In this document: in pieces, positions 1-64,000 of the stretch
Layout of the letters: each line of letters begins with the position of its first letter
How positions within the stretch are numbered: the first letter of the stretch is position 1
Origin: an uncultured cyanobacterium
GTDB lineage: Bacteria; Cyanobacteriota; Cyanobacteriia; PCC-9006; JAAUQQ01
Assembly (NCBI GenBank): GCA_963718615.1
Contig: OY970368.1
Span: forward strand, 3,904,001 to 3,968,000
DNA length: 64,000 bases
Direction of reading: 5' to 3'
The notes under the pieces: generated by a model
Seen by the model: the letters and a program-made list of their open reading frames with translations, nothing else
Told to the model about the DNA's origin: nothing
Database searches by the model: none
Translations under genes and position numbers: made by a program

Positions 1-1887
1 CGCCCGATTTTCAGTCATTTCAGGACGGCAATACCCTTGGTAAACCGCAACCTCCGCCAGGGCTGCCAACACATCCGCCGCCGCCACCGCTTGCGCCACG
101 CCACGAATCAGTTCGCTACGCAATCCTACCTCTTCCCGTAACCCCACAAAAATATCGTATTCAATTTGATTGAGCGTATCTTGGGCATTGAGAATGCGGT
201 TTTCCCGGTCCTTCAAATCCGGCGTAATATAACGCTCTTCATTCGTTAACGTTTGCTTACGAATGTAGTCCTCGGGAATCTGAACCTGGATACTTTTGGC
301 TCGGGTGATGCTGATGTAATAGCCAAAGGTTTTGTTATAGCCGACCTTGAGCGAAGAGACACCCGTTCGTTCTCGTTCCGTGGTTTCGAGATTGGCGATC
401 CATTGGCGATCGCCCTCCACCTGCGCCCGAAAGTCATCTAAATTAGTATTAATCCCCGGTCGAATCAGTCCTCCTTCCGTCAACAAAAGCGGTGGCGAAT
501 CCACCAGATGCTGATGCAATTTCTGACCGAGCTGCTCCAAAACAGATGGCACCTGCTGGAGATGCTTGAGATAGGGCGAGGTGCATTGACTCACCAACTG
601 GGCCAGCTCCGGTAAGCGGGCGAGGGAATCGGCCAAGGCTACTAAATCCCTCGCATTGGCCGTGCCCGAGCCCGCTCGTCCCGTGAGTCGCTCTAAATCG
701 TAAATCTCCCGCAGGAGGCTCCGCAGAGCCTGTCGCAAACTGCCCTTGCTCACCAATTCTTGAATGGTTTCCTGACGCGCCAGAATGCCCCGACGATCGA
801 GCAGGGGCTGAAGCAACCACCGCCGCAGCGCCCGTCCGCCCATGGTGGTCATGGTTTGGTCTAGTGCCCACAGGAGCGAACCAAAGAACGTCCCATCCCG
901 CACGGTTTGGGTAATTTCAAGATTGCGGCGGGTTTGATGATCAAGGATGAGAAACTCCGTCAGTTGATAGGTATGCAGCGGTTGTAGCTGCACCGTTATT
1001 TCTCGCTGGGTATCTTCTAGGTAGTCGAGCAAGCCCCCCGCCGCCCGCACGGCTAAGGGCAGATGGTCGCAGCCTAAACCTTCCAGGGAGCGGAGTTTGA
1101 AGCGATTGAGTAGACGCGATCGCGCCTCCGCCAACAAAAACCGCGACTGGGGCCGAAAGGTATAGCAAAACTGCGTGGGTAAACAATCGGGAAGATCCGC
1201 TCGCCCTGCAATTTGCTTTTCACCGGGGCGCAACAATCCCACCAGATCCGGCGCATCAATGGGAAACAACACTTCGGAAGGTTGTAGCCGCAAGAGTTCC
1301 TGGGAAAGCTGTTCTAAATCCGAGGCTTGGACCGTCAAAAACTCTCCCGTAGAAATATCGGCGTAGGCTAACCCCCAATGTTTTTTTTCAACCACAACCG
1401 CCGCTAAAAAATTATTGCGTCGGGCATTGAGCATGCCGTCTTCTAGCACCGTTCCCGGCGTGATCACCCGCGTAATCTCTCGCCGCACGAGGCCCTGAGC
1501 CTGGGAGGCCTCTTCCACCTGGTCACAAATTGCCACGGCATAGCCCTTTTCCACGAGCTGAGCGGCATAGCGATCGAGGGCATGGTAAGGAATCCCGGAC
1601 ATGGGCACCTTGCCCACCGCTTTGCCTGCGGCCTTGGCGGTCAGGACCAGCTCTAGCTCCCGCGAAATGGTAATTGCGTCTTCAAAGAAGCACTCATAAA
1701 AATCTCCCATGCGATACAGCAGCAACGCACTGGGGTTCTGTGCCTTGGTCTCGACATAGTGGCGCATACTGGGGGTGAGCAAATCCCAGTCCACGGCACG
1801 AGAGTTGTCGTATTTGACCTCGTGCTTTACCCGATAATCGGGCAGATCAGGCGGCTGGGGCAGATTGTCAGCGGGCACTTGGGTCAT
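1..1887 (-). CDS. mutS: DNA mismatch repair protein MutS (N-terminal part; the gene runs off the left edge)
   Basis: ATG at 1887 opens a frame reading MTQVPADN...[46 protein letters not shown]...[12 protein letters not shown]...[11 protein letters not shown], which is the MutS mismatch-recognition domain (GDFYE motif). It is absent from the ORF track because no stop lies in the window. Confidence 0.97.
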
Positions 1888-2099
1888 GGGACAGGCAGGA
1901 GGGCATTAGATCTATTCTAAACAGCGGCTTGGGGAGTTCCAACCGTGGGTGGGGCGATCGCAAGGTATTGAAACCTGCGCTGGCGCACCCCCCCTGAAAA
2001 ACATCACGCTTTATGTCTTTCATGGTGCGGTTTGTGATTTTCCTTGGATTTCGGGATTACTGAAATCATGAGCGTTACTCTCTATAATGCCTGGGCTTT

Positions 2100-2681
2100 A
2101 TGAAATACCCTCTGCAACTGAAATTCAAGTGGTCTCTCTCGACCCAGATCGAAGTAACGGATGAGACGGGAAAACTCGTCTTTTTTGTACGCCAGAAAAT
2201 GTTTAAGCTGAAGGAAGCGATCGGCGTTTTTGCCGATGAAAAACGAACCCAGCTTAGATACGAAATTAAAGCCGATCGCATTATTGATTTTTCTGCTCGT
2301 TATAATTTCTCAGATGCCAACGGTCGCGTCATTGGCGCAGTCAAACGCCGGGGATTGCGCTCCATTTGGCGGGCACATTATGACATTTTCCAGGGCGATG
2401 CCGTAGCCTTTACGATTACGGAAAAGGATCCTTGGGTAAAGGTTGTTGATTCTCTTTTTGCTCAAATTCCCATTGCGGGCTTATTTACTGGTTTTGTCTT
2501 CAATCCCACCTACTTGGTCAGTCGCCCCGATGGCAAAGTGGTCATGCGTTTGGAAAAGAAGCCTGCTTTCTTTTCTCGCATTTTTCTGGTCAAGCAGGTC
2601 GACGAGTTGGTCAATCAGGAAGAAGCACAGGTACTTTTGAGTTTGATGATGATGCTGTTGATGGAGAGAAGTCGCGGTTAG
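2100..2681 (+). CDS. LURP-one/scramblase-like (Tubby-C) protein
   Basis: 193 aa. Repeated beta-hairpin motifs (IEVTDETGKLVFFVRQKMFKLKE; YNFSDANGRVIGAVKRRGLRSIW) and a C-terminal hydrophobic helix are typical of this fold. Confidence 0.7.
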   Translation: MKYPLQLKFKWSLSTQIEVTDETGKLVFFVRQKMFKLKEAIGVFADEKRTQLRYEIKADRIIDFSARYNFSDANGRVIGAVKRRGLRSIWRAHYDIFQGDAVAFTITEKDPWVKVVDSLFAQIPIAGLFTGFVFNPTYLVSRPDGKVVMRLEKKPAFFSRIFLVKQVDELVNQEEAQVLLSLMMMLLMERSRG

Positions 2682-2890
2682 CGGCGCTGACCGGCTAAAG
2701 GGTGATGGGTGCTGAAAGCTTTATAAACTCAAGGCACTCAACACCGTAAATTCGTTGATCACGCCTTCAGAAGACAGTGCTCGCCTTCCACGAACCTGAA
2801 GTTCGCCAATTGACTGACTTCGGTACTGGTCAATCAAATCCAGATGGGGCGATCGCCCACCCTTCTGCCAATTCACCTACTCATCAAATG

Positions 2891-2990
2891 GTCTAACGCG
2901 AGAACCAGAAAATTGTCAGCGTTTTCTTCAGAGTTTAGAGCGCTGAGGCGTTGGTGAAGATTTTGTAATTTTCTACGCTGGGTCGAAGAG
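2891..2990 (+). other. Degenerate attC-like hairpin lacking a clear R' box
   Basis: GTCTAAC (RYYYAAC) at 2891-2897 is followed by inverted arms AGAAAATT/AATTTTCT and TCTTCA/TGAAGA. No GTTRRRY lies at the expected position. Confidence 0.35.
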
Positions 2991-2997
2991 AATAATA

Positions 2998-3236
2998 TTA
3001 TACTGAGACATGCCTGATAATACCTGAACAGGGGTGTTATCGGGCGTCGCTGCTGGGATAATACCTGGAAACGGGTTGTTATCATGCAGCTTTGCCTGAT
3101 AATACCCAACAGGGGGTGTTATTCAGCATGATTGCCTGGATAACTTGCTGTGACTAGGGATTATACGGCGTTGGCGCTTGAAAATACCGGAAGGAGGGAG
3201 TTATCAGGCATCGTGCATGAGAATAAGTTGTTAGCT
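2998..3236 (+). repeat. Array of five palindromic units at 41-bp period, ending in a GTT crossover (long attC/attI-like site)
   Basis: GATAA-type boxes start at 3016, 3057, 3098, 3139 and 3180 (GAAAA in the last), each followed 16-17 nt later by TTAT(C/T/A). An outer perfect inverted repeat ATGCCTGATAA (3010-3020) / TTATCAGGCAT (3201-3211) is present. The array ends AATAAGTT-GTTAGCT (GTTAGCT at 3230-3236). Confidence 0.85.
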
Positions 3237-3364
3237 TGATAGCCATTTGTAGGAATGCTTCTGCTAGCTTTCTTGCAAATGTTGAAGTAGTTTTAGATGA
3301 ATAGTTAGAGCAATTAGGCTAAAATCAGGCTGTTTAATCAATTTTTGTATTGGCGGTGTAATGT

Positions 3365-3733
3365 ATGTCAGAACAGAAGCCTTGGCTTTCTATGCTGTCC
3401 TTATTAGGATTTCAGGTGAATGCAGCTATCGAAAAAGGGCATGGAAATAAAATTTCATTCCATGACATTTACAAGGGCTTAGAAGAAAGAAATTTGTTTG
3501 AACTGTTAGACGAAAAGCTTCCTGGAGTTTTAGATCTCAGTCTTTTCCTTGAACGTAACGAGGGAGCTTCCCTTGAGCAGCGAGATGGACTTCTAAATGC
3601 TTTAAGCGATGCTGCGTCAGGTATGGAGGGAAGAGAAAGAAGAAAATATGGTATTGAGAGTTCAGGTTTGTCTTTACTGATGGCTTATATTTTAGAGGCG
3701 ATCCAGCAAGAATATTGGGTAAGTGCTAGATAG
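3365..3733 (+). CDS. Hypothetical protein (cassette 1)
   Basis: 122-aa ORF, AT-rich, the only substantial ORF between the two recombination sites. Confidence 0.75.
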   Translation: MSEQKPWLSMLSLLGFQVNAAIEKGHGNKISFHDIYKGLEERNLFELLDEKLPGVLDLSLFLERNEGASLEQRDGLLNALSDAASGMEGRERRKYGIESSGLSLLMAYILEAIQQEYWVSAR

Positions 3734-3818
3734 TTACTGCGTGTAATTTGACACACCTTGGAGATAATTGAAGGCAACGTAGGTATGCAATTGAAAGAGA
3801 AGATCGTTACAAAGCACA

Positions 3819-3906
3819 GGCTAACAAACCCAATGCACACCGACCGCCGAGAGATTATCGGTTAGAGTTCAAAGTTATTTGTGGCGGGTGATTGGGAACG
3901 TTATGC
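3819..3906 (+). other. attC integron recombination site
   Basis: R'' GGCTAAC (3819-3825). L'' CCCAAT(G)CAC pairs with L' GTGATTGGG, leaving one extrahelical base. Inner stem CCGCC/GGCGG. R' GTTATGC (3900-3906). Length is 88 bp. Confidence 0.88.
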
Positions 3907-3994
3907 CGCAAGTCCTTGGTGGGGGCAGTTCTTAAGGCTTATCTTCTAGTAGCCAGAGCTAAAATACTGAAAAGTTATTGATTTAGGGACAAGA

Positions 3995-5215
3995 ATGGTT
4001 GACGGAATAGATGAAAACCAGAGAAACTATTGGAACCAGTCCTCGGTAGAGAGGGGCTTATTAGATCTATCTGTTGTACTCTCAACCCGTGATATTACCG
4101 CTGGTAATCAATTTGCAATCTTTGTTTTAGTTAAAAATCCTTTTGATAAACCAGTTTGGATACGCCAAGTACATGTAAGTTTACCTAGTGAACTTAAATT
4201 GGCAAATTTTCTAGAAAAGCAGAGCAAGAACTCTAAACGTAAAAATGAAACAAGAAAAAATCTGGAAAGGTTGAGGGAAGAGAAAAGAGTTCGACTAGAA
4301 GCTAAGATCAATCTTCTAAATCAAGAAATCAAGAAAGTAGTTAAAGGTTTAGAGAGTAGTAAATCTCTAGAAGAATCAGATAAAAACTTTTTATACAAAA
4401 TAGAGTCACGGTTAGCAGAAGTAAAGCAGGAGTTGGAATCCCTGAATGAAGCAGATGAGGCAAGAATTTATATTGATGGCAAAGCGGCTGTAAGCAACTT
4501 TAAGGTTGTTTCTAGGCGACCCAGAATTTATATTGATAATGCTTCAGCCGTTTCTTATCTTGATGTCTACGATCCTGAATCTTTCCAAGAGGTGTCTGCC
4601 CAAGCAAGAACAGTAGCTTTAGAGAGTTCTCTTCCAAGGAATACAGCTTTACAACCCGGCAGCACTGCCGTTTATACAGCAGTTTTGTATGTTGAAAAAT
4701 CTCTTATTTTTACCCCGTCACATTATCGCTTGCAATTTAATGTTAATTATAGTTTTCATTCCAAAAAGAAGGGTTTGTTAGAGGAAACGACTTCTCGAGG
4801 TAGTTATGAGGAGGGAGAGGAAGGAATATTTACAAACACAGTGGCTCATGAAATATCAATCAGACCTTCAGTTTATTCGGTAATTATTGGAGCAGGTTTA
4901 GGAGGCTTTACAGGTTCCGTTGCTCGCTTGCTTCAAATTACGCCTATAGAGAAGTGGCAAGCATTTTCAAACGTAGATACTTTTACTTCTTTGATTGCTG
5001 TTACGGTTGCAGTAATACTCAGTGGCATTGCAGTTGTGTTTATGGCAAGGAAGTCAGAAGCGCAATCATTTGTATCAGTAGAGGATTTTTGGGGTGGGCT
5101 ATTGATTGGTTTTCTTGTTGGATATACTGGGACTTCCTTCTTTGAGCAGTTAACAGGCGTTACGAATCCGACAATAGTTAATCCAACACCAAGGGTTTCA
5201 CCTTTGCCACAGTAA
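3995..5215 (+). CDS. Hypothetical membrane protein with a coiled coil and about 3 C-terminal TM helices (cassette 2)
   Basis: 406 aa. Beta-rich N-terminus, charged heptad region at about aa 75-155, and hydrophobic segments VIIGAGLGGFTG, LIAVTVAVILSGIAVVF and FWGGLLIGFLVGY. Confidence 0.8.
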   Translation: MVDGIDENQRNYWNQSSVERGLLDLSVVLSTRDITAGNQFAIFVLVKNPFDKPVWIRQVHVSLPSELKLANFLEKQSKNSKRKNETRKNLERLREEKRVRLEAKINLLNQEIKKVVKGLESSKSLEESDKNFLYKIESRLAEVKQELESLNEADEARIYIDGKAAVSNFKVVSRRPRIYIDNASAVSYLDVYDPESFQEVSAQARTVALESSLPRNTALQPGSTAVYTAVLYVEKSLIFTPSHYRLQFNVNYSFHSKKKGLLEETTSRGSYEEGEEGIFTNTVAHEISIRPSVYSVIIGAGLGGFTGSVARLLQITPIEKWQAFSNVDTFTSLIAVTVAVILSGIAVVFMARKSEAQSFVSVEDFWGGLLIGFLVGYTGTSFFEQLTGVTNPTIVNPTPRVSPLPQ

Positions 5216-5270
5216 TATTTAATTATAATGCTATGAAGATGTTTACTACTTTGGATTCAAAGCGGCATAA

Positions 5271-5586
5271 TCGGGATAGGGAATGCGATTCGTTGCAGAT
5301 GAATAACGGTGCAAGCCCGTAAATAACTCTGCCAGCTTGGCTTCCAAACATGAAGCACTCTCAAGAGCTGAACTGTCCTCTTGATGAGGGTGAAAGTCCC
5401 TTCCATCAAACTCGGATGTGACTCCTGATCTACCCACGATGACCCGACTCGGAATTCGGGAGGTCGAAGCTGGGAGCAGGGCGCAATCAGACACTCATTA
5501 GACCTCTTGCATGAATGCTAAACAGCGTTCTGGTCGAGTTCCAAATTGTAGAGGGAAGCAATCAGGTTAAAGCGAAAGCCAAATCC
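5271..5586 (+). mobile_element. Structured non-coding segment resembling an IS110-family left end (bridge-RNA candidate), transposase lost
   Basis: Hairpins ACGG-TGCAAGC-CCGT (5306-5320), TCAAGAG/CTCTTGA (5361-5384) and GAGGG-TGAAAGT-CCCTT (5386-5402), plus a long-range helix 5332-5345/5459-5473. These are followed by a purine-rich RBS-like stretch and a basic VKAKAKSK frame. The family call rests on recalled resemblance only. Confidence 0.5.
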
Positions 5587-5676
5587 AAAGTCCTGTTGCC
5601 GTCCTTTTCCATAAACCGTGCACAGAATCTTGAGCGTCATCAAGTCGATGACCACCTACACCATCAGCGTATGCTT
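5587..5676 (-). pseudogene. IS5-family (ISL2/IS1381-like) transposase fragment
   Basis: The minus frame reads KHTLMV*VVIDLMTLKILCTVYGKGRQQDF, resembling the conserved HTLKxQVV...I.C...GKGR.HDF segment. It has an in-frame stop at 5656-5658. Confidence 0.65.
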
Positions 5677-5757
5677 ACTGTTATTGGCAAGACGTTCAAA
5701 CCTCCCTGGTTTGATTCCACTGTAACGACAAAATTCGGCAGGAATGAAAACAGCTCA

Positions 5758-6363
5758 TTACCAAATTCGATCCAGACCCAGAACAAATCCCGGCATCACC
5801 TCACCACAATCGATCGAACTGGGTGACTCCAACACCACCGCATCCTGTCCAGGGCGATAAATCTCAACCTGTTGACTCTGAGGATCGATTAACAGCCCCA
5901 ATCTCACCCCCAGCCGTCGATACTCCGCCATCTTCTCCTGCAACAATTTCAAATTATCCGTCGCCGACCGCAACTCAATCACAAAATCCGGCACAACCGG
6001 AATAAACCCAACAATGTCCACGCCCGCCAGTCGTGACTTCTCAATCCAAGACACATCCGGCGACATCTTCCCGCCCCCGCCCGCGATAAAATCATAGCCC
6101 GTCGATGAGTCAAATGTTTCGCCCAGATTAGTTTGGCGATTCCAAATCTCAACATCAGTTCCTAGACTCATATTTCTTTTGCCACTTTCACCACCCGTAG
6201 GAGGCATGACAATCAACTCTCCATCTTTTGTTAATTCCAGGCGCAACTCAGGATTATCCAAGCAAAGCTGGTCAAAGTATTCTGGGGTTACAGTGAGCTT
6301 GACATGGCTAACATTGAGTAACAGCGCATCAACCGATGATGTCGGAGCCGTAACCATGGTCAT
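5758..6363 (-). CDS. Uma2-family (DUF820) putative endonuclease
   Basis: LELTKDGELIVMPP, SPDVSWI, PDFVIELRS, KMAEY and GVRLGLLIDP motifs. Confidence 0.93.
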   Translation of the reverse strand: MTMVTAPTSSVDALLLNVSHVKLTVTPEYFDQLCLDNPELRLELTKDGELIVMPPTGGESGKRNMSLGTDVEIWNRQTNLGETFDSSTGYDFIAGGGGKMSPDVSWIEKSRLAGVDIVGFIPVVPDFVIELRSATDNLKLLQEKMAEYRRLGVRLGLLIDPQSQQVEIYRPGQDAVVLESPSSIDCGEVMPGFVLGLDRIW

Positions 6364-6710
6364 ATAACCTCCAAACGCCTTTGGGAGCGAGTTATAGCAC
6401 TTCTATCCTATCATTTAGGCTAGAACGAGCTCCCCCCCCAAGCCCCCAGCCCCAGCCAGCAAGTCAACTTTCGCCCATGACTCTTGTCCGACATCTTCAA
6501 TCCATCCATTAGCGCCCTCAACGCCACCGCCCCCCTAGCTCACCCCCAAACAACTCCAAGAATAGTTGCTTAGGCATTAAACTTATCTGCGTCCAGTGAG
6601 CGTGACCGTTATTTTTTTGGGCCGCTCATGGGGCTTCCCCCGTTCCATCACAATCAGGTTATGCTAAGACTGTTGCAGGGCCTACACTTTGATATTCTGG
6701 AGATGCGTTT

Positions 6711-7322
6711 ATGGCAATTGCCTCTTCGCCTTCATCAGCGATCGCCAGACAAAAACTAACCCTAGCGGAGTTCCTAGATTATCAGGATGGGACTGACAAT
6801 CGCTATGAACTGGTAGAGGGGGAGTTACAACAGATGGCCATAGGGACAGGCTTGCATGGAGCCATCATAGAGTTTATCAATGATGAATTTCGCAATGAAA
6901 TCCGACGATTACAGCGACCCTGGACATCGAAGCAAGCTGCCGTTGCGATTCAGTCTCCTCGGGGCCGCCGTTGGGAGACCTGTCGTATCCCCGATGTAAC
7001 AGTCTTACCGATAGAACAATGGGAAACACTTTTGTCGAAGCAGGCAGTGATTACGCTAGATCAGCCTGTACCGACTTTGGTAGTGGAGGTGGTGAGCGAA
7101 TCTACGAAGGCTGAAGACTATCGGGCCAAGCATGCGGAATACGGCGTGTTGGAGATTCCGGAATATTGGATGATTGACCCGTTGGATGAAGTAGTGACGG
7201 TTTGTGTGTTTGAGGATGGAGGCTATACGAATCGACGGTTCGTGGGGGACGAACCCCTTCGGTCTGACATTTTTCCAGAGCTAATCCTCACTGCCGCTCA
7301 AATTCTTTCTGCACGGCGTTAA
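6711..7322 (+). CDS. Uma2-family putative endonuclease
   Basis: RYELVEGEL, RIPDVTV, LVVEVVSES and YGVLEIPEYWMIDP motifs. Confidence 0.93.
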   Translation: MAIASSPSSAIARQKLTLAEFLDYQDGTDNRYELVEGELQQMAIGTGLHGAIIEFINDEFRNEIRRLQRPWTSKQAAVAIQSPRGRRWETCRIPDVTVLPIEQWETLLSKQAVITLDQPVPTLVVEVVSESTKAEDYRAKHAEYGVLEIPEYWMIDPLDEVVTVCVFEDGGYTNRRFVGDEPLRSDIFPELILTAAQILSARR

Positions 7323-7374
7323 TTAGATATGCCACTCTGGTTAGATATCGTAAACGCAGATTAGGGTCTCTAAG

Positions 7375-7959
7375 TTACCAAATTCTCTGCAAGTTCAAAA
7401 CAAACCCTGGCAACTCCGGCTCTGCGCTGACCTGATCCGGTTTCTGAAGGCAGACCACATTCTGCCCTGGACGATAGACATACACATTGTAATGTTTTCG
7501 ATCGATTAAAAACCCCAACCGACAACCCGGTTCCGCTAAATACTCCTCCATCTTTTCTTGCAAAGGCTTGAGATTATCCGACGGGGACCGCAGTTCCACA
7601 ACAAAATCGGGACAGATAGGAGCAAATCGCGATCGCAACTCCGGCTCCACACTATGCCAACGCTCCAGCGTTATCCAAGCCGCATCGGGAGAACGGTCTG
7701 CGCCCGTTGAAAGTTTAAATCCGGCACTAGAGCTAAATACAATTCCAGTTCCGTCTTGTTCTGCCCAGGCCCATAGCGGCCCAATGATTCCTGCTTCGCG
7801 ATGACCGGATTCTGAACCAACAGGGGACATAATTGAAATGACTCCATGGCGATCGCGCTCAATCCGCAGTTCCGAGTTTTCCTGACAAAACTCAAAAAAT
7901 TGTTGCTCCGTCATCCGCAGGGACGTGGGAAATTTTACGGAAAGAGAAGAAGAGAGCAT
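7375..7959 (-). CDS. Uma2-family putative endonuclease
   Basis: RSPDAAWI, PICPDFVVELRSPSD and KMEEY motifs. Confidence 0.93.
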   Translation of the reverse strand: MLSSSLSVKFPTSLRMTEQQFFEFCQENSELRIERDRHGVISIMSPVGSESGHREAGIIGPLWAWAEQDGTGIVFSSSAGFKLSTGADRSPDAAWITLERWHSVEPELRSRFAPICPDFVVELRSPSDNLKPLQEKMEEYLAEPGCRLGFLIDRKHYNVYVYRPGQNVVCLQKPDQVSAEPELPGFVLNLQRIW

Positions 7960-8040
7960 GGTCGGTCCACAAGCTCAGGAATTTAATAGGTTACCCAGTT
8001 GATCTGCAAATTAATCTGCAAGCTGATCTTAACGCGATCG

Positions 8041-8832
8041 CTACAGCGCGCTAGAATCCAAACTCTCTGCCTCCTCCGGCGTTTGCGGCAGGTGAATGCC
8101 ACATTCCTGCTTCAGCCCCTGGAAACGTGTATCCCGTTCGTCGTCATCATCCATCGACAGCGGACGGCTCGAATGCCAATCCCCTACGGTCACATAGCCC
8201 TTATCGAAATAGGGGTGATAGGGCAAATCGTACTTCATTAAGTATTGATAAATATCGCGGGAGTGCCAGTTGAGAATCGGCAGAAGTTTGTAGCGATCGC
8301 CCTGCATCCCAATACGATCCAAGGTTTTGCGGTGATCGGTCTGATTCGATCGCAACCCCGCCAACCAAGCCGCCGCATTCAGCTCCCGCAACGCCCGCTG
8401 CATGGGCTCAACCTTGCGAATCTGGTCGTATTCGTTTAGGGCTTCCACCGTGCCCATTTCCCACAGCCGTCCGTAGCGGGCTTCCATGTGGGCCGGACTT
8501 ATAGGCGATTGGTAGACCTTGAGGTTGAGGTTGAGCCGCGCCGTCATTTCGTCGGCAAAGCGATAGGTTTCGGCGGGAAGATAACCGGTGTCGACCCAGA
8601 TAATTGGGATGTTGGGATTAACCTGGGTGGCCAAGTGGAGCATGACCGCCGACTGGATGCCAAAGCTGGTACTCAGGACCATGCGATCGCCAAACGTCTG
8701 ATAGCCCCAATCCACCAACGTCGCCGCGTCTGCATCGGCGTAGGTTTGGTTGATTGTCTTGAGATCGAGCTGGCCTGGAGCCCGTTCTAACGTTTGCTGC
8801 GGCGATGCACTGGCCATACCGTCAGTCCCCAT
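8041..8832 (-). CDS. cysH: Phosphoadenylyl-sulfate (PAPS) reductase
   Basis: STSFG, DTGYL, RKVEPM, GLR and the C-terminal ECGIH motif. Confidence 0.96.
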
Positions 8833-8886
8833 GAATGTCTGAAATGTCTGGTCTGCCTATTTTTAGCATCCCTCCAGCATACGGCA

Positions 8887-10620
8887 TTAGAAGGGCGTGG
8901 GGGAGTGGAAGGTGAGGGGGGATGAGGGGGTGAGGGAGTGAGGGGGGGGCTGAAAGCTTAGGGTTTTGGCGTGGAGCAGGAGGCGGGGCGGGGCGGAATC
9001 CAGGTGGGGATCGGAGGGGGAATTAGGGTGGAAATCAGCATGGGACAATCCGTAGAGGCGATCGCCCCCAATGGCACAACCTAACCCTTCCAGGCAATGA
9101 ACCCGCAGTTGATGGGTGCGTCCCGTCACTGGAACTAGCTCCAGACGAGTCAATCCAGGCCAGCGATCGAGCACACGAAACCGGGTGAGACTAGGTTTGC
9201 CTCGGTTCCAATCAACGGTTTGGCGGGGCCGGTCCTGGGGATCGCCCCAGAGGGGAAGGTTGATTTCGCCTTCGTCGAGCAAGACCGAACCGACGACGAT
9301 CGCTTCGTAAACTTTTTGCACTTGGCGCTGCTGAAACTGTTGGCTAAGCTGGCGATGGGTTTGGGGATCCTTGGCGAACAGGAGGATTCCGGAGGTGGCT
9401 TGGTCGAGGCGATGGACGGGAAGGAGGGTAGGACTGGGGTTAGGGCTGGGGTTAGGGCTGGGGTTAGCACTGGGGTTGGAACCATAATATTGGCGCAGGC
9501 GGCTGAGGGCACTGTCTTGGCGATCGCTCGTCCGTCCTGGGACAGAAAGCAACCCCGCAGGCTTGTCAATGGCGAGGCAAAACTCGTCTTCGTAGAGGAT
9601 GGGAAGCGTGAGGGAATGGATCGTTGGAAGCCCAGGAAGCCCACTGAGCAAAAATCCCATCAGGGGCTGACAGCGTTCTTCGCAGGCTCCGTAAAATTCT
9701 CCCTGGATTTTGTCGCTCAAACTGGGACCCCACCAGAACTCGGCGAGGGCGATCGCGTTCCACCCCTGGGTCGCAGCGTAATGCAACAGCTTCGGCGCAC
9801 AGCAGTCCCCTGTTCCCGTCGGCAATCCCTGGGGCATGAGCTGGGCCAGGGCAATGGATTGGCCCCCAAAATTGGTGAGGGAGTAGGCCGCGTGCATTTG
9901 GGTTTGGAGCTGGCGGGAGAGGGCTTTGCGCTGTTGCTTCATTTGGCGGATTTGGTCGTCGGCCTGGGCGATCGCCTGCCGCAGGGGTCCCAAAATCACC
10001 TCCCGTTCCCGCTTGAGGTTACGGCGTTCCATGCCATCGCGACGGCTTTCTTCCTCTAATTGTTCAAGGGGCCGGGTTTGGGCGGCGCGGCAGGCGGCGC
10101 GGTGGGCTTTGCGCTGTCGGTGGCGATCGCCCATTGTCTGGAGTCGGTGCTCAAATTCAGCGGACAGGCTTGCAAATTGCTCTCGCTCAGGAATTTGTTT
10201 CAGTCCAATTAGCGCTTGCTTGAGCTGGTCCAGTTGTGCCAATGTCTCGGCTTCCGCTGGGGCCACGCGATCGCGTCCCGGAATCGGCGGTACCCAGCCG
10301 GGGCGCTCGGCTTCGCCCGCCAGCAAGCCTGAAAAGGCTTTGAGAACTTGGCGATCGCCCGTTGCCGTTTCTGCCAGCAAAATCCCATACATTTTGCCTT
10401 CGCGCTGGAACATGGGGTCCTGGGCGAGTTCGGCCATGAGGTTTTGGGCGATCGCTTCCCCTTCCGCCGTCCGAGGCAGCCGCAGCAATTTGCCCGTTTG
10501 AGGACAAACCCCTTCATACCAATAGTTCGGTTCGTCACTCGCTATGATGAGGTCGTGCGATTTTTTGGCCCCGTCCATGCGTTTTCTTGCTGCCTGCTTC
10601 AGTCTCTTGCTCATTGGCAT
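8887..10620 (-). CDS. rluA: RluA-family pseudouridine synthase with a long N-terminal extension (start may be 10578)
   Basis: DKPAGLLSVPG, VHRLDQATSG and TGRTHQLRVH motifs. The N-terminal region has GKMYG, AFSGLL, a coiled coil and GDCCAPKLL. Confidence 0.9.
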   Translation of the reverse strand: MPMSKRLKQAARKRMDGAKKSHDLIIASDEPNYWYEGVCPQTGKLLRLPRTAEGEAIAQNLMAELAQDPMFQREGKMYGILLAETATGDRQVLKAFSGLLAGEAERPGWVPPIPGRDRVAPAEAETLAQLDQLKQALIGLKQIPEREQFASLSAEFEHRLQTMGDRHRQRKAHRAACRAAQTRPLEQLEEESRRDGMERRNLKREREVILGPLRQAIAQADDQIRQMKQQRKALSRQLQTQMHAAYSLTNFGGQSIALAQLMPQGLPTGTGDCCAPKLLHYAATQGWNAIALAEFWWGPSLSDKIQGEFYGACEERCQPLMGFLLSGLPGLPTIHSLTLPILYEDEFCLAIDKPAGLLSVPGRTSDRQDSALSRLRQYYGSNPSANPSPNPSPNPSPTLLPVHRLDQATSGILLFAKDPQTHRQLSQQFQQRQVQKVYEAIVVGSVLLDEGEINLPLWGDPQDRPRQTVDWNRGKPSLTRFRVLDRWPGLTRLELVPVTGRTHQLRVHCLEGLGCAIGGDRLYGLSHADFHPNSPSDPHLDSAPPRLLLHAKTLSFQPPPHSLTPSSPLTFHSPTPF

Positions 10621-11788
10621 TTTAGTTTGTGCAGGGGTTTCCCCGGCCTGGGCGGAGACCGATCGGCGATTTGCCCAGACCCTTTGTCTAGAATATTTGG
10701 ATGAATGGATTATTCCAGTCCAGGAGGTTGAGGGGACAACCGTTGGGGGGCTGTCGGCGATCGCCTACGACCGCACCCTAGGCAAGCTCTATGCCCTCTC
10801 TGATGAGCATGGCGGCGCTGAAACTCATTTTTACACGTTGGATCTGCAACTGGATGAATCCGGCGAACGGCCCAAGATTGGCGCGGTTACGGTAGAAGGG
10901 GTAACGTTTTTGACCGATGAGACGGGAAACCGCTACGGCGGCACCTTTGACCCCGAAGGCATGGCGCTGACGCCCCAGGGCACGCTCTATGTTGCCAGTG
11001 AAGGCTCACCCGCAGCGGGTTTGGCTCCAGGATTGACAGAATTTGATCTGAAAACGGGTCGACAACTCCGGGCTTTACCGGTGCCCAGCAAGTTTCAGCC
11101 CCAATTTGAAACACCGTCGGAGCCCGAGGTTACCGCTACCGATACAACACCTACACCCCCTGAACCCACTCCTCTCCCTAAACCCAGGCAAACCGCAGGA
11201 GTTCAAACCAATCAGGGATTTGAATCGCTCACCCTGGGTTTTACGGGAACTGCCGCCCATGAACCCATTCGCCTATTCACAGCAACGGAAGGCCCCCTCG
11301 TGCAAGACAAAACCGCAGGGAGTATCAATAGTACGCCCCGCAACCGTTTCCTGCATTACTACCTCGGGGAAGGTCCGCCGCTGTTGTTGGCAGAGCATCT
11401 TTATCAACTGGATACGGCTCCTGGAGCTATGATTCATGGGCTGAGTGAGCTGCTAGCGCTAGATGATAACGGGCATTTTTTGGCGTTGGAGCGATCGCTC
11501 ACTCCCCTTGGCTTCCAAATTAAACTGTTCCAAATCAGCCTCGCAGGGGCCAGCGACATTTCAACCCGACCCAGCCTGCGCGAAAATCTGCGGGGCGTTC
11601 AGCCCATGCAAAAACAGCTCCTACTCAATCTCAGCGACCTGGGGATTACCCTCGACAATTTAGAAGGCATGGCCTGGGGACCGCAGCTCGCCGACGGTAG
11701 CCGATCGCTGCTGATGATTAGCGATGACAATTTCAAATCCTTTGAGAAGACTCAGCTCTTGCTTTTTCGGGTTCAGCTTCAGCCCTAA
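10544..11788 (+). CDS. Esterase-like phytase-family secreted protein (start may be 10577)
   Basis: Signal-peptide-like N-terminus plus GGLSAI, DPEG, NQGFESL, DNLEG and SDDNF motifs. Confidence 0.88.
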   Translation: MMRSCDFLAPSMRFLAACFSLLLIGILVCAGVSPAWAETDRRFAQTLCLEYLDEWIIPVQEVEGTTVGGLSAIAYDRTLGKLYALSDEHGGAETHFYTLDLQLDESGERPKIGAVTVEGVTFLTDETGNRYGGTFDPEGMALTPQGTLYVASEGSPAAGLAPGLTEFDLKTGRQLRALPVPSKFQPQFETPSEPEVTATDTTPTPPEPTPLPKPRQTAGVQTNQGFESLTLGFTGTAAHEPIRLFTATEGPLVQDKTAGSINSTPRNRFLHYYLGEGPPLLLAEHLYQLDTAPGAMIHGLSELLALDDNGHFLALERSLTPLGFQIKLFQISLAGASDISTRPSLRENLRGVQPMQKQLLLNLSDLGITLDNLEGMAWGPQLADGSRSLLMISDDNFKSFEKTQLLLFRVQLQP

Positions 11789-11822
11789 ATCATTTGACTA
11801 CCTTTTGACCATAAGGATCTCT

Positions 11823-12449
11823 TCAAAGCTCATCCAAATAAAACCGATAAAGCTGATGATCCGCTGTAAAGGTTTCTTGATGGTGAAGCTGATACATTAG
11901 CTTTTCATCGATGAGGCGCTGGGCCAGGGCCTGGGATTCTTCTGGGGTCAATTGGTAATGTCGCTGGAGCCAAGCGAGCAGATCATGGCCCTGAAAACAG
12001 GACTTGTAGCGCTTGAGACCCTGGCGGCGATCGCCAATCCGAAAGTCCCTTGAAAGATGCAAATCCTGCGAGAGCCGTTCTAGGTTAATCTGGGCAATCT
12101 GAAGCCGCTGGAACCGTTCTTGACTACATGGAGTCAATTCTGGATCCTCCTGCCACACTGTCCATTGGGTTCGGCAACGCACAATCAAAACCAGCAGGTT
12201 TTCCTTCGTTTCTTTGAGTTTCTGCAAAGCGGTCTGCCGAGCATTCGCCTCCCGCTCCAGCGAATAACTTGCCACTTGAAAAAAAAGCTTATCTTGATAG
12301 CTCACCCCATTGAGAACCATCTCATCAAAAATATTGTGACGCATCACCCGACAAGGTTCGATCTGGGTTTCTTGTAGCAGTAACATCACCAAACGGCTCC
12401 CGCTTGAAGTAGGTAGATCGTCAAGGTTGGTTTCAACTCCAACAATCAC
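11823..12449 (-). CDS. Hypothetical protein with a C-terminal DEP domain
   Basis: IGDRRQGLKRYKSCFQGHDLLAWL...ALAQRLIDEKL...F....LYRF matches the DEP pattern. Confidence 0.78.
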   Translation of the reverse strand: MIVGVETNLDDLPTSSGSRLVMLLLQETQIEPCRVMRHNIFDEMVLNGVSYQDKLFFQVASYSLEREANARQTALQKLKETKENLLVLIVRCRTQWTVWQEDPELTPCSQERFQRLQIAQINLERLSQDLHLSRDFRIGDRRQGLKRYKSCFQGHDLLAWLQRHYQLTPEESQALAQRLIDEKLMYQLHHQETFTADHQLYRFYLDEL

Positions 12450-12629
12450 ATCTCTTACTAAGAGGTTCTATACAAAACTTCAAAGTCTGGAAAATCTCTA
12501 GTCAAGTCTAAGAAATCCCGTATTTTCAAGGAAATTCAAAACCCGTGTCTCTAGGGGAGCTAGCCACTCCCCAATCAGCACAGTTGTCAAACCCAGGATA
12601 AATCCGCTACTGAGGTCCAGGAGTGAAGC

Positions 12630-15446
12630 TCAACTCCCCAGTAAAGGCGCGTTCAGGACCTTTTCGATCCGGACTACAATATCTTCGCAATGGGCTAGGG
12701 TGGTGCGATCCTGAGTTCGGCGCGCTGCCGTTTGGACTTCGCTCCGTAGCTGCTGGAGTTGCGATCGCGCCAAGGCCCTCGCATCCTCCGGTGCATTCAT
12801 CGTCAACATCGCCGATAACCAATCGGCTAAGCTCACCGCCTCCTGGGCTGCGGTTTTATTGCGCAGGGTCATGTTGCTGAGGATGGCCAAGTGCTGACGT
12901 TGCAGACCACGCTGCAAGGCTGAGATCTGGGGACGGCCCTCTAGGGTGCTGGTCCAAATCGTGTCGTGGAGCGTGGTAAACAGCTCTTCTAGCGTCAGCG
13001 TTTCACGCTGGGATTGCCGCAGTTCATCATCCCGTAGACGCGCGAGGCGATCGCCCGAGAGCAGATCACTCAGCATGTAGGTTTGGAACAGCAAAATCTG
13101 GTCATAGAAGGGATAATCCACTTCCAAGCTGGGATATTGTCCCCAGTGATACCAGCGAGCCGAGGGCAACTTATTAAGCAGTTGAGATGGCAACTCGAAC
13201 GCCGATGCATTAAACACATGGGTTTTAAGTGCCTGAAGCGCTTGGCGCTGCTGCTCCAACGGGACCGGTCCCAGGGGCAACTGTCCTGGTGCATCTCCGG
13301 CGCGGTAGCGGTTAAACTGACGCCCACCAATATAGTTATTCAGCACCACCGCATTTTGAATGTAGTGGTCGAGCAACAAATCAAATTGCTGGCGCAGATC
13401 GCTGTAGCTTTTGCCCACTCCAGGCCCTCGAAGATTGAGTTTTTCCCACAACTCACGGGTTTGAGTCAGACGAGTTTGATTGTAGGTGAGCAGGTCGCTG
13501 CTGAGATCAAAGCGATTGATGCGAGGATCAACGCCAGCCATGGCATCTTCATCGGTGGCATAGGCCAAGCCTGGCTCGGCAGCACGGCTTGCAATCTGTT
13601 CTAGCTCCCGGCGCTGGGCGAGGGGAGAGTCCTGTAAGGGTTTGTAACCGTATTCGATCGCCCATTCATCATAGGGACCAATTCTCTGAGGAAAGTAATC
13701 TCCCTGTTGCCCACCCTCGGGCGCAAGGTTCACCGGTACATAGTCCATCACCGAGGCCACCATGCCCTTCTGGGCCACAATCTCAGGATTTTGCAGTTCC
13801 TCCGGCGAAAGCCAGGTACTGCCCTGGAAATTGTGCCGCAGTCCGAGCAAATGGCCGACTTCGTGGGCAATTAAACTCGACAGAAACTGATGCATATAGG
13901 TTTTTGCCGCATCGCTACTGGGCAAGACCTGTTGGAAGGTGGAGAGGGCAAGGGAGCCATAGGCGAGCTGTTGGGTGGAGAGGGGACCGAGACAGCGATC
14001 GCCCTCTCGAAACTGACTTTCTTCCGATCTAGTTTGAAGACGAGGCGATTGTTTTCCCTCCCGCAGCCCCTGGAAATCAAAGGTTGAAGGGCAGTAATCA
14101 TCATTTTTTCCGCCCAGGCGTTGCCACAGAAGTTGACCAAAGGCAGAAGGATGCAGTGTGTCAAACTCCTGGCGGGTATAGCGCACCAAATTTGCTCCCA
14201 CCAAAATATCACCGTCTAAAATTTGCCCATTAAAGGGATCAACTCGAGACGGCCCCAGGGCAAAACCGCCCTCCACCGCGTCAAACCAGCGAATGGTGTT
14301 GTAGCGAATATCTGCCGGGTCCCAATCGGCATTGTCGGGCATTTGTCGGACTTCGATGGCGTCCTTAAAGCCAATTTTTTCAAAGGCCCGATTCCACATC
14401 AAGGCTCCATCCCGAAAGGCAGCACGATACTCCTGGGGAACGGTGTTTTCAATCCAAAGCACAATCGGTTGTTTGGGGGGAGACAGGGCGGCACTGGGCT
14501 CAGCCTTTTCTAGCCTCCAACGGTTGATATAGCGAACAAAGGGATCTCGCTGTTCCCGCGCGGAAACATCTCGGTAGGCTGTAATAAAATAGCCAATCCG
14601 CTCATCCGCCAAACGGGGCTGGTAGCCGTTGTTCCAAGGCAATTGCGACAGACTGTAGTGAACCCCTAGGGTCAGGGCGCTGCTATCCGGCAATGACGAA
14701 AACTGGAGCCAACTTTCCCGACTGCCGCCCTTAAAGTTATAGCTAGCATCCAACTCCAGATTGTGCGGTAGGTTCTGAATCCCCTTGAGATAAAACTGCT
14801 CCTGATCCGGCGCGTAGCCGGTGGCCTGTAGCACAGGCATAAGCGCACTTAGAGCTACAGGCTCCCGCAAAAATAGCGGGCTCACATCCACCAACAAGCT
14901 TTGACGTTCAGGATGGGTGGCAATAATGGGCAAGCTGTAGAGCACCGAATCACTAAACGAATCCTTGAGAAATTTCTGGAGGGGGTCGTCCGGGTTACTC
15001 CGAAAATAGAGGTTGGGCACAACCACCTGGACCGTATTGTTGACGTTACGCAACGTGAAGGGAAAGTCCTGGAGCGGCATACCCCGATAGAGGCCAAATT
15101 CCCCCACACCGCTGCCTAGGGTGGTGGCCATCAAATAGTAGCGGTTGAGTTGGTCGGGCTGGATTTCGGCGAGGAGTTTGTTTTTTTTGCGATCGCGATA
15201 CAGCTTCAAAAAGCCATCCACGACCTCCAGTTTTTGGGTCGCCGTGGCAAAATCGACTTCCGGTGAGGCTTTATCTTCCTCATCCGCTGCTTCGCGGGCC
15301 GTATCCGTTTCCTCTGCTCGAACTTCTATCTCGGTCGGGGGATCAGCCGCCCAAAGGGGCGTGAAAACTAGGCTACTGCTTAAGGTGAGAAGCAAACTCA
15401 GACAAAGCGCCACCCAGAAAGAACGTTTACCCATGGGAGATGTCAC
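12630..15446 (-). CDS. Secreted zinc-dependent metalloprotease (DUF5117/DUF4953, EcxA-like)
   Basis: Signal peptide, PRLADERIGYF, HEVGHLLGLRH zinc motif and the SVMDY Met-turn. Confidence 0.92.
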   Translation of the reverse strand: MTSPMGKRSFWVALCLSLLLTLSSSLVFTPLWAADPPTEIEVRAEETDTAREAADEEDKASPEVDFATATQKLEVVDGFLKLYRDRKKNKLLAEIQPDQLNRYYLMATTLGSGVGEFGLYRGMPLQDFPFTLRNVNNTVQVVVPNLYFRSNPDDPLQKFLKDSFSDSVLYSLPIIATHPERQSLLVDVSPLFLREPVALSALMPVLQATGYAPDQEQFYLKGIQNLPHNLELDASYNFKGGSRESWLQFSSLPDSSALTLGVHYSLSQLPWNNGYQPRLADERIGYFITAYRDVSAREQRDPFVRYINRWRLEKAEPSAALSPPKQPIVLWIENTVPQEYRAAFRDGALMWNRAFEKIGFKDAIEVRQMPDNADWDPADIRYNTIRWFDAVEGGFALGPSRVDPFNGQILDGDILVGANLVRYTRQEFDTLHPSAFGQLLWQRLGGKNDDYCPSTFDFQGLREGKQSPRLQTRSEESQFREGDRCLGPLSTQQLAYGSLALSTFQQVLPSSDAAKTYMHQFLSSLIAHEVGHLLGLRHNFQGSTWLSPEELQNPEIVAQKGMVASVMDYVPVNLAPEGGQQGDYFPQRIGPYDEWAIEYGYKPLQDSPLAQRRELEQIASRAAEPGLAYATDEDAMAGVDPRINRFDLSSDLLTYNQTRLTQTRELWEKLNLRGPGVGKSYSDLRQQFDLLLDHYIQNAVVLNNYIGGRQFNRYRAGDAPGQLPLGPVPLEQQRQALQALKTHVFNASAFELPSQLLNKLPSARWYHWGQYPSLEVDYPFYDQILLFQTYMLSDLLSGDRLARLRDDELRQSQRETLTLEELFTTLHDTIWTSTLEGRPQISALQRGLQRQHLAILSNMTLRNKTAAQEAVSLADWLSAMLTMNAPEDARALARSQLQQLRSEVQTAARRTQDRTTLAHCEDIVVRIEKVLNAPLLGS

Positions 15447-15638
15447 CGAAATACCACCGGAATGTCCTTTCTATTTTGACAGGAGAATCCGTTTTCTTGA
15501 GATCGGGACAGAAATGTGGCGCGATAGTTTTATTTTTGCTTATCGTGAGAATTTATGTGAACTTTTTGGAGGACAGAAAGAATCTTCCTGTTTTTCATAC
15601 AACAATCTACGCAAGTATCAAGTATATTTAACGATTCA

Positions 15639-15767
15639 AACCTCACCGAAATCCTCGACGGCACCTTCACCCTCAACGCCGACGGCCTCAGCAGCAGCAT
15701 CACCGCCACCGACCTCCCTGGCCTCATCAAAGAAGAAACTAACGGAGGCGGCGTCACCCTCGTCTAA
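15639..15767 (+). pseudogene. Orphan 3' gene fragment
   Basis: The stretch NLTEILDGTFTLNADGLSSSITATDLPGLIKEETNGGGVTLV* has strongly coding-like C-ending codons but no start. A diverged copy of its tail (EANGGVVTLA*) lies near 17349-17381. Confidence 0.5.
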
Positions 15768-15776
15768 AGTCGCCGC

Positions 15777-15816
15777 AGCCTCAATACCGAGGCTTACAAT
15801 CCGAAAAACTCAGGGC
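15777..15816. repeat. 40-bp direct repeat, copy 1
   Basis: AGCCTCAATACCGAGGCTTACAATCCGAAAAACTCAGGGC is identical to 17391-17430. Confidence 0.95.
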
Positions 15817-15999
15817 CTCACCCTCTAAAAACCCGGCCAACGCCATCTCCAACACCGCCTCAACTGGATAATCAATTTCAGCCGCTCGCCGCTCAAACGC
15901 TGCCCGAATCGGCTCCGGCAAAGCCACCAGAATCATACGGGCCACGATCGGACTGAGATGTTCAGTCGTTTCTGGTTGCGCGATCGGTACCATGGTCAT
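15781..15999 (-). CDS. Small cyanobacterial hypothetical protein (about 72 aa, MMTMVPIAQ...KPRY)
   Basis: 3' part of ORF 15781..16083, with a GAGGGA RBS-like sequence upstream. The upstream 28 codons appear to belong to a toxin remnant. Confidence 0.65.
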   Translation of the reverse strand: MTMVPIAQPETTEHLSPIVARMILVALPEPIRAAFERRAAEIDYPVEAVLEMALAGFLEGEALSFSDCKPRY

Positions 16000-16029
16000 C
16001 ATCAATCCCTCATGGGTATACGAGCATTG

Positions 16030-16363
16030 TATGGTGGTCCACTGCGGCGACGTATCAGAGATGACGATCATGCAGTCAAGCATTGGTCTGCATCAAGGGA
16101 TTGGAGCGTTCGGCGATCGCGCGCAAAATCCGTTTCGTCATAGAGCAGCTCACCCCCCGCAGCTTGCAAAAAAGCATCCAATTCCAACATCATGCTAAAC
16201 CAACAACTCCTTCAATCGCCCTGCACTCAGCAATGCATTTTGGTAAGCATGAATCAGCAAAAGCTCCAAACACTGGCGCTCCAGAGTGCCCCCAGCACCA
16301 CCCCAAGCAGACTGCATTTCTTTGGGCAATCTCATCAGGAATTTCAAGCGTAATTTTCATCGT
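16030..16363 (-). pseudogene. Decayed UPF0175-type antitoxin plus the stub of a DUF3368/PIN toxin
   Basis: Pieces in different frames read MKITLEIPDEIAQ..., LELLLIHAYQNALLSAGRLKELL and ELDAFLQAAGGELLYDETDFARDRRTL. They overlap (ATGA) with MIVISDTSP, which breaks off after about 10 codons. Confidence 0.7.
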
Positions 16364-16460
16364 TTGACCCATTCCTTCCAACGTCAAAGGGTTGCAGCAA
16401 GTTTTTCGCAGCAGGCGTTAGTCACTTCATTTTAGCTTCTACGGGCCTTCCCTACTTGGC

Positions 16461-17231
16461 TCAGAGGATTGTGTCTGGATCGACACCGAGGCTACGCAGA
16501 TGCTCTGCCAACCGCTCCGCCCGCTGCCGCTCCTCCGCTGCCACCTGCTCCGCCTGCGATCGCAACTGCTCCGACTCCGCATAGGTTAACAACTGCGCTC
16601 CCGTAGCGGGATCAAACAATCGCAACTCCCGCGTTAGCGGACCTATCGGTGACGGCAAAAACGAAGTGGTAGAAGGCGGCAGCAATCGAAGATCCAGACC
16701 CAAAACCCGGCTCGACAAAGACACCGTCCCATCCGCTAAAGTATGGGCCTCGATCGGCTCATACCCCCCATTAACCGACTCCCCATTTACTGACAGCCTT
16801 TGCCCCTTAAGCTGCGGCTGAAGATAGTCCCCCGTCGGATCATACTGAAAATATTCTTGAACCCCGAGCTGACGATATAACTCTGGCTTTGTCTCTTCAT
16901 CCTGCTTCTTCGTACTTTTAGATGTCAGCTCCAAAATGAACGACGGTAGCTTGCCACCCTCCTGCCAAGCCTTATAGCTTCGCCGCTCCCGATTATTCAC
17001 CCCAAAAATGACAAAGACATCGGGCGAGATAGTCTGACTCGGTTGTCCTTGCTCATAGTAGATAAACAAATTTCCAGAGACATAAACCCGTGGCCGACTC
17101 TGAAAAAATAGTTGTAACGCCGCAATGCAGTACACCATGTAATTTCGTGTTGCATCACTTTCCGTCATGGGCTGACCATCCGTTTCTGGATATTCAATTG
17201 GGGCAAAGGGCGCACGCGGCTGCTGAACCAT
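16461..17231 (-). CDS. Uma2-family putative endonuclease
   Basis: YPETDGQPMTE, SPDVFV, FILELTSKST, GVQEYFQYDP and the AERLAEHLRSLGVDP tail. Confidence 0.93.
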   Translation of the reverse strand: MVQQPRAPFAPIEYPETDGQPMTESDATRNYMVYCIAALQLFFQSRPRVYVSGNLFIYYEQGQPSQTISPDVFVIFGVNNRERRSYKAWQEGGKLPSFILELTSKSTKKQDEETKPELYRQLGVQEYFQYDPTGDYLQPQLKGQRLSVNGESVNGGYEPIEAHTLADGTVSLSSRVLGLDLRLLPPSTTSFLPSPIGPLTRELRLFDPATGAQLLTYAESEQLRSQAEQVAAEERQRAERLAEHLRSLGVDPDTIL

Positions 17232-17390
17232 AGAACTTGGGGCTCGTTGCTAGACGGCACTGCAAGGACAATCGAGCAAAAAGTGTTCGGAAAGTCTATC
17301 ACCATTGTATCGCTAGCTCATGTATTGTCAGTAAAGAAACCCCGATTGGAGGCCAATGGAGGCGTCGTTACCCTTGCATGAAGTAGCCAT

Positions 17391-17430
17391 AGCCTCAATA
17401 CCGAGGCTTACAATCCGAAAAACTCAGGGC
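17391..17430. repeat. 40-bp direct repeat, copy 2
   Basis: Identical to 15777-15816. Confidence 0.95.
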
Positions 17431-17486
17431 TCCTCTAAGGCTTATTTCTGACCATGCATACATCCTCTCAGGCCCCTCATTCATCG

Positions 17487-18329
17487 CTAGTTGGCATAGC
17501 GCAAAATCGCCCGAGGATCATAAATTTTCTCTAGGATTTCCGTGGGGATAGGTAAGGGATTATCAGCCATATTTAACATCACTAATCGTTTTAAGCAGCG
17601 CAAGACCGGCGGCAATCCTGTAAAATAATTATCCGAAACGTAGAGCTCACAAAGATTGGATAAACGGGCGATCGCCCCCGGCAAACATTCCAAACGATTG
17701 TGACTCAAATTTAGCCATTCAAGCTGCTGTAACTGAGCCAATTCAGTAGGAACTCGGGCAATCTCATTACAACTTAAATCTAGGCGTTGGAGTTTGGGCA
17801 AATAGGTGAGCAGCGTGGGCAATACCGTCAGTTGATTGCCACTGGCCGAAAGGACTTCCAATTGGGTTAATCCGGCTAGGGCATCGGGCAAGGCGCTGAG
17901 ACGGTTGCAGTTAAGATTTAGATGGGTGAGTTGTTGCAATTGGCCGATCGCCTGGGGCAATTCTGTGAGTTGATTAAACCCGAGCGACAACCAGCGCAAA
18001 TCGAGGAGACGGGCGATCGCTCCCGGCAACACCGCAACCTGATTATCTCCCAGATAAAGCTCCTGCAATCCCGCCAATTCAAACACCACCGCTGGCACCA
18101 CTGCAAAGCCATTCAGCATCAAATCCAAACGTTTGAGACCTCGCAATTGTCCTAAGGCCAGGGGCAAATCCTGTAGCTGGTTATCGCTGAGATTGAGACT
18201 TTCGAGCTGGGTCAAGGCCAAAACCTCGCGAGGGAGCTCCGTCAGCCCCAAACTTGACAAATCTAATTCCGTCGCGCCGGTTTGGGCCGCTTGGGCAATG
18301 AGGGGGAGAGGATCATCCAGGAGAAACAT
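17487..18329 (-). CDS. Leucine-rich repeat protein
   Basis: About 10-11 23-aa LxxLxLxxNxLxxLP repeats. Confidence 0.93.
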   Translation of the reverse strand: MFLLDDPLPLIAQAAQTGATELDLSSLGLTELPREVLALTQLESLNLSDNQLQDLPLALGQLRGLKRLDLMLNGFAVVPAVVFELAGLQELYLGDNQVAVLPGAIARLLDLRWLSLGFNQLTELPQAIGQLQQLTHLNLNCNRLSALPDALAGLTQLEVLSASGNQLTVLPTLLTYLPKLQRLDLSCNEIARVPTELAQLQQLEWLNLSHNRLECLPGAIARLSNLCELYVSDNYFTGLPPVLRCLKRLVMLNMADNPLPIPTEILEKIYDPRAILRYAN

Positions 18330-18475
18330 ACGAGGCTTAGGGGAAGGCTGTTGCCAGAGGGTAACACAGGAGCGAACCGGGCGGGGATGGCGATCCCAAT
18401 TCGATCCGCATTCGCTTAACTGCTTTCACCCGTCTCGCCATAGATGTACCAGCATCTGAAAATCTGAGATCCGTA

Positions 18476-19171
18476 TCATCGCCCAACCTGATACTGCAAA
18501 AATAGCTCATCTCCAAGGGCCTCCACGGAATGCAGCGCGAGTCGTGGCGCTGTCTCTGGGGTAAAACCCAAGCCATCCACAGGGGTTGGAGCCGTAGCTC
18601 CGCCCAAAATCAATGGACAAACGGTCAGGTTTAACCACTGTACAAGACCCGCTTCAAAGAGGGCCGCCACCAGCGAGCCTCCCCCTAAAACAGCCACGCG
18701 GGCAAATCCAGCCGCCGCCAACCGTTGCCAAATTGCCGCCCAGTCCCAGGTCCCGGATCGCTCCGGTGCAATCCAAATCTGCTCAAAGGCGGATGCCTCA
18801 GAAGCCCCATCCACCCACCCCTGCGCCCCTGTTTTCGTCGTGAGCAACCACCGGGGCACGGGCTGCCGAAAAAACCGCGAGGCTGGGTCCAACTGCCCCG
18901 ATCGCGAACAAACCATTTGGACCGGCTGCGGGCATTGGCCTCGGGATTGGCGCTGAGCCAAAAGTGCGGGCGATCGCACCGACATCGTCGTGCCATAGGC
19001 CCGCAACGTTCCAGCCCCAAAAACCACCACATCGGCCTCGGCAACCTGCCGTTCTAATTGAGCTTGGTCCATCGGGGAGCCAAAACGAGCGGGCGATCGC
19101 GCCTGATCGGCAATCTTGCCATCCGCACTCATCGCCAAAATCACCGTGGTTTGAATCGAGCACATGGTCAT
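18476..19171 (-). CDS. RibD C-terminal (pyrimidine reductase-like) domain protein
   Basis: AMSADGKIA, GAGTLR, LGGGSL and PLILGG motifs. Confidence 0.88.
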   Translation of the reverse strand: MTMCSIQTTVILAMSADGKIADQARSPARFGSPMDQAQLERQVAEADVVVFGAGTLRAYGTTMSVRSPALLAQRQSRGQCPQPVQMVCSRSGQLDPASRFFRQPVPRWLLTTKTGAQGWVDGASEASAFEQIWIAPERSGTWDWAAIWQRLAAAGFARVAVLGGGSLVAALFEAGLVQWLNLTVCPLILGGATAPTPVDGLGFTPETAPRLALHSVEALGDELFLQYQVGR

Positions 19172-19659
19172 CCGGAAATTGTCAGCATTTATACAGAGTA
19201 ATTACAAAGAATTTAAAATCATCAAAAGTGCTTGCAGTAGCTTTACGGAACTCGACTTTCTGCCGTATTTTACAAAGGAGTTATCACAATGGGTCGGTAA
19301 AATTTATGCCTTTTTCAAAGTAATTTAGCCCCCTAACCTTGTCGGCCCTTAGCCACCGCCCATTCAGACTAGGCATCTGCCAATCTATGCTGAGCGCGAT
19401 AGAAAACTATGGAAAACCGAACCGCTATTCATTTGAGCTGGAGCTCCTCTAGTCTCAAAAGACAAGGATTATTAGTTCACTGGGGATACAAATCGATCCT
19501 GCAAATGGCTTAATTTGTTTTTATTTTCTCAGAGATAAATAATTTTGGTTGTTTGGACTGTTTATGATCCGATAGGGAGATGACTGAGACCGATTCGTTG
19601 GTGAGTCAGCCTTTGATTGCTTCCCGCTGCTTCAGCCTCCGCAGCTTTCCTGCCTGGCA

Positions 19660-21084
19660 TTGCCTCTCGCTGCACCCAGCTCTCTGCGCTGCCAAATTTT
19701 TGCACGTTTGCGTATGCCACCTTCTTCCTTCCGTAGCATCCTCTGCTCTCGTATTTTGCTCTTGCTGCTTCCTGTCCTGGGGTTGAGTGGCTGGATGGCC
19801 TATGCGAAAGTGCGTTTCGTTTTAGGAAATACCACCCTTGCTCCGGCGTCCTCTTCAGCCCCCCCTGCGATCGGCTCAACCACAATGCCGGTAATCACAC
19901 CTTCGTCCCATCGCGATCGCGATACTGCGCTCAGCGAGATTGCTTGGCTGTTGGGGGGGACCACCGCGTTTACGATGGCCACTGTGACAGCGTTGGCAAT
20001 TTATTTATCCAGAGAATTAGCCCATCCGGTCGAGACGTTGCGCAATCAAATGCGGGCGGTGCAGCGTCAGTTGGAGAATACGTCCCCTGATTTACAGGTG
20101 GAGCCCCTTCCCCTTCAATCCCTCAAGATCCGCGAGTTTCAGCAATTGGCAACCACCTTTAATCAGTTGGCCGAATGCTTAGAACAACGGACAACCGCCC
20201 TCGCCTTGGCCTCGCGGGAGGCCACGTCGGCTTGCCAGATGAAGAGTCAGTTTCTGGCGGCAACCTCTCATGAACTGCGCACACCGCTCAATGCGCTGAT
20301 CGGCCATATTCACCTCATCCAAGACGGCTGTTGCGACAATCGGGAAGAAGAGTTGGAATGCTTGGCCCAAGCCAACCAGGCAGCGCTGCATTTGCTGCAT
20401 GTTTTGAATGAGCTGCTGGATATTGCTCGCATTGAAGCGGGTGAGTTTGAACTCAATTGGGAGCGGCTGGATCTCCATGGCCCACTGCAAGAGGTGATCA
20501 AGCTCCAGCGACCCAGCCTAGAGCAAAAAGAGCTGGCTCTGGAACTGGGAGTGGTGTCCCAGCCAGTGTGGATTTGGGGCGATCGCGCCAAACTCAGACA
20601 GGTTCTGCTCAATATTCTCCAAAATGCGATTAAGTTTACGGATCGAGGGCGTATCACCATTACGCTTCAAGTCGCGATCCCCAGTGCAGCGTCTATGCCC
20701 GATTCACCAACCGAGGAGAGCTCCGCCGAGACTCCGCCTACTGGGGTGGCCATTTTGCGGATTACCGATACGGGCATTGGCGTTGATCCCAAACAGCAAA
20801 AAGCCCTGTTTCAGCCTTTTTCCCGCGTTAGCAATACCCCGACCCGGCAATTTGAGGGAACCGGGCTAGGGTTGGTGATTTCGCGATCGCTCCTGGAAGG
20901 CATGGGCGGCCAAATCCAGCTTTCGAGCCCAGGGCTCGGCCAAGGCACCCGCGTCGAGATCCGTCTTCCCATCCACACTCAACCCCCCGGCAATCGCAAC
21001 GCAGATCCTTCGACCTCAGATCCTTTAGCCTCAGATCCTTTAGCCTCAGATCCTGCGACCTCTCGGGATTTGACCATAGACTGA
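19660..21084 (+). CDS. Membrane sensor histidine kinase (HAMP-HisKA-HATPase); start may be 19714
   Basis: Two TM helices, FLAATSHELRTPL, NAIKFT, DTGIG and GTGLGL. Confidence 0.93.
   Translation: MPLAAPSSLRCQIFARLRMPPSSFRSILCSRILLLLLPVLGLSGWMAYAKVRFVLGNTTLAPASSSAPPAIGSTTMPVITPSSHRDRDTALSEIAWLLGGTTAFTMATVTALAIYLSRELAHPVETLRNQMRAVQRQLENTSPDLQVEPLPLQSLKIREFQQLATTFNQLAECLEQRTTALALASREATSACQMKSQFLAATSHELRTPLNALIGHIHLIQDGCCDNREEELECLAQANQAALHLLHVLNELLDIARIEAGEFELNWERLDLHGPLQEVIKLQRPSLEQKELALELGVVSQPVWIWGDRAKLRQVLLNILQNAIKFTDRGRITITLQVAIPSAASMPDSPTEESSAETPPTGVAILRITDTGIGVDPKQQKALFQPFSRVSNTPTRQFEGTGLGLVISRSLLEGMGGQIQLSSPGLGQGTRVEIRLPIHTQPPGNRNADPSTSDPLASDPLASDPATSRDLTID
21001..21060 (+). repeat. 4 x 15-bp in-frame tandem repeat (SDPLA)
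   Basis: Consensus TCAGATCCTTTAGCC in the kinase C-terminal tail. Confidence 0.85.
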
Positions 21085-21087
21085 CAG

Positions 21088-22110
21088 CTACAGCCCCACG
21101 GGATGGCCCGCAACCATGGACTGGCTCAAGGCCGTGAGCACCTCAACCAACTGAGCTCCAACCCAGCCGGAGGAGCGCTCAGACCCTTGCTGGGCAATCA
21201 CGCAGTCTAGGAAATGGGCACAGACCCGCTGGAGGGGTTCGCCCGCCGGAATCGAAATCACTTCTTGGGCCAAACCGCCGGGGTTATACCCCCCGTTCTC
21301 TTCATCCAGATGGCCCTGCAGCAAAACCAGGGGATTAGGGGCGAGTTCGTCAAAAATTAGCGTTCCGCGATCGCCCACCAAGCCAATCCGCCGCTGCTTA
21401 TCAGGGTTCAGCCAAGAGAAATGCATTTGCACCGGCACCCCGCCAGGATAGGCCAACTGCGCCCAAACCGTATCCGCAAGCCCCCGAGGCGACAGGGGCG
21501 TTTGCAAGTGGGGCTGGAGCCAGGTGCTTCCCTGAGCCTGAACCTGGACGGGTCGTTCTCCGAGCCAGTGGTTAAAAATTGCAATGTCGTGAATCGCTAA
21601 ATCCCAAAGGGCATCAACATCCTGGCGAACCGGACAAAGATGGGTCCGGCTGGCATAGCCATAGCGCAGCTCTCCTAGGGCTCCCGACTGAATCACCCCT
21701 CGGGCTGCCTCCACCGCTGGGTTAAATAAATAGGTGTGGTCCACCACCAGGACACAGCCCTGGGTTTGAGCTTGGTGGCAGAGACCATAGGATTCCTCAG
21801 GAGTGAGGGTTAGCGGTTTCTCCACCAAGACCGACAACCCCCGCTGGAACGCCGCTGAAACCACGGGATAATGGGTCACTGCAGGCGTCGCTACCACCAG
21901 GGCATCAAGACCGGGCAACCGCAGGAGTTCCTGCCAATCGGAGGTTAATTGGACATCAGTGGGCAGCGTCATGTGCTGTTGAACCCGTTCCAGCATCGCC
22001 ACCGAGGGATCGGCGATCGCCCGTACCTGGGCACGGGGATCCGCTAAAAATTTACGAATCAAATGACTTCCCCAGCGGCCCGCCCCTAAAATACCAATGC
22101 CGATCGCCAT
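21088..22110 (-). CDS. Gfo/Idh/MocA-family oxidoreductase
   Basis: GILGAGRWG, VEKP and DLAIHD motifs. Confidence 0.92.
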   Translation of the reverse strand: MAIGIGILGAGRWGSHLIRKFLADPRAQVRAIADPSVAMLERVQQHMTLPTDVQLTSDWQELLRLPGLDALVVATPAVTHYPVVSAAFQRGLSVLVEKPLTLTPEESYGLCHQAQTQGCVLVVDHTYLFNPAVEAARGVIQSGALGELRYGYASRTHLCPVRQDVDALWDLAIHDIAIFNHWLGERPVQVQAQGSTWLQPHLQTPLSPRGLADTVWAQLAYPGGVPVQMHFSWLNPDKQRRIGLVGDRGTLIFDELAPNPLVLLQGHLDEENGGYNPGGLAQEVISIPAGEPLQRVCAHFLDCVIAQQGSERSSGWVGAQLVEVLTALSQSMVAGHPVGL

Positions 22111-22169
22111 AGGTTCCCATTCCCTCCATTCAAAGTTTTAGAGGACTAGGGCCTTAGAGATCCAGGGCT

Positions 22170-22871
22170 TTAGAGATCCAGGGATTCATAGGCCGCCTGG
22201 GCCGCAGCCTGCTGAGCCGCTTTAATCGAACGTCCCTTACCAGACCCCAAGCACTGGCCCCGCAGCCAAACCTCTGACCTAAAGCGTTCCCCATCGTCAT
22301 GGATCAGGCTCGATTCCTCCGTACGATATTCCGGGAGTTCCTTGTATTGCCCCTGGCTCCACTCTTGCAGCGCCGCTTTGTAGTTTTGTCGGGCAGGATC
22401 TCGGCGAATTTCCTCAGACAAAGGTTTTAGGTGGGTATCGAGCCAGGGGGAAACGTAGCGAAGATCCTGACTGCTCAGAAACAAAGCCCCCATGACCGCT
22501 TCCAGAGCGTCTGCCAAACGGCTGGTGGTGCCCGCGCGATCGCTCGCCGCACTGGGGGCCATGAGTAGATATCGCTCTAGGCTGTAGGTTTTGGCAATTT
22601 GGGCCAGGATGCGATCGCTCACCAAAATCGACCGTAACGCCGCCAGTTCGCCCACCGCTGCCGAGCCATAGGTCGTCGTCAAATATTGGGCGCAGGCCAA
22701 CCGCACTACCGCATCCCCCACAAACTCCAGATGCTCATAGTTTGACGTCTGGGAAGCCGTTGGATGGGTCAGCGCCTGATCCAGCAATCCCCACTGCACG
22801 TCCTGCGGATCCGAAAGACCCAGCTTTTGAAGAAGACCTTGCAGTTGTTTTTGCCGTCGAGGGTCAATCAC
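22170..22871 (-). CDS. rnc: Ribonuclease III
   Basis: EHLEFVGDAVV signature, LADALEA and a C-terminal dsRBD (NYKAALQEW...GKGRSIKAAQQAAA). Confidence 0.95.
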   Translation of the reverse strand: MIDPRRQKQLQGLLQKLGLSDPQDVQWGLLDQALTHPTASQTSNYEHLEFVGDAVVRLACAQYLTTTYGSAAVGELAALRSILVSDRILAQIAKTYSLERYLLMAPSAASDRAGTTSRLADALEAVMGALFLSSQDLRYVSPWLDTHLKPLSEEIRRDPARQNYKAALQEWSQGQYKELPEYRTEESSLIHDDGERFRSEVWLRGQCLGSGKGRSIKAAQQAAAQAAYESLDL

Positions 22872-22959
22872 GTCACGCCAACTCCATGAAAACCCCTGTC
22901 ATCATACCGGGGTAGCTGGCGAGGAATCAAAAGGTCATATCAGGGTCATACCAGGGTCA

Positions 22960-23526
22960 TTACAGGGCAATGAGCGACGACCGGCTGCCCTGGAAGAAAT
23001 GAGGAATCACCTTCGGGGTCAGCGGCAGTGGCTGGGGCTCCGGAGCCGCCAGATGGGCAAATTGGACATAGCTCCAATATTCGCTGCCTTGAATTTCTTC
23101 AGGAATTTGAATCCCGAGAGCGTCGTAGTGCTGACGATGGACCACTGCCATGGTTTGGGGAAATACCCCCACCAGCTTGGCCAAGACCTCTAGGGGCAAG
23201 GATGCCACCGCCTTGGGCTCAAAAAAGGCATCAAAGCTCGACAACAAAGCTTCGGCGCGCCCAGTCGGTCGGGCTTTCTCCGTCACCTTCTTGAGCCAAT
23301 ACATCCACTGGATCCGCCGCCGATAGGCGGCTTGCTGATCTTCAGCAGACTCTAACGTCACCAGTTCCCACTTGTTGCCAATGGCGATCGCCTGTTGACA
23401 ATCAAAATCGCAGGGCCGCCCAACCGCCGCACCGGGACCTGCAAACTCAGCATGGTAAGTCTTGCAGAGAATTAGGCCATTGCGGCGCTGGGCACTCAGG
23501 GCTGTAAAGGGGGATTCTTGGTACAC
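22960..23526 (-). CDS. Cyanobacterial hypothetical protein (possibly Crp-like HTH)
   Basis: 188-aa ORF with NGLIL...AEFAGPGAAVG and LAKLVGVFP, which I recall from cyanobacterial hypothetical proteins. Confidence 0.65.
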   Translation of the reverse strand: MYQESPFTALSAQRRNGLILCKTYHAEFAGPGAAVGRPCDFDCQQAIAIGNKWELVTLESAEDQQAAYRRRIQWMYWLKKVTEKARPTGRAEALLSSFDAFFEPKAVASLPLEVLAKLVGVFPQTMAVVHRQHYDALGIQIPEEIQGSEYWSYVQFAHLAAPEPQPLPLTPKVIPHFFQGSRSSLIAL

Positions 23527-23926
23527 AGTTCTTTATATGGCTATCGTCAGAACTCACGAATCGAGAAACGCATTGCTCCGACGCCCCTGATGCAAGAAGG
23601 ATCTGAACTCCTAACTACTAAAACAGGGCAACCTGCTTTTAAAAGGGATCAGGACCCAGTCTTCGCGGAATCTACACGATTAATCCTGGCTATCTGAAAA
23701 AACGATAAACCGCTAATCGCATTGTTCCCGAGTTTTCTACGCATCCATCACCCCTCCATGGTAACCGTACACTGTGTTTCTCTTGTTACAAGTACGGTCT
23801 ATTGGTGGCCTATTCTAGAATGCGATCGCAGGGCTGGCGAAGGTCTTTGGCCCCTGAGGAGAGCGAACCCGCACCACCCCCTCATCTAGAGCCGGATGGG
23901 TAATGATTCAAACTAAATAATGGAAT

Positions 23927-24314
23927 GGAAAAGTCGGACATAAGCCGGGTTCTGTTCCCCGCTTTCCGAAGAAAACGGAGGGCAGTTATCTATCTGGGAC
24001 AGCGGTTACCCGACGCCTCAAGCGGTGCTCTCATGACGGAACAGGCAAAAGACCAACCCTTGTTCCAACGACCTTGCTCCCAACCGGGGTTTACCGAGCC
24101 AGCACCTCTCAATGCTGCTGGTGCGCTCTTACCGCACCTTTGCACCCTTACCTGTGAAGTCTAGACTTCCATCGGCGGTATGTTTCTGTGGCACTCTCCT
24201 CACGGTCACCCGCACTGGGCGTTACCCAGCAAGTTTGGTCTTTCGGGAGCCCGGACTTTCCTCAGACTGGGTCAGCGATGCCGCCCAGCCCGCAACTGCC
24301 TCGCCAACTTTTCC
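23927..24314 (-). ncRNA. rnpB: RNase P RNA
   Basis: The minus strand carries GAGGAAAGTCCGGGCTC, AGTGCCACAGAAA, GGTAAACCCCG and ACAGAACCCGGCTTAT. The P1 helix pairs GAAAAGTTGG with CCGACTTTTC. Confidence 0.97.
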
Positions 24315-24510
24315 TCTTCTCAGTGTACTAAAGCGTCTCGCGGAAACCCGACAGTCCCTAGGAAGTTTTTGAACATCACTGCTTTATCCTCAGCTCCTGC
24401 CCTAAGTGTTTGTACGGTTTTTATATCCTCAAGGAAAATAGGAAGATCCGGAAAACTTTATAAATTTCCCCCAATCTTCCGAAGTTTTACGGATGCCATC
24501 TAGATATGAC

Positions 24511-26742
24511 TTATTTAGTACGGTCTTGGCGTTGCAAGGCCCGAACCAGCTTGATTTCGTCATAGCTATAGCGTTTTCCCAGGTGTTCCCAGAGATTTCC
24601 TAGGGAAGCCAGACCGACGGTTTCGATCGCCTGATTAATCTCCGCCTGGGCTTCGGGCTTCACCAAGCCTTCAAGATTGGCAATGCGCCGATTTTCGATC
24701 AGCAACGCTAGGTGATTGGCCACGGTTTCGGGTCTAATTTCCCGATGGGCTGCAATTTCGGCGGGGCTATAGCCTTCCTGGAAGAGCGCAAGGGTTTGGA
24801 GGTGAGTGTGGGTCACATGGGCGCGCCGGATTTCTACGGCTGGGCCAGCGTCCAGCGTGGGCGGTGTGGGATCCAGGCCCATATCCCGGCAATACTGGCG
24901 GATTTCAGCGATGAAGCGATCGCCATACTGCTCCAACTTATGACTCCCCACCCCTGAAATTCGGCCAAAGGCATTGAGGGTTTGGGGCCGCTGCTGGGCC
25001 ATGAGGCGCAGGCTAGAATCCGAGAAAACCACATAGGGGGCCACATTTTGTTCGTTGGCAATTTGTTTGCGCAGCTTTCGTAACCGTTCAAACAATTGTT
25101 CGATTTCGATCTGAGTACTGCTGACGGTGGGTCCATCGGCACTGTCGAGGTGATTGGGAATCGCAACTTGGACAGACCGCTGTTTGCGCAGGACTTCCCA
25201 ACTGCCTTCGTTGAGTTTGAGGACCGGATAGCCGTCTTGGGTTTCGCTGAGGAGGTTTTGGTGGAGGAGCGATCGCCCCAGCAACCGCCACTGGTCTACG
25301 GTCCTGTCCTTGCCAATCCCGTGGGTGGAAAGCTGGTCATGGCCGAGTTCTTTGATGCGCTGCTTTTTGGAGCCCCGCAAAACGTCGATAATATGGGCCA
25401 TGCCAAATCGCTCTTTGCAGCGGGCCACACAGGAAAGGAATTTCTGGGCCTCGATAGTCCAGTCTTCCATCGGCGGTGGATTGACGCAGTTGTCGCACTG
25501 ACCGCAGTTCACCGTAAAGCGTTCGCCAAAATAGCCGAGCTGAATCGTGCGGCGGCAGCTAGAACTTTCGGCGTAGTCTACGACCTGGCGGAGCTGCTGG
25601 CGGGCGATGCGCTGTTCATGCTCCAAAGGATCACCGGTTTGCGGATCAACCTTTTGGTCAATAATCCATTCAATTCGTTTGATGTCGCCGGGATTAAAAA
25701 ACAGCGTGCAGCGAGCTGGGTCATTATCCCGTCCGGCACGGCCTGATTCTTGGTAATAGCCTTCGATATTGCGAGGCAAATCATAGTGAATCACAAACCG
25801 GACGTCGGGCTTATTGATCCCCATGCCAAAGGCCACGGTGGCGACCATCACCTGCACATCGTCGCGGATAAATCGCCGCTGGTTTTCGGTGCGGACAGTA
25901 TCGCTCAATCCCGCATGGTAGGGCAGGGCAGAGATACCGCTTTGCTGTAGGCGATCGGCGGTTTCTTCAACCCGCTTGCGACTGAGGCAATAAACAATCC
26001 CCGACCCACCGTCCTGCTGGCGAATCAACCGGAGGACATCGGCAAAGGCGTTCTGGGCCTTGGGCAGAACTTCATAGTAGAGATTGGTGCGGTTGAAGCT
26101 GGCAACATGGACAAACGGGTCCCGGAGCTGGAGTTGCTGACAGATATCTTCCCGGACGCGCTCGGTGGCGGTGGCGGTGAGGGCAAGACAGGGCACATAG
26201 GGGTAGCGTTGGCGTAGCTGGGCCAGTTGGCGATACTCGGGTCGGAAGTCGTGGCCCCATTCGGAAAGACAGTGGGCTTCGTCGATGGCGAAGGCGGAGA
26301 GGCCGATGCTGTCGTGAATTTCATCGAGGAAGGGAAGGAAGTTTTGATTGAGCAAGCGCTCAGGGGCAACGTAGAGCAGTTTGATTTTGCCGTCGCGCAG
26401 ATCGTTTTGGCGCGATCGCGCCTCCTCTCCACTCAAGCTGCTATTCAAAAACGTCGCCGCAATCCCATTGCGCTGTAGCTGCTCCACCTGGTCCTGCATC
26501 AGGGCGATTAGCGGCGACACCACCACCATCAGCCCCGATTTGAGCAGCGCGGGTAGCTGAAAACATAGGGATTTACCGCCCCCCGTGGGCATGATCACCA
26601 GGGAATCCTGATTGTTCAGCGCCGCTTCAATAATTTGCTGTTGTCCCGGTCGAAACTGCTCGTAGCCATAAAAATGCTTCAGAGCATGCTCAAGGGTGGG
26701 AAAGGCAAGGGGAAGCGATGCGGGCATCTGAGCAGTAAACAT
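24511..26742 (-). CDS. recQ: DNA helicase RecQ
   Basis: PTGGGKS, DEAH, QESGRAGRD, the Zn-binding RQC region and the HRDC domain. Confidence 0.97.
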   Translation of the reverse strand: MFTAQMPASLPLAFPTLEHALKHFYGYEQFRPGQQQIIEAALNNQDSLVIMPTGGGKSLCFQLPALLKSGLMVVVSPLIALMQDQVEQLQRNGIAATFLNSSLSGEEARSRQNDLRDGKIKLLYVAPERLLNQNFLPFLDEIHDSIGLSAFAIDEAHCLSEWGHDFRPEYRQLAQLRQRYPYVPCLALTATATERVREDICQQLQLRDPFVHVASFNRTNLYYEVLPKAQNAFADVLRLIRQQDGGSGIVYCLSRKRVEETADRLQQSGISALPYHAGLSDTVRTENQRRFIRDDVQVMVATVAFGMGINKPDVRFVIHYDLPRNIEGYYQESGRAGRDNDPARCTLFFNPGDIKRIEWIIDQKVDPQTGDPLEHEQRIARQQLRQVVDYAESSSCRRTIQLGYFGERFTVNCGQCDNCVNPPPMEDWTIEAQKFLSCVARCKERFGMAHIIDVLRGSKKQRIKELGHDQLSTHGIGKDRTVDQWRLLGRSLLHQNLLSETQDGYPVLKLNEGSWEVLRKQRSVQVAIPNHLDSADGPTVSSTQIEIEQLFERLRKLRKQIANEQNVAPYVVFSDSSLRLMAQQRPQTLNAFGRISGVGSHKLEQYGDRFIAEIRQYCRDMGLDPTPPTLDAGPAVEIRRAHVTHTHLQTLALFQEGYSPAEIAAHREIRPETVANHLALLIENRRIANLEGLVKPEAQAEINQAIETVGLASLGNLWEHLGKRYSYDEIKLVRALQRQDRTK

Positions 26743-26848
26743 AGGGAACGAAGAACCTCTCTGAATTTATCATTTAGTAGAGGAACCGCTGCTCTACTTT
26801 AGTAAGCCCATACCAGTCTTTGCAGCGACCATCAAGTCTCACTTTTTT

Positions 26849-27931
26849 TTGGAGAATGCCTTGACTACGATGCGCTCTGGCGATCGCCCAAATCCCCCCC
26901 CCCTTCCTCACCCCCATCTCCAATCTCCCCTGACCATCGGCAACGTCCAGGTCCAGAGTCGTGTCCTTCAGTCCCCCCTCTCCGGCGTCACTGACCTGGT
27001 TTTTCGTCGTCTGGTGCGTCGCTATGCCCCCGACTCCATGACCTACACCGAAATGGTCCATGCCTCGGGCATCTGCTCAGCCCGCAAGCTGGACAAGGTC
27101 ATGGATATCGACCCCGACGAACAGCCCATCAGCATTCAGCTCTTCGATTGCCGCCCGGACTTCATGGCCGAAGCCGCCGAAAAAGCCGTTGCGGAGGGAG
27201 CACTCACCATCGACCTCAACATGGGCTGTCCCGTCAATAAAATTACCCGTAAGGGCGGGGGCTCCTCGCTGTTGCGGCAGCCTGAGGTGGCTGAAGCCAT
27301 TGTTCGAGCGGTGGTCCAAGCGGTTGCTGTGCCCGTCACCGTCAAAACCCGCATCGGCTGGGATGATGACGAAATCAATATTGTCGACTTTGCCCAACGC
27401 CTAGAAGCCGCCGGAGCCCAGATGCTGACAATCCACGCCCGTACCCGTGCTCAGGGGTATACCGGTTCGGCGCGGTGGGAATGGATCAAGACCGTTAAGG
27501 AAACCGTTGGGATTCCGGTGATTGCCAATGGGGATATTGATTCTGTGGAGGCGGCGATCGCCTGTCTCCACCAAACCCAAGCCGACGGGGTCATGTGCTC
27601 CCGCGCCACCCTCGGCAACCCCTTCCTAGTGGGAGACATCGACCACGCCCTCAAAACGGGCCACAAACGGCCTGCCCCGACCCTGGCGGAACAATTGGAC
27701 TGTGCGGAAGAACACTTGCGATCGCTCTGGGCCTACAAAGGTCAGCGAGGACTCTTCCAAGCCCGCAAACACATGACCTGGTATGTCAAAGGCTTTAGCG
27801 GCTCAGGGGATTTGCGCCAAAAGCTCTCTCGCATGGACTCCCTCGACGAGGGCCTAATACTCCTAGAACAGGCAAAAGTCACGGCACAAGCATCAAACCA
27901 TAGCGTTTTGCAAGGGAACGCAAAGAATTGA
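26849..27931 (+). CDS. dusB: tRNA-dihydrouridine synthase B
   Basis: DLNMGCP, VTVKTRIGW, HARTR and ANGDI motifs. Confidence 0.94.
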   Translation: MENALTTMRSGDRPNPPPLPHPHLQSPLTIGNVQVQSRVLQSPLSGVTDLVFRRLVRRYAPDSMTYTEMVHASGICSARKLDKVMDIDPDEQPISIQLFDCRPDFMAEAAEKAVAEGALTIDLNMGCPVNKITRKGGGSSLLRQPEVAEAIVRAVVQAVAVPVTVKTRIGWDDDEINIVDFAQRLEAAGAQMLTIHARTRAQGYTGSARWEWIKTVKETVGIPVIANGDIDSVEAAIACLHQTQADGVMCSRATLGNPFLVGDIDHALKTGHKRPAPTLAEQLDCAEEHLRSLWAYKGQRGLFQARKHMTWYVKGFSGSGDLRQKLSRMDSLDEGLILLEQAKVTAQASNHSVLQGNAKN

Positions 27932-28072
27932 TGACTTTAATAGAATTTATCTTGCCTTATATGAAAGATTATTGCGAAGAAAACAATTATGTCGCGTTTT
28001 TCGTTGCTTTCCAGTGGGAATTCGCTATGGTAGTGCGTAGGCAGAAATCTAAAGAAAAAATTAAGGTCAACC

Positions 28073-28294
28073 ATGAACCCTTCCATCCTTCGTCAGTTTT
28101 GGTCCCTCGTTGAAAGTTCACAAGCCACCCTGCTGCTCCAACTCGACGATCTAAGCCTTTCCTCTTGGCTCCTAGATCAGCTCGCCACTGAAATGCCCCT
28201 AAACGGCAACGAAGAAATAGTTATCAATTGCTACATTCAAAACAAACTCACCCTCGTGCGTGATCTGGCTCAGGCTCGACTGGGCAGCTGCTAG
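28073..28294 (+). CDS. Small cyanobacterial hypothetical protein
   Basis: 73 aa, P.ILRQFWSLVE...LLLQLDD...YI..KL.LVRDLA pattern. Confidence 0.7.
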   Translation: MNPSILRQFWSLVESSQATLLLQLDDLSLSSWLLDQLATEMPLNGNEEIVINCYIQNKLTLVRDLAQARLGSC

Positions 28295-28610
28295 GTCGGG
28301 ATAGTGCTCTTAGCACCTCAGCTCGAAGACGGCATCACTGAAGGCTGCCCTGATTCGCAACCCACAAAGTTCAAGCATCTCTACATAGCCAGCCTGTCTC
28401 CATATCTGAATCTGACAAGACTACAATATCTGACAAGACTAACCTCTCAAACGTCTTCCTTGGGGAAATGGTGTTCAAACCATCAGCTCTCAACCCCTAA
28501 AGAGTTCCTATCAGTACGTTTCTTCTCCTCAGTTTTTCCCTTCGCTCTAGGCTAGATTTCTGCATCCCTGTCCTGTTAAAAACGGGGCTTTTTTTTATTC
28601 AATTCTTGGG

Positions 28611-28718
28611 CTAAATACCTTTGACTAGAATACTTTGACTAAAAATACTTTTACTAAATACTTTGACCAACAATTAATCAATCGTTATTCCTAGGGAAAT
28701 CATTGAGGGAAATCATTG
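28611..28718. repeat. Short direct repeats upstream of natF
   Basis: Four imperfect copies of AATACTTTGACT (28611-28668) and two copies of AGGGAAATCATTG (28693-28718). Confidence 0.75.
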
Positions 28719-28956
28719 AAGAATCAATCTAGCGTCATAACGACTATAAAGCCAGGCTGCTCATGGGTAAAACTCCTATCTTAATATTTTTTTATATTTT
28801 GTAGCTGCTGTAACAGTGAACCTCAAATGCCCATGGTTTCTTGCAGGAGGGAAGAAGGATCGAGCGGATTTCAAGCCGAGTTAAATCTTAATTAATCTTG
28901 ATTTCCTATGCAGAAAAGGCGTAGCATTCTTCCTGAATTGTCATAGCAAATAGAGT

Positions 28957-30054
28957 GTGCGGGGTTCTATGGGTAAGAGGAGTTTACGGTTGATCACAGC
29001 ATTGATGCTGGTAACACCCTTGGTGGCCTGTACCACGGCCCCCAGTGGTGACAGCAGCAATTCAGGCCCAGGGGCAGCCACTGCTAATGGACCAAGCCGT
29101 TTGGAAACGGTCAAAAATCGGGGCAAGCTGCTCTGCGGTGTTGAGGGCACCATTCCGGGCTTTAGCTTTGTCGACACCGACGGTAAGTATTCCGGGCTCG
29201 ATGTGGACACCTGTCGGGCGGTTGCCGCCGCAGTATTTGGCACCGCTGAAGATATTGACAGCAAAATTGAATACCGCAACCTAGATTCCACCGCCCGTTT
29301 CCCAGCACTGCAAAATGGCGAAGTAGACGTGCTGGCCCGGAACACGACTTGGACCCTGAGTCGCGATGCGTCCGGCGGCAATGGTCTGGAGTTTGTGCCC
29401 ACGACGTTCTATGACGGCCAAGGGATTTTGGCCCGCAAAGACAGTGGCGTCACTTCGCTCAAGGATATGGAGGGCAAGTCCATCTGCGTGGAAACCGGGA
29501 CAACCACGGAGCTTAACCTTGCCACCCGCAGTACTGAGCTGGGGATTACGGTAAGCGAGGTCAAGTTCCAAGATTCCAATGCTACGTTTGCCGCCTACGA
29601 AGAGGGTCGTTGCGAGGCGATTACTTCTGACCGCTCCCAACTTGCAGCGAAGCGGACGGGCTTGTCTAATCCCGATGACCATGTGCTGCTAGATGACGTG
29701 CTCTCGAAGGAGCCCCTCGGTCCTGTAACGATTAACAACGATTCCGCTTGGTTTGACGTGGTCAAGTGGGTCACCTATGGCCTGATCCAAGCCGAAGAGT
29801 TTGGCATCACCCAGGCCAACGTCGAGGAAAAGGTTAGCGATAAGAGTCCAGATGTCAAGCTCTTCTTGGGCAGTGAGGGGGACTTGGGCAAGCAGTTGGG
29901 TCTGCCGGCCAACTTCATGGTCAATGCGGTGAAAGCTGTGGGGAACTACGGTGAGGTTTACGATCGCAACATCGGAGAAGTTCTCAGCATCGATCGGGGT
30001 CAGAATAAGCTCTGGACCGATGGCGGCTTGATGTATTCTCCGCCGTTCCGCTAA
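28957..30054 (+). CDS. natF: Amino-acid ABC transporter substrate-binding lipoprotein (N-II/AapJ/BztA type)
   Basis: Lipobox LVAC, RNTTWTLSRD, SKEPLGP, GNYGEVYDRN and GGLMYSPPFR. Confidence 0.92.
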   Translation: MRGSMGKRSLRLITALMLVTPLVACTTAPSGDSSNSGPGAATANGPSRLETVKNRGKLLCGVEGTIPGFSFVDTDGKYSGLDVDTCRAVAAAVFGTAEDIDSKIEYRNLDSTARFPALQNGEVDVLARNTTWTLSRDASGGNGLEFVPTTFYDGQGILARKDSGVTSLKDMEGKSICVETGTTTELNLATRSTELGITVSEVKFQDSNATFAAYEEGRCEAITSDRSQLAAKRTGLSNPDDHVLLDDVLSKEPLGPVTINNDSAWFDVVKWVTYGLIQAEEFGITQANVEEKVSDKSPDVKLFLGSEGDLGKQLGLPANFMVNAVKAVGNYGEVYDRNIGEVLSIDRGQNKLWTDGGLMYSPPFR

Positions 30055-30097
30055 AAATTGGTGGCGCGATCGCCCGTTAAAAGCGATCGCTTCAACC

Positions 30098-30129
30098 AGA
30101 GGGGCTTTGCATGCAAGGCCCCTCTTTTT
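30098..30129 (+). terminator. Intrinsic terminator or stabilising hairpin after natF
   Basis: AGAGGGGCTTTGC-AT-GCAAGGCCCCTCT followed by a T run. Confidence 0.75.
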
Positions 30130-30248
30130 GCTCAACCTGAGCCGTCCCCTGGGCGATCGCGTAGTAGATTACTCAGTACATTGCTTAGTGCATTGCTGAG
30201 TCCATTACGCCTCAGCTTGCTTGTTTTAGAGCGTTCAGGACCGAATCC

Positions 30249-31445
30249 ATGACAGCACCGGACGATCCCGCTGACCGTTGGCAACCCCATGCTTTGCGGT
30301 CTGCAAAGCCACCGCTCTGGCGTGATGAGCGCTTTTGGAAAATCCTCTTCCAGGTTTTGGCGGTGGTGATTGTAGGCAGTCTCTTAGCGATCGCCATCAC
30401 CAACCTCAATCGCAACCTCGCTCAGCAAGGCCGTAGCTTTGAGTTCGGCTTTTTGGGCAATGCGGCGGGATTTAATATTGGTGAGGCGATCGTGCCCTTT
30501 ACCCGCGATGACCCCTATTGGTGGGGATTTGCCGTCGGGCTCATCAACACGATTCGGCTGATCTTGCTGGCCATTCCCCTCGCGACGGTCTTCGGCGTCA
30601 TTGCAGGGGTGGCGAGTTTCTCTAGCAACTGGCTACTGCGCAAGCTCAGCCTGCTCTACGTTGAGGTCATGCGGAATCTTCCCATTCTGCTTGTGCTCTT
30701 CATTTGGTATTTTGTCGTCTTTTTTGGGCTCTCCGAAAAGGACGCAGTAACCCAGCTCTCCAGTGCCTTGGCAATTAGTAAAAAGGGGATTTGGGTGCCC
30801 TGGCCTGCGAGTCCCAATGCGGGGCTGTGGGCGCTGGTGTTGGTTGCCTTGGCGATCGCCGCAACCCTACTCTGGCGCTGGCGAATCAAAATCATGACCG
30901 AGCAAGCCGTCTCGGGTCAGCCTCAGCTCTATGGCCTATTGGGCATGGGCGTGGTGGGTCTTTTGATCTTTTTCTTCGGTTTGGGCTGGCAAATTCCTCA
31001 AGTGGAGGGGACCAATGTCGATCGGGGCCTCAAGGCGACGCTGGAGTACAGCGCGATGTTGATGGCGTTAGCCGCCCACACCGGAGCTTTTATCGCCGAG
31101 GTGGTTCGGGGGGGCATCCAGTCGGTCTCTAAGGGCCAGTGGGAAGCGGCCCGAGCCATGGGGCTGGGCAATACCCAGGTGATGCGCCTGGTGGTCTTAC
31201 CCCAATCCCTACGGGTGATTGTGCCGTCGTTGAATAGTCAGTACATCACGCTCAACAAAAACTCCAGTTTGGCCCTGGCGATCGGCTATCCCGAAATCTT
31301 TTCTATCTCTCAAACCACGCTCAATCAGACGGGACGGGCGGTAGAAATTTTGCTTCTCGTGACGATTGTATTTTTGATCTTGAACTTTTTGACCTCGTTG
31401 ATCATGAACCGCATTAATACGCTGGTTCAAATCCAAGAGCGCTGA
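30249..31445 (+). CDS. natG: Amino-acid ABC transporter permease
   Basis: PLWRDERF, AFIAEVVRGGIQSVSKGQWEAA and KNSSLA motifs. Confidence 0.9.
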   Translation: MTAPDDPADRWQPHALRSAKPPLWRDERFWKILFQVLAVVIVGSLLAIAITNLNRNLAQQGRSFEFGFLGNAAGFNIGEAIVPFTRDDPYWWGFAVGLINTIRLILLAIPLATVFGVIAGVASFSSNWLLRKLSLLYVEVMRNLPILLVLFIWYFVVFFGLSEKDAVTQLSSALAISKKGIWVPWPASPNAGLWALVLVALAIAATLLWRWRIKIMTEQAVSGQPQLYGLLGMGVVGLLIFFFGLGWQIPQVEGTNVDRGLKATLEYSAMLMALAAHTGAFIAEVVRGGIQSVSKGQWEAARAMGLGNTQVMRLVVLPQSLRVIVPSLNSQYITLNKNSSLALAIGYPEIFSISQTTLNQTGRAVEILLLVTIVFLILNFLTSLIMNRINTLVQIQER

Positions 31446-31458
31446 AGCCTGATATTCT

Positions 31459-32673
31459 ATGACTCCTGCAACCCCTTCCCGCACCAGTGCCCCTCCGGCG
31501 ATCGCCCAACCCACCCCGATCGCCTGGCTCAAAGAAAATCTCTTTAGCACCTGGTACAACGGCATTATTACGGTGGTCCTGCTATTTTTAATCGGCAGAA
31601 CCTTAATCAGCACCCTCGACTGGGCCTTGCATGCGGCCCGTTGGGCGGTCATCCCCGAAAACCTCAAGCTCTATATGACGGGCCTGTTTCCCGTGGAGCA
31701 GCTTTGGCGGGTCTGGGCTTTGCTGGGGATGATCTGCGGACTAGCGGGGTTAACCTGGGGCGTCTTGGCCCGGAATGTGCCTCGGCTATTTGGACCATCG
31801 GTGCTGTTTGGGGCGGGGGCGATCGCCCTGTTCACGATGTGGGTCCCAACTTCCCTCCCCAATCGTTTGCTGCTCCTAGGATTTGAAATCCTCGTCTTAG
31901 CGGGAGCCTGGGGCGGACGGCGACTCAGCCGCACCCAGCCGAAACTGGCCCAGTGGCTCCCTGCGGCTTGGACGGTATCCTTTTTTGTGGCCCTTTGGTT
32001 GCTGTTGGGCGGCATCGGTATCCCCTACGTGGGCACGAGCAAATGGGGCGGATTGCTCCTGACGCTATTTATGGCGGTGATCAGTATTTTGGCCGGGTTT
32101 CCGCTGGCCCTGGTGCTGGCCTTGAGCCGCCAAAGCAAATTGCCTGTCCTTAAAGGGATGGCCGTCACGATTATCGAACTGACGCGGGGCTCGCCCCTGA
32201 CGATGTTTTTGTTTATCGGCGATGTCATGCTGCCCATTATTTTGCCCAGCAGTTGGAACCTCGACCGCATCTTCCGGGCCATGGTCGTGCTGACGCTCTT
32301 TTGCGCCTCCTATACGGCGGAAACCATTCGAGGCGGCCTGCAAGCCATTCCTCGGGGACAGTCGGAAGCCGCCCAAGCCCTCGGTCTCAATACCCCCCTC
32401 ACCCTCGGCTTGGTCGTCCTTCCCCAGGCCCTAAAAATTTCTATCCCTGCTCTGGTGGGCGTGTTTATCCAAATGGTGCAAGAAACCTCCCTTGTGGCCA
32501 TCTTGGGTCTGTTTGATTTACTCGGCATGAGTCGGTCAATTTTGTCTAATCCGCAGTTTGTCGGTCGCTATGCGGAGGTGTATTTCTTTATCGGTTTAAT
32601 TTATTGGAGTTTCTGCTATGTAATGTCACTCGGGAGTCGCCGGTTGGAGAAGACGCTCAACACGGGCCACTAA
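31459..32673 (+). CDS. natH: Amino-acid ABC transporter permease
   Basis: WLKENLFSTWYN and AETIRGGLQAIPRGQSEAA motifs. Confidence 0.9.
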   Translation: MTPATPSRTSAPPAIAQPTPIAWLKENLFSTWYNGIITVVLLFLIGRTLISTLDWALHAARWAVIPENLKLYMTGLFPVEQLWRVWALLGMICGLAGLTWGVLARNVPRLFGPSVLFGAGAIALFTMWVPTSLPNRLLLLGFEILVLAGAWGGRRLSRTQPKLAQWLPAAWTVSFFVALWLLLGGIGIPYVGTSKWGGLLLTLFMAVISILAGFPLALVLALSRQSKLPVLKGMAVTIIELTRGSPLTMFLFIGDVMLPIILPSSWNLDRIFRAMVVLTLFCASYTAETIRGGLQAIPRGQSEAAQALGLNTPLTLGLVVLPQALKISIPALVGVFIQMVQETSLVAILGLFDLLGMSRSILSNPQFVGRYAEVYFFIGLIYWSFCYVMSLGSRRLEKTLNTGH

Positions 32674-33358
32674 GCTGGCAATTCGAGGTGGCATTTCGGA
32701 GGTTGGGGCGGGGCTAGGCTGAACCTGGGGCGGCGGCGAGGGGCTCATCTCCTGGGTGCGAACGGCTTGCTGGGGGGATGGAGTATCCGGCGGTTCCGCC
32801 ACCCACATCAGCGCAGCAGTCAGGAGGAGCGCAAGGCCCACAGGGCGTTTCATGGGAGGTTTCCGGCGAGAATTGGGGAGACTACTGTTTCTCATCACGG
32901 GGCACCTGGAGATTTACGCAAGGTTTTGGGATGAAGTTTGGGACGTTATTTTTAGGCAGCAGAAATTTAATCGTGACCAGTTTTTGATCTGGCACAGGTG
33001 CGCCTAGGGGCACGGTAACAAACCCGAGCGCGACTCTGCTTAAGGATTGACCCATCGCGGCGATCAACCCCTATGGGGGCCACCCACTCCCATCCCACCC
33101 ACTCCCATCCATCCCACCACCACCAGAGGTTCAAAGGGCACGGTTTTGAGGCGTTGGATATGGTAATCAAACTAGTGAGCGCAACCTTAAGGGCGCAGTC
33201 ATTGAAGCTGAGGTTCAAGTGGTGTTCCCGTGGGGGTTCAAGCTTTAAGGGAGCTTTGAGAAAGATTCTTGGGCGATCGCCACGATTGCGTATTCTCGAA
33301 AGTAAGCTGTGATAAAGATAAACGCACAAAGACAAAAGCAAAGAACAGGACTGCACCG

Positions 33359-34153
33359 ATGACCCAATCGAATCTTCGGCCCCACATTGAACCTGCCCCT
33401 CGCGATCGCCTCAGCGATGAGCCCATGATCATTGCCGAGCAAGTGGAAAAGTGGTACACCAACAGCTTCCACGTCCTGCGTGGCGTCAGCTTGACGGTGA
33501 GCAAGGGTGAAGTGGTGGTGATTATGGGGCCATCGGGGTCGGGCAAATCCACCTTTATCCGCACGTTTAATGCCCTGGAGCCCTACCAAAAAGGTCGCAT
33601 TTTAGTCGATGGTATTGAGCTCTCCCACGACCTCAAAAATATCGAAGCCATTCGCCGGGAAGTAGGGATGGTCTTTCAACAGTTCAATTTGTTTCCCCAT
33701 CTGAGCGTTCTGCAAAATATCACGCTGGCTCCCATTTGGGTGCGTCGCTGGCCTAAGGCCAAGGCGGAAGAAAAAGCCATGCAGTTGCTCGAACGGGTGG
33801 GTATTTTGGAGCAGGCTCAGAAATTTCCGGGGCAGCTTTCCGGGGGACAACAGCAACGGGTGGCGATCGCCCGTGCCCTCGCCATGGAACCCAAAATCAT
33901 GCTCTTCGACGAACCGACCTCGGCCTTGGACCCAGAAATGGTGCGCGAAGTCCTGGACGTCATGCAGACCTTGGCTAAGGACAGCGGCATGACCATGGTG
34001 GTGGTAACCCACGAGGTGGGGTTTGCGCGGGAGGTGGCGGACCGGGTGGTGCTGATGGCGGATGGGCTTTTGGTGGAAGAAGCAACGCCGGAAGAATTTT
34101 TCAATAATCCCCAAGCGGAGCGCTCGAAGCAGTTCCTGTCGCAGATTTTATAG
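33359..34153 (+). CDS. Polar amino-acid ABC transporter ATP-binding protein (GlnQ/AapP type)
   Basis: [24 protein letters not shown] and [13 protein letters not shown] 33359 after AGGA is preferred over the ORF-track start 33269. Confidence 0.93.
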
Positions 34154-34282
34154 GGAGAGGCATTAGGGGTAGGTATTAAGGGCAGGAATTGGGCAGCGAA
34201 ATTAGGTGCAGGAATCCAGATTCAATCCAGCTCCAAGCCTGTCCACTGGTACGATAAAACGAATCCGTTAGGGAATCTTGCC

Positions 34283-35974
34283 GTGTCCAGTCCCGACCCG
34301 ATTCTGCTCCACATCGAACAGCTTAAAGTCGCCTACCCGCAACGATCCGACCAAACGGATCTCACCCAACCCCCCTGGTCCCTAGACGGCATTTCCCTCG
34401 ACCTCCGCCCCGGCCAACGCCTCGGCCTCGTGGGCGAATCTGGCTGCGGCAAAAGCACCCTCGGCAAAGCCATTCTCCGTCTTCTGCCCGCAGGCAGCCG
34501 CGTTGAAGGCCAGCTCTTGCTCAACGGCCAATCCATTCCTAACCTGAATCCCGAACAACTGCGACAATTTCGCGGAGAAGCGGTCGGTCTGGTCTTCCAG
34601 GACCCCATGACCCGGCTCAACCCGCTCATGACCATCGGTAACCACTGCCTGGAAACCCTCCTGGCCCATCGCTCCCAGATGACGGCCAAGCAAGCCAAGG
34701 TGCGATCGCTCGAAACCCTGGCTGCCGTCAATATTCCCGCCGATCGCTGGAATCAATATCCCCACGAATTTAGCGGCGGCATGCGCCAACGGGTGGCGAT
34801 CGCCCTTGCCCTCCTGCTCAATCCCAAACTAATCGTCGCCGACGAACCCACGACCAGTCTTGATATCACCGTTTCTGCCCAAATCCTTGATGAACTCACC
34901 CGCCTTTGCGCGGAGCGGGATATGGGATTGCTGTTGATTTCCCACGATTTAGCGATGGTAGGAGAATATTGCGATCGCATCGCCGTCATGTACAACGGCA
35001 AACTGGTAGAACTGGACAAAACCGAAAAACTGTTGCGTAGCCCACACCATGACTATACGCGATCGCTGCTGAATTCTGCTCTGCATCTACAACAATCGGC
35101 GGTAGAAAATCGCCCAGACGCACTCGATCAATCAGATGAATCCGTACAAAAAACAGGGCCGATTTTGCAATTAAATCAGGTCAAACAACATTTTAGCCTC
35201 GGTGGCAATCCCCTAGAGCGCTTGTTTTCAGCCAAGACCCGCAACCACACCATCAAGGCCGTTGATGGGGTTAGCTTTGCGCTCATGCCGGGTGAAACAC
35301 TCGGGCTCGTGGGCGAATCTGGTTGCGGCAAGAGCACTCTTTCGCGGACGATCCTGCAATTGCTCAAACCCACAGCGGGTACCGTTGAATTTTTGGGCGA
35401 AAACCTGGCGGGGCTCTCGCGTCCAGCAATGCAACGGCAACGGCGGAATATCCAAATGATTTTTCAGGATCCCAATGCTTGCCTTAACCCCCTGATGACT
35501 GTGGGCCAAAGCATTGCCGATCCACTTTTGATCCACCGTCTCGCCAATCCCCAAACGGCTAAGCCGCGAGTCCTAGACATGCTCGAACGAGTCGGTCTTA
35601 CACCTGCGGAAGCGTACTACAATCGGTTCCCTAAGCAACTCTCCGGGGGACAACAGCAGCGAGTGGCGATCGCCCGTGCCCTGATCACTCAACCCAAGCT
35701 GCTGATCTGCGACGAACCCGTCAGCATGCTCGATGCGACGGTCCAGGCTCAGGTGCTGGATTTGATGTTGGCACTGAAGCGAGAGTTTGAATTAACCTAT
35801 TTGTTTATTACCCATGATTTGTGGGTGGCGCGTTTTTTTTGCGATCGCATCGCCGTTATGAAGGGTGGACAAATTGTCGAGATTGGTCCAACCCAACAAC
35901 TGTTTGAAACCCCTCAACATCCCTATACGAAAAAGCTCCTGGGTGCAGCGCCCCTTCTGGCTCGGCAAGCTTAG
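34283..35974 (+). CDS. Peptide/nickel ABC transporter ATP-binding protein with two fused NBDs
   Basis: Two GESGCGKST Walker A motifs, YPHEFSGGMRQR and PQHPYT. Confidence 0.93.
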   Translation: MSSPDPILLHIEQLKVAYPQRSDQTDLTQPPWSLDGISLDLRPGQRLGLVGESGCGKSTLGKAILRLLPAGSRVEGQLLLNGQSIPNLNPEQLRQFRGEAVGLVFQDPMTRLNPLMTIGNHCLETLLAHRSQMTAKQAKVRSLETLAAVNIPADRWNQYPHEFSGGMRQRVAIALALLLNPKLIVADEPTTSLDITVSAQILDELTRLCAERDMGLLLISHDLAMVGEYCDRIAVMYNGKLVELDKTEKLLRSPHHDYTRSLLNSALHLQQSAVENRPDALDQSDESVQKTGPILQLNQVKQHFSLGGNPLERLFSAKTRNHTIKAVDGVSFALMPGETLGLVGESGCGKSTLSRTILQLLKPTAGTVEFLGENLAGLSRPAMQRQRRNIQMIFQDPNACLNPLMTVGQSIADPLLIHRLANPQTAKPRVLDMLERVGLTPAEAYYNRFPKQLSGGQQQRVAIARALITQPKLLICDEPVSMLDATVQAQVLDLMLALKREFELTYLFITHDLWVARFFCDRIAVMKGGQIVEIGPTQQLFETPQHPYTKKLLGAAPLLARQA

Positions 35975-36113
35975 AACACGACCTTAAACTTGACCTCATG
36001 GAGTTGACAGAAGCCTCGAATCTTATGGCTGTTGAGTAGGTGCTACTGCTGTGTTGCCAGCCGTAGTTGTTCGATTGCCATGCAGTTTTTTCAACCGATC
36101 GGCGGCTTATGGG

Positions 36114-36956
36114 TTAAGCCTCAGCCAATTTGACCTTGGCCGCTTGCCAAAACTGCTCTAGTTCTTCCACGCTATAGTCGCTAATAGGTCGTTCTAAAGC
36201 GGCTTCGACCTGTTCAAAGCGTTGGACAAATCGTTCATTGGTCCCTCGTAACCCAGCTTCGGGATCTAGCCCATACCAGCGAGCCAAGTTGACGATTGTG
36301 AATAGCAAATCGCCCAGTTCTTCCTGTTGATGGGTCTTGTTGGGGGTGGCGATCGCCTCCTTAAATTCCCCCAATTCCTCCTCAAATTTAGCCCAAACCT
36401 CTTCGATGCAGTTCCATTCAAATCCTGCTGCCCCTGCTTTTTGGGAAATCTTCATTGCCCCCGCGAGGGGAGGATTACTGCGACTTTCTTTATGCAGCTT
36501 TTCGCTCAATGTAGCAACGGCAGGAAGCCCTTTCTGAACCCGCTCCTGTTGTTTCATCGTTTGCCAATTGACCCGTACGGCTTCCGGGTCGGTTGCAGAT
36601 GCATCGCCAAAGACATGGGGATGACGACGAATCAATTTTTCACTGATACTTTGAGCGATATCTTGTAGGGTAAACTGACCCAAGTCCGCCGCCATTTGGG
36701 CCTGCAAAACCACCTGAAGCAACAGATCTCCCAATTCCTCCGCGATGTCTGCGGGTTCTCCCCGTTCTAGGGCATCAATGGTTTCGTAGGCTTCTTCGAT
36801 AATGTAAGGAATCAGGCTTTGGGGCGTCTGGACCAAGTCCCAGGGACAGCCCCCTTCAGGATCCCGGAGTTTTGCTACCACTGCGACGAGGTGTTTGAGC
36901 GCGACCAAAACTTCAGGGTCAACAGGGGGTAACGGCATGGATAAAGAGACAGTCAT
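36114..36956 (-). CDS. mazG: Nucleoside triphosphate pyrophosphohydrolase MazG
   Basis: LRDPEGGCPWD, two EELGDLL motifs and KLIRRHPHVF. Confidence 0.95.
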   Translation of the reverse strand: MTVSLSMPLPPVDPEVLVALKHLVAVVAKLRDPEGGCPWDLVQTPQSLIPYIIEEAYETIDALERGEPADIAEELGDLLLQVVLQAQMAADLGQFTLQDIAQSISEKLIRRHPHVFGDASATDPEAVRVNWQTMKQQERVQKGLPAVATLSEKLHKESRSNPPLAGAMKISQKAGAAGFEWNCIEEVWAKFEEELGEFKEAIATPNKTHQQEELGDLLFTIVNLARWYGLDPEAGLRGTNERFVQRFEQVEAALERPISDYSVEELEQFWQAAKVKLAEA

Positions 36957-36987
36957 GGGGGGTGAGAGCGCAACGGACGCATCTATC

Positions 36988-37548
36988 CTACCGCTTGCGC
37001 CGACGTCGTTTGGCGATCGCCTGTTTGCGCCGATTCCGTTTAATCCAACTCCCCGTCCAGTCGCTGAGGGAATGGCTCATTGCGCCCAGTTCGAGGCCCA
37101 GATAGAGCACCAAGCCTTCGATGGGATGCTGGAGGGCAAAACGCTGCAAGATTTCAAGGGCTGTATTCAACTGCTGCAAGCTCAACGGCCACCAGTTTTC
37201 TGGCGACGCGAGCTGGGCTAGGGCGATTGCCCAAACAAAGGCAAACAGCAGGATCCAAGCCGCAAGATAAACCAACCGAAACACCGTTCCCAAAATCGGG
37301 CCATGGGAAAGCATCGAACGATGGTTCATAGCTCGACGATAGGGCAACCAAATCCAGCGAAGGGGACCCCAACGCCGGTAGGGACGCGAATGAATATCCA
37401 GGTCCGGGCTAAGTAACAGCCCTCCCAGAAGATACCCCCCGGCAAACAACAAACTCTGGGCTGGATTCCGAGTCACCAGCAAAACCGCACCGGTCAACCA
37501 GGGAAAACTCCAGAGCGTAATTCGATCGTGGGTGCGACCAGACGGCAT
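36988..37548 (-). CDS. DUF2227-type metal-binding membrane protein
   Basis: MPSGRTHDRIT, SPDLD, HRS.LSHG and H..SD motifs. Confidence 0.88.
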   Translation of the reverse strand: MPSGRTHDRITLWSFPWLTGAVLLVTRNPAQSLLFAGGYLLGGLLLSPDLDIHSRPYRRWGPLRWIWLPYRRAMNHRSMLSHGPILGTVFRLVYLAAWILLFAFVWAIALAQLASPENWWPLSLQQLNTALEILQRFALQHPIEGLVLYLGLELGAMSHSLSDWTGSWIKRNRRKQAIAKRRRRKR

Positions 37549-37574
37549 AGGTAAACCAAAGACGGTTCCTTATC

Positions 37575-38888
37575 CTAGGAGAGCGATCGCATCTTGGCGA
37601 GCCCTATCCCTTGGGCGATCGCCTCCTCCAAACTATCAACGGCAAAAATTCCCATGTCCTGCAAAAGCTGCCGTCCCGCCTCCGCCTCCGGTCCCGACAA
37701 ATACACCACAATGGGCACAGGCTGTCGCATTCCTCTCAAGTGGATATGCTGACTTGCCGTATAAAAATATTCGGCGATGGTTTCGGCGATGTCCTGACAA
37801 GAATTAGCTAGGGCAGTCCAGTTGATTAAAATTAGCTTCACGTCCCGCAATCGCGAGAGCCCCTCTAGGGCACGGCCCACATTTTCCTGCTGACGGTGCT
37901 GTTTTCTCGACAACGATAACGACTGTCTGGCAACTTTGCTAGTCGTTTCTTTGAGAGAGACGAAGGCCGCCGCTTTGCCACCCGCCTGCTTAATCGACTC
38001 AACAGTTGCCATAGCAAGCCCAATGCCATTGCTTAAAACACCAATGTTGCCCTCTAATTGGACAATCGGCGCTTCCACTTCCGGTTTGGGCGAGAACAGC
38101 TTTTTGAGCTGAGGCTGTTGTGCCAAAGCCGCCGCCGTAAAGCGAACTTTGCCGTCAATGGCAATAATTTGTCCTTCCGAGCCCAAAGCCAGCGGATCAA
38201 TTTCTAAAAATTCCAGATCTAATCCCGTCATCAGTCCATACATCTGCTCAAACATCTGATGAAAGGCTTCCTGATGAAGCGGTTGCAACTGCAGGGACTG
38301 GCTGAGTTGTTGCGCAATCACTTGGAGCTTGGCGGAGCCGATCGCCTCCAAATTCGCTGAGCTTGTTTCTATGTCCTCACGAATGACGGACTGATCGCTG
38401 ACCGATGGATTGGAATCTGCCGAATGATGCCAAGCCTTAACTCGATATATCCCTAAAGAGGGATTAAGCTGCATCGAAATTCCAATTGAATGACTGATGG
38501 GATAAAAGGCTTCGGCCAATAAATACTCAGGATATTCTCCTTGAATCGCAGAATCAAATAAGCTATGGGCATTGGCGATCGCATCAATGCGATTCGTCAC
38601 CTTCCGAATCCCGCCTTCGGCCTTGCGATTGCCCGCATGGACCTGAGCTTTCAAAACAACCGGATAATCTAGCGCCAGCTTCTTTAAATCCGGCGCAGAA
38701 TGAATCAGTTGAGAAGGCAAAACTGGAATATTCATGTCGCGAAAAATCTGCTTGACTTGGTGCTCTAGCAAATCAAATTTTTCGTCATTGTGGTCCGCAT
38801 GCTCTGCACATCCCAGAGCCTCCACCGTTAATGACTGGGAGCTTGCTGGCGGTAGAGTAACTGAGAGAGAATCCTGAGTTGATTTCAT
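37575..38888 (-). CDS. sucC: Succinyl-CoA ligase beta subunit-like (ATP-grasp), divergent
   Basis: DLLEHQVKQIF, PVVLKAQVHAG, LEIDPL, IDGKV and GNIGVLSNGIGLAMAT. Confidence 0.75.
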   Translation of the reverse strand: MKSTQDSLSVTLPPASSQSLTVEALGCAEHADHNDEKFDLLEHQVKQIFRDMNIPVLPSQLIHSAPDLKKLALDYPVVLKAQVHAGNRKAEGGIRKVTNRIDAIANAHSLFDSAIQGEYPEYLLAEAFYPISHSIGISMQLNPSLGIYRVKAWHHSADSNPSVSDQSVIREDIETSSANLEAIGSAKLQVIAQQLSQSLQLQPLHQEAFHQMFEQMYGLMTGLDLEFLEIDPLALGSEGQIIAIDGKVRFTAAALAQQPQLKKLFSPKPEVEAPIVQLEGNIGVLSNGIGLAMATVESIKQAGGKAAAFVSLKETTSKVARQSLSLSRKQHRQQENVGRALEGLSRLRDVKLILINWTALANSCQDIAETIAEYFYTASQHIHLRGMRQPVPIVVYLSGPEAEAGRQLLQDMGIFAVDSLEEAIAQGIGLAKMRSLS

Positions 38889-39228
38889 AAAAATACAAAA
38901 AGCGAAGCAGTTGGAACGGCAAGTCCTACGAATTCTTAATTAATTAGCCATCGTTATGGGTATGATTTGGCACTACATTCGAGTGAATAGAATCGTCAAC
39001 ATTTGTTTATCATTTTCAAACTAAATTTGCCGTAACCCCCAAGCAGGCACCAATACCCATTAAAACACCTCAATTGGGTTTGAGGCGTCGTAACATTCCC
39101 GGAATTACAGTTTTCCTCAAATATAGAAGATTTTATTGGCAAGAATAGCGTTCTCGCCCCTTAGAAGCTGTATCCCAGTATGCGGTTCTTACCCTGCTCG
39201 GCTGAAAGAGTATCTTTTGTAACTATCA

Positions 39229-40752
39229 TCATTTCTCAAGGTGCCAGGGAGACAGACTCACGAGAAAAGCGCTGCCAGGTCCCTCGGTCTCCACACTGGG
39301 GGGACTACTGGGTGCCGAGGACGAGAGGCGAAGTGTGAGGAGTGCCTGAGGATGCAAAGGACCCGCCGGACTCATCACCTCTAAATGACCTCCCATTTGC
39401 TCCACGAGGCTGCGGGCGATCGCCAACCCTAATCCTGTACCAGGTTTACCACCCTGGGCCTGGATGCCTCGATAATGACGTTCAAACAGTCGCGGTAAAT
39501 CGGCGGCAGGGATTCCTGGACCATCATCACTAATAATGATGCAAACTGTATCTGGCACCTGATTTTCCTGAACCATGCTCTGGACCAATACCACCACGGT
39601 GCCGTTCGCTCGACCATATTTCAAGGCGTTATCGATTAAATTACTCAAAATTTCTCGCAACGCCATAGGACTGCCTTGGATCGGCGGCAGCGGCGTTGGA
39701 GGACAGAGGAAGCGGAGGCTTTGGTTTTGCTCCTGGGCGATCGCCTCAAAGGAATCCAGCAACGGCTGCAAAATTGCCAAAATATCGCAGGCTTCGAGGA
39801 CAAGGGGCTCTCCCCCCAGGGGACTCGCACCAGGCAGGAGCACAGAACTCGGCAAAGCCTGGGGCACCCGCTCCCAATCCTCATCCACAATCTCGGCTTC
39901 CGACAAAATCAAAGGCGATTCGTCAACGGCGGCATTGAGTTGAACCAGGAGTTCTTGGAGGCGATCGCTCTCGCGAATAATGCCTTCAGCCACCCGATGG
40001 TTGGGATCCTCCGTCGACAGACGACGTACCAAAAGCTTACCGAAAGTTCGTAGGGCGGTCAGCGGATTGCGAAACTGGTGAATTAAATTGTCCAGAATAT
40101 CTTGGCGCTGCTCTTGGGCAATTTCCTGCTGCCGAAATCGAGCCTGCAACCATTGCAACCGACGCTCCATCACACAGGCCGCAGAAAGGGTATAGGCCAC
40201 CTGCTCCAGTTGCCCATAATCCTCATCCTGCCAATCCTGTCCTTCCCGCGCAATCACCAGTAAACCGATCGCTTTATTTTCGTAGTAAAGCGGCTGTACC
40301 GCCTGATGCAAGCTGTTGTTGCTGGGCAGCGCTGGCAACCCCACCTCAGCATCTCCCCGTTTAACCTGACCCGCCCGCTTGGATGAGTTTCCCTGTTTTG
40401 TCTGGCTAGATTGTCTCACGTGAGTTGCAGATTTGCGCCAGCGGGAGGGATTGAGCAAACCCAAATCTCTAGAGAAATCTGTAGAATCTTGGGCCATCGG
40501 GCGCGCTGTAGATACACCAGTCTCCCGAGGCCCATCTCCTGTCCATTCGCTCGGCAACTGCAAAGGCTGACTTTGCAGCATCTCTAACGCCGCATCAGGA
40601 TAGACCGCAATGGGAATTAAATTGGCACTATTCCCCCCAAGCCATTCCTCTGCAACGTAAACCACGCTAAGCGTTGCCCCGACTCCACGCGCCAAAAGCC
40701 TCAACTGCCCTTGACTGAGGGCGACAAACTCTGAACTCGCCAATGAACTCAT
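39229..40752 (-). CDS. hik2: GAF-domain histidine kinase, Hik2/CSK-like
   Basis: SSEFVAL..QL N-terminus, HQFRNPLTALRTFGKLL, NLIDNALKY and GTGLGL. It lies divergent from a DUF3155 gene. Confidence 0.82.
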   Translation of the reverse strand: MSSLASSEFVALSQGQLRLLARGVGATLSVVYVAEEWLGGNSANLIPIAVYPDAALEMLQSQPLQLPSEWTGDGPRETGVSTARPMAQDSTDFSRDLGLLNPSRWRKSATHVRQSSQTKQGNSSKRAGQVKRGDAEVGLPALPSNNSLHQAVQPLYYENKAIGLLVIAREGQDWQDEDYGQLEQVAYTLSAACVMERRLQWLQARFRQQEIAQEQRQDILDNLIHQFRNPLTALRTFGKLLVRRLSTEDPNHRVAEGIIRESDRLQELLVQLNAAVDESPLILSEAEIVDEDWERVPQALPSSVLLPGASPLGGEPLVLEACDILAILQPLLDSFEAIAQEQNQSLRFLCPPTPLPPIQGSPMALREILSNLIDNALKYGRANGTVVVLVQSMVQENQVPDTVCIIISDDGPGIPAADLPRLFERHYRGIQAQGGKPGTGLGLAIARSLVEQMGGHLEVMSPAGPLHPQALLTLRLSSSAPSSPPSVETEGPGSAFLVSLSPWHLEK

Positions 40753-40934
40753 TTTGGGAGGGTAGCTTGGCCCCAGCAGGTTGCAAGAATCTCGCTATTA
40801 TCTCATCTCGGGGGGCACAATCCGGAAAAACTACCACCAAGAAGTTGAAATCTTTGGGAGGAACTAGTATACTCGACTACGGTTTTGTAACTGCGCTTTA
40901 ACGAGATGCAGGTTCATACAGGAGGTAGGAGAGG

Positions 40935-41258
40935 TTGGCTAGAAGACGTAAGAGAAAGAGCCGCCGTCGTCTTGAAGGACGGAAGATCCTAGAGCATGTG
41001 CCACAGTACAGTATCGACTGTGGGGAAGACAAACCGGTAACTGCCGCTAGGAAATACATTCACGCAGAGGGTATTGTGCCACCCGCATTGCTATTGGTCA
41101 AGCGCAATGAGCACACTACAGATCGATATTTCTGGGCAGAGAAAGGCTTGTTTGGTGCTCAATATGTGGAAGAAAACCACTTTTTATTCCCTAGCCTTCG
41201 GGTTGCGGAAGATAGTGAGGACGAGGAAGAAGTGCTGACCGCGAGCGCGATCGGCTAA
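40935..41258 (+). CDS. DUF3155-family protein
   Basis: MARRRKRKSRRR.EGR.ILE...NEHTTDRYFWAEKGLFGAQY. Confidence 0.88.
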   Translation: MARRRKRKSRRRLEGRKILEHVPQYSIDCGEDKPVTAARKYIHAEGIVPPALLLVKRNEHTTDRYFWAEKGLFGAQYVEENHFLFPSLRVAEDSEDEEEVLTASAIG

Positions 41259-41399
41259 TTCGACTTCATCGTCCGGGACTCCATTGACTGGGACTCTATT
41301 GTCCAAGATTGAATGCAGATTCATTAAGCTTGAGTTTGGACTTGAGCTGAGGTTTTACCATTCCATTTTGACATAGGGTGTCACCATTGCTTCGCAAAA

Positions 41400-41434
41400 G
41401 AAAGGGCTAAAGTCGATTCGGCTTTGGCCCTTTC
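41400..41434. terminator. Hairpin between convergent genes
   Basis: GAAAGGGCTAAAGTCG...CGGCTTTGGCCCTTTC inverted repeat. Confidence 0.65.
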
Positions 41435-41481
41435 CATTGACCGAAATTGCTTGACTGCAATTGCTTGACCACTATTGAGCA

Positions 41482-42123
41482 TTAAGTCATGATAGGGGCC
41501 AGAATCGATTGAATAAATTTTCTAGCCTGGTCGAGGGACGCTTGGGAAATTTCGTGACCCATCTCAAAGGCTTCGAACTGAAATTCGGCTCCACATTTTT
41601 CTAGCACGCTTTGAGTGGTGAGCGCTGCATCAAAGGGAACAATCAGATCCTGGCGACCATGCAGGACTAAGATCGGTGAAACTGGTGGTGTTTGCGTCTG
41701 TTGCCAATGGGTCGCTAGGTGAGGATGTAAGTAACCGCTGAAAACCACAATGCCGCCCAGGGATCGCTCCAATCCCACCTCCAAGGCCATGGCCCCGCCC
41801 TGGGAAAATCCACCCAGGATCACTCGCTCGGGTGCAATATTCATCTCCGTAATGCAGCAATCCAGCCAATCTCCCAAGGCAGAACGAGCGGTGTCTAAAC
41901 CATCCCAAGTAGGGCTTTCGAGGTCATACCACATCCGTCCCGTAGGATTGTAGGGATGAGGCAGAGGACCATTGGGAAAATAATATTGAACCCCTGACAG
42001 CCCAAAAGCAGGGGATAAATCCATGAGATCTTGGGCATTCGCTCCCCAGCCATGGAGCAAAACAACAAGTCCTTGAGCGGATGGCTCAACAGGACTTGGT
42101 AGGGGAAGCGCAGAAAGGTGCAT
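41482..42123 (-). CDS. Phospholipase/carboxylesterase (alpha/beta hydrolase)
   Basis: LHGWGAN, GFSQG nucleophile elbow, HGRQD and GHEI. Confidence 0.92.
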   Translation of the reverse strand: MHLSALPLPSPVEPSAQGLVVLLHGWGANAQDLMDLSPAFGLSGVQYYFPNGPLPHPYNPTGRMWYDLESPTWDGLDTARSALGDWLDCCITEMNIAPERVILGGFSQGGAMALEVGLERSLGGIVVFSGYLHPHLATHWQQTQTPPVSPILVLHGRQDLIVPFDAALTTQSVLEKCGAEFQFEAFEMGHEISQASLDQARKFIQSILAPIMT

Positions 42124-42149
42124 GGCGATCGCAAACGTTTGGCCAATGC

Positions 42150-42956
42150 CTATGATACTGAACGCTGAGCGGAATAAACGGTTTCCTTCAAAAAGCCACG
42201 TTGGACAAAGGGATCCCGGTATAGACCTAAGCGCTGACTAATCACTAATCCCACAAAGGGAACTGCATCCATCCAGTACCGCTTCCATAAACGGCGTGGC
42301 TCCATCAAAATACGATACAGCCATTCCAAACCGGCTTGGCTGACCCATTTGGGCGATCGCCTCACCTGACCTGCTTCAAAATCAATGGTCGCCCCAATTG
42401 CCAAAAAGGTCTTGACCTGGGGCAATTCAGCTCGATATTTCTGAATCCATTTCTCTTGTTTTGGAGCCCCAAGACCTACCGCCACCACGGTGGCCCCAGA
42501 CTGCCGGATTCGGTCAATAATGCGACGACATTCTGCCTCGTCCGTTTCAAATCCAAAAGGCGGAGAATAGGTATCAATTACCATTTCTCGCTGAACCTGA
42601 CAATTGACATTCCAACGGGCGCGATCGCCAACCCCCTCTCCAGCTCCCAGCAGAAAAATAGTCACGCTATGATCATGACGATAATAGTGATAGAACGCTG
42701 GAAAAAGGTCCGAGCCAGAAATCTTCTCGCGAATCGGGCAGCCTAAAAATCGCGAAACATAAAAGAGAATTTGGCTATCACACACACGATAGTCGGCCTC
42801 CTGATAAACCTGATAAAACTCAGGATCCTGCTGAAGACGAATGACATGGTAAACATTTGGAGTGTATACAACCCCACCACCATTCCCCAATCGTTTCAAC
42901 AGCTCCTTACAGGAAAGATTGTCAATGGAGACGTTCAGGATATTGAGCTGTTCCAT
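42150..42956 (-). CDS. WecB/TagA/CpsF-family glycosyltransferase
   Basis: GSDL, GLGAPKQEKW and GLEWLYR..EPRRLWKRY. Confidence 0.93.
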   Translation of the reverse strand: MEQLNILNVSIDNLSCKELLKRLGNGGGVVYTPNVYHVIRLQQDPEFYQVYQEADYRVCDSQILFYVSRFLGCPIREKISGSDLFPAFYHYYRHDHSVTIFLLGAGEGVGDRARWNVNCQVQREMVIDTYSPPFGFETDEAECRRIIDRIRQSGATVVAVGLGAPKQEKWIQKYRAELPQVKTFLAIGATIDFEAGQVRRSPKWVSQAGLEWLYRILMEPRRLWKRYWMDAVPFVGLVISQRLGLYRDPFVQRGFLKETVYSAQRSVS

Positions 42957-43050
42957 AACCGTCAGTTCACGCTAAAAAAATAGGTAGATACAGGAGTACT
43001 GACTGCGCCAGAAGTCCATGGATCGAGATGGGCTTTCAAGCAATAGCCCG

Positions 43051-43794
43051 TTACATAGCTCCCCGTCGATCCACAACCGCAATCAAGGTTCTGAAAAGAA
43101 GATATAGGTCGTAGCGAATCGACCAACGTTTCTGATAGCGCAGATCTAAGGCCACTACTTGTTCAAAATCCATGACATGGGATCGGCCACTGACCTGCCA
43201 TTCCCCAGTCAAACCTGGACGAACATTCAGTCGAGCCCAATGGTGGTACCGATAGCCCACAACCTCATCTAAGGTTGGAGGACGAGTCCCGACTAAACTC
43301 ATTTCCCCTCGAAGAATATTCCAAAACTGGGGCAGTTCATCAAGACTCGTCCGCCTCAAAAAGCGACCAACCGCTGTTATCCGAGGATCTTGAGCATTCT
43401 TAAAGAGATTGCCATTGGCTTCATTTTTGACCAAGTGCTTGAGTGAATCTGCCTCAATCACCATGGTGCGGAACTTCCAAATTCGAAAGGTTTTTCCTTG
43501 AAGCCCGCACCGAATCTGACTATACAAAATTGGACCGGAGCTATTGAGCCGAATAGCAAGGGCTATTGGCAAGATAATCACAGCAGTTAACGTAAGTCCA
43601 ACCAACGCTCCTCCGATATCCAGCAATCGCTTAGTCCGATTGTGAACGGAGGGATGGAGCGGGGTTAAATTGTCCTCGCAGAAGCCCTCTTCAATTTCCT
43701 TCGTAGAAAATCTTTGTGGAACAGAAATAGGGGGCAATAGCTCAGACCACTTCGTTCCTGACGGATTTGTCAAGAGTTGAGAGGTAACAACCAC
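43051..43794 (-). CDS. Bacterial sugar transferase (priming glycosyltransferase)
   Basis: KRLLDI, KFRTM, DELPQFWNIL.GEMSLVGTRP and RPGLTG.WQV. Confidence 0.93.
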   Translation of the reverse strand: MVVTSQLLTNPSGTKWSELLPPISVPQRFSTKEIEEGFCEDNLTPLHPSVHNRTKRLLDIGGALVGLTLTAVIILPIALAIRLNSSGPILYSQIRCGLQGKTFRIWKFRTMVIEADSLKHLVKNEANGNLFKNAQDPRITAVGRFLRRTSLDELPQFWNILRGEMSLVGTRPPTLDEVVGYRYHHWARLNVRPGLTGEWQVSGRSHVMDFEQVVALDLRYQKRWSIRYDLYLLFRTLIAVVDRRGAM

Positions 43795-44192
43795 AATCGT
43801 AAAGATACCTTAAACACACCTGAGTTGAGCTTCTGTAAATGTACGGTATTCAACTCAAGAGTTTCTAGGTCGGTTAAAGATATTCGTGCAAACTTAATGC
43901 TTAAGTTAGGCAGAAGTAAAAATCGTGGGAAGTATCCGGATATTTATGTCGTTTTTAGAACTTCTTAGTCATAGAAAAATTAATACGTAATGCAACGATA
44001 AAGAAACTTTTAAGCTCTACTATAACCAACCCAAAACGTCCAGATTATTTTATTTGCTGAGATTGGTTCTTAAAGAAGAAAACAAAACAAAGGAAAACGA
44101 AGCCAAGTCAGAGCAAATCAAAGCAAATTAAATCACATAGGACGACAGATCAGCCGTTAATCAGAATTCAAAAACCTGATAAGCATCCAAAG

Positions 44193-44218
44193 AAAAGGAG
44201 GGTTTTACCCCTCCTTTT
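44193..44218 (-). terminator. clpC intrinsic terminator
   Basis: AAAAGGAGGG-loop-CCCTCCTTTT about 85 nt downstream of the clpC stop. Confidence 0.75.
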
Positions 44219-44303
44219 TCAGAAACAAAGATCTGGCTAGAGCGTTAGCTAGAGGGGTTAATGGCCCCTCTATACCATAAGCCCTACTCTAGTCAACTAC
44301 TGA

Positions 44304-46781
44304 CTAGTCCGCACTGGGAAGCAGCTCACGCCGTTCACTAGGACGTATTTGAACTTTTCCATCTGTATCAACATCGACGACTGCAGCATCACCATCTTGG
44401 AGACGCCCCGAGAGAATTTCTTCTGCTAAGGAATCTTCTAGGAGTCGCATAATCGCCCGACGCAGGGGACGCGCACCGTAGCTCGGATTGTAGCCTTCTT
44501 CAATCAGCCGCTCTTTAAAGGCGCTGGTCACATCTAGGGATATGCCCCGCTCCGTTAAGCGACCAAAGACCTCACGCAGCATGATCTCAGCAATGTGCTT
44601 CACTTCATCCTTGGTGAGCTGACGGAAGACGATAATTTCGTCGAGTCGGTTCAAGAATTCAGGACGGAAGTATTGCTTGAGTTCTTCGTTGACCAGCGAG
44701 CGAATCCGATTGTATTGAGATTCTGCCATGTCGTTGCCGGAGAAGTCGAAGCCTAGGCCACCGCCACCCTTCTCAATCACCTTAGAACCGATGTTCGAGG
44801 TCATGATGATTAAGGTGTTCTTGAAATCCACCGTGCGTCCCTTCGAATCGGTCAGTCGACCATCTTCTAGGATTTGCAAAAGCAGATTGAAGACATCGGG
44901 ATGAGCTTTCTCAATTTCGTCAAACAGGACGACGGTATAGGGCCGACGACGAACAGCTTCGGTGAGCTGTCCCCCTTCGCTGTAGCCGACGTAACCCGGA
45001 GGCGAACCGATCAGCTTGGAAACGGTATGACGCTCCATGAACTCCGACATGTCAAGACGAATCATCGCCTCTTCGGAACCAAAGAAGTAGGCGGCGAGGG
45101 CTTTGGTCAGCTCGGTTTTACCCACGCCGGTTGGACCGGAGAAAATAAAGCTGGCGATCGGACGATTGGGATTCTTCAGACCCACTCTGGCTCGGCGAAT
45201 GGCTCGCGAAACCGCTTTCACGGCTTCATCTTGACCAATCAGGCGACCATGAAGTGTGTCTTCCATGTTCAGAAGTTTCTCGGACTCAGACTCGGTGAGC
45301 TTGTTCACCGGTACGCCAGTCCAGGAAGCAACGATTTGGGCAATGTCCTCCTCGGTGACCACAGGGGAATCTTCGGGAACTCCAGCTTCTTGGGATTCGG
45401 CCTTTTTGGTTTGGGCGATCGAGCGGATTTGGGCCTTGATTTCCATTTCGCGATCGCGCAATTCCCCAGCCTTATCAAAGTCTTGGGATCGCACCGCATC
45501 ATCCTTTTCCCGCAGAACCTGGCGCAGCTCCCGATCAAGCTCCTTGGCAGCAGGGGGCAACTGGGAATTGATCAGCCGAACACGGGATCCCGCTTCGTCG
45601 ATCAAGTCGATGGCCTTATCGGGCAAGAAGCGATCGCTAATATAGCGATCGGCCAACTGGGCAGCGGCTTCGAGGGCCTCGTCAGAAATCTTGAGTTTGT
45701 GGTGTTGCTCATAGCGCTCCCGCAAACCATGGAGAATTTCGATGGTTTCCTCAACACTGGGCTCACCCACCATCACCGGCTGGAAGCGACGTTCTAGGGC
45801 CGCATCCCGTTCGATGTGTTTGCGGTATTCGTCCAGAGTAGTTGCGCCTATACACTGAAGCTCACCCCGCGCCAGAGCGGGTTTGAGAATATTGGCTGCA
45901 TCGATCGCCCCTTCGGCGGCTCCTGCACCAATCAGTGTATGAACTTCGTCAATCACCAGGATGATATTTCCGGCGGAGCGGATTTCATCCATGATTTTCT
46001 TGAGGCGCTCTTCAAATTCACCCCGATATTTGGTTCCTGCAACCAGCAGACCAATATCCAGCGTGACCACGCGCTTGTCTTCAAGAATGTCGGGGATATC
46101 GTTGTTGGCGATGCGCTGGGCTAGCCCTTCGGCGATCGCCGTCTTACCAACACCGGGTTCCCCAATCAAAACCGGATTGTTTTTGGTCCGGCGACCTAGG
46201 ATCTGAATGACCCGCTCAATCTCTTTCTGACGTCCAACGACGGGATCAAGCTTGCCCTCCGCCGCCATTTGGGTCAGGTTCGAGCCGAACTCATCCAAGG
46301 TAGGGGTTTTGGTTCGACCTTGTCCCCCGCCTGTAGTCACCTCGGCAGTTTCCCCAAGCTGACGAATCACCTGAGTGCGTACCTTCGACAAATCAACACC
46401 CAGGTTTTCAAGAACGCGGGCAGCAACGCCTTCGCCTTCCCGAATTAAACCCAGCAAAAGGTGTTCTGTACCGATATAGTTATGACCGAGCTGGCGAGCT
46501 TCCTCGAGGGAGAGCTCAAGCACACGTTTGGCACGCGGCGTGAACGGGATCTCCACAGCGACGAACCCCGACCCTCGACCGATTATTTTTTCTACTTCTA
46601 TGCGGGCGTCTTTGAGGTTGACTCCCATAGATTTGAGGACTTTGGCAGCTACTCCGGTCCCTTCGCCAATGAGGCCAAGCAGGATTTGCTCGGTCCCGAC
46701 GAAATTGTGGCCAAGCCGTCTGGCTTCCTCTTGGGCCAACATAATGACCTTAATAGCTTTCTCTGTGAAGCGTTCAAACAT
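44304..46781 (-). CDS. clpC: ATP-dependent Clp protease ATP-binding subunit ClpC
   Basis: [25 protein letters not shown] and two AAA+ modules ([16 protein letters not shown]). Confidence 0.98.
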
Positions 46782-46887
46782 GATGTTTTCCCATCACCTG
46801 CTGCGAGCCGGTACGCTGATTCTAGCACAGCAAAAGGTTGCTACTGTCTCGCAGGAAACAGTAACAGGGGTGTGGTTTTCACGACTT

Positions 46888-47502
46888 TTACGAAAGTGAG
46901 GCGAAGTCCGGCGTGAGGGAAGGAATGATGGCGAATGCACCGTAGGAAGCTCCTAGGCGATCGCAACATTGCTGGTAAAGGGCGTCTAACAGGGTGCCAC
47001 AGGCGGGTTCCTGCAGTCCCTTATGCCACAAGATGAGGGCATTTTCGCCGTCGGGATAGTAGTGGCGACGCTCACCGACCGTACAAAAACCGAGCTTATC
47101 ATATAGGGCTAGGGCTGGCCTATTGCCTGCACGAACTTCTAGGGTGGCCCATTCCAACCCCCGTGAGCGGGCGCAGTGAAGCAGCCCCCAAAGCAGGGTT
47201 TGCCCGAGCCCTTGGCGCTGATAGTCGGGATCAACGGCCAGAAGGGTAATGTGCGCTTCTTCTAAAATCGCCCACAAACACCCTACACCTAAAATTTCAG
47301 GACTTGAAGGCTGCTGCGGGGTGCCAGGTGTGGCTGGGGGATCGCGGCGCAGGATGAGTAAATCGCTATTGGGGCTATCGATCTCCCGTTGATACCCTGC
47401 TTCGGTCCAGAGCCCCCCTAGAGCCCGTTGATCTAGGGCGATCGCCTGGGGCAGTAAATCACAGGTCAAAGAGGTCAGTTGCAGAGACGGGAGAGCAGCC
47501 AT
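46888..47502 (-). CDS. rimI: Ribosomal-protein alanine N-acetyltransferase
   Basis: EEAHITLLAV, QRQGLG, TLEVR and RRHYYPDGENA. Lies upstream of clpC. Confidence 0.9.
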   Translation of the reverse strand: MAALPSLQLTSLTCDLLPQAIALDQRALGGLWTEAGYQREIDSPNSDLLILRRDPPATPGTPQQPSSPEILGVGCLWAILEEAHITLLAVDPDYQRQGLGQTLLWGLLHCARSRGLEWATLEVRAGNRPALALYDKLGFCTVGERRHYYPDGENALILWHKGLQEPACGTLLDALYQQCCDRLGASYGAFAIIPSLTPDFASLS

Positions 47503-47706
47503 AGAGCGGATCCAGCAGGGTTGCGCGGGAGGATGGGAGAAACCAGTACACTACAAACCAGTACACTAAGGGGATGATTCTGGCCAATGATTATGGCCAA
47601 TGGGGGACAGCGGTTCCCACTCCGTCAGTTTCTCAAATTTTTTGCGCAACCAATTTTTTGCGCGCCATTAAACTAGGACCCACAGTTTAGGACTCAACCG
47701 TAGGCC

Positions 47707-49119
47707 ATGGAATCGACACAAGCTGCTCCCCCCTCCCATTCCGGTTTTGCTTATCTTCAGGTTGCTGAGGGGGACGACACAAGCCGCTCCCCCAATCAGG
47801 CACTCCTGCCGCTCACAGCCCAGGTGAATGAACATGATCATCTGGAGATCGGAGGGTGTGATCTCAAGGATTTGGTGGAGCAGTTTGGTTCTCCCCTCTA
47901 CGTCTTGGATGAAGCAACGCTGCGAGCCGCTTGCCGTCAGTATCGCGAGTCTCTCCAGCAGTTCTATGGGGGTCCTACCCTGGCAATTTATGCCTCAAAA
48001 GCTTGGAACTGTTTGGCGGTGGATGCCATTGTGCGGGATGAGGCCCTAGGGATCGATGTGGTTTCGGGGGGAGAGCTTTACACGGCGCTGAAGGCGGGTT
48101 TTTCGCCGAGCCATATCTATTTTCATGGCAATAATAAATCTCGTCAGGAGCTGGCAGAGGCGATCGCCGCAGGCTGCAAGATCGTGGCGGATAACTGGCT
48201 AGAGCTTCAAACCTTGGTGGCCCTGAGCCAAGAAACAGGCGCATCAGAGCCCATTGCGGTGATGCTTCGGTTTACGCCGGGGATTGAATGCCACACCCAC
48301 GAATACATTCGCACCGGTCATTTGGACAGTAAGTTTGGGTTTGACCCCGAGCAGCAAGAGGAGGTGTTCCAATATGTAAGTGCACAACCAGAGCTCCGCT
48401 GTATCGGTATCCATGCCCACATTGGGTCTCAAATTTTTGAACTACAGCCCCATCAGGACCTCGCCGATGTGTTGGTGCGAGCCTACAAAGCAGCCCAAAC
48501 CCATGGATTGCCCGTGGATGAATTAAACGTGGGTGGGGGACTCGGCATTCGCTATACCGAATCGGATGATCCACCGAGCATTGCCACTTGGGTGGAGCGG
48601 GTGGCGACGGCGCTGATGAATGCTTGTGAAGCCCATGGGGTTGCGTTGCCAAAGTTGATTTGTGAACCGGGGCGATCGCTCATTGGCTCCGCCTGCGTGA
48701 CGGCCTACACCGTGGGCAGTCAAAAAGAGGTCCCCGGCATTCGCAAATACATTACCGTCGATGGCGGCATGTCCGACAACCCGCGCCCGATTACCTATCA
48801 GTCTCTCTATCGCGCGGTCCTAGCCAATCGTATGTCGGCGACTGCCTCAGAAACGGTGACGATCGCCGGTAAACACTGCGAATCGGGAGATGTCTTGATC
48901 AAAGACGCCCTCTTGCCGCCTACGGAACCGGGGGATACCCTAGTCGTCATGGGGACCGGAGCGTACAACTACAGTATGTCTTCCAACTACAATCGATTGA
49001 CCCGCCCTGCGGGGGTTTTGGTGCAGGGGGGGCAAGCAGAGCTGATTCTTCAGCGCGAGACCTATGCGGATCTGGTACGCTTCGATTGTCTACCGACCCG
49101 ACTGGCGACGGACAGCTAG
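47707..49119 (+). CDS. lysA: Diaminopimelate decarboxylase
   Basis: YASKA, HIGSQ, EPGR, HCESGD and GAY motifs. Confidence 0.96.
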   Translation: MESTQAAPPSHSGFAYLQVAEGDDTSRSPNQALLPLTAQVNEHDHLEIGGCDLKDLVEQFGSPLYVLDEATLRAACRQYRESLQQFYGGPTLAIYASKAWNCLAVDAIVRDEALGIDVVSGGELYTALKAGFSPSHIYFHGNNKSRQELAEAIAAGCKIVADNWLELQTLVALSQETGASEPIAVMLRFTPGIECHTHEYIRTGHLDSKFGFDPEQQEEVFQYVSAQPELRCIGIHAHIGSQIFELQPHQDLADVLVRAYKAAQTHGLPVDELNVGGGLGIRYTESDDPPSIATWVERVATALMNACEAHGVALPKLICEPGRSLIGSACVTAYTVGSQKEVPGIRKYITVDGGMSDNPRPITYQSLYRAVLANRMSATASETVTIAGKHCESGDVLIKDALLPPTEPGDTLVVMGTGAYNYSMSSNYNRLTRPAGVLVQGGQAELILQRETYADLVRFDCLPTRLATDS

Positions 49120-49159
49120 TGCGATCGCGCTCGGACTGAGTTAACAGGATCAATCCAGG

Positions 49160-50086
49160 TTGATGGCGGATTTGTGGCAACTATGGCTGAGCAAGACGTC
49201 CGGGGGGCAACCCTGGTTTGTCAATGCGATTGATGTCGGTTTGGTTGTCCTGGTGACCTACCTCCTTCTGATTGTGATTGGAGAACGGCAGACCCTCTGG
49301 ATGGTTCGAGGGTTTGTCATTCTGATGCTGGCCTTAGTGTTGAGCCGTCGCCTGGGTTTGAGTTTACTCAGCTTTCTCCTGGGCTACTTGGTGTTGGGAG
49401 CGGCGGTGGCCATGTCGATCGTGCTTCAGTCCGAATTTCGTCGGTTTCTAGAGCAATTGGGGCGAGGCCAGATTCTGCAACTGTTTTCGGTTCGTAAACC
49501 CCAAGCGGCGCGATCGGATGTGATTGACGAAATCGTTGATTCGGTCAAAGAACTCTCTCAAAATCGGACCGGTGCATTATTGATGCTTGAAACCGGGGAT
49601 CCCCTCGATGAACGGGATTTTTCGGTGCCCGGTGTGCGCATCAATGCTGAGGTTTCCAAGGAGTTACTGCAAACTATTTTTCAGACTTCGACCTTGCTCC
49701 ATGACGGAGCGGTGTTGATTCGGGGATCGCGCATTATGGCAGCTAGTGTGATTTTGCCCATTTCAGAGCGATCGGCGGCGCGGCGTTTGGGTACTCGCCA
49801 TCGGGCGGCCATGGGCATTACTGAACGGGTCGAAAATTGTTTGTGTATTGTGGTTTCTGAAGAGACGGGATCCATTTCCCTCGCGGAACGCGGTATTCTT
49901 AATCGTCCCCTCACAAGCAGCAAGCTGAGGGAAATTTTGCAGGATCGCCTGTCCCAATCGGTTGAATTGGAAACGGTGGCTCCGGACCTTCGCAACCTTA
50001 GCCGCAAGTTATTTGAGCAGTGGCTGAGATGGATGGCGAAGGCCTTTAGTTTTCTCAGTCCATCGGCGTCTCGGGAGAAAAAATGA
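49160..50086 (+). CDS. cdaA: Diadenylate cyclase CdaA
   Basis: Three TM helices plus the HDGA and GTRHRAA motifs. Confidence 0.94.
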
Positions 50087-50835
50087 TTGCTAAGCTGACG
50101 ACGGCTCCGCACCAGCTTCCTGCGGATTTGCAGGTCGATCGCCTGCCGAAGCATGTGGCGGTGATTATGGATGGCAATGGACGCTGGGCAAAACGGCGGG
50201 GGTTGCCGCGCATTATGGGGCATCGGCGGGGGGTCGATACCCTCAAAACCCTGCTGCGTTGTTCTGATGATTGGGGAATTCAGGCGCTGACGGCCTATGC
50301 TTTTTCGACGGAGAACTGGGGCCGTCCCAGTGATGAGGTGGATTTTTTGATGATGCTGTTTGAGCGGGTCCTGCGGCAGGAGCTCAAGGAACTGATGGCG
50401 GAGAATGTGCGGATTCGCTTTGTCGGTAATCTCAAGGCGTTACCGCCTTCGCTGCAAGCGGAGATCGAGGGGGCGATGCTGGAGACCCAAAATAATCAGG
50501 GCATTCAGTTTACGGTGGCGACGAACTATGGCGGGCGGCAGGAAATTGTGCAGGCTTGTCAGGCGATCGCCCACCAGGTCCAAGCGGGCCAGCTCAATCC
50601 GGATGATATCGACGAGTCTATTTTTGAGCAGCACCTATACACCCAAGGGCTGGGCGATCCAGATTTGCTGATTCGGACAAGTGGTGAGATGCGCATCAGC
50701 AATTTTCTGCTGTGGCAGTTGGCCTATGCGGAAATGTATGTGACGGATACGCTCTGGCCGGATTTTGATCGGGATGAGTTTCATCAGGCGTTGTCGAACT
50801 ACCAGCAGCGCCATCGTCGGTTTGGCAAGCTTTAG
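50083..50835 (+). CDS. uppS: Undecaprenyl diphosphate synthase (isoprenyl transferase)
   Basis: [15 protein letters not shown] and [15 protein letters not shown]. Confidence 0.96.
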
Positions 50836-50876
50836 GACAGCCTATGATGAAGAGACCATTTTGAGGGGCCAATCCC

Positions 50877-51452
50877 ATGACAGCAATCACGCTCCAACTT
50901 GAACCGTTGACCCTTTTAACCCGTGAAGCGTTTGTTGCCCTTTGCGAGGCGAACCCTGATGCTCAACTGGAACGTACGCCGGATGGAGAGTTAGTCATTC
51001 TGTCACCGGTGGGCGGAGGCAGGGGTAAGCGCGAGGCGAGCTTGATTGTTCAAGTGGGTAGTTGGAATGAACGCACGAGCCTAGGCGAGGTGTTTAGTTC
51101 TTCTACGATTTTTAGCTTGCCGGGGGGAGGCGATCGCTCTCCTGACGTAGCGTGGGTGCGCCAGGATCGCTGGGATGCCTTGACGGTGGAAGAGCAGGAA
51201 GGATTTCCGCCGATTTGCCCTGATTTTGTGATTGAGTTGCGATCGCGCACGGATCGGCTGAAGCCATTGCAGGAGAAGATGCGGGAATATTTGGACAGTG
51301 GTTTACAAGTCGGCCTGTTGATTAATCCCCAGGAGCGGCAGGTGGAGGTTTATCGAGTGGGAGAGGCTATGCAGGTTTTGGATGCTCCTGAATCGGTGAG
51401 CATTGGGGAGTTGATGCCGGGATTGGCTTTGGATTTGCGATCGTTCTGGTGA
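50877..51452 (+). CDS. Uma2-family putative endonuclease
   Basis: RSPDVAWV, PICPDFVIELRS and KMREY motifs. Confidence 0.93.
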   Translation: MTAITLQLEPLTLLTREAFVALCEANPDAQLERTPDGELVILSPVGGGRGKREASLIVQVGSWNERTSLGEVFSSSTIFSLPGGGDRSPDVAWVRQDRWDALTVEEQEGFPPICPDFVIELRSRTDRLKPLQEKMREYLDSGLQVGLLINPQERQVEVYRVGEAMQVLDAPESVSIGELMPGLALDLRSFW

Positions 51453-51527
51453 GACTAAATCCGTATTTCTACGCAAACAATCTCCATCTCTTGTCGTTAG
51501 CATGATTCTAGAGTTGGACAAAAAGAA

Positions 51528-52283
51528 ATGGGCGTTTTTTGGCGATCATACGCAGAAATTGCAACTACCGAAGCTGAGCACATCAAGTCACTCATTGAGG
51601 CCATCAGTCAGGAGACCTTTGAAGATGACGGATTAGAGGAAAAGACTGCTCCTATCTATGATGTAGTAATCGATGGAACATCTGTCTTTTTTACTTCAAA
51701 TGGCTATGGCTGTTATGGGATTGAGGCAGAAAATCCTGGCCCATTGTTATTTGAGAAGTTATTTGGGTGCTTTGATGGTGCACTCGTTTGTTTTGAGTAT
51801 ATTCTGCCCTGTCAATCTCAGGGATATTACATGAGTAGTACCTGGGCTAAAGCAGAAGGTCCAATCGACTGGGAAGATCAAGACAGATTTGATAAATGTT
51901 GTCGTATTGTTTTGGAAGAGGGTGAGTTAGGAGAGGACTACAATGAGTTTGATGAGTTTGATACTTTTAGTGTATGGAATATCCCTCTCGATATCCTAGA
52001 GAAGCTTCAACTTCATTTGCCTAACTTGTTTCAAATGTATGTACGAGCAAGAGAGAATAATTTTGAGGATTGGGTAATGTTCAACGATACCCATTCAATC
52101 ACCTATAACCTTGCCAGCGAGCTAGCCGAGGAGTATGTAGATGATGTAGATGCTGTAATTGAAGACTGTATAAAGGATATGAAACAAGATATTAGGGAGC
52201 ATTTTGTGGACAATCTAGCAGTGGAACTTCCAAAAAACTTTCCCGAAGTCAAAACTTCCTCCTATTATACTTTGACTATATAG
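51528..52283 (+). CDS. Acidic hypothetical protein
   Basis: 251-aa ORF, D/E-rich, with AT-richer DNA than the flanking core genes. Confidence 0.7.
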   Translation: MGVFWRSYAEIATTEAEHIKSLIEAISQETFEDDGLEEKTAPIYDVVIDGTSVFFTSNGYGCYGIEAENPGPLLFEKLFGCFDGALVCFEYILPCQSQGYYMSSTWAKAEGPIDWEDQDRFDKCCRIVLEEGELGEDYNEFDEFDTFSVWNIPLDILEKLQLHLPNLFQMYVRARENNFEDWVMFNDTHSITYNLASELAEEYVDDVDAVIEDCIKDMKQDIREHFVDNLAVELPKNFPEVKTSSYYTLTI

Positions 52284-52292
52284 AAAACTTAT

Positions 52293-53300
52293 ATGAGCCG
52301 TAACGTCAGACTTTTCCCGACCTACTCCCAAAAAGAGAATCAGACAACCAATCATTGCCTACTGATTCTCAAAATGCTTTACGAGGAAAATCCAAAGTTC
52401 TTATCAGAAGCCTTAAGCAATTTACTCGAAGATAAATTTGCTGGTTCAGTCGGCGTGCAATTTACTCAACAGGTTCGTTCCCAAGGCTGTATTCCAGATG
52501 GAGAAATTAGTCAGCAACCCTTTTCAATTTTGATTGAAACGAAGCGAGGCCAAGATTTTAGGCAAGCTCAACTTTTAGCCCATCTTGAAGCACTCGCAAA
52601 ACGTCAAGGAGAAGAGCGAGTGCTAATTGCTCTGGGAAATTTCGAGCGAGACGATGCCTCGAATGAACCTGCCTTTTCAGAAATTTACGAGAAAGCTCGA
52701 ACCCATAAAGTTGCCTTCTGTGCAGTAAGTTTTGAGCAGTTTTTGCAGGCTATTCAGCTTGACTATTTGCCTAAGAATTTGGCGGATGCGATCGCTGATC
52801 TCCGAGAATATTTCGATGAAGAAAACCTTCTACCATCCTGGAAATATCGACTTGATGTCGTTAACTGTAAACTGAGTTTTGATCATGTTGTAACTCATCA
52901 AATCTATATCTGCCCCGCTGCGGGTGGACAGTACAACCATCGTCGTAGCTTATACTTTGGCACCTATCGCAACAAGCGAGTAGAACGAATTGCACAGATC
53001 CAAGCAGTTTTGGATTTGGAGTCAGAAGACGAACAGACGATCAAGTGGAATAACTCATCCTGGACTGACCCTGAGCTTGTCAAGACTGCGCGCGATCGGC
53101 GATCGCACCTCAATGAAAATTGGTATCCTGCTCGAATTTTCCTGCTGGGTGAGCTTCACGAAACCGACTTCCAGAAAACAACCCCTGGCGGCATGATGGG
53201 CAGCAAACAGTACTTTGATATCAGCCATCTTGGGATTGAAGATGCTCAGGGCCTTGCCCAAGCACTGAAGGAGAAAAGCTGGGCATCCTTAAATCTCTAG
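52293..53300 (+). CDS. Hypothetical protein with an N-terminal PD-(D/E)XK nuclease-like motif
   Basis: EN..T helix, IPDGEI...ILIETK and QL..H motif order. Confidence 0.7.
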   Translation: MSRNVRLFPTYSQKENQTTNHCLLILKMLYEENPKFLSEALSNLLEDKFAGSVGVQFTQQVRSQGCIPDGEISQQPFSILIETKRGQDFRQAQLLAHLEALAKRQGEERVLIALGNFERDDASNEPAFSEIYEKARTHKVAFCAVSFEQFLQAIQLDYLPKNLADAIADLREYFDEENLLPSWKYRLDVVNCKLSFDHVVTHQIYICPAAGGQYNHRRSLYFGTYRNKRVERIAQIQAVLDLESEDEQTIKWNNSSWTDPELVKTARDRRSHLNENWYPARIFLLGELHETDFQKTTPGGMMGSKQYFDISHLGIEDAQGLAQALKEKSWASLNL

Positions 53301-53447
53301 TCCAAGAAATCTCTAGCCCAAGAAACGTCGGTGCAAAAACATCAAGTTCCCCGAAGCAGCTCACGCACAGGCCAGAAACCTGAGCTACGATAACGCCAAA
53401 GCCTGATTATTCCTGGCTTATCCTTGCTTCATCCCGGTGGTATTGAT

Positions 53448-53735
53448 ATGGAAAATAGTCCCTTCAGCGCTACGCCTCCCGCCTGGGCACAAGAGGCCCA
53501 GCACGCCACCGGATTCCATTGTCCCCGCTGTCATGGCACAAGCCAGGAAGCTAACGCTGTTTGGATTAATCGGCGATCGCCCGTCTACATCGAAGGCCTC
53601 TATCGCCGCAAGTGGCAAGAATTTTATCAATGCAATTGCGGCACCAGTTGGTGGGGATGGAGTAGCGATCGCCCCACCCCCGACTGGCTCAAAGCCCGCA
53701 ACGCCGAGCTCGAATCCCCCGAAAGTGAAGGATAA
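53448..53735 (+). CDS. Small Cys-containing (zinc-ribbon-like) hypothetical protein
   Basis: CPRC...WINRRSPV...KWQEFYQCNCGTSWWGWS. ATG 53448 is preferred. Confidence 0.75.
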   Translation: MENSPFSATPPAWAQEAQHATGFHCPRCHGTSQEANAVWINRRSPVYIEGLYRRKWQEFYQCNCGTSWWGWSSDRPTPDWLKARNAELESPESEG

Positions 53736-53763
53736 CAGCACCAGCCCCCTCAAGCCTTGGGAA

Positions 53764-55152
53764 TTAACGACCCACGCCAATGTAATGGAAACCGGCCTTC
53801 TCCATCACTTCCCGGTGTAGGAAGTTGCGACCATCGATCATCACAGGATTATTCATCAGCTTGGCCATCTTGCCATAGTCCAACCCTTGGAACTGCTGCC
53901 ACTCGGTCACCAGCACCAGCGCATCGCAACTATCTGCCAAACGCTCAGGATCGGTTTCGACAATCACACCGGACAGGCCATGGCGTAGACCCGACTGAGA
54001 CACAATTGGGTCAAAGGCTTTGACCTTCGCGCCCAAGCGATTGAGGTGCTCGATCATAATCAGCGCAGGGGCATCGCGCATGTCGTCGGTGTCCGCTTTG
54101 AAAGTTAGACCCAAAAGACCCACGGTTTTCCCTTTGAGGATTTTGAGCTCATGCTGGAGTTTTTCCAGGGCTACCAAACGCTGACGGCTGTTGACATCAA
54201 TCGTTGCCTTGAGCAGTTCAGCCTCATAGCCGTAGTCATCGGCAGTGTGAACCAATGCAGACACATCTTTGGGGAAGCAGGACCCCCCCCAGCCAATGCC
54301 CGCATTGAGGAACTTGTCACCAATGCGGGAATCGAGACCAATCCCCTTGGCCACTTGGGTGACGTCGGCACCGACGCGATCGCAAATATTCGCCACTTCG
54401 TTAATGAAGCTAATCTTCGTCGCCAAAAACGCATTGGCCGCGTACTTGATCATTTCCGCCGAGTTCAGGTCCGTGACCACGACGGGAACCTTGGGCTCAC
54501 TTTGCTGTTCTGCAAACTGGCGGTTGACAATGGGTTCGTAGAGTTCTTCCATCATGGCGATCGCCCGAGAGCTATTGCTGCCTAGAACAATGCGATCGGG
54601 ATTAAACGTATCGTAAACCGCCGAGCCTTCCCGCAAAAATTCAGGGTTACTCACCACATCGAAGGCAACTTTCAGCTCATTGTCCGAACCTGCACCGCCG
54701 CCCGCAGGAACAAGCTCCTTCTGCCGTTCCTTAGCCCCATCCATCACAATCATCCGAACCCAGTCCCCGGAACCAATGGGCACGGTGGATTTATTAACGA
54801 TGACCTTATAGCTGCTGCCATCAAGGTGAGAGCCAATGCCCTTGGCCACGGCTTCGACATAGCGAGTGTCGCTTTCCCCGGTGGGCAGTGCAGGAGTTCC
54901 CACTGCAATAAAAAGGATATCGCCATGGGCAACCCCAGCCCCTAGATCGCTGGAAAATTGCAAACGGCCTTCCTGCATGGAAGACTTCATGATTTCCGAC
55001 AGACCCGGCTCATAAATCGGAGACTGACCAGACTGCATCAACTTTACTTTTTCTTCATTGTTGTCGATACAGATTACTTCATGGCCTGCATGGGATAAGC
55101 AAGCCCCTGTCACCAAACCCACGTAACCGGTGCCAATTACACAAACACGCAT
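53764..55152 (-). CDS. ugd: UDP-glucose 6-dehydrogenase
   Basis: GTGYVG, NPEFLREG and GGSCFPKD motifs. Confidence 0.96.
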   Translation of the reverse strand: MRVCVIGTGYVGLVTGACLSHAGHEVICIDNNEEKVKLMQSGQSPIYEPGLSEIMKSSMQEGRLQFSSDLGAGVAHGDILFIAVGTPALPTGESDTRYVEAVAKGIGSHLDGSSYKVIVNKSTVPIGSGDWVRMIVMDGAKERQKELVPAGGGAGSDNELKVAFDVVSNPEFLREGSAVYDTFNPDRIVLGSNSSRAIAMMEELYEPIVNRQFAEQQSEPKVPVVVTDLNSAEMIKYAANAFLATKISFINEVANICDRVGADVTQVAKGIGLDSRIGDKFLNAGIGWGGSCFPKDVSALVHTADDYGYEAELLKATIDVNSRQRLVALEKLQHELKILKGKTVGLLGLTFKADTDDMRDAPALIMIEHLNRLGAKVKAFDPIVSQSGLRHGLSGVIVETDPERLADSCDALVLVTEWQQFQGLDYGKMAKLMNNPVMIDGRNFLHREVMEKAGFHYIGVGR

Positions 55153-55219
55153 GGACAGTCATCCTCAAAAGTCGATAGAACAAAGCAAAGCATTTCTCAA
55201 ATCCAACCGTTACCAACCC

Positions 55220-56182
55220 CTAGGCCACCGAAGAGAGTTCGGTTTTGCCTTCTTCAGCGGTCAAGCGAGCCCGAAAATCCGCAATCATTGTCTCTAAGCC
55301 CTCTTGTACCGGAACCTGAGGCTCCCAGCCCAAAAGACTCTTGGCTTTGGTGATATCCGGTTTACGTCGCTTAGGGTCGTCCTGGGGCATGGGCTTATAG
55401 TGAATCTCCAAGCCAGGATTGATCTTGCCTTGGATCATCTGAGCCAGTTCCAGAATTGTGTACTCTCCAGGGTTCCCCAAATTAATCGGTCCCAGATGAT
55501 CGCCGTTCATTAGGCGCATTAGACCATCCACCAAATCCGCGACATAACAGAAACTGCGGGTTTGAGAGCCATCGCCATAAACGGTTAGGGGTTCACCCCG
55601 CAAGGCTTGGGCCACAAAATTGCTGACCACGCGGCCATCGTTTTCCAACATCCGAGGGCCATAGGTATTGAAAATTCGCGCCACTCGAATATCAACGTTG
55701 TTTTGGCGGTGATAATCAAAGCACAACGTCTCCGCCACTCGCTTGCCTTCGTCATAGCAAGAGCGAATTCCAATCGGATTGACGTTGCCGCGATACTCTT
55801 CAGATTGGGGATGAACTTCCGGATCCCCATAAACTTCTGACGTAGAAGCTAAAAGAATTCTAGCCTTGACCCGTTTCGCCAAACCCAACATATTGAGCGT
55901 TCCCATCACATTGGTCTTGATGGTTTTCACCGGGTTGTATTGATAGTGAACCGGTGACGCCGGACAGGCCAAGTGGTAAATTTGATCTACTTCCAACCGA
56001 ATCGGTTCGGTGATGTCATGGCGAATCATCTCAAAATAAGGATGATTAATCCATTTAACGATGTTTCGTTTATGACCGGTATAAAAATTATCAACGCAGA
56101 GGACATCATGTCCTTCGTTCATCAGGCGATCGATCAGGTGAGAACCAATAAAACCGGCACCGCCTGTAACTAGGATTCGCAT
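55220..56182 (-). CDS. UDP-glucuronic acid decarboxylase (UXS-like SDR)
   Basis: [16 protein letters not shown] (ATG 56182), [15 protein letters not shown] and YDEGK. Confidence 0.94.
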
Positions 56183-56699
56183 AGTGATTCGAATGTTTAA
56201 TTGGAATAGTGGCAAAGTGGTCGCCCCGAGCAGGGACGAATCGGGGGCTGAGCCTCCTAGAACTCGCGCAAGGCCCCTGAGAACCAAGTCGAGCCTTCGA
56301 CGGGTCACCTGCAAGCAAGATTCCATCCCTAGGTTGCCCAGGGATTGCCGCTGAGGGATCGAATCGCAATGGATTCGCTGGGAGGGATGCGGTAGGGATT
56401 TGCAGTACGGATTTAGCGAAGGTCGAGCGGGAGGATACAGCGATCGGTTAGCAGCGATCGGTTAGCGGAAGGACTCCGTCGGCCCAAGGGCAAACGGATT
56501 TACATCTTGAAAAAGATTGATACATAAAAACTTAACAGTTTGGCGAAGAAAAGTTTTTGCCATCGGGTCAAGGACGAGAGAATTTATCGAAGCTTCATCT
56601 AGATTAAGACTCAGCCGGATTGAACGAGGGACTGAGCCTCCCTTTAGGAAATCCGCGATTGTACGGTGATGTTCTCACTCAAGCACTCCGACTGGAATC

Positions 56700-57122
56700 G
56701 TGACCATGACGTTTAAATCTGGCAATCTGGCCCTGAACCCATCGACGGGCGATCGCCCCCAATCTTTGTGGCTGATCTCAGCGGGCATCTACGCTACGCT
56801 TTTTGGCCTGACACTCTGGCTGGCCTATACCAACCAGTTGCCCGACTGGTTTCGAGACATTCCCTATTACGACAAGATCGGCCACGTCAGCCTGTACGCG
56901 ATCGCGACCTATCTCGGCCATCGGTTATTGCGATCGCGCTACCTCCAATTGCACCGCTGGCGGTTGCCCCTATTTCCCGCTCTCTTTGGCTGCTTTACCG
57001 TGACGGAAGAGCTCCTGCAAGGTTTGTCTCCCTACCGGACGCTAGATGCCCTGGATTTGGTCTGTAGTGGTTTAGGGATTGCCCTGGGCTACTGGTTAGT
57101 GGAGCGAAAGAGAGCGGTATGA
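56700..57122 (+). CDS. VanZ-like membrane protein
   Basis: DKIGH, EELLQGLSPYRT and D motif with TM helices. Confidence 0.8.
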   Translation: MTMTFKSGNLALNPSTGDRPQSLWLISAGIYATLFGLTLWLAYTNQLPDWFRDIPYYDKIGHVSLYAIATYLGHRLLRSRYLQLHRWRLPLFPALFGCFTVTEELLQGLSPYRTLDALDLVCSGLGIALGYWLVERKRAV

Positions 57123-57134
57123 TATTTTCGGTCT

Positions 57135-57818
57135 GTGTCTGTGGGATCGATGTCTGATTCAGGGTCCGTATCGGGGTCTGCCCCATCGAGTGTATCTGCT
57201 TTATCTGCGCTGATTGCGCCTCCCCTCCAAATTGGGCCAGCGGGAGATCCGGTCCGGCTAGGAATTTTGGCATCTGGGAATGGCAGCAACTTTGAGGCCG
57301 TTGCTGAGGCGATCGCCTCAGGTCAGCTCAATGCCCAAATCCAAGTTTTGATTTACAACAATCCCGAGGCCAAGGCGGCTGAGCGAGCCCAGCGCTGGAA
57401 TGTTCCTGCGGTTCTGCTCAACCATCGAGCCTTTGAAAATCGTGAGGCCCTAGATACCGAGATTGCGAAGACGCTCCAGCATTACCAGGTGGATTGGGTG
57501 ATTATGGCGGGCTGGATGCGCATCGTCACCCAGACGCTGCTAGATGCCTTTCCCCTGCGGATGATTAATATCCATCCCAGTCTATTGCCGAGCTTCAAGG
57601 GCATTCGGGCGATCGAGCAAGCCCTCGACAGTGGGGTCAAGATCACGGGATGTACGGTGCATCTGGTGACGCTGGATATGGACAGTGGCCCCATTTTGAT
57701 GCAGGCGGCAGTGCCGATTCTGGCGGACGATGATGCCACCAGTTTGCACCAACGCGTCCAGGAACAGGAGCATCTGATTTTGCCAGCGGCGATCGCCCAC
57801 GCGGTTGAATCGGCCTAG
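57135..57818 (+). CDS. purN: Phosphoribosylglycinamide formyltransferase
   Basis: ASGNGSNF, INIHPSLLP, GCTVH and DSGPI motifs. Confidence 0.95.
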   Translation: MSVGSMSDSGSVSGSAPSSVSALSALIAPPLQIGPAGDPVRLGILASGNGSNFEAVAEAIASGQLNAQIQVLIYNNPEAKAAERAQRWNVPAVLLNHRAFENREALDTEIAKTLQHYQVDWVIMAGWMRIVTQTLLDAFPLRMINIHPSLLPSFKGIRAIEQALDSGVKITGCTVHLVTLDMDSGPILMQAAVPILADDDATSLHQRVQEQEHLILPAAIAHAVESA

Positions 57819-57931
57819 AGACTTAAGGCTCAAGCCTCAAGACTCAAGACTTAATTGGGTGTTTTGGCGGTACATCAGGATCCCTGTTCCTCTGCTAAGG
57901 TGAGGGCTCAACTGTTGTTAATGATGCACTC

Positions 57932-60082
57932 ATGACCGCGATCGTCCCGCCGGAGCAAGCCCCTAAAAAGTTCCGCTTTGACAAACGGCTTTGGCAGCAA
58001 TTTATTGAAGTTGCGCAACCCTATTTCTATCCGATCGAGGCCTATAGCACCCGCCGCTTTCTGGTGCTGGTGGGGCTTCAGCTGCTTTTTGTCATGGGCT
58101 TCACGTTTTTTCTGGTGGTCGGATTGGCCTTGCTAGGGCTGCAATTCTTCCCAGAGTTTTTCAAACGGATGATTGACGATGTCAACTTCCTGGAGTTCCT
58201 TAAAGGGTTCGTGACTAGCCCAAATCCCAATCCCGATGGGGAGCTGATGCTGGCCACGTTGACAAATATTTCAGGACGGGCGCTGATTGGACAAATTCTC
58301 CAAGGTCTAGTCAAAAGTTCTATTTTTTATTGGGCGTTGGGCGCATTGTTCCTGGGAAGCGGTGGCTTTTTCGTGGTGCGCCGCAAGCTCAAACATCGCT
58401 GGCTGCAGTGGTTCTTGCTGGGAATTTTGCTGTTTTTGGCCTTTGTGGTCAGCGGTCTAAACGTTATCATTAGCTATGCCTTTCGCTTTATTGACAACTC
58501 CTTTGTCAAATTTGCTGAAGGAAAAGGCGACGCGGCAGCACAGGGGATTGCCCAATCGGAGTTCTGGCAATTTCTGGGGGTCTACGGCATTATTTTGCTG
58601 GTGGCCATTCCAATTTTGATCGGCTATGTTTATCTGCGTCAAAAGCTAGCGCTGTTTTGGCGAAAATGGTTGACCCACAAATTCCTGGGTGAATACTTTG
58701 ATCATCGCTCCTATTACGAACTGGATTCCAACGCCGCAAACACTGAAATTGACAATCCTGATCAGCGAATCACCGAAGACATTAATGCCTTTACGATTAC
58801 CGTTCTAGATTTACTCCTCGACATTCTCGGATCTCTCCTTGATCTCATTGCCTTTACCGGCATTCTCTACGGCATTTCTAAGCAGCTAACCCTTGGCTTA
58901 GCTGGCTATGTTTCGATGGGGACCATTCTGGCGATTGTCATTGGAACCCGCCTGATCAAAATCAATTTCAACCAGCTTCGGCTAGAAGGTGATTTTCGAT
59001 ACGGCATGGTTCACGTCCGCGACAATGCTGAATCCATTGCGTTCTATCGCGGTGAAGAGCTCGAACAAAAACAAGTCTCAGAACGTCTGCTGTCTGCCAT
59101 TCGCAACTACGATCTCAAGATTATTTGGCTGGCCTACTTGGGCGTTTTTCAACGCGCTTACAATTACTTTGCGCGCTTAGTGCCCTACGCACTTTTAGCC
59201 CCCTTATTCTTTAGCAATCAAATTCAGTTTGGAGTCATTGGCCAAGGGGTTTTTGCCTTTCAGATGGTTTTGAGTGCGCTCTCTTTAATTACGAACCGCA
59301 TTCAAGATATTTCAGCCTTTGCGGCCAGTATCGAACGGGTCGGGAAACTGTACGAGCATTTGCAAGACAACACCCAAGGAACGCGGGACAGTGGCAGCCA
59401 ACAGCGAATCCAAACTCACCTAGCCCCGCAATTTCGCATCCAAGACCTGACGTTGCGCACGCCCAACAACGAGCAAACACTCTTCGAGAACCTGAGTTTG
59501 ATGTTGGATTCCCAGGAACAGCTCTTGATCGTCGGACCCAGCGGCTGCGGCAAAAGCTCATTTATGCGAGCCCTCGCCGGGTTATGGAAAAACGGCAGTG
59601 GCACCATCGAACGGCCCGATAACAGCGAAATTCTGTTTTTGCCTCAAAAACCCTACATGCTGCTCGGGACCTTGCGGGAGCAGTTGGTGTATCCGAATAT
59701 GCGATCGCACATCCCCGAGTCCGAGATCCAAGAGGCCCTAAAGCTAGTCAACCTCGAAGCCCTACCGGAGCGAGTCGGTGGCCTTGAAATCGAACGGGAC
59801 TGGCCCTCGGTCTTGTCCTTAGGGGAACAGCAGCGGCTAGCCTTCGCCCGGATTCTACTCAACCAACCCAAATACGTCATGCTCGACGAAGCCACCAGCG
59901 CACTTGATGTGGTCAATGAGCGTCGCCTTTACCAATTGCTACAAAGCCTTGAGATTCTTTACATCAGTGTTGGCCATCGACCTAGCCTGCGGGACTACCA
60001 TCGCAAGGTTCTAGAGATTGGCGTCCATGAAAGGGGATGGCAAGTATTCTCAGCTCCAAAGTATCAATTTGTAGAAAGCTAA
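57932..60082 (+). CDS. ABC transporter fused permease/ATPase (ABCD/YddA-like)
   Basis: DNPDQRI, NAESIAFY, GPSGCGKSS and LSLGEQQRLAFAR. Confidence 0.93.
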   Translation: MTAIVPPEQAPKKFRFDKRLWQQFIEVAQPYFYPIEAYSTRRFLVLVGLQLLFVMGFTFFLVVGLALLGLQFFPEFFKRMIDDVNFLEFLKGFVTSPNPNPDGELMLATLTNISGRALIGQILQGLVKSSIFYWALGALFLGSGGFFVVRRKLKHRWLQWFLLGILLFLAFVVSGLNVIISYAFRFIDNSFVKFAEGKGDAAAQGIAQSEFWQFLGVYGIILLVAIPILIGYVYLRQKLALFWRKWLTHKFLGEYFDHRSYYELDSNAANTEIDNPDQRITEDINAFTITVLDLLLDILGSLLDLIAFTGILYGISKQLTLGLAGYVSMGTILAIVIGTRLIKINFNQLRLEGDFRYGMVHVRDNAESIAFYRGEELEQKQVSERLLSAIRNYDLKIIWLAYLGVFQRAYNYFARLVPYALLAPLFFSNQIQFGVIGQGVFAFQMVLSALSLITNRIQDISAFAASIERVGKLYEHLQDNTQGTRDSGSQQRIQTHLAPQFRIQDLTLRTPNNEQTLFENLSLMLDSQEQLLIVGPSGCGKSSFMRALAGLWKNGSGTIERPDNSEILFLPQKPYMLLGTLREQLVYPNMRSHIPESEIQEALKLVNLEALPERVGGLEIERDWPSVLSLGEQQRLAFARILLNQPKYVMLDEATSALDVVNERRLYQLLQSLEILYISVGHRPSLRDYHRKVLEIGVHERGWQVFSAPKYQFVES

Positions 60083-60308
60083 GTCGAAATATGTAGAAAA
60101 GATAAAGGGGTCATACCCCTGAGGCCCCTATCCCCATTGTTCGCACTAGGCCAATCCAGTATTTCTATGCCAGGGAAATTTAAAGATTTTTATTTTCCTG
60201 ATTCAGTTCGGTGCGAGTTGTCTCCCTCAATGAAGGACGATCGCCCTAGCTACGAAAACAATTGTGTCCGTGGATCCACTCTCTGGGGCTGCTTGCCAAA
60301 CCTGTGCC

Positions 60309-60548
60309 ATGCTTTTCACGTCTTTATTCACTCGTTCCTCTGCTGTTTCCGGAAACTACTCCTTTGAAGCGGATCGGGGCACGGACTTAGATCGGCTCTA
60401 TCAATCGCTCGAACGTAAATTGCAGTTGGCCTACGCCATTGGCAATCGCGAACAAATTCGTAATCTAGAGGCTGAGGTAGAATCCCTCACGGGCTGGCGG
60501 TTTAGTCGCCAGCGCGCACTGCAGACGGTTTCTCGCGACGCCGCCTAG
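60309..60548 (+). CDS. Small protein with a PirA-like C-terminal helix pair
   Basis: SLERKLQLAYAIGNREQIRNLEAE resembles the L..RL.VA...G...L...LE.E motif. The start is uncertain (60264 or 60309). Confidence 0.5.
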   Translation: MLFTSLFTRSSAVSGNYSFEADRGTDLDRLYQSLERKLQLAYAIGNREQIRNLEAEVESLTGWRFSRQRALQTVSRDAA

Positions 60549-60588
60549 AATTGCGATGCCGCCGATAATTGCGACGCCGCCTAGAATT
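60535..60588. repeat. 3 x 18-bp tandem repeat spanning a stop codon
   Basis: GCGACGCCGCCTAGAATT, GCGATGCCGCCGATAATT, GCGACGCCGCCTAGAATT. Confidence 0.88.
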
Positions 60589-61622
60589 TAAGCAGACGTC
60601 CGTTGTAGCTCATCCAGTAGCCGTTGAGCCGCTGCTTGAGGGGATAGTTTGCTGATATCTAAGGACCGTAAGGGCTCCGAGCGACGGGCCAAGTCGTACC
60701 GATAGGTTCGATCGTAATAATCCAAAACAATGGCGATCGCCGGTTCCAGCCGCCCTTGACGAATCCAATCGATGGCCGCCTGAGTTCGTTGCGGTCCAAG
60801 ACGCTTACGAATGCGTTCAGTCGCCACAATTAAGGCTTCTCCTCCTGCTTCCCCATAGAGCTGCGCCAAGAGCTGAATCCGTTCCCCCAGGGATCGCTGA
60901 ATTTCCCAGATGGGCGATCGCCCCATCTGCTGCCAAATCTCTGGGGGAATCCGGCAACGTCCTACCTGGGCGCTCTCCGCCTCAATCCAAATGGGCCGCT
61001 CCGGGGAAAAATGCTGCCAAGTCCAGGCAATTAAATTTTCGTACTGCTCGGTGCTGGGCTGGGGGGGAAGCCCTAAATTGCCATAGCTACTGCCCCGATG
61101 GTTGGCTAGTCCCTCCAAATCGAGTACCTGCTCCCCTTGGGCTTGCAGCGCCTGCAAAATTTCCGTTTTTCCCGTGCCCGTCATACCGCCCAAAATCAGC
61201 AGCGATCGCGGTTCCGCCAAGACACGACGAACCCAGCCCCGAAAGGCCTTGTAGCCCCCCACCAACAGCACCGACTCAAACCCCGCTGTTTCCATCAGCC
61301 AGGCCATACTGCTGCTGCGCATGCCGCCTCGCCAGCAGTGCAACCGTAGCGATCGCCCCCCCCCCAGCTCAGCGGTTAACCCCTTAGCCTGCTGCACAAA
61401 ATCAGCCAATTTGGGTCCGACGAAACCCAATCCCAACTCTACCGCCGCTTCTCTCCCCTGCTGCTGATAGCAAGTGCCCACAGCGGCCCGCTCCCGATCG
61501 CTAAACAGCGGCAAATTCACCGCGCCGGGAATATGGGCTTGATGATATTCCCCCGGACTACGGACATCCAGAATCGGCCCCGGCGCAGCGGAAAATGCAT
61601 CAAACTCCAGAACGGAAGCCAT
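60588..61622 (-). CDS. mnmH: tRNA 2-selenouridine synthase
   Basis: Rhodanese DVRSPGEY and CWRGGMRS, P-loop GMTGTGKT, and DLEGLANHRGS. Confidence 0.94.
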   Translation of the reverse strand: MASVLEFDAFSAAPGPILDVRSPGEYHQAHIPGAVNLPLFSDRERAAVGTCYQQQGREAAVELGLGFVGPKLADFVQQAKGLTAELGGGRSLRLHCWRGGMRSSSMAWLMETAGFESVLLVGGYKAFRGWVRRVLAEPRSLLILGGMTGTGKTEILQALQAQGEQVLDLEGLANHRGSSYGNLGLPPQPSTEQYENLIAWTWQHFSPERPIWIEAESAQVGRCRIPPEIWQQMGRSPIWEIQRSLGERIQLLAQLYGEAGGEALIVATERIRKRLGPQRTQAAIDWIRQGRLEPAIAIVLDYYDRTYRYDLARRSEPLRSLDISKLSPQAAAQRLLDELQRTSA

Positions 61623-61628
61623 GGCTGC

Positions 61629-62141
61629 TTAGGCGATCGCCAAATACTGCTCGTTCAAGCGTCCCACAAAGTCCTGCACCGTAGTACCTTCAAACAGCAG
61701 AATGGGCTCTTCCATCGCCAAGCCCAAGTCCTGCTGCAAATCCGCTTGCAGTTGCAGCTCCCAGTCAAACCAACAAACCAAGGGCAAATGCAAATCCTCT
61801 AGGAGGCGATCGCCCGGCACAATCCGCTCCCACCACAGACCCGAATAGTCCGTCAGGTGACCCTGGACAAACCGAACCACAGGCAGCGCTATGCCTTGGC
61901 GTCGCCAAAACTGTTCAAACCACGCTTCCGGGTGAAACGTAGGACGAGATTGCAGCAGCGTTCGGTTGATATGACTCCGGAGCTTAAAGTCCGGTCGCAT
62001 GTCACTGTAACTGCTAAGACTGAGCCAAGTTTGTTGAATAGACTGCAACATGCACCGCACTGAATAATCATGGGCGAGCCCAAGGGAAACCTTAGCCAAA
62101 TCGGAGAATGAATTCAAGGATTGGGATCTGGACTCCCGCAA
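61629..62141 (-). CDS. Cyanobacterial hypothetical protein (start uncertain)
   Basis: ORF abuts mnmH. SGL....I.PGDRL.EDL.LPLVCWFDW...TVQDFV pattern. Confidence 0.65.
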   Translation of the reverse strand: MRESRSQSLNSFSDLAKVSLGLAHDYSVRCMLQSIQQTWLSLSSYSDMRPDFKLRSHINRTLLQSRPTFHPEAWFEQFWRRQGIALPVVRFVQGHLTDYSGLWWERIVPGDRLLEDLHLPLVCWFDWELQLQADLQQDLGLAMEEPILLFEGTTVQDFVGRLNEQYLAIA

Positions 62142-62171
62142 TGGTCTCTAGGTCTATTATTCCCTGCTTTT

Positions 62172-63110
62172 TCAAGCGCCCTTAATAAATCGGACGAGAA
62201 TTTGAGCAAGTTGTACGAGTTGTTTGCGGTCTAGGGTTTCGATCAAATGTTTGGCGATCGCCGTTGGATCCTCCGGCAAAACAGCCTGGGCAGGGGTCGC
62301 CACTACAGTGGCCACAGGTACAGGTGCGGATGCAGGTGCGGATGCAGGTGCGGGGCTCGGTTCAGGCCCAGCTAGCTTGCTCAAGGTCGCCGAGGGCAGC
62401 ACAGAATGCCCCTTATTGGCCACAATGAGATCGCTCGCCTCCTTAATTTCCTTAATGATGACGGGAGCCAGTTCTCGATAGGATGCCGCTGGATTTTGAA
62501 TCGCACGCTGGGCCGTTTTTAACAGCAGTGGCCAAGCCTCGACCCCCGGATCAAGCTGGGCCAGTTGGGCGCAATATTGATGCAACTGCTCTCGTCCCTG
62601 GGTGCTATCCGGCTGTCGAAAAATTTGCAGCATCTGCTTAAGACAGGCGGTAACCTGGCTGGCAAAGCGCGGCGGAATCACGCCACTGCCTCCCCCAGCG
62701 AGCTGACGCAGATAGTCCTGGAGCTGAAGAAAGACCGGCTCTACTTCCTGCACCGTTTTTTGGGCTTCCTCCTCAGGCAACCCATTCGGCCCTTGCAGCT
62801 TTTCCACGAGCTCATGGAGCGTATCAAAACCCCGCAAAAACAGGGATTCCACCTGTTGATCAACCCGCACCGGGGCCTCTTGCAGCAGCTTGAAGCAATC
62901 TTCCAAACGATGGGCGACCTTATGAATACTGTTAAGGCTGAGCATGGCCGCATCCCCCTTAACCGAGTGGGCGGCTCGAAACAGCTCATTCACCTGTTCC
63001 GGATCTGCTAAGGCGGCTTGAAGATTGAGCAACCCTCGTTCAATCGTGTCTAGGTGCTCCCGCGCCCCTTCAATGAAAAACCCTAAAACTCGCTGTTTTT
63101 CGGCGTCCAC
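62172..63110 (-). CDS. Hpt-domain (CheA P1-like) phosphotransfer protein
   Basis: LFRAAHSVKGDAAML...AHRLED, with no kinase domain. Confidence 0.88.
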   Translation of the reverse strand: MDAEKQRVLGFFIEGAREHLDTIERGLLNLQAALADPEQVNELFRAAHSVKGDAAMLSLNSIHKVAHRLEDCFKLLQEAPVRVDQQVESLFLRGFDTLHELVEKLQGPNGLPEEEAQKTVQEVEPVFLQLQDYLRQLAGGGSGVIPPRFASQVTACLKQMLQIFRQPDSTQGREQLHQYCAQLAQLDPGVEAWPLLLKTAQRAIQNPAASYRELAPVIIKEIKEASDLIVANKGHSVLPSATLSKLAGPEPSPAPASAPASAPVPVATVVATPAQAVLPEDPTAIAKHLIETLDRKQLVQLAQILVRFIKGA

Positions 63111-63368
63111 GGCAGTTTTCCTCTATTGCTTGAAGGCAGGTCCGGAACTGCGATCTTAGCCTCACAATTCCACGTTGACCACTGGAAGAAAGATTACGAT
63201 TGGTTCAATTCATCCCGAAGCTTCGGGGTGAACGTTTATATTGTTCCCGAAGCCGCCGCTCGGAGAGACATCCGTGCTACACACTAGAGCCGCTGAACTC
63301 GCTTCCGTGCCACACTGGTACCTGATGAAGTTTGGGGTTACGAGCGGCATAGCGAGATTGTGGCGATC

Positions 63369-64000
63369 ATGAGCAAGATTTTAGTCGTTGACGATGACAT
63401 TACTTTACGGGCGGCGCTGTCGCGCTATCTCATGAATCGGCAGTTTGTCGTGTTTGACGCTGGTTCAGGGGAAGAAGGGCTGGAGCGTTTTCGCTCCTCT
63501 CCTCCGGACTTAGTGGTTTCTGACATCATCATGCCTGGTATGGACGGGTTTGAATTTTGTCGGCAGCTACGCTCGATCCAGGAAGGGCAGCTCGTACCGT
63601 TTATTTTTCTGTCCAGTCGAGGGGATATCGAAGACCGGATCCAAGGTCACTCCATTGGCGCAGATGATTATCTCATTAAGCCCTTTGAGCCCCGTGAGTT
63701 ATTGGCCAAGATTGAAGGGCAGTTGGAGCGATCGCGTCGGATTCACGCCGAAATGCAGCGGCTTTTGCAACAGACCCCTGTGGCAACCGCAAGCCCCACC
63801 CCACCCCCCAAACCCTTACCGCTGACCCCCGCCGAAGAGAAGGTGTTTTGGGAAGTGGTCCAAGGCTACACCAACCGTCAAATTGGCGAACGTCTCTTCA
63901 TTAGCCCGCGTACGGTTCAGACCCATCTCAGCAACATTCTCAGCAAGCTCAATTTGGACAACCGAGCCCAGCTCGTCCGCTATGCCTATGAACGGGGCTA
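63369..64000 (+). CDS. NarL/LuxR-family response regulator (3' end just beyond the window)
   Basis: MSKILVVDDD...SDIIMPGMDG...GADDYLIKPF...LTPAEEKV...TNRQIGERLFISPRTVQTHLSNILSKL. Absent from the ORF track because the stop is outside the window. Confidence 0.95.
   Translation, partial: MSKILVVDDDITLRAALSRYLMNRQFVVFDAGSGEEGLERFRSSPPDLVVSDIIMPGMDGFEFCRQLRSIQEGQLVPFIFLSSRGDIEDRIQGHSIGADDYLIKPFEPRELLAKIEGQLERSRRIHAEMQRLLQQTPVATASPTPPPKPLPLTPAEEKVFWEVVQGYTNRQIGERLFISPRTVQTHLSNILSKLNLDNRAQLVRYAYERG

Follow-up and report, generated by a model that had tools for sequence, protein, structure and literature searches.

The window, by which we mean the whole stretch of 64,000 nucleotides that was analysed, belongs to a genome consisting of a single 6.10-Mb contig with a GC content of 52%. 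Immediately left of the region studied here, in a chromosomal context, lie the N-terminal part of mutS (MutS domains I–IV, positions 1–1887, minus strand) and a gene of 193 amino acids. They are followed by a conserved leader on the plus strand (2953–3010), by an array of short inverted boxes (2997–3236, no strand assigned) that ends in a simple recombination site (3214–3236, plus strand), and by two stretches, both on the plus strand, referred to here as cassette 1 (3231–3900), which carries an open reading frame of 122 aa (3365–3733) and an attC site, and cassette 2 (3901–5250), which may instead be a terminal low-GC insert and carries an open reading frame of 406 aa (3995–5215). Neither of the two predicted proteins gave a Pfam family above cut-off. 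The segment with the cassette open reading frames has a GC content of 34–44% (38–44% in cassette 1) as compared to 52% for the genome. Past this segment two genes of the Uma2 family (putative restriction endonuclease-like) are found at 5758–6363 (minus strand) and 6711–7322 (plus strand), and a bacterial RNase P class A RNA (250 bits) is located at 23926–24311 on the minus strand.

The array, as defined by the box positions, a repeat search and the conservation of the boxes among aligned copies, consists of about 13 alternately oriented boxes placed approximately 20.5 bp apart. The L-type boxes (GATAAY) are situated at 3016, 3057 and 3098 (all GATAAT), 3139 (GATAAC) and 3180 (GAAAAT) with a spacing of exactly 41 bp, and a sixth, GAATAA at 3221, keeps the 41-bp step and also serves as L box in the simple site. 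The inverted R-type boxes (RTTATC) are situated at 2997 (ATTATA), 3036 (GTTATC), 3078 (GTTATC), 3118 (GTTATT), 3160 (ATTATA) and 3200 (GTTATC), and the seventh, GTTAGC at 3230, is the R box of the simple site. Together they form five palindromic units of 41 bp between 3011 and 3215, each following TGCCnGATAAY-N15-RTTATCnGGCA plus a linker, with half-units on both sides of the five-unit stretch. When read in the other register the same array consists of six tight palindromes, RTTATCnGGCA-N3-4-TGCCnGATAAY, the last of which ends with the L box. Within one unit the boxes face each other like those of the simple site but with about 12 bp (one helical turn) more between them, a geometry for which we know of no catalytic meaning. 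A repeat search of the window also revealed a 20-nt repeat family at 3016, 3057, 3098 and 3180 and a perfect 11-nt outer inverted repeat (3010–3020 and 3201–3211), and the sequence GTTAGCTTG (3230–3238) is complementary to CAGGCTAAC (3817–3825) at eight of nine positions. The original prediction for this DNA had described boxes at the same five L-type positions with the same spacing, palindromic GATAA/TTAT(C) units with half-units at the ends, an 11-bp outer inverted repeat and the 8/9 complementarity between the array end and the end of the next gene, all of which were recovered, while its count of about ten boxes has to be raised.

In the window the pattern GATAA-N12-20-TTATC occurs three times against 0.30 expected, and three or more occurrences were reached in none of 100 shuffles; two of the three are found inside the array and the third, at 4535, is unrelated to it. 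Tandem Repeats Finder, run on the window with a minimum score of 30, did not report the array, and a test for identity periodicity on the paralogous copy at 3859 kb (the type A copy tested) was not significant. Since both of these gave no result, the signal of the array resides in the inverted boxes and their conservation rather than in direct-repeat identity.

A blastn search with positions 2930–3240 of the window as query showed that the block (~2953–3230) has at least ten further copies in the genome and is also present in two related genomes. Copies are situated at seven places, 417.5 kb (96% identity), 3859.3 kb (88%), 4713.9 kb (86%), 1015.3 kb (84%), 427.9 kb (81%), 4096.9 kb (73%) and 4646.4 kb (70%), and partial ones at 292.7, 295.4 and 745.6 kb. 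Among seven other genomes of the same order the block was found in two, with five matches in one (G001) and one match in the other (G003). When the copies were oriented and aligned they shared a common sequence from GGTGAAGATTTTGTAATTTTCTAC (2953) through to GAGAATAAGTTG/TTA (the slash marking the crossover), after which the DNA is unrelated, the sequences starting with TTAGCT, TTATGC, TTAGGG, TTAGGT or TTATAC, i.e. TTRRRY-like. This junction is reached by ten of the eleven aligned array copies, the one at 4646 kb decaying earlier; it is unchanged in eight of the ten and carries two to five changes in the other two, and all ten diverge after it. Among these copies, which are 70–96% identical, the invariant columns of the alignment are the box columns.

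Such a conserved left side followed by an unrelated right side at GTTG/TTA, as found in the ten copies reaching the junction, is characteristic of junctions formed by attI x attC recombination. The original prediction had suggested testing if copies always end in GTTR ahead of different genes, and every copy reaching the junction does end in this way before unrelated DNA; it had also placed the recombination of cassette 1 at the G/TT at 3230, which is where the copies diverge. The features that would have pointed elsewhere, constant downstream flanks, a lack of linkage to cassettes, or the end of a MITE or a plasmid iteron, were looked for and none of them applies. A MITE/REP-type repeat or a plasmid iteron was rejected as the identity of the block on the grounds that its right end is always a cassette junction, that a distant blastn search of a plasmid collection of 72,556 records gave no match to the array, and that the context is chromosomal.

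The leader, which runs from GGTGAAGATTTTGTAATTTTCTAC to TTATACTGAGACA, is common to all copies (alignment of 12 copies, in which those linked to an integrase gene, intI, align from 2953) and is in the complete copies located between the start codon of intI and the array. It contains a conserved -10-like sequence, TATACT at 2999–3004, that overlaps the first box and may have a promoter role. At the other end the five-unit array closes with AATAAGTTG/TTAGCT at 3230/3231. Here, at 3214–3236, the two inverted boxes of an attI simple site can be identified, the L box TGCATGAGAATAAG (3214–3227) and, after TT, the R box GTTAGCT (3230–3236), which is GTTRRRY-like and contains the crossover between G3230 and T3231, full copies being alike up to this point and unrelated beyond. 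When comparing the array with this simple site it was found that the left arms of the units, TGCCTGATAATACC, TGCCTGGATAAC and CGCTTGAAAATACC, are variants of the L box, the left arm of unit 5 matching it at 10 of 14 positions as read from the alignment of the copies. The right arms (GGTTGTTATC, GGTTGTTATCATGCA and similar) in turn match the R-box junctions (GTTGTTATGCC, GTTGTTATGCCGC) at 10 of 15 positions. This comparison shows that the repeated half-site has the likeness of the L and R boxes, which makes it, as judged from sequence, the putative box of the integrase itself.

To identify attC sites a covariance model (R1) was built from ten well-aligned attC sites of this genome, and a genome scan with it scored 150 out of 2405 first-look candidates; the family has at least 20 sites in the genome. 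In the window a textbook attC reaching from R'' (GGCTAAC) to R' (GTTATGC) was identified at 3816–3909 on the plus strand (100 bits, E 1e-25), so that the block is followed by a cassette bounded by attC, and a search without filters at E<=10 gave no other attC between 2500 and 12000. At the 3' end of cassette 2 no closing attC is detectable, the best score there being 8.7 bits. The proposal that the site heads a cassette array therefore stands as far as the presence of cassettes is concerned but comes down to two cassettes with one detectable attC. In seven of ten copies (417, 428, 745, 3859 with three sites, 4097, 4646 and the window copy) an attC is found on the cassette side, which bears out the expected linkage to cassettes, while behind the copies at 1015 and 4714 kb the R1 model gave none at E<=0.01. 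The other possibility raised originally, that the array is itself a non-canonical attC, was not supported, the R1 model giving no match in 2998–3236 at E<=10 with filters off; an attC, a single imperfect hairpin, was thus rejected with a model built from the genome's own sites.

The genome was also searched with the TIGR02249 (integron integrase) profile, which revealed one match above cut-off, at 948656–949594 (444 bits), read as an open reading frame of 323 aa, together with fragments at 3859.7–3860.4 kb, 4712.7–4713.8 kb, 4646.2 kb and 1907.1 kb. The copies at 3859, 4714 and 4646 kb adjoin divergent, degraded integrase fragments of this profile, and in the first two the degraded intI starts approximately 105 bp left of the block and unit 1 on the opposite strand. 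The suggested search for intI thus places integrase remnants next to three array copies. In the 64-kb window TIGR02249 gave no match and the copy there has no adjoining divergent intI, a feature that is present where related arrays lie beside an intact intI; the copies in the window and at 417 and 428 kb have a different left flank without integrase. The window copy is accordingly an orphan whose integrase gene was lost. The integrases adjoining the window-type array are all degraded in the three genomes searched, which is why the window-type platform may be dead, and pattern scans of metagenomes for type A signatures gave no matches, so no intact integrase was found beside a type A array.

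The copies in the window and at 417 and 428 kb share a left boundary near positions 2900–2933 of the window, and those at 1015 and 4097 kb keep one and the same short intI stub. As each orphan has a different first cassette behind a shared truncated boundary, this suggests that cassettes were exchanged once the integrase had been lost. A decayed second array on the left side of the copies in the window and at 417 and 428 kb was considered and rejected, local alignment scores of 14, 20 and 18 being within the range of shuffles.

Taken together, the constant and then divergent junction, the intI remnants beside three copies and the attC behind seven of ten copies identify the block as an attI platform with its crossover between G3230 and T3231, as the original prediction had suggested with the wording attI-like platform.

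Integron integrases recognise folded attC strands (PMC8946536), and the palindromic units of the array could accordingly be thought to work as folded single strands, either as attC-like DNA hairpins for the integrase or as RNA, with five hairpins in the leader at the 5' end of the cassette transcripts. Both strands do fold better than shuffled sequences (top -40.3 kcal/mol, z -4.8; bottom -30.3 kcal/mol, z -3.6), T-G wobbles favour the strand in the cassette direction in most units, and a few double changes preserve the inner stem of unit 1. However, the top strand is the more stable one whereas attC uses the bottom strand, and in G003 unit 1 shows the opposite wobble asymmetry. The minimum-free-energy fold is nested, long-range and ambiguous, with an ensemble frequency of ~0, and does not consist of five hairpins. 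RNAalifold on 11 copies gave a covariation term of only -0.51 kcal/mol, with double changes in 4 of 58 pairs. When native arms of ten palindromes, in both registers, were compared with chimeras whose left and right arms came from different copies, the means differed by at most 1.3 kcal/mol and in both directions; because chimeras fold equally well, the complementarity of the arms reflects a conserved half-site sequence and not a constraint on pairing. The array also lacks a match to the attC model, and in Rfam nothing reached the gathering score, the best hit in the region having 19.5 bits where 56.7 are needed, and E-value thresholds likewise yielded nothing relevant; with Rfam, covariation and arm tests all negative a structured RNA family was rejected. 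Finally, a strict spacing of 40–41 bp belongs to phasing on the double helix and not to hairpins, and its persistence between differing sequences would be expected of boxes phased along the helix of duplex DNA. The alternative single-stranded hairpins that had been envisaged for this DNA are therefore not borne out, a function through folded strands is in our opinion quite improbable, and since arm co-evolution and covariation are both missing the best reading of the boxes is as phased accessory sites on double-stranded DNA.

The intact integrase of this genome has an array of its own at 948435–948660, with four palindromes of approximately 40 bp (GATAKRYAGAAA-n-TTTCTRYMTATC, closing with CTATTAAGAG/TTAAAT), that is unlike the window array in sequence and of the same design. 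To extend the comparison 80 related, mostly cyanobacterial loci with integrases 62–72% identical to the 323-aa protein were collected, and a shuffle-calibrated periodicity test was applied to the 67 of them with at least 270 bp upstream of intI. Significant periodicity was found in 38 of the 67 upstream regions, the remaining 29 not being significant, and the periods that scored best were 40 bp (19 cases), 41 bp (14), 42 bp (three), and 73 and 79 bp (one each), so that 36 of 38 fall at 40–42 bp. Sorted by record title, 36 out of 51 cyanobacterial loci were significant as against 2 out of 16 others. In the controls significance was found in 4/61 regions downstream of intI, 2/67 inside intI and 2/47 on the cassette side (600–1130 bp away), none of them at 40–42 bp. 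The test is conservative, as two arrays of this genome that were added as controls were not significant. Independently, Tandem Repeats Finder reported periods of 40–42 bp in 15 loci.

The palindrome centres, which are GGCA-nnn-TGCC in the window type, are GAAA-n-TTTC in most of the others, and the spacing between centres of the latter kind is 39–42 bp in 48 of 93 cases, 81–86 bp in 14 and 32–34 bp in seven. In five of the loci (L027, L031, L035, L040 and L053) and in the array at 948.5 kb of the genome the centres are spaced 40-32-40 bp instead of 40-40-40 bp, i.e. with one interval about 8 bp shorter. Parsing succeeded for 34 arrays. The number of tight palindromes is four in 20 of these (range 2–6), and in 24 of the 34 a GTTR is situated at +15 to +19 after the last centre, compared to 1 of 75 internal palindromes; the pattern there, TTTCnnTCTAATAnnnAG/TTAGNC, has the L-N-R geometry of a simple site. 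With the R1 model attC sites were detected in 18 of 48 loci, and all of them lie upstream of intI with the strand as expected. In G003 the array beside a near-intact integrase keeps this geometry with a further, different centre sequence. This comparison of upstream regions demonstrates, at the level of sequence, a 40–41-bp phasing that is conserved throughout the clade, and a centre that varies while the geometry holds fits co-evolution with the cognate integrase.

Palindromes in this position could also be operators for a host protein or another transcription factor that controls the two divergent promoters, those of the integrase and of the cassettes, in which case the resemblance to the L and R boxes would be partly a coincidence. 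The array directly adjoins the one stretch in which Pint and Pc can be accommodated, approximately 60–100 bp from the start of intI, its first box overlaps the conserved TATACT, and tight palindromes about four helical turns apart are typical of cooperative repressors. In addition, the type A and type B half-sites of this genome share a loose motif, which would allow for a shared host protein. On the other hand, in 24 of 34 arrays the simple site has the last right half-site as its L box, where the integrase must bind, and the left half-sites resemble the R' ends of cassettes (GTTAGNC...). A constant geometry with centres varying between integron lineages is unexpected for a single host factor, and the platform has no conserved extra gene. 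We therefore regard operators as an unlikely explanation, though one carrying a little more weight than the folded strands discussed above.

The least probable reading, in our judgement very improbable, is that the array has no function, being either a relic left by repeated tandem duplications in which the simple site was copied, or AT-rich hexamers that look like promoters and occur together by chance. The decay of all linked integrases of the window type is in line with a relic, and a promoter-like TTGTTA-16-GATAAT with mirror-image matches does fall inside the array. The promoter scan, however, gave three promoter-like sites against 1.2 +/- 1.0 expected, which is no excess and makes the scan uninformative. 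A relic should not keep the 40–41-bp geometry beside intact integrases (62–72% identity) in dozens of genomes with differing sequences, nor should its box columns be invariant among the copies of the block.

Our preferred interpretation, which we consider probable, is that the region is the attI platform of a family of chromosomal integrons in filamentous cyanobacteria and that its phased boxes dock many integrase protomers. According to this model cassettes would be inserted at G3230/T3231 of a canonical simple site made up of one L and one R box, and the putative recognition arm of ~12–14 nt would be repeated 11 more times upstream, in alternating orientation and ~20.5 bp apart. A repeat of 41 bp, about four helical turns, would put all boxes on one face of the duplex, where many protomers of the integron integrase could dock cooperatively, an arrangement that would amount to an expanded form of DR1 and DR2, the accessory sites in attI1. 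The docked integrase would thereby be held at the insertion site and the DNA shaped or wrapped in a way that favours attI x attC insertion, and occupancy of the array would probably occlude the divergent promoters at its left edge. As the first box overlaps a -10-like TATACT beside the start of the integrase gene, occupancy may, speculatively, regulate Pc and Pint. A bolder version of the docking model, which we find rather unlikely, holds that a dozen integrase protomers assemble on the array into a wrapped complex resembling a filament (an "attI intasome" with core-type sites only), that this complex licenses capture and switches the divergent promoters, and that the orphan platforms are live landing pads served in trans by the single intact integrase, giving a network of about ten insertion sites with different cassettes.

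In attI1 two extra direct repeats bound by IntI1 favour attI x attC recombination (PMC8946536; PMC3146285), and these repeats, DR1 and DR2, have been proposed to act as topological filters (PMC8946536) or as enhancers keeping the integrase near the simple site (PMC3146285). The window array resembles attI1 in its position between intI and the first cassette, in a crossover within GTTRRRY and in having extra core-type boxes upstream, but differs in that attI1 has two accessory repeats within ~65 bp while here 11 are spread over ~230 bp with a strict 41-bp phasing. The comparison with attI1 carries the caveat that the accessory repeats there are direct whereas the boxes here are alternately inverted, and the two sites show no sequence similarity. 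Membership among the attI1-type DR1/DR2 sites was for these reasons rejected, the eleven boxes being DR-like in function at best. The attIA of Vibrio cholerae is, like the window site, the insertion site of a chromosomal integron with a simple site, but attIA and most environmental attI are reported to be without repeated accessory boxes (PMC8946536), most of 30 marine attI families are described as lacking direct repeats (PMC3146285), and for most integrons the attI site is given as unknown (PMC4889954). In the window locus attC-bounded cassettes without a neighbouring integrase are a feature shared with CALIN and decayed chromosomal integrons (classes of IntegronFinder, PMC4889954), but differently from CALIN a complete attI platform persists, with one attC.

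A functional analogy can be drawn to the arm sites of lambda attP and to the cer and psi sites of the Xer system, where multiple phased protein-binding sites by the core build a higher-order complex that provides directionality or a topological filter. There a separate arm-binding domain or accessory proteins are used whereas here the core-type box itself is repeated, and to our knowledge no arm-binding domain is known in IntI. Detailed knowledge of attI is limited to the sites of a few clinical and Vibrio integrons. A full-text search of the literature, covering the accessible parts of the main articles, found no description of phased palindrome arrays in attI, and a multi-site phased attI architecture thus appears to be undescribed in print, with about 13 putative phased boxes in the attI of the window compared to two to four in textbook integrons. 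If 9–13 helically phased boxes are indeed a feature of dozens of cyanobacterial integrons, the capture platform would be far larger than the textbook nucleoprotein, attI sites, orphan ones included, could be annotated in these genomes by the sequence signature of the array, and the array would provide a simple system in which to study how a tyrosine recombinase that brings together double-stranded and folded single-stranded DNA is directed by accessory sites.

Members of the same attC family are also situated far from arrays and integrases, at 2245118, 3133725, 5014238, 5022911, 5046649 and other positions of the genome, and may be singletons or small attC clusters. Among the related loci, a first cassette starting with GTTAGCCGCGCGACTCGAAGTCGTTCGGGGGAG follows the attI array alike in L052, L067 and L116 (at ~2613), which represent three genomes.

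Follow-up and report, generated by a model that had tools for sequence, protein, structure and literature searches.

The interval studied lies between the end of an ORF (3995-5215, + strand) and the 3' end of a Uma2-family gene (5758-6363, − strand; PF05685, 131.8 bits) in the window, that is, the whole 64,000-nucleotide stretch that was analyzed. The first attC site of the window (3819-3906, + strand; R'' GGCTAAC ... R' GTTATGC) is a member of a homogeneous attC family found in this genome. The cassette that follows, here cassette 2 (3901-5269, + strand), begins with TTATGCCGC, carries the ORF at 3995-5215, which encodes 406 amino acids of no assigned family (no Pfam match above the cut-off and no NCBIfam match), and ends in a remnant of the R'' box of its own attC, GCGGCATA (5262-5269, + strand; complement of 3902-3909), cut after RYYYA. 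A preliminary description of this DNA had placed the start of that attC at 5262, and the start is real because the R'' of a cassette should complement the first bases of the same cassette, as it does here: TTATGCCGC (3901-3909, the bases after the G of the first attC) is the exact complement of GCGGCATAA (5262-5270), at nine of nine bases. The same agreement between cassette start and R'' (TTAGGC and GCCTA) is seen at copy 2244, another copy of the repeat described below. No right arm of the interrupted attC (L'', L', or R') was seen by eye in 5500-5760, and this attC is very probably no longer a working recombination site.

The surrounding genome was searched as one contig of 6,095,823 bp. 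It encodes an intact integron integrase, intI (948656-949594; TIGR02249, 443.8 bits against a cut-off of 265), with degraded intI pieces at four further places, and a genome search with the conserved arms yielded about ten attC sites of one build, R'' ... arms CCCATGCACACCGACCGCC and GGCGGGTGATGGGCAAC, then GTTRRRY. The intact integrase and these sister sites likewise bear out the start at 5262. The family was located by its conserved arms; a home-made attC scanner that combined an R''/R' pattern with a fold was discarded, having returned 177 scattered candidates and missed the first attC of the window. The 15-nt flank of the repeat copies was considered as the center of an attC of this family and rejected, because the family arms are absent upstream of all seven flanks (0 of 7).

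Adjoining the R'' remnant are 13 nt (5270-5282) that read TCCCTATCCCGAT on the − strand and represent the 3'-terminal 13 nt of a group IIC-attC-type intron. The assignment comes from identity to the 3' end of a 1,980-nt intron in another genome (G024, locus L095), whose junctions (...GAATTGT / GTACG...CCCGAT / TATGCGG) lie inside an attC read on the bottom strand; that intron is inserted at TTGT/T within R'', in the direction opposite to the cassettes. Group IIC-attC introns occupy the attC bottom strand at the same site and in the same orientation, according to passages of PMC7923331 and PMC3001079. In the window, the 3' junction alone survives, with the tip followed by TATGCCGC on the − strand. 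All 14 of 14 bases of the IIC 3' end match in three other genome copies, and the same junction of RYYYA with the tip occurs at the other six copies in this genome as well as in G080, G388, and L061. The proposal that an attC-targeting mobile element interrupts this attC therefore stands, the element next to the R'' remnant being the tip of a IIC-attC-type intron.

The element to which the tip belongs is widespread and recognizably a group II intron. Its continuation was matched in 67 of 401 genomes, and most full-length matches end exactly at ...TCCCTATCCCGAT(T). The intron in G024 matched the Rfam models group-II-D1D4-3 (RF02001, 83.1 bits; gathering threshold, 32) and D1D4-1 (RF01998, 56.3 bits; gathering threshold, 35), and its ORF, which is frameshifted, matched RVT_1 (110.1 bits) and GIIM (48.1 bits). 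The 3' end of this intron is predicted to fold like domains V and VI (z = −3.54), into a 34-nt hairpin that has a 2-nt bulge and then a second hairpin, bulged near its end; the Rfam domain V-VI model gave no match on the IIC-type intron. The source genome also harbors stubs that consist of the IIC 3' end only and share the same fixed end, for example, 38 nt at 815476-815513. In two of the repeat copies, 1014 and 4656, the IIC 5' end (...GGGCGTAC) is still found on the right. In copy 1014, this 5' end is followed, as judged by eye, by what is apparently the rest of the attC.

The tip, together with the sequence to its right, belongs to a repeat. When 5216-5760 was used as the blastn query, six other copies of 5268-5499 were found in the genome, at 85 to 98% identity; six of the seven copies are 94 to 98% alike, and the 85% copy is located at 293168-293375. 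The seven copies have a common first base, with (T/C)AATCGGGATAGGGA and then GTGCGATTCG, upstream flanks that are unrelated, and right ends that differ, although the copies at 1.014 and 4.667 Mb continue together to 352 nt. The repeat in the window ends at 5499 in all comparisons. The 14-mer that precedes the repeated intron sequence also occurs intron-free, at 1008728(−) and 815475(+), where it continues GAATCCTCACGAATCCCC...; at 1008728(−), the uninterrupted form is AATCGGGATAGGGA/GAATCCTCACG..., and the next 386 nt align at 86% identity to the 3' 409 nt of the G024 intron. Sequence comparison resolves the left boundary, which had been left between 5271 and about 5300: the R'' remnant ends at 5269, the antisense IIC-attC-type tip occupies 5270-5282, and the fragment of a different intron starts at 5283.

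Relatives in other cyanobacteria reveal what this fragment is. A 232-nt query matched in five of 61 related genomes, the source genome included, and the 352-nt form matched in 45 of 401 sampled cyanobacterial genomes (E ≤ 1e-5). Identity to these relatives ranges from 72 to 97%, with 72 to 83% in the genomes of the 352-nt search and 97% to the copy in G080. In G029, the match stands some 350 nt before a 502-amino-acid ORF with RVT_N (105.3 bits), RVT_1 (122.4 bits), and GIIM (36.0 bits) matches, and a domain V-VI match (RF00029, 49.6 bits; gathering threshold, 40) comes directly after this reverse transcriptase (RT) ORF, for an intron of about 2,170 nt; among the five RT-bearing relatives, the G029 copy alone was submitted to the domain V-VI check by Rfam. 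With the G029 RT as a tblastn query, an RT was found after the match in five of seven loci (G029, G288, G134, G237, and G080), and the two loci without one by this search, both in G388, are truncated like the copy in the window. The G080 copy, 97% identical to the window over 232 nt, is followed by an ORF with RVT_N, RVT_1, and GIIM, inside which the contig ends. The best PDB match of the G029 RT was chain C of 6me0, "Maturase reverse transcriptase" (234.8 bits), an entry that we take to be the Thermosynechococcus T.el4h intron RNP; against the NCBIfam group II RT/maturase model, the protein scored 269.3 bits, under the cut-off of 300. The preliminary description had interpreted the interval as the RNA-coding end of an IS110-type element, of which full copies were expected to be followed by a DEDD_Tnp_IS110 transposase. 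The homologues carry RT genes instead and precede group II RTs in G029, G080, G134, G288, and G237, so that the IS110 assignment falls, by the very outcome that the description had said would count against it.

The start of the intron can be placed to the base. In an alignment of 29 rows, the diverse relatives become alike exactly from GTGCGATTCG, and all 28 relatives begin with G (27 with GTGCG and one with GTGTG); the window has A (ATGCG, 5283-5287). From this onset of similarity, together with the shared fold, it follows that 5283-5499 corresponds to nt 1 to 217 of domain I, with the base at the 5' splice site mutated. Judged by homology to RT-bearing introns and by covariation, 5283-5499 (+ strand) thus represents the 5' part, roughly one tenth, of a self-splicing group II intron that measures about 2.2 kb and that we call IIB-like. 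The labels IIB-like and IIC-attC are putative assignments based on the match to 6me0_C, the ORF architecture, and the insertion site, not on phylogeny. Rfam by itself does not single out the fragment: at gathering thresholds, RNase P (23926-24311) was the sole match in the window, and in E-value mode, 5150-5800 returned three noise matches (E ≥ 1.1) and no group II model even at E ≤ 10.

The fragment is structured, and the structure is that of an intron. The preliminary description reported some 300 nt of nested pairing and took it for the structured RNA-coding end of a mobile element. The latter claim holds for 5283-5499, where covarying intron domain I is found, and the motifs quoted in its support lie at the positions given. 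The nested pairing itself was recovered as a consensus structure for 5283-5499 (RNAalifold; the window and 28 relatives), in which 33 of 47 pairs show compensatory changes on both sides, but not as a single-sequence fold, since folding of 5262-5586 alone showed no advantage over dinucleotide shuffles (z = 0.17 for the + strand and −0.04 for the − strand), and 5500-5586 is a separate element. Among the individual helices, the GAGGG/CCCTT hairpin is the best conserved (98.6% of cells paired, four of five pairs compensatory), and the ACGG/CCGT hairpin is also retained (80.9% paired). The enclosing helix CCAGCTT-GGCTTCC/GGAGGTC-G-AAGCTGG is weak, with 65.7% paired and two of 14 pairs compensatory, and competes with strongly covarying local helices, and the TCAAGAG/CTCTTGA hairpin is not conserved (38.9% paired). 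The conserved secondary structure of domain I is present for nt 1 to 217, the remainder of the domain being absent, and the pairing in 5283-5499 is the inherited fold of intron domain I. CCCGA at about 5444-5448 was considered as an EBS2 that pairs with the 5' exon and was dropped, because it forms one strand of the covarying helix CCCGA/TCGGG (columns 275 to 279 with 301 to 305). By eye, possible EBS1 and EBS2 sites were noticed beyond nt 217 in the G080 copy; no claim is made for them.

To the right of 5499, the sequence has a different origin. A short unrelated repeat (5499-5583), with blastn copies at 306585-306669 and 417814-417897 (87 to 89% identity), contains the AGAGGGAAGCAATC...AAAGCGAAAGCC stretch that had been included in the putative bridge-RNA region. 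It is followed by the remains of a DDE transposase gene with flanking sequence (5582-5742, − strand), recognized by matches to other places in the genome: 5582-5686 matches 1830989-1831093, inside an ORF (1830954-1831538) with weak DDE_3, DDE_Tnp_4, and DDE_Tnp_1 matches, and 5680-5742 matches at three other genome places. No inverted repeats were found in 5480-5780. The stretch from 5500 to 5757 is unrelated repeat and transposase debris, and because 5500-5586 belongs to another repeat, the interval originally delimited joins two unrelated things.

What remains of the intron lacks the parts required for activity. The copy in the window is without the later part of domain I, domains II to VI (among them domain V and the branch site), and the RT ORF, its homology ending at 5499. 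Given that these parts are missing and that base 1 is mutated, the fragment cannot work as an intron, and it is best read as a nonfunctional relic, incapable of splicing or moving. Nor was an intact partner detected. The G029 RT had no match in the source genome (tblastn, E ≤ 1e-3), Pfam RVT_1 had none there, RF00029 had none there with 150 of 326 candidates scored, and ORF lists inspected by eye contained no RT-like ORF within 3.5 kb of any of the seven copies. A group II RT and domain V thus appear to be absent from the source genome as far as these searches detect.

We consider it highly probable that the feature is the relic of a IIB-like intron nested, on the opposite strand, in a IIC-attC-type intron within R'', the whole having been reduced by deletion and insertion. 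Cassette 2 belonged to an integron-type array and originally had a normal attC at its end. Comparison with G024 shows that a IIC-attC-type intron then entered the bottom strand within R'' at TTGT/T, in an orientation opposed to that of the cassettes. An RT/maturase-encoding IIB-like intron of about 2.2 kb would next have reverse-spliced into the other strand of this first intron, at a site in domain VI that is 13 nt from the 3' end of the first intron, so that the second intron would face the same way as the cassettes. Finally, as the sequence shows, deletion and a transposase-related insertion left only the R'' remnant (5262-5269), the tip (5270-5282), and intron nt 1 to 217 (5283-5499).

The evidence for the nesting step comes from one side of the inserted intron. 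The same 5' junction is present in the seven copies of this genome, in the RT-bearing copy of G080, in two copies of G388, and in two metagenome contigs, one with 618 nt and the RT start and one with 69 nt; empty sites, at which the IIC element lacks the IIB-like intron, exist. An exact-pattern search, which yielded one record among genome contigs and two metagenome contigs, found no full-length IIB-like copy with its 3' junction, and the expected 3' exon (GAATCCTCACGAATCC...), searched for in four genomes, was found only at sites without the IIB-like intron. Since no 3' junction was recovered, antisense insertion into the IIC intron is argued from the 5' junction and the empty sites. The nested junction is found again, at 97% identity, in a different cyanobacterial family, a sign of recent horizontal traffic.

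The lengths of the stubs pose a problem of their own. The copies in this genome keep 188, 194, 209, 217, 226, and (twice) about 310 nt of the IIB-like intron, those in G388 about 241 and 342 nt, and one metagenome contig about 48 nt, versus about 2,170 nt for the full intron. In addition, copies 1014 and 4666 share one deletion junction, at which about nt 310 of the IIB-like intron is joined to antisense nt 144 of the IIC intron. Simple random decay accounts neither for the retention of no more than this small 5' part in all seven copies nor for the deletion junction common to two of them. One alternative is that the stubs, which would still be dead, derive from a mobile composite, a IIC-attC intron carrying the antisense IIB-like intron in its domain VI, as cDNA copies truncated at the 5' end or produced by template jumping. 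The bottom-strand 3' end of such a composite would be the antisense IIB 5' end followed by the 13-nt tip, and truncated cDNAs would therefore give stubs of precisely this form. Consistent with this account, all seven copies keep the tip together with only 188 to about 310 nt (and those in G388 and the metagenome comparably short stretches), each copy sits at a different R''-like site ending in RYYYA, the genome holds IIC-only 3' stubs with the identical fixed end such as that at 815476-815513, and copies 1014 and 4656 have also preserved the IIC 5' end, in the manner expected of internally deleted retro-copies. However, in five of the seven copies, the one in the window included, inspection by eye revealed on the right side of the stub no recognizable remainder of the attC (ACAA...), which a clean retro-insertion should have left there; the junction shared by 1014 and 4666 implies that a form without domain V was copied, and a ribozyme-dead RNA could not copy itself; the carrier intron might well be inactivated by an insert of 2.2 kb in domain VI; and an intact composite was found in none of the genomes searched. 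We regard this origin of the stubs as rather unlikely. A related and equally tentative idea, which we would back about as little, is that an RT-encoding IIB-like lineage specialized in homing into antisense IIC-attC domain VI and that the composite was copied between attC sites and between distant cyanobacteria, leaving behind a recognizable class of short stubs made of the tip and the IIB 5' end. If that were true, the IIB-like intron would parasitize an element that itself parasitizes the integron, and this would indicate that IIC-attC introns tolerate cargo in domain VI or can be copied after deletions. In any case, the bias toward short 5' stubs raises a minor question, accessible to testing, about the copying or decay of such composites.

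Two further explanations assign the interval a function, and both fare worse than decay of nested introns. The stub might be retained as a small RNA, as a promoter or terminator of the array, or as a decoy for intron RNPs. Six of seven copies are indeed 94 to 98% alike, the 85% copy at 293168-293375 appears by eye to keep a hairpin through paired changes (ATTCG/CGAAT to ATTTG/CAAAT), and outward promoters are reported for group IIC-attC introns (PMC3001079). Nevertheless, the copies have no common 3' boundary, their ends differing in every case, the otherwise invariant first G is missing from the copy in the window, and identity to the RT-bearing intron in another cyanobacterial family, at 97%, is as high as that among the copies, which fits recent arrival better than selection; we judge retention for function improbable. 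The interpretation of 5271-5586 as the left end of an IS110/IS1111-type element, encoding a bridge (seeker) RNA that guides a DEDD recombinase in trans, had its own appeal: the element is structured and interrupts an attC, and an IS110-family element of about 1.8 kb (at about 2245200-2247010) lies against an attC in the same genome, and at least six related elements or deleted versions are found within cassette arrays or close to them. The idea was therefore a sensible one in this genome, though it does not hold at this locus. Homologues of 5283-5499 precede group II RT genes rather than DEDD genes, the three DEDD_Tnp_IS110 loci of the genome (1.81, 1.92, and 2.25 Mb) are all outside the window, none of them shares sequence with 5200-5800 (E ≤ 1e-3), and 5500-5586 is part of another repeat. 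With RT-linked homologues, no DEDD gene in the window, and no shared DNA, there is no case here for a bridge RNA or a recombinase guide acting in trans, and we consider this explanation extremely improbable. The annotation is corrected accordingly: the bridge-RNA candidate is a truncated group II intron and not the guide of a programmable recombinase.

Of modest interest to the integron and retroelement field, the genome combines an intact intI and several defunct ones with a homogeneous attC family. Three kinds of mobile element have entered its cassette arrays, in attC sites or next to them: a IIC-attC-type intron, a IIB-like intron probably nested in it on the opposite strand, and an IS110-family element.

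Compared with known systems, the fragment resembles the chloroplast-like, IIB-type RT-encoding group II introns in the GUGYG start of its relatives, in its covarying domain I, and in the relatives' RVT_N/RVT_1/GIIM ORF, which lies some 580 nt downstream of the 5' end and precedes a domain V-VI match. It differs from them in that the window holds nt 1 to 217 only, with base 1 mutated and neither catalytic core nor ORF, and in that the 5' exon of this subfamily is the antisense strand of domain VI of another intron. The IS1111-attC group of IS110-family insertion sequences, reportedly described as attC-targeting by Tetu and Holmes in 2008, offers a parallel insofar as it, too, consists of mobile elements that target attC, and such an element is present elsewhere in the source genome; unlike the feature studied here, it has no sequence or gene in common with 5262-5586.

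The closer parallels are introns of integrons. Like the group IIC-attC introns of the S.ma.I2 lineage, as characterized in passages of PMC3001079 and PMC7923331, the element represented by the tip is inserted in the R'' bottom strand at TTGT/T and is about 2 kb long, and a 105-amino-acid remnant ORF in G000 stops, by eye, after the maturase-like part, with no endonuclease-like tail. Unlike them, it resides in a cyanobacterial host with an attC family of sedentary type, only 13 nt of it are left here, the element is not scored by the Rfam domain V-VI model, and its place in the IIC-attC clade is putative. IIB introns have been described in integron cassette arrays by Sonbol and Siam (2021; PMC7923331), whose UHB.I2 and H.ha.F1/F2 are, in the passages cited, likewise non-IIC introns beside attC in cassette orientation, with truncated copies in a CALIN. 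Theirs, by the same passages, are a full intron directly after attC and fragments that are 3' pieces, whereas the intron here lies inside a IIC-attC remnant within R'', and all of its fragments are 5' pieces. A search of titles and abstracts returned no IIB-like intron nested antisense in a IIC-attC intron, which is weak evidence, and we do not claim that the arrangement is unpublished. Going by those passages of the literature, group IIC-attC introns in attC bottom strands are already well described, and IIB introns in cassette arrays have been reported once (PMC7923331). What is uncommon about the feature is its host and its arrangement; in kind it belongs, as a decayed member, to elements already known.

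An IS110-family element does adjoin an attC in this genome, outside the window. It is ∼1.8 kb long (G000:C1:2245200-2247010, where G000:C1 is the single contig of the genome), was identified by a DEDD_Tnp_IS110 match (97.5 bits) in an ORF at 2245535-2246800, and abuts the R'' side of the attC. Further copies lie at 1918133-1919930, 3852922-3853986, 3845755-3846752, 4716675-4717592, 4674082-4674620, 944668-945119, and 1005854-1006054 of the same contig; one is a relative at 72%, several are internally deleted with both ends kept, and all are found in or near cassette arrays. The preliminary description had placed an IS110-like end with a candidate bridge RNA at window positions 5262-5586; in G000, a bridge RNA would properly be sought in the left noncoding end (∼340 nt) of the element at 2245200-2247010.

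Fragments of the IIC-attC-type intron that lack the nested intron were detected at G000:C1:1008342-1008727 (+), 1013901-1014044 (+), 4720414-4720527, 815476-815513, and 788899-788980. In these fragments of the intron the maturase end survives as a remnant of 105 aa, and the G000 genome holds no full copy.

One integron integrase gene in this cyanobacterial chromosome is intact (G000:C1:948656-949594, + strand; TIGR02249, 443.8 bits), and intI is degraded at four further loci (3859666-3860405, 4646232-4646402, 4712672-4713822, and 1907122-1907277). Several of the stubs of the IIB-like group II intron are located 10 to 65 kb from intI loci, and those at 3.84 and 4.65-4.67 Mb lie on the side and strand relative to intI that are expected for cassettes.

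Within the window, a 41/82-nt periodic repeat of four to five copies (GATAATACC...GGGTGTTATC; 3011-3225), containing the inverted pair 3093-3107/3196-3210, lies a short way upstream of the first cassette ORF (3365-3733). Three paralogous ORFs follow one another at 5758-6363 (−), 6711-7322 (+), and 7375-7959 (−); the first matches Uma2 (PF05685, 131.8 bits), and the other two were judged similar by eye. A class A bacterial RNase P RNA is encoded at 23926-24311 (−; 250 bits).

Relatives of the IIB-like intron are present in other cyanobacteria. In genome G029 (locus L021, positions 1-601 and 2907-3868), the start of the full-length relative, whose 5' end reads GTGTG, not GTGCG, appears to lie in the 3' end of one transposase-like ORF, and a second such ORF follows the relative, which therefore appears to be an intron within an insertion sequence. 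The 5' region of the intron in G080, a genome from another cyanobacterial family (locus L055, G080:C107), is 96 to 97.5% identical to the G000 copies. Because this identity is as high as that among the G000 copies themselves, the sequences suggest recent horizontal movement of the intron element or of cassettes.
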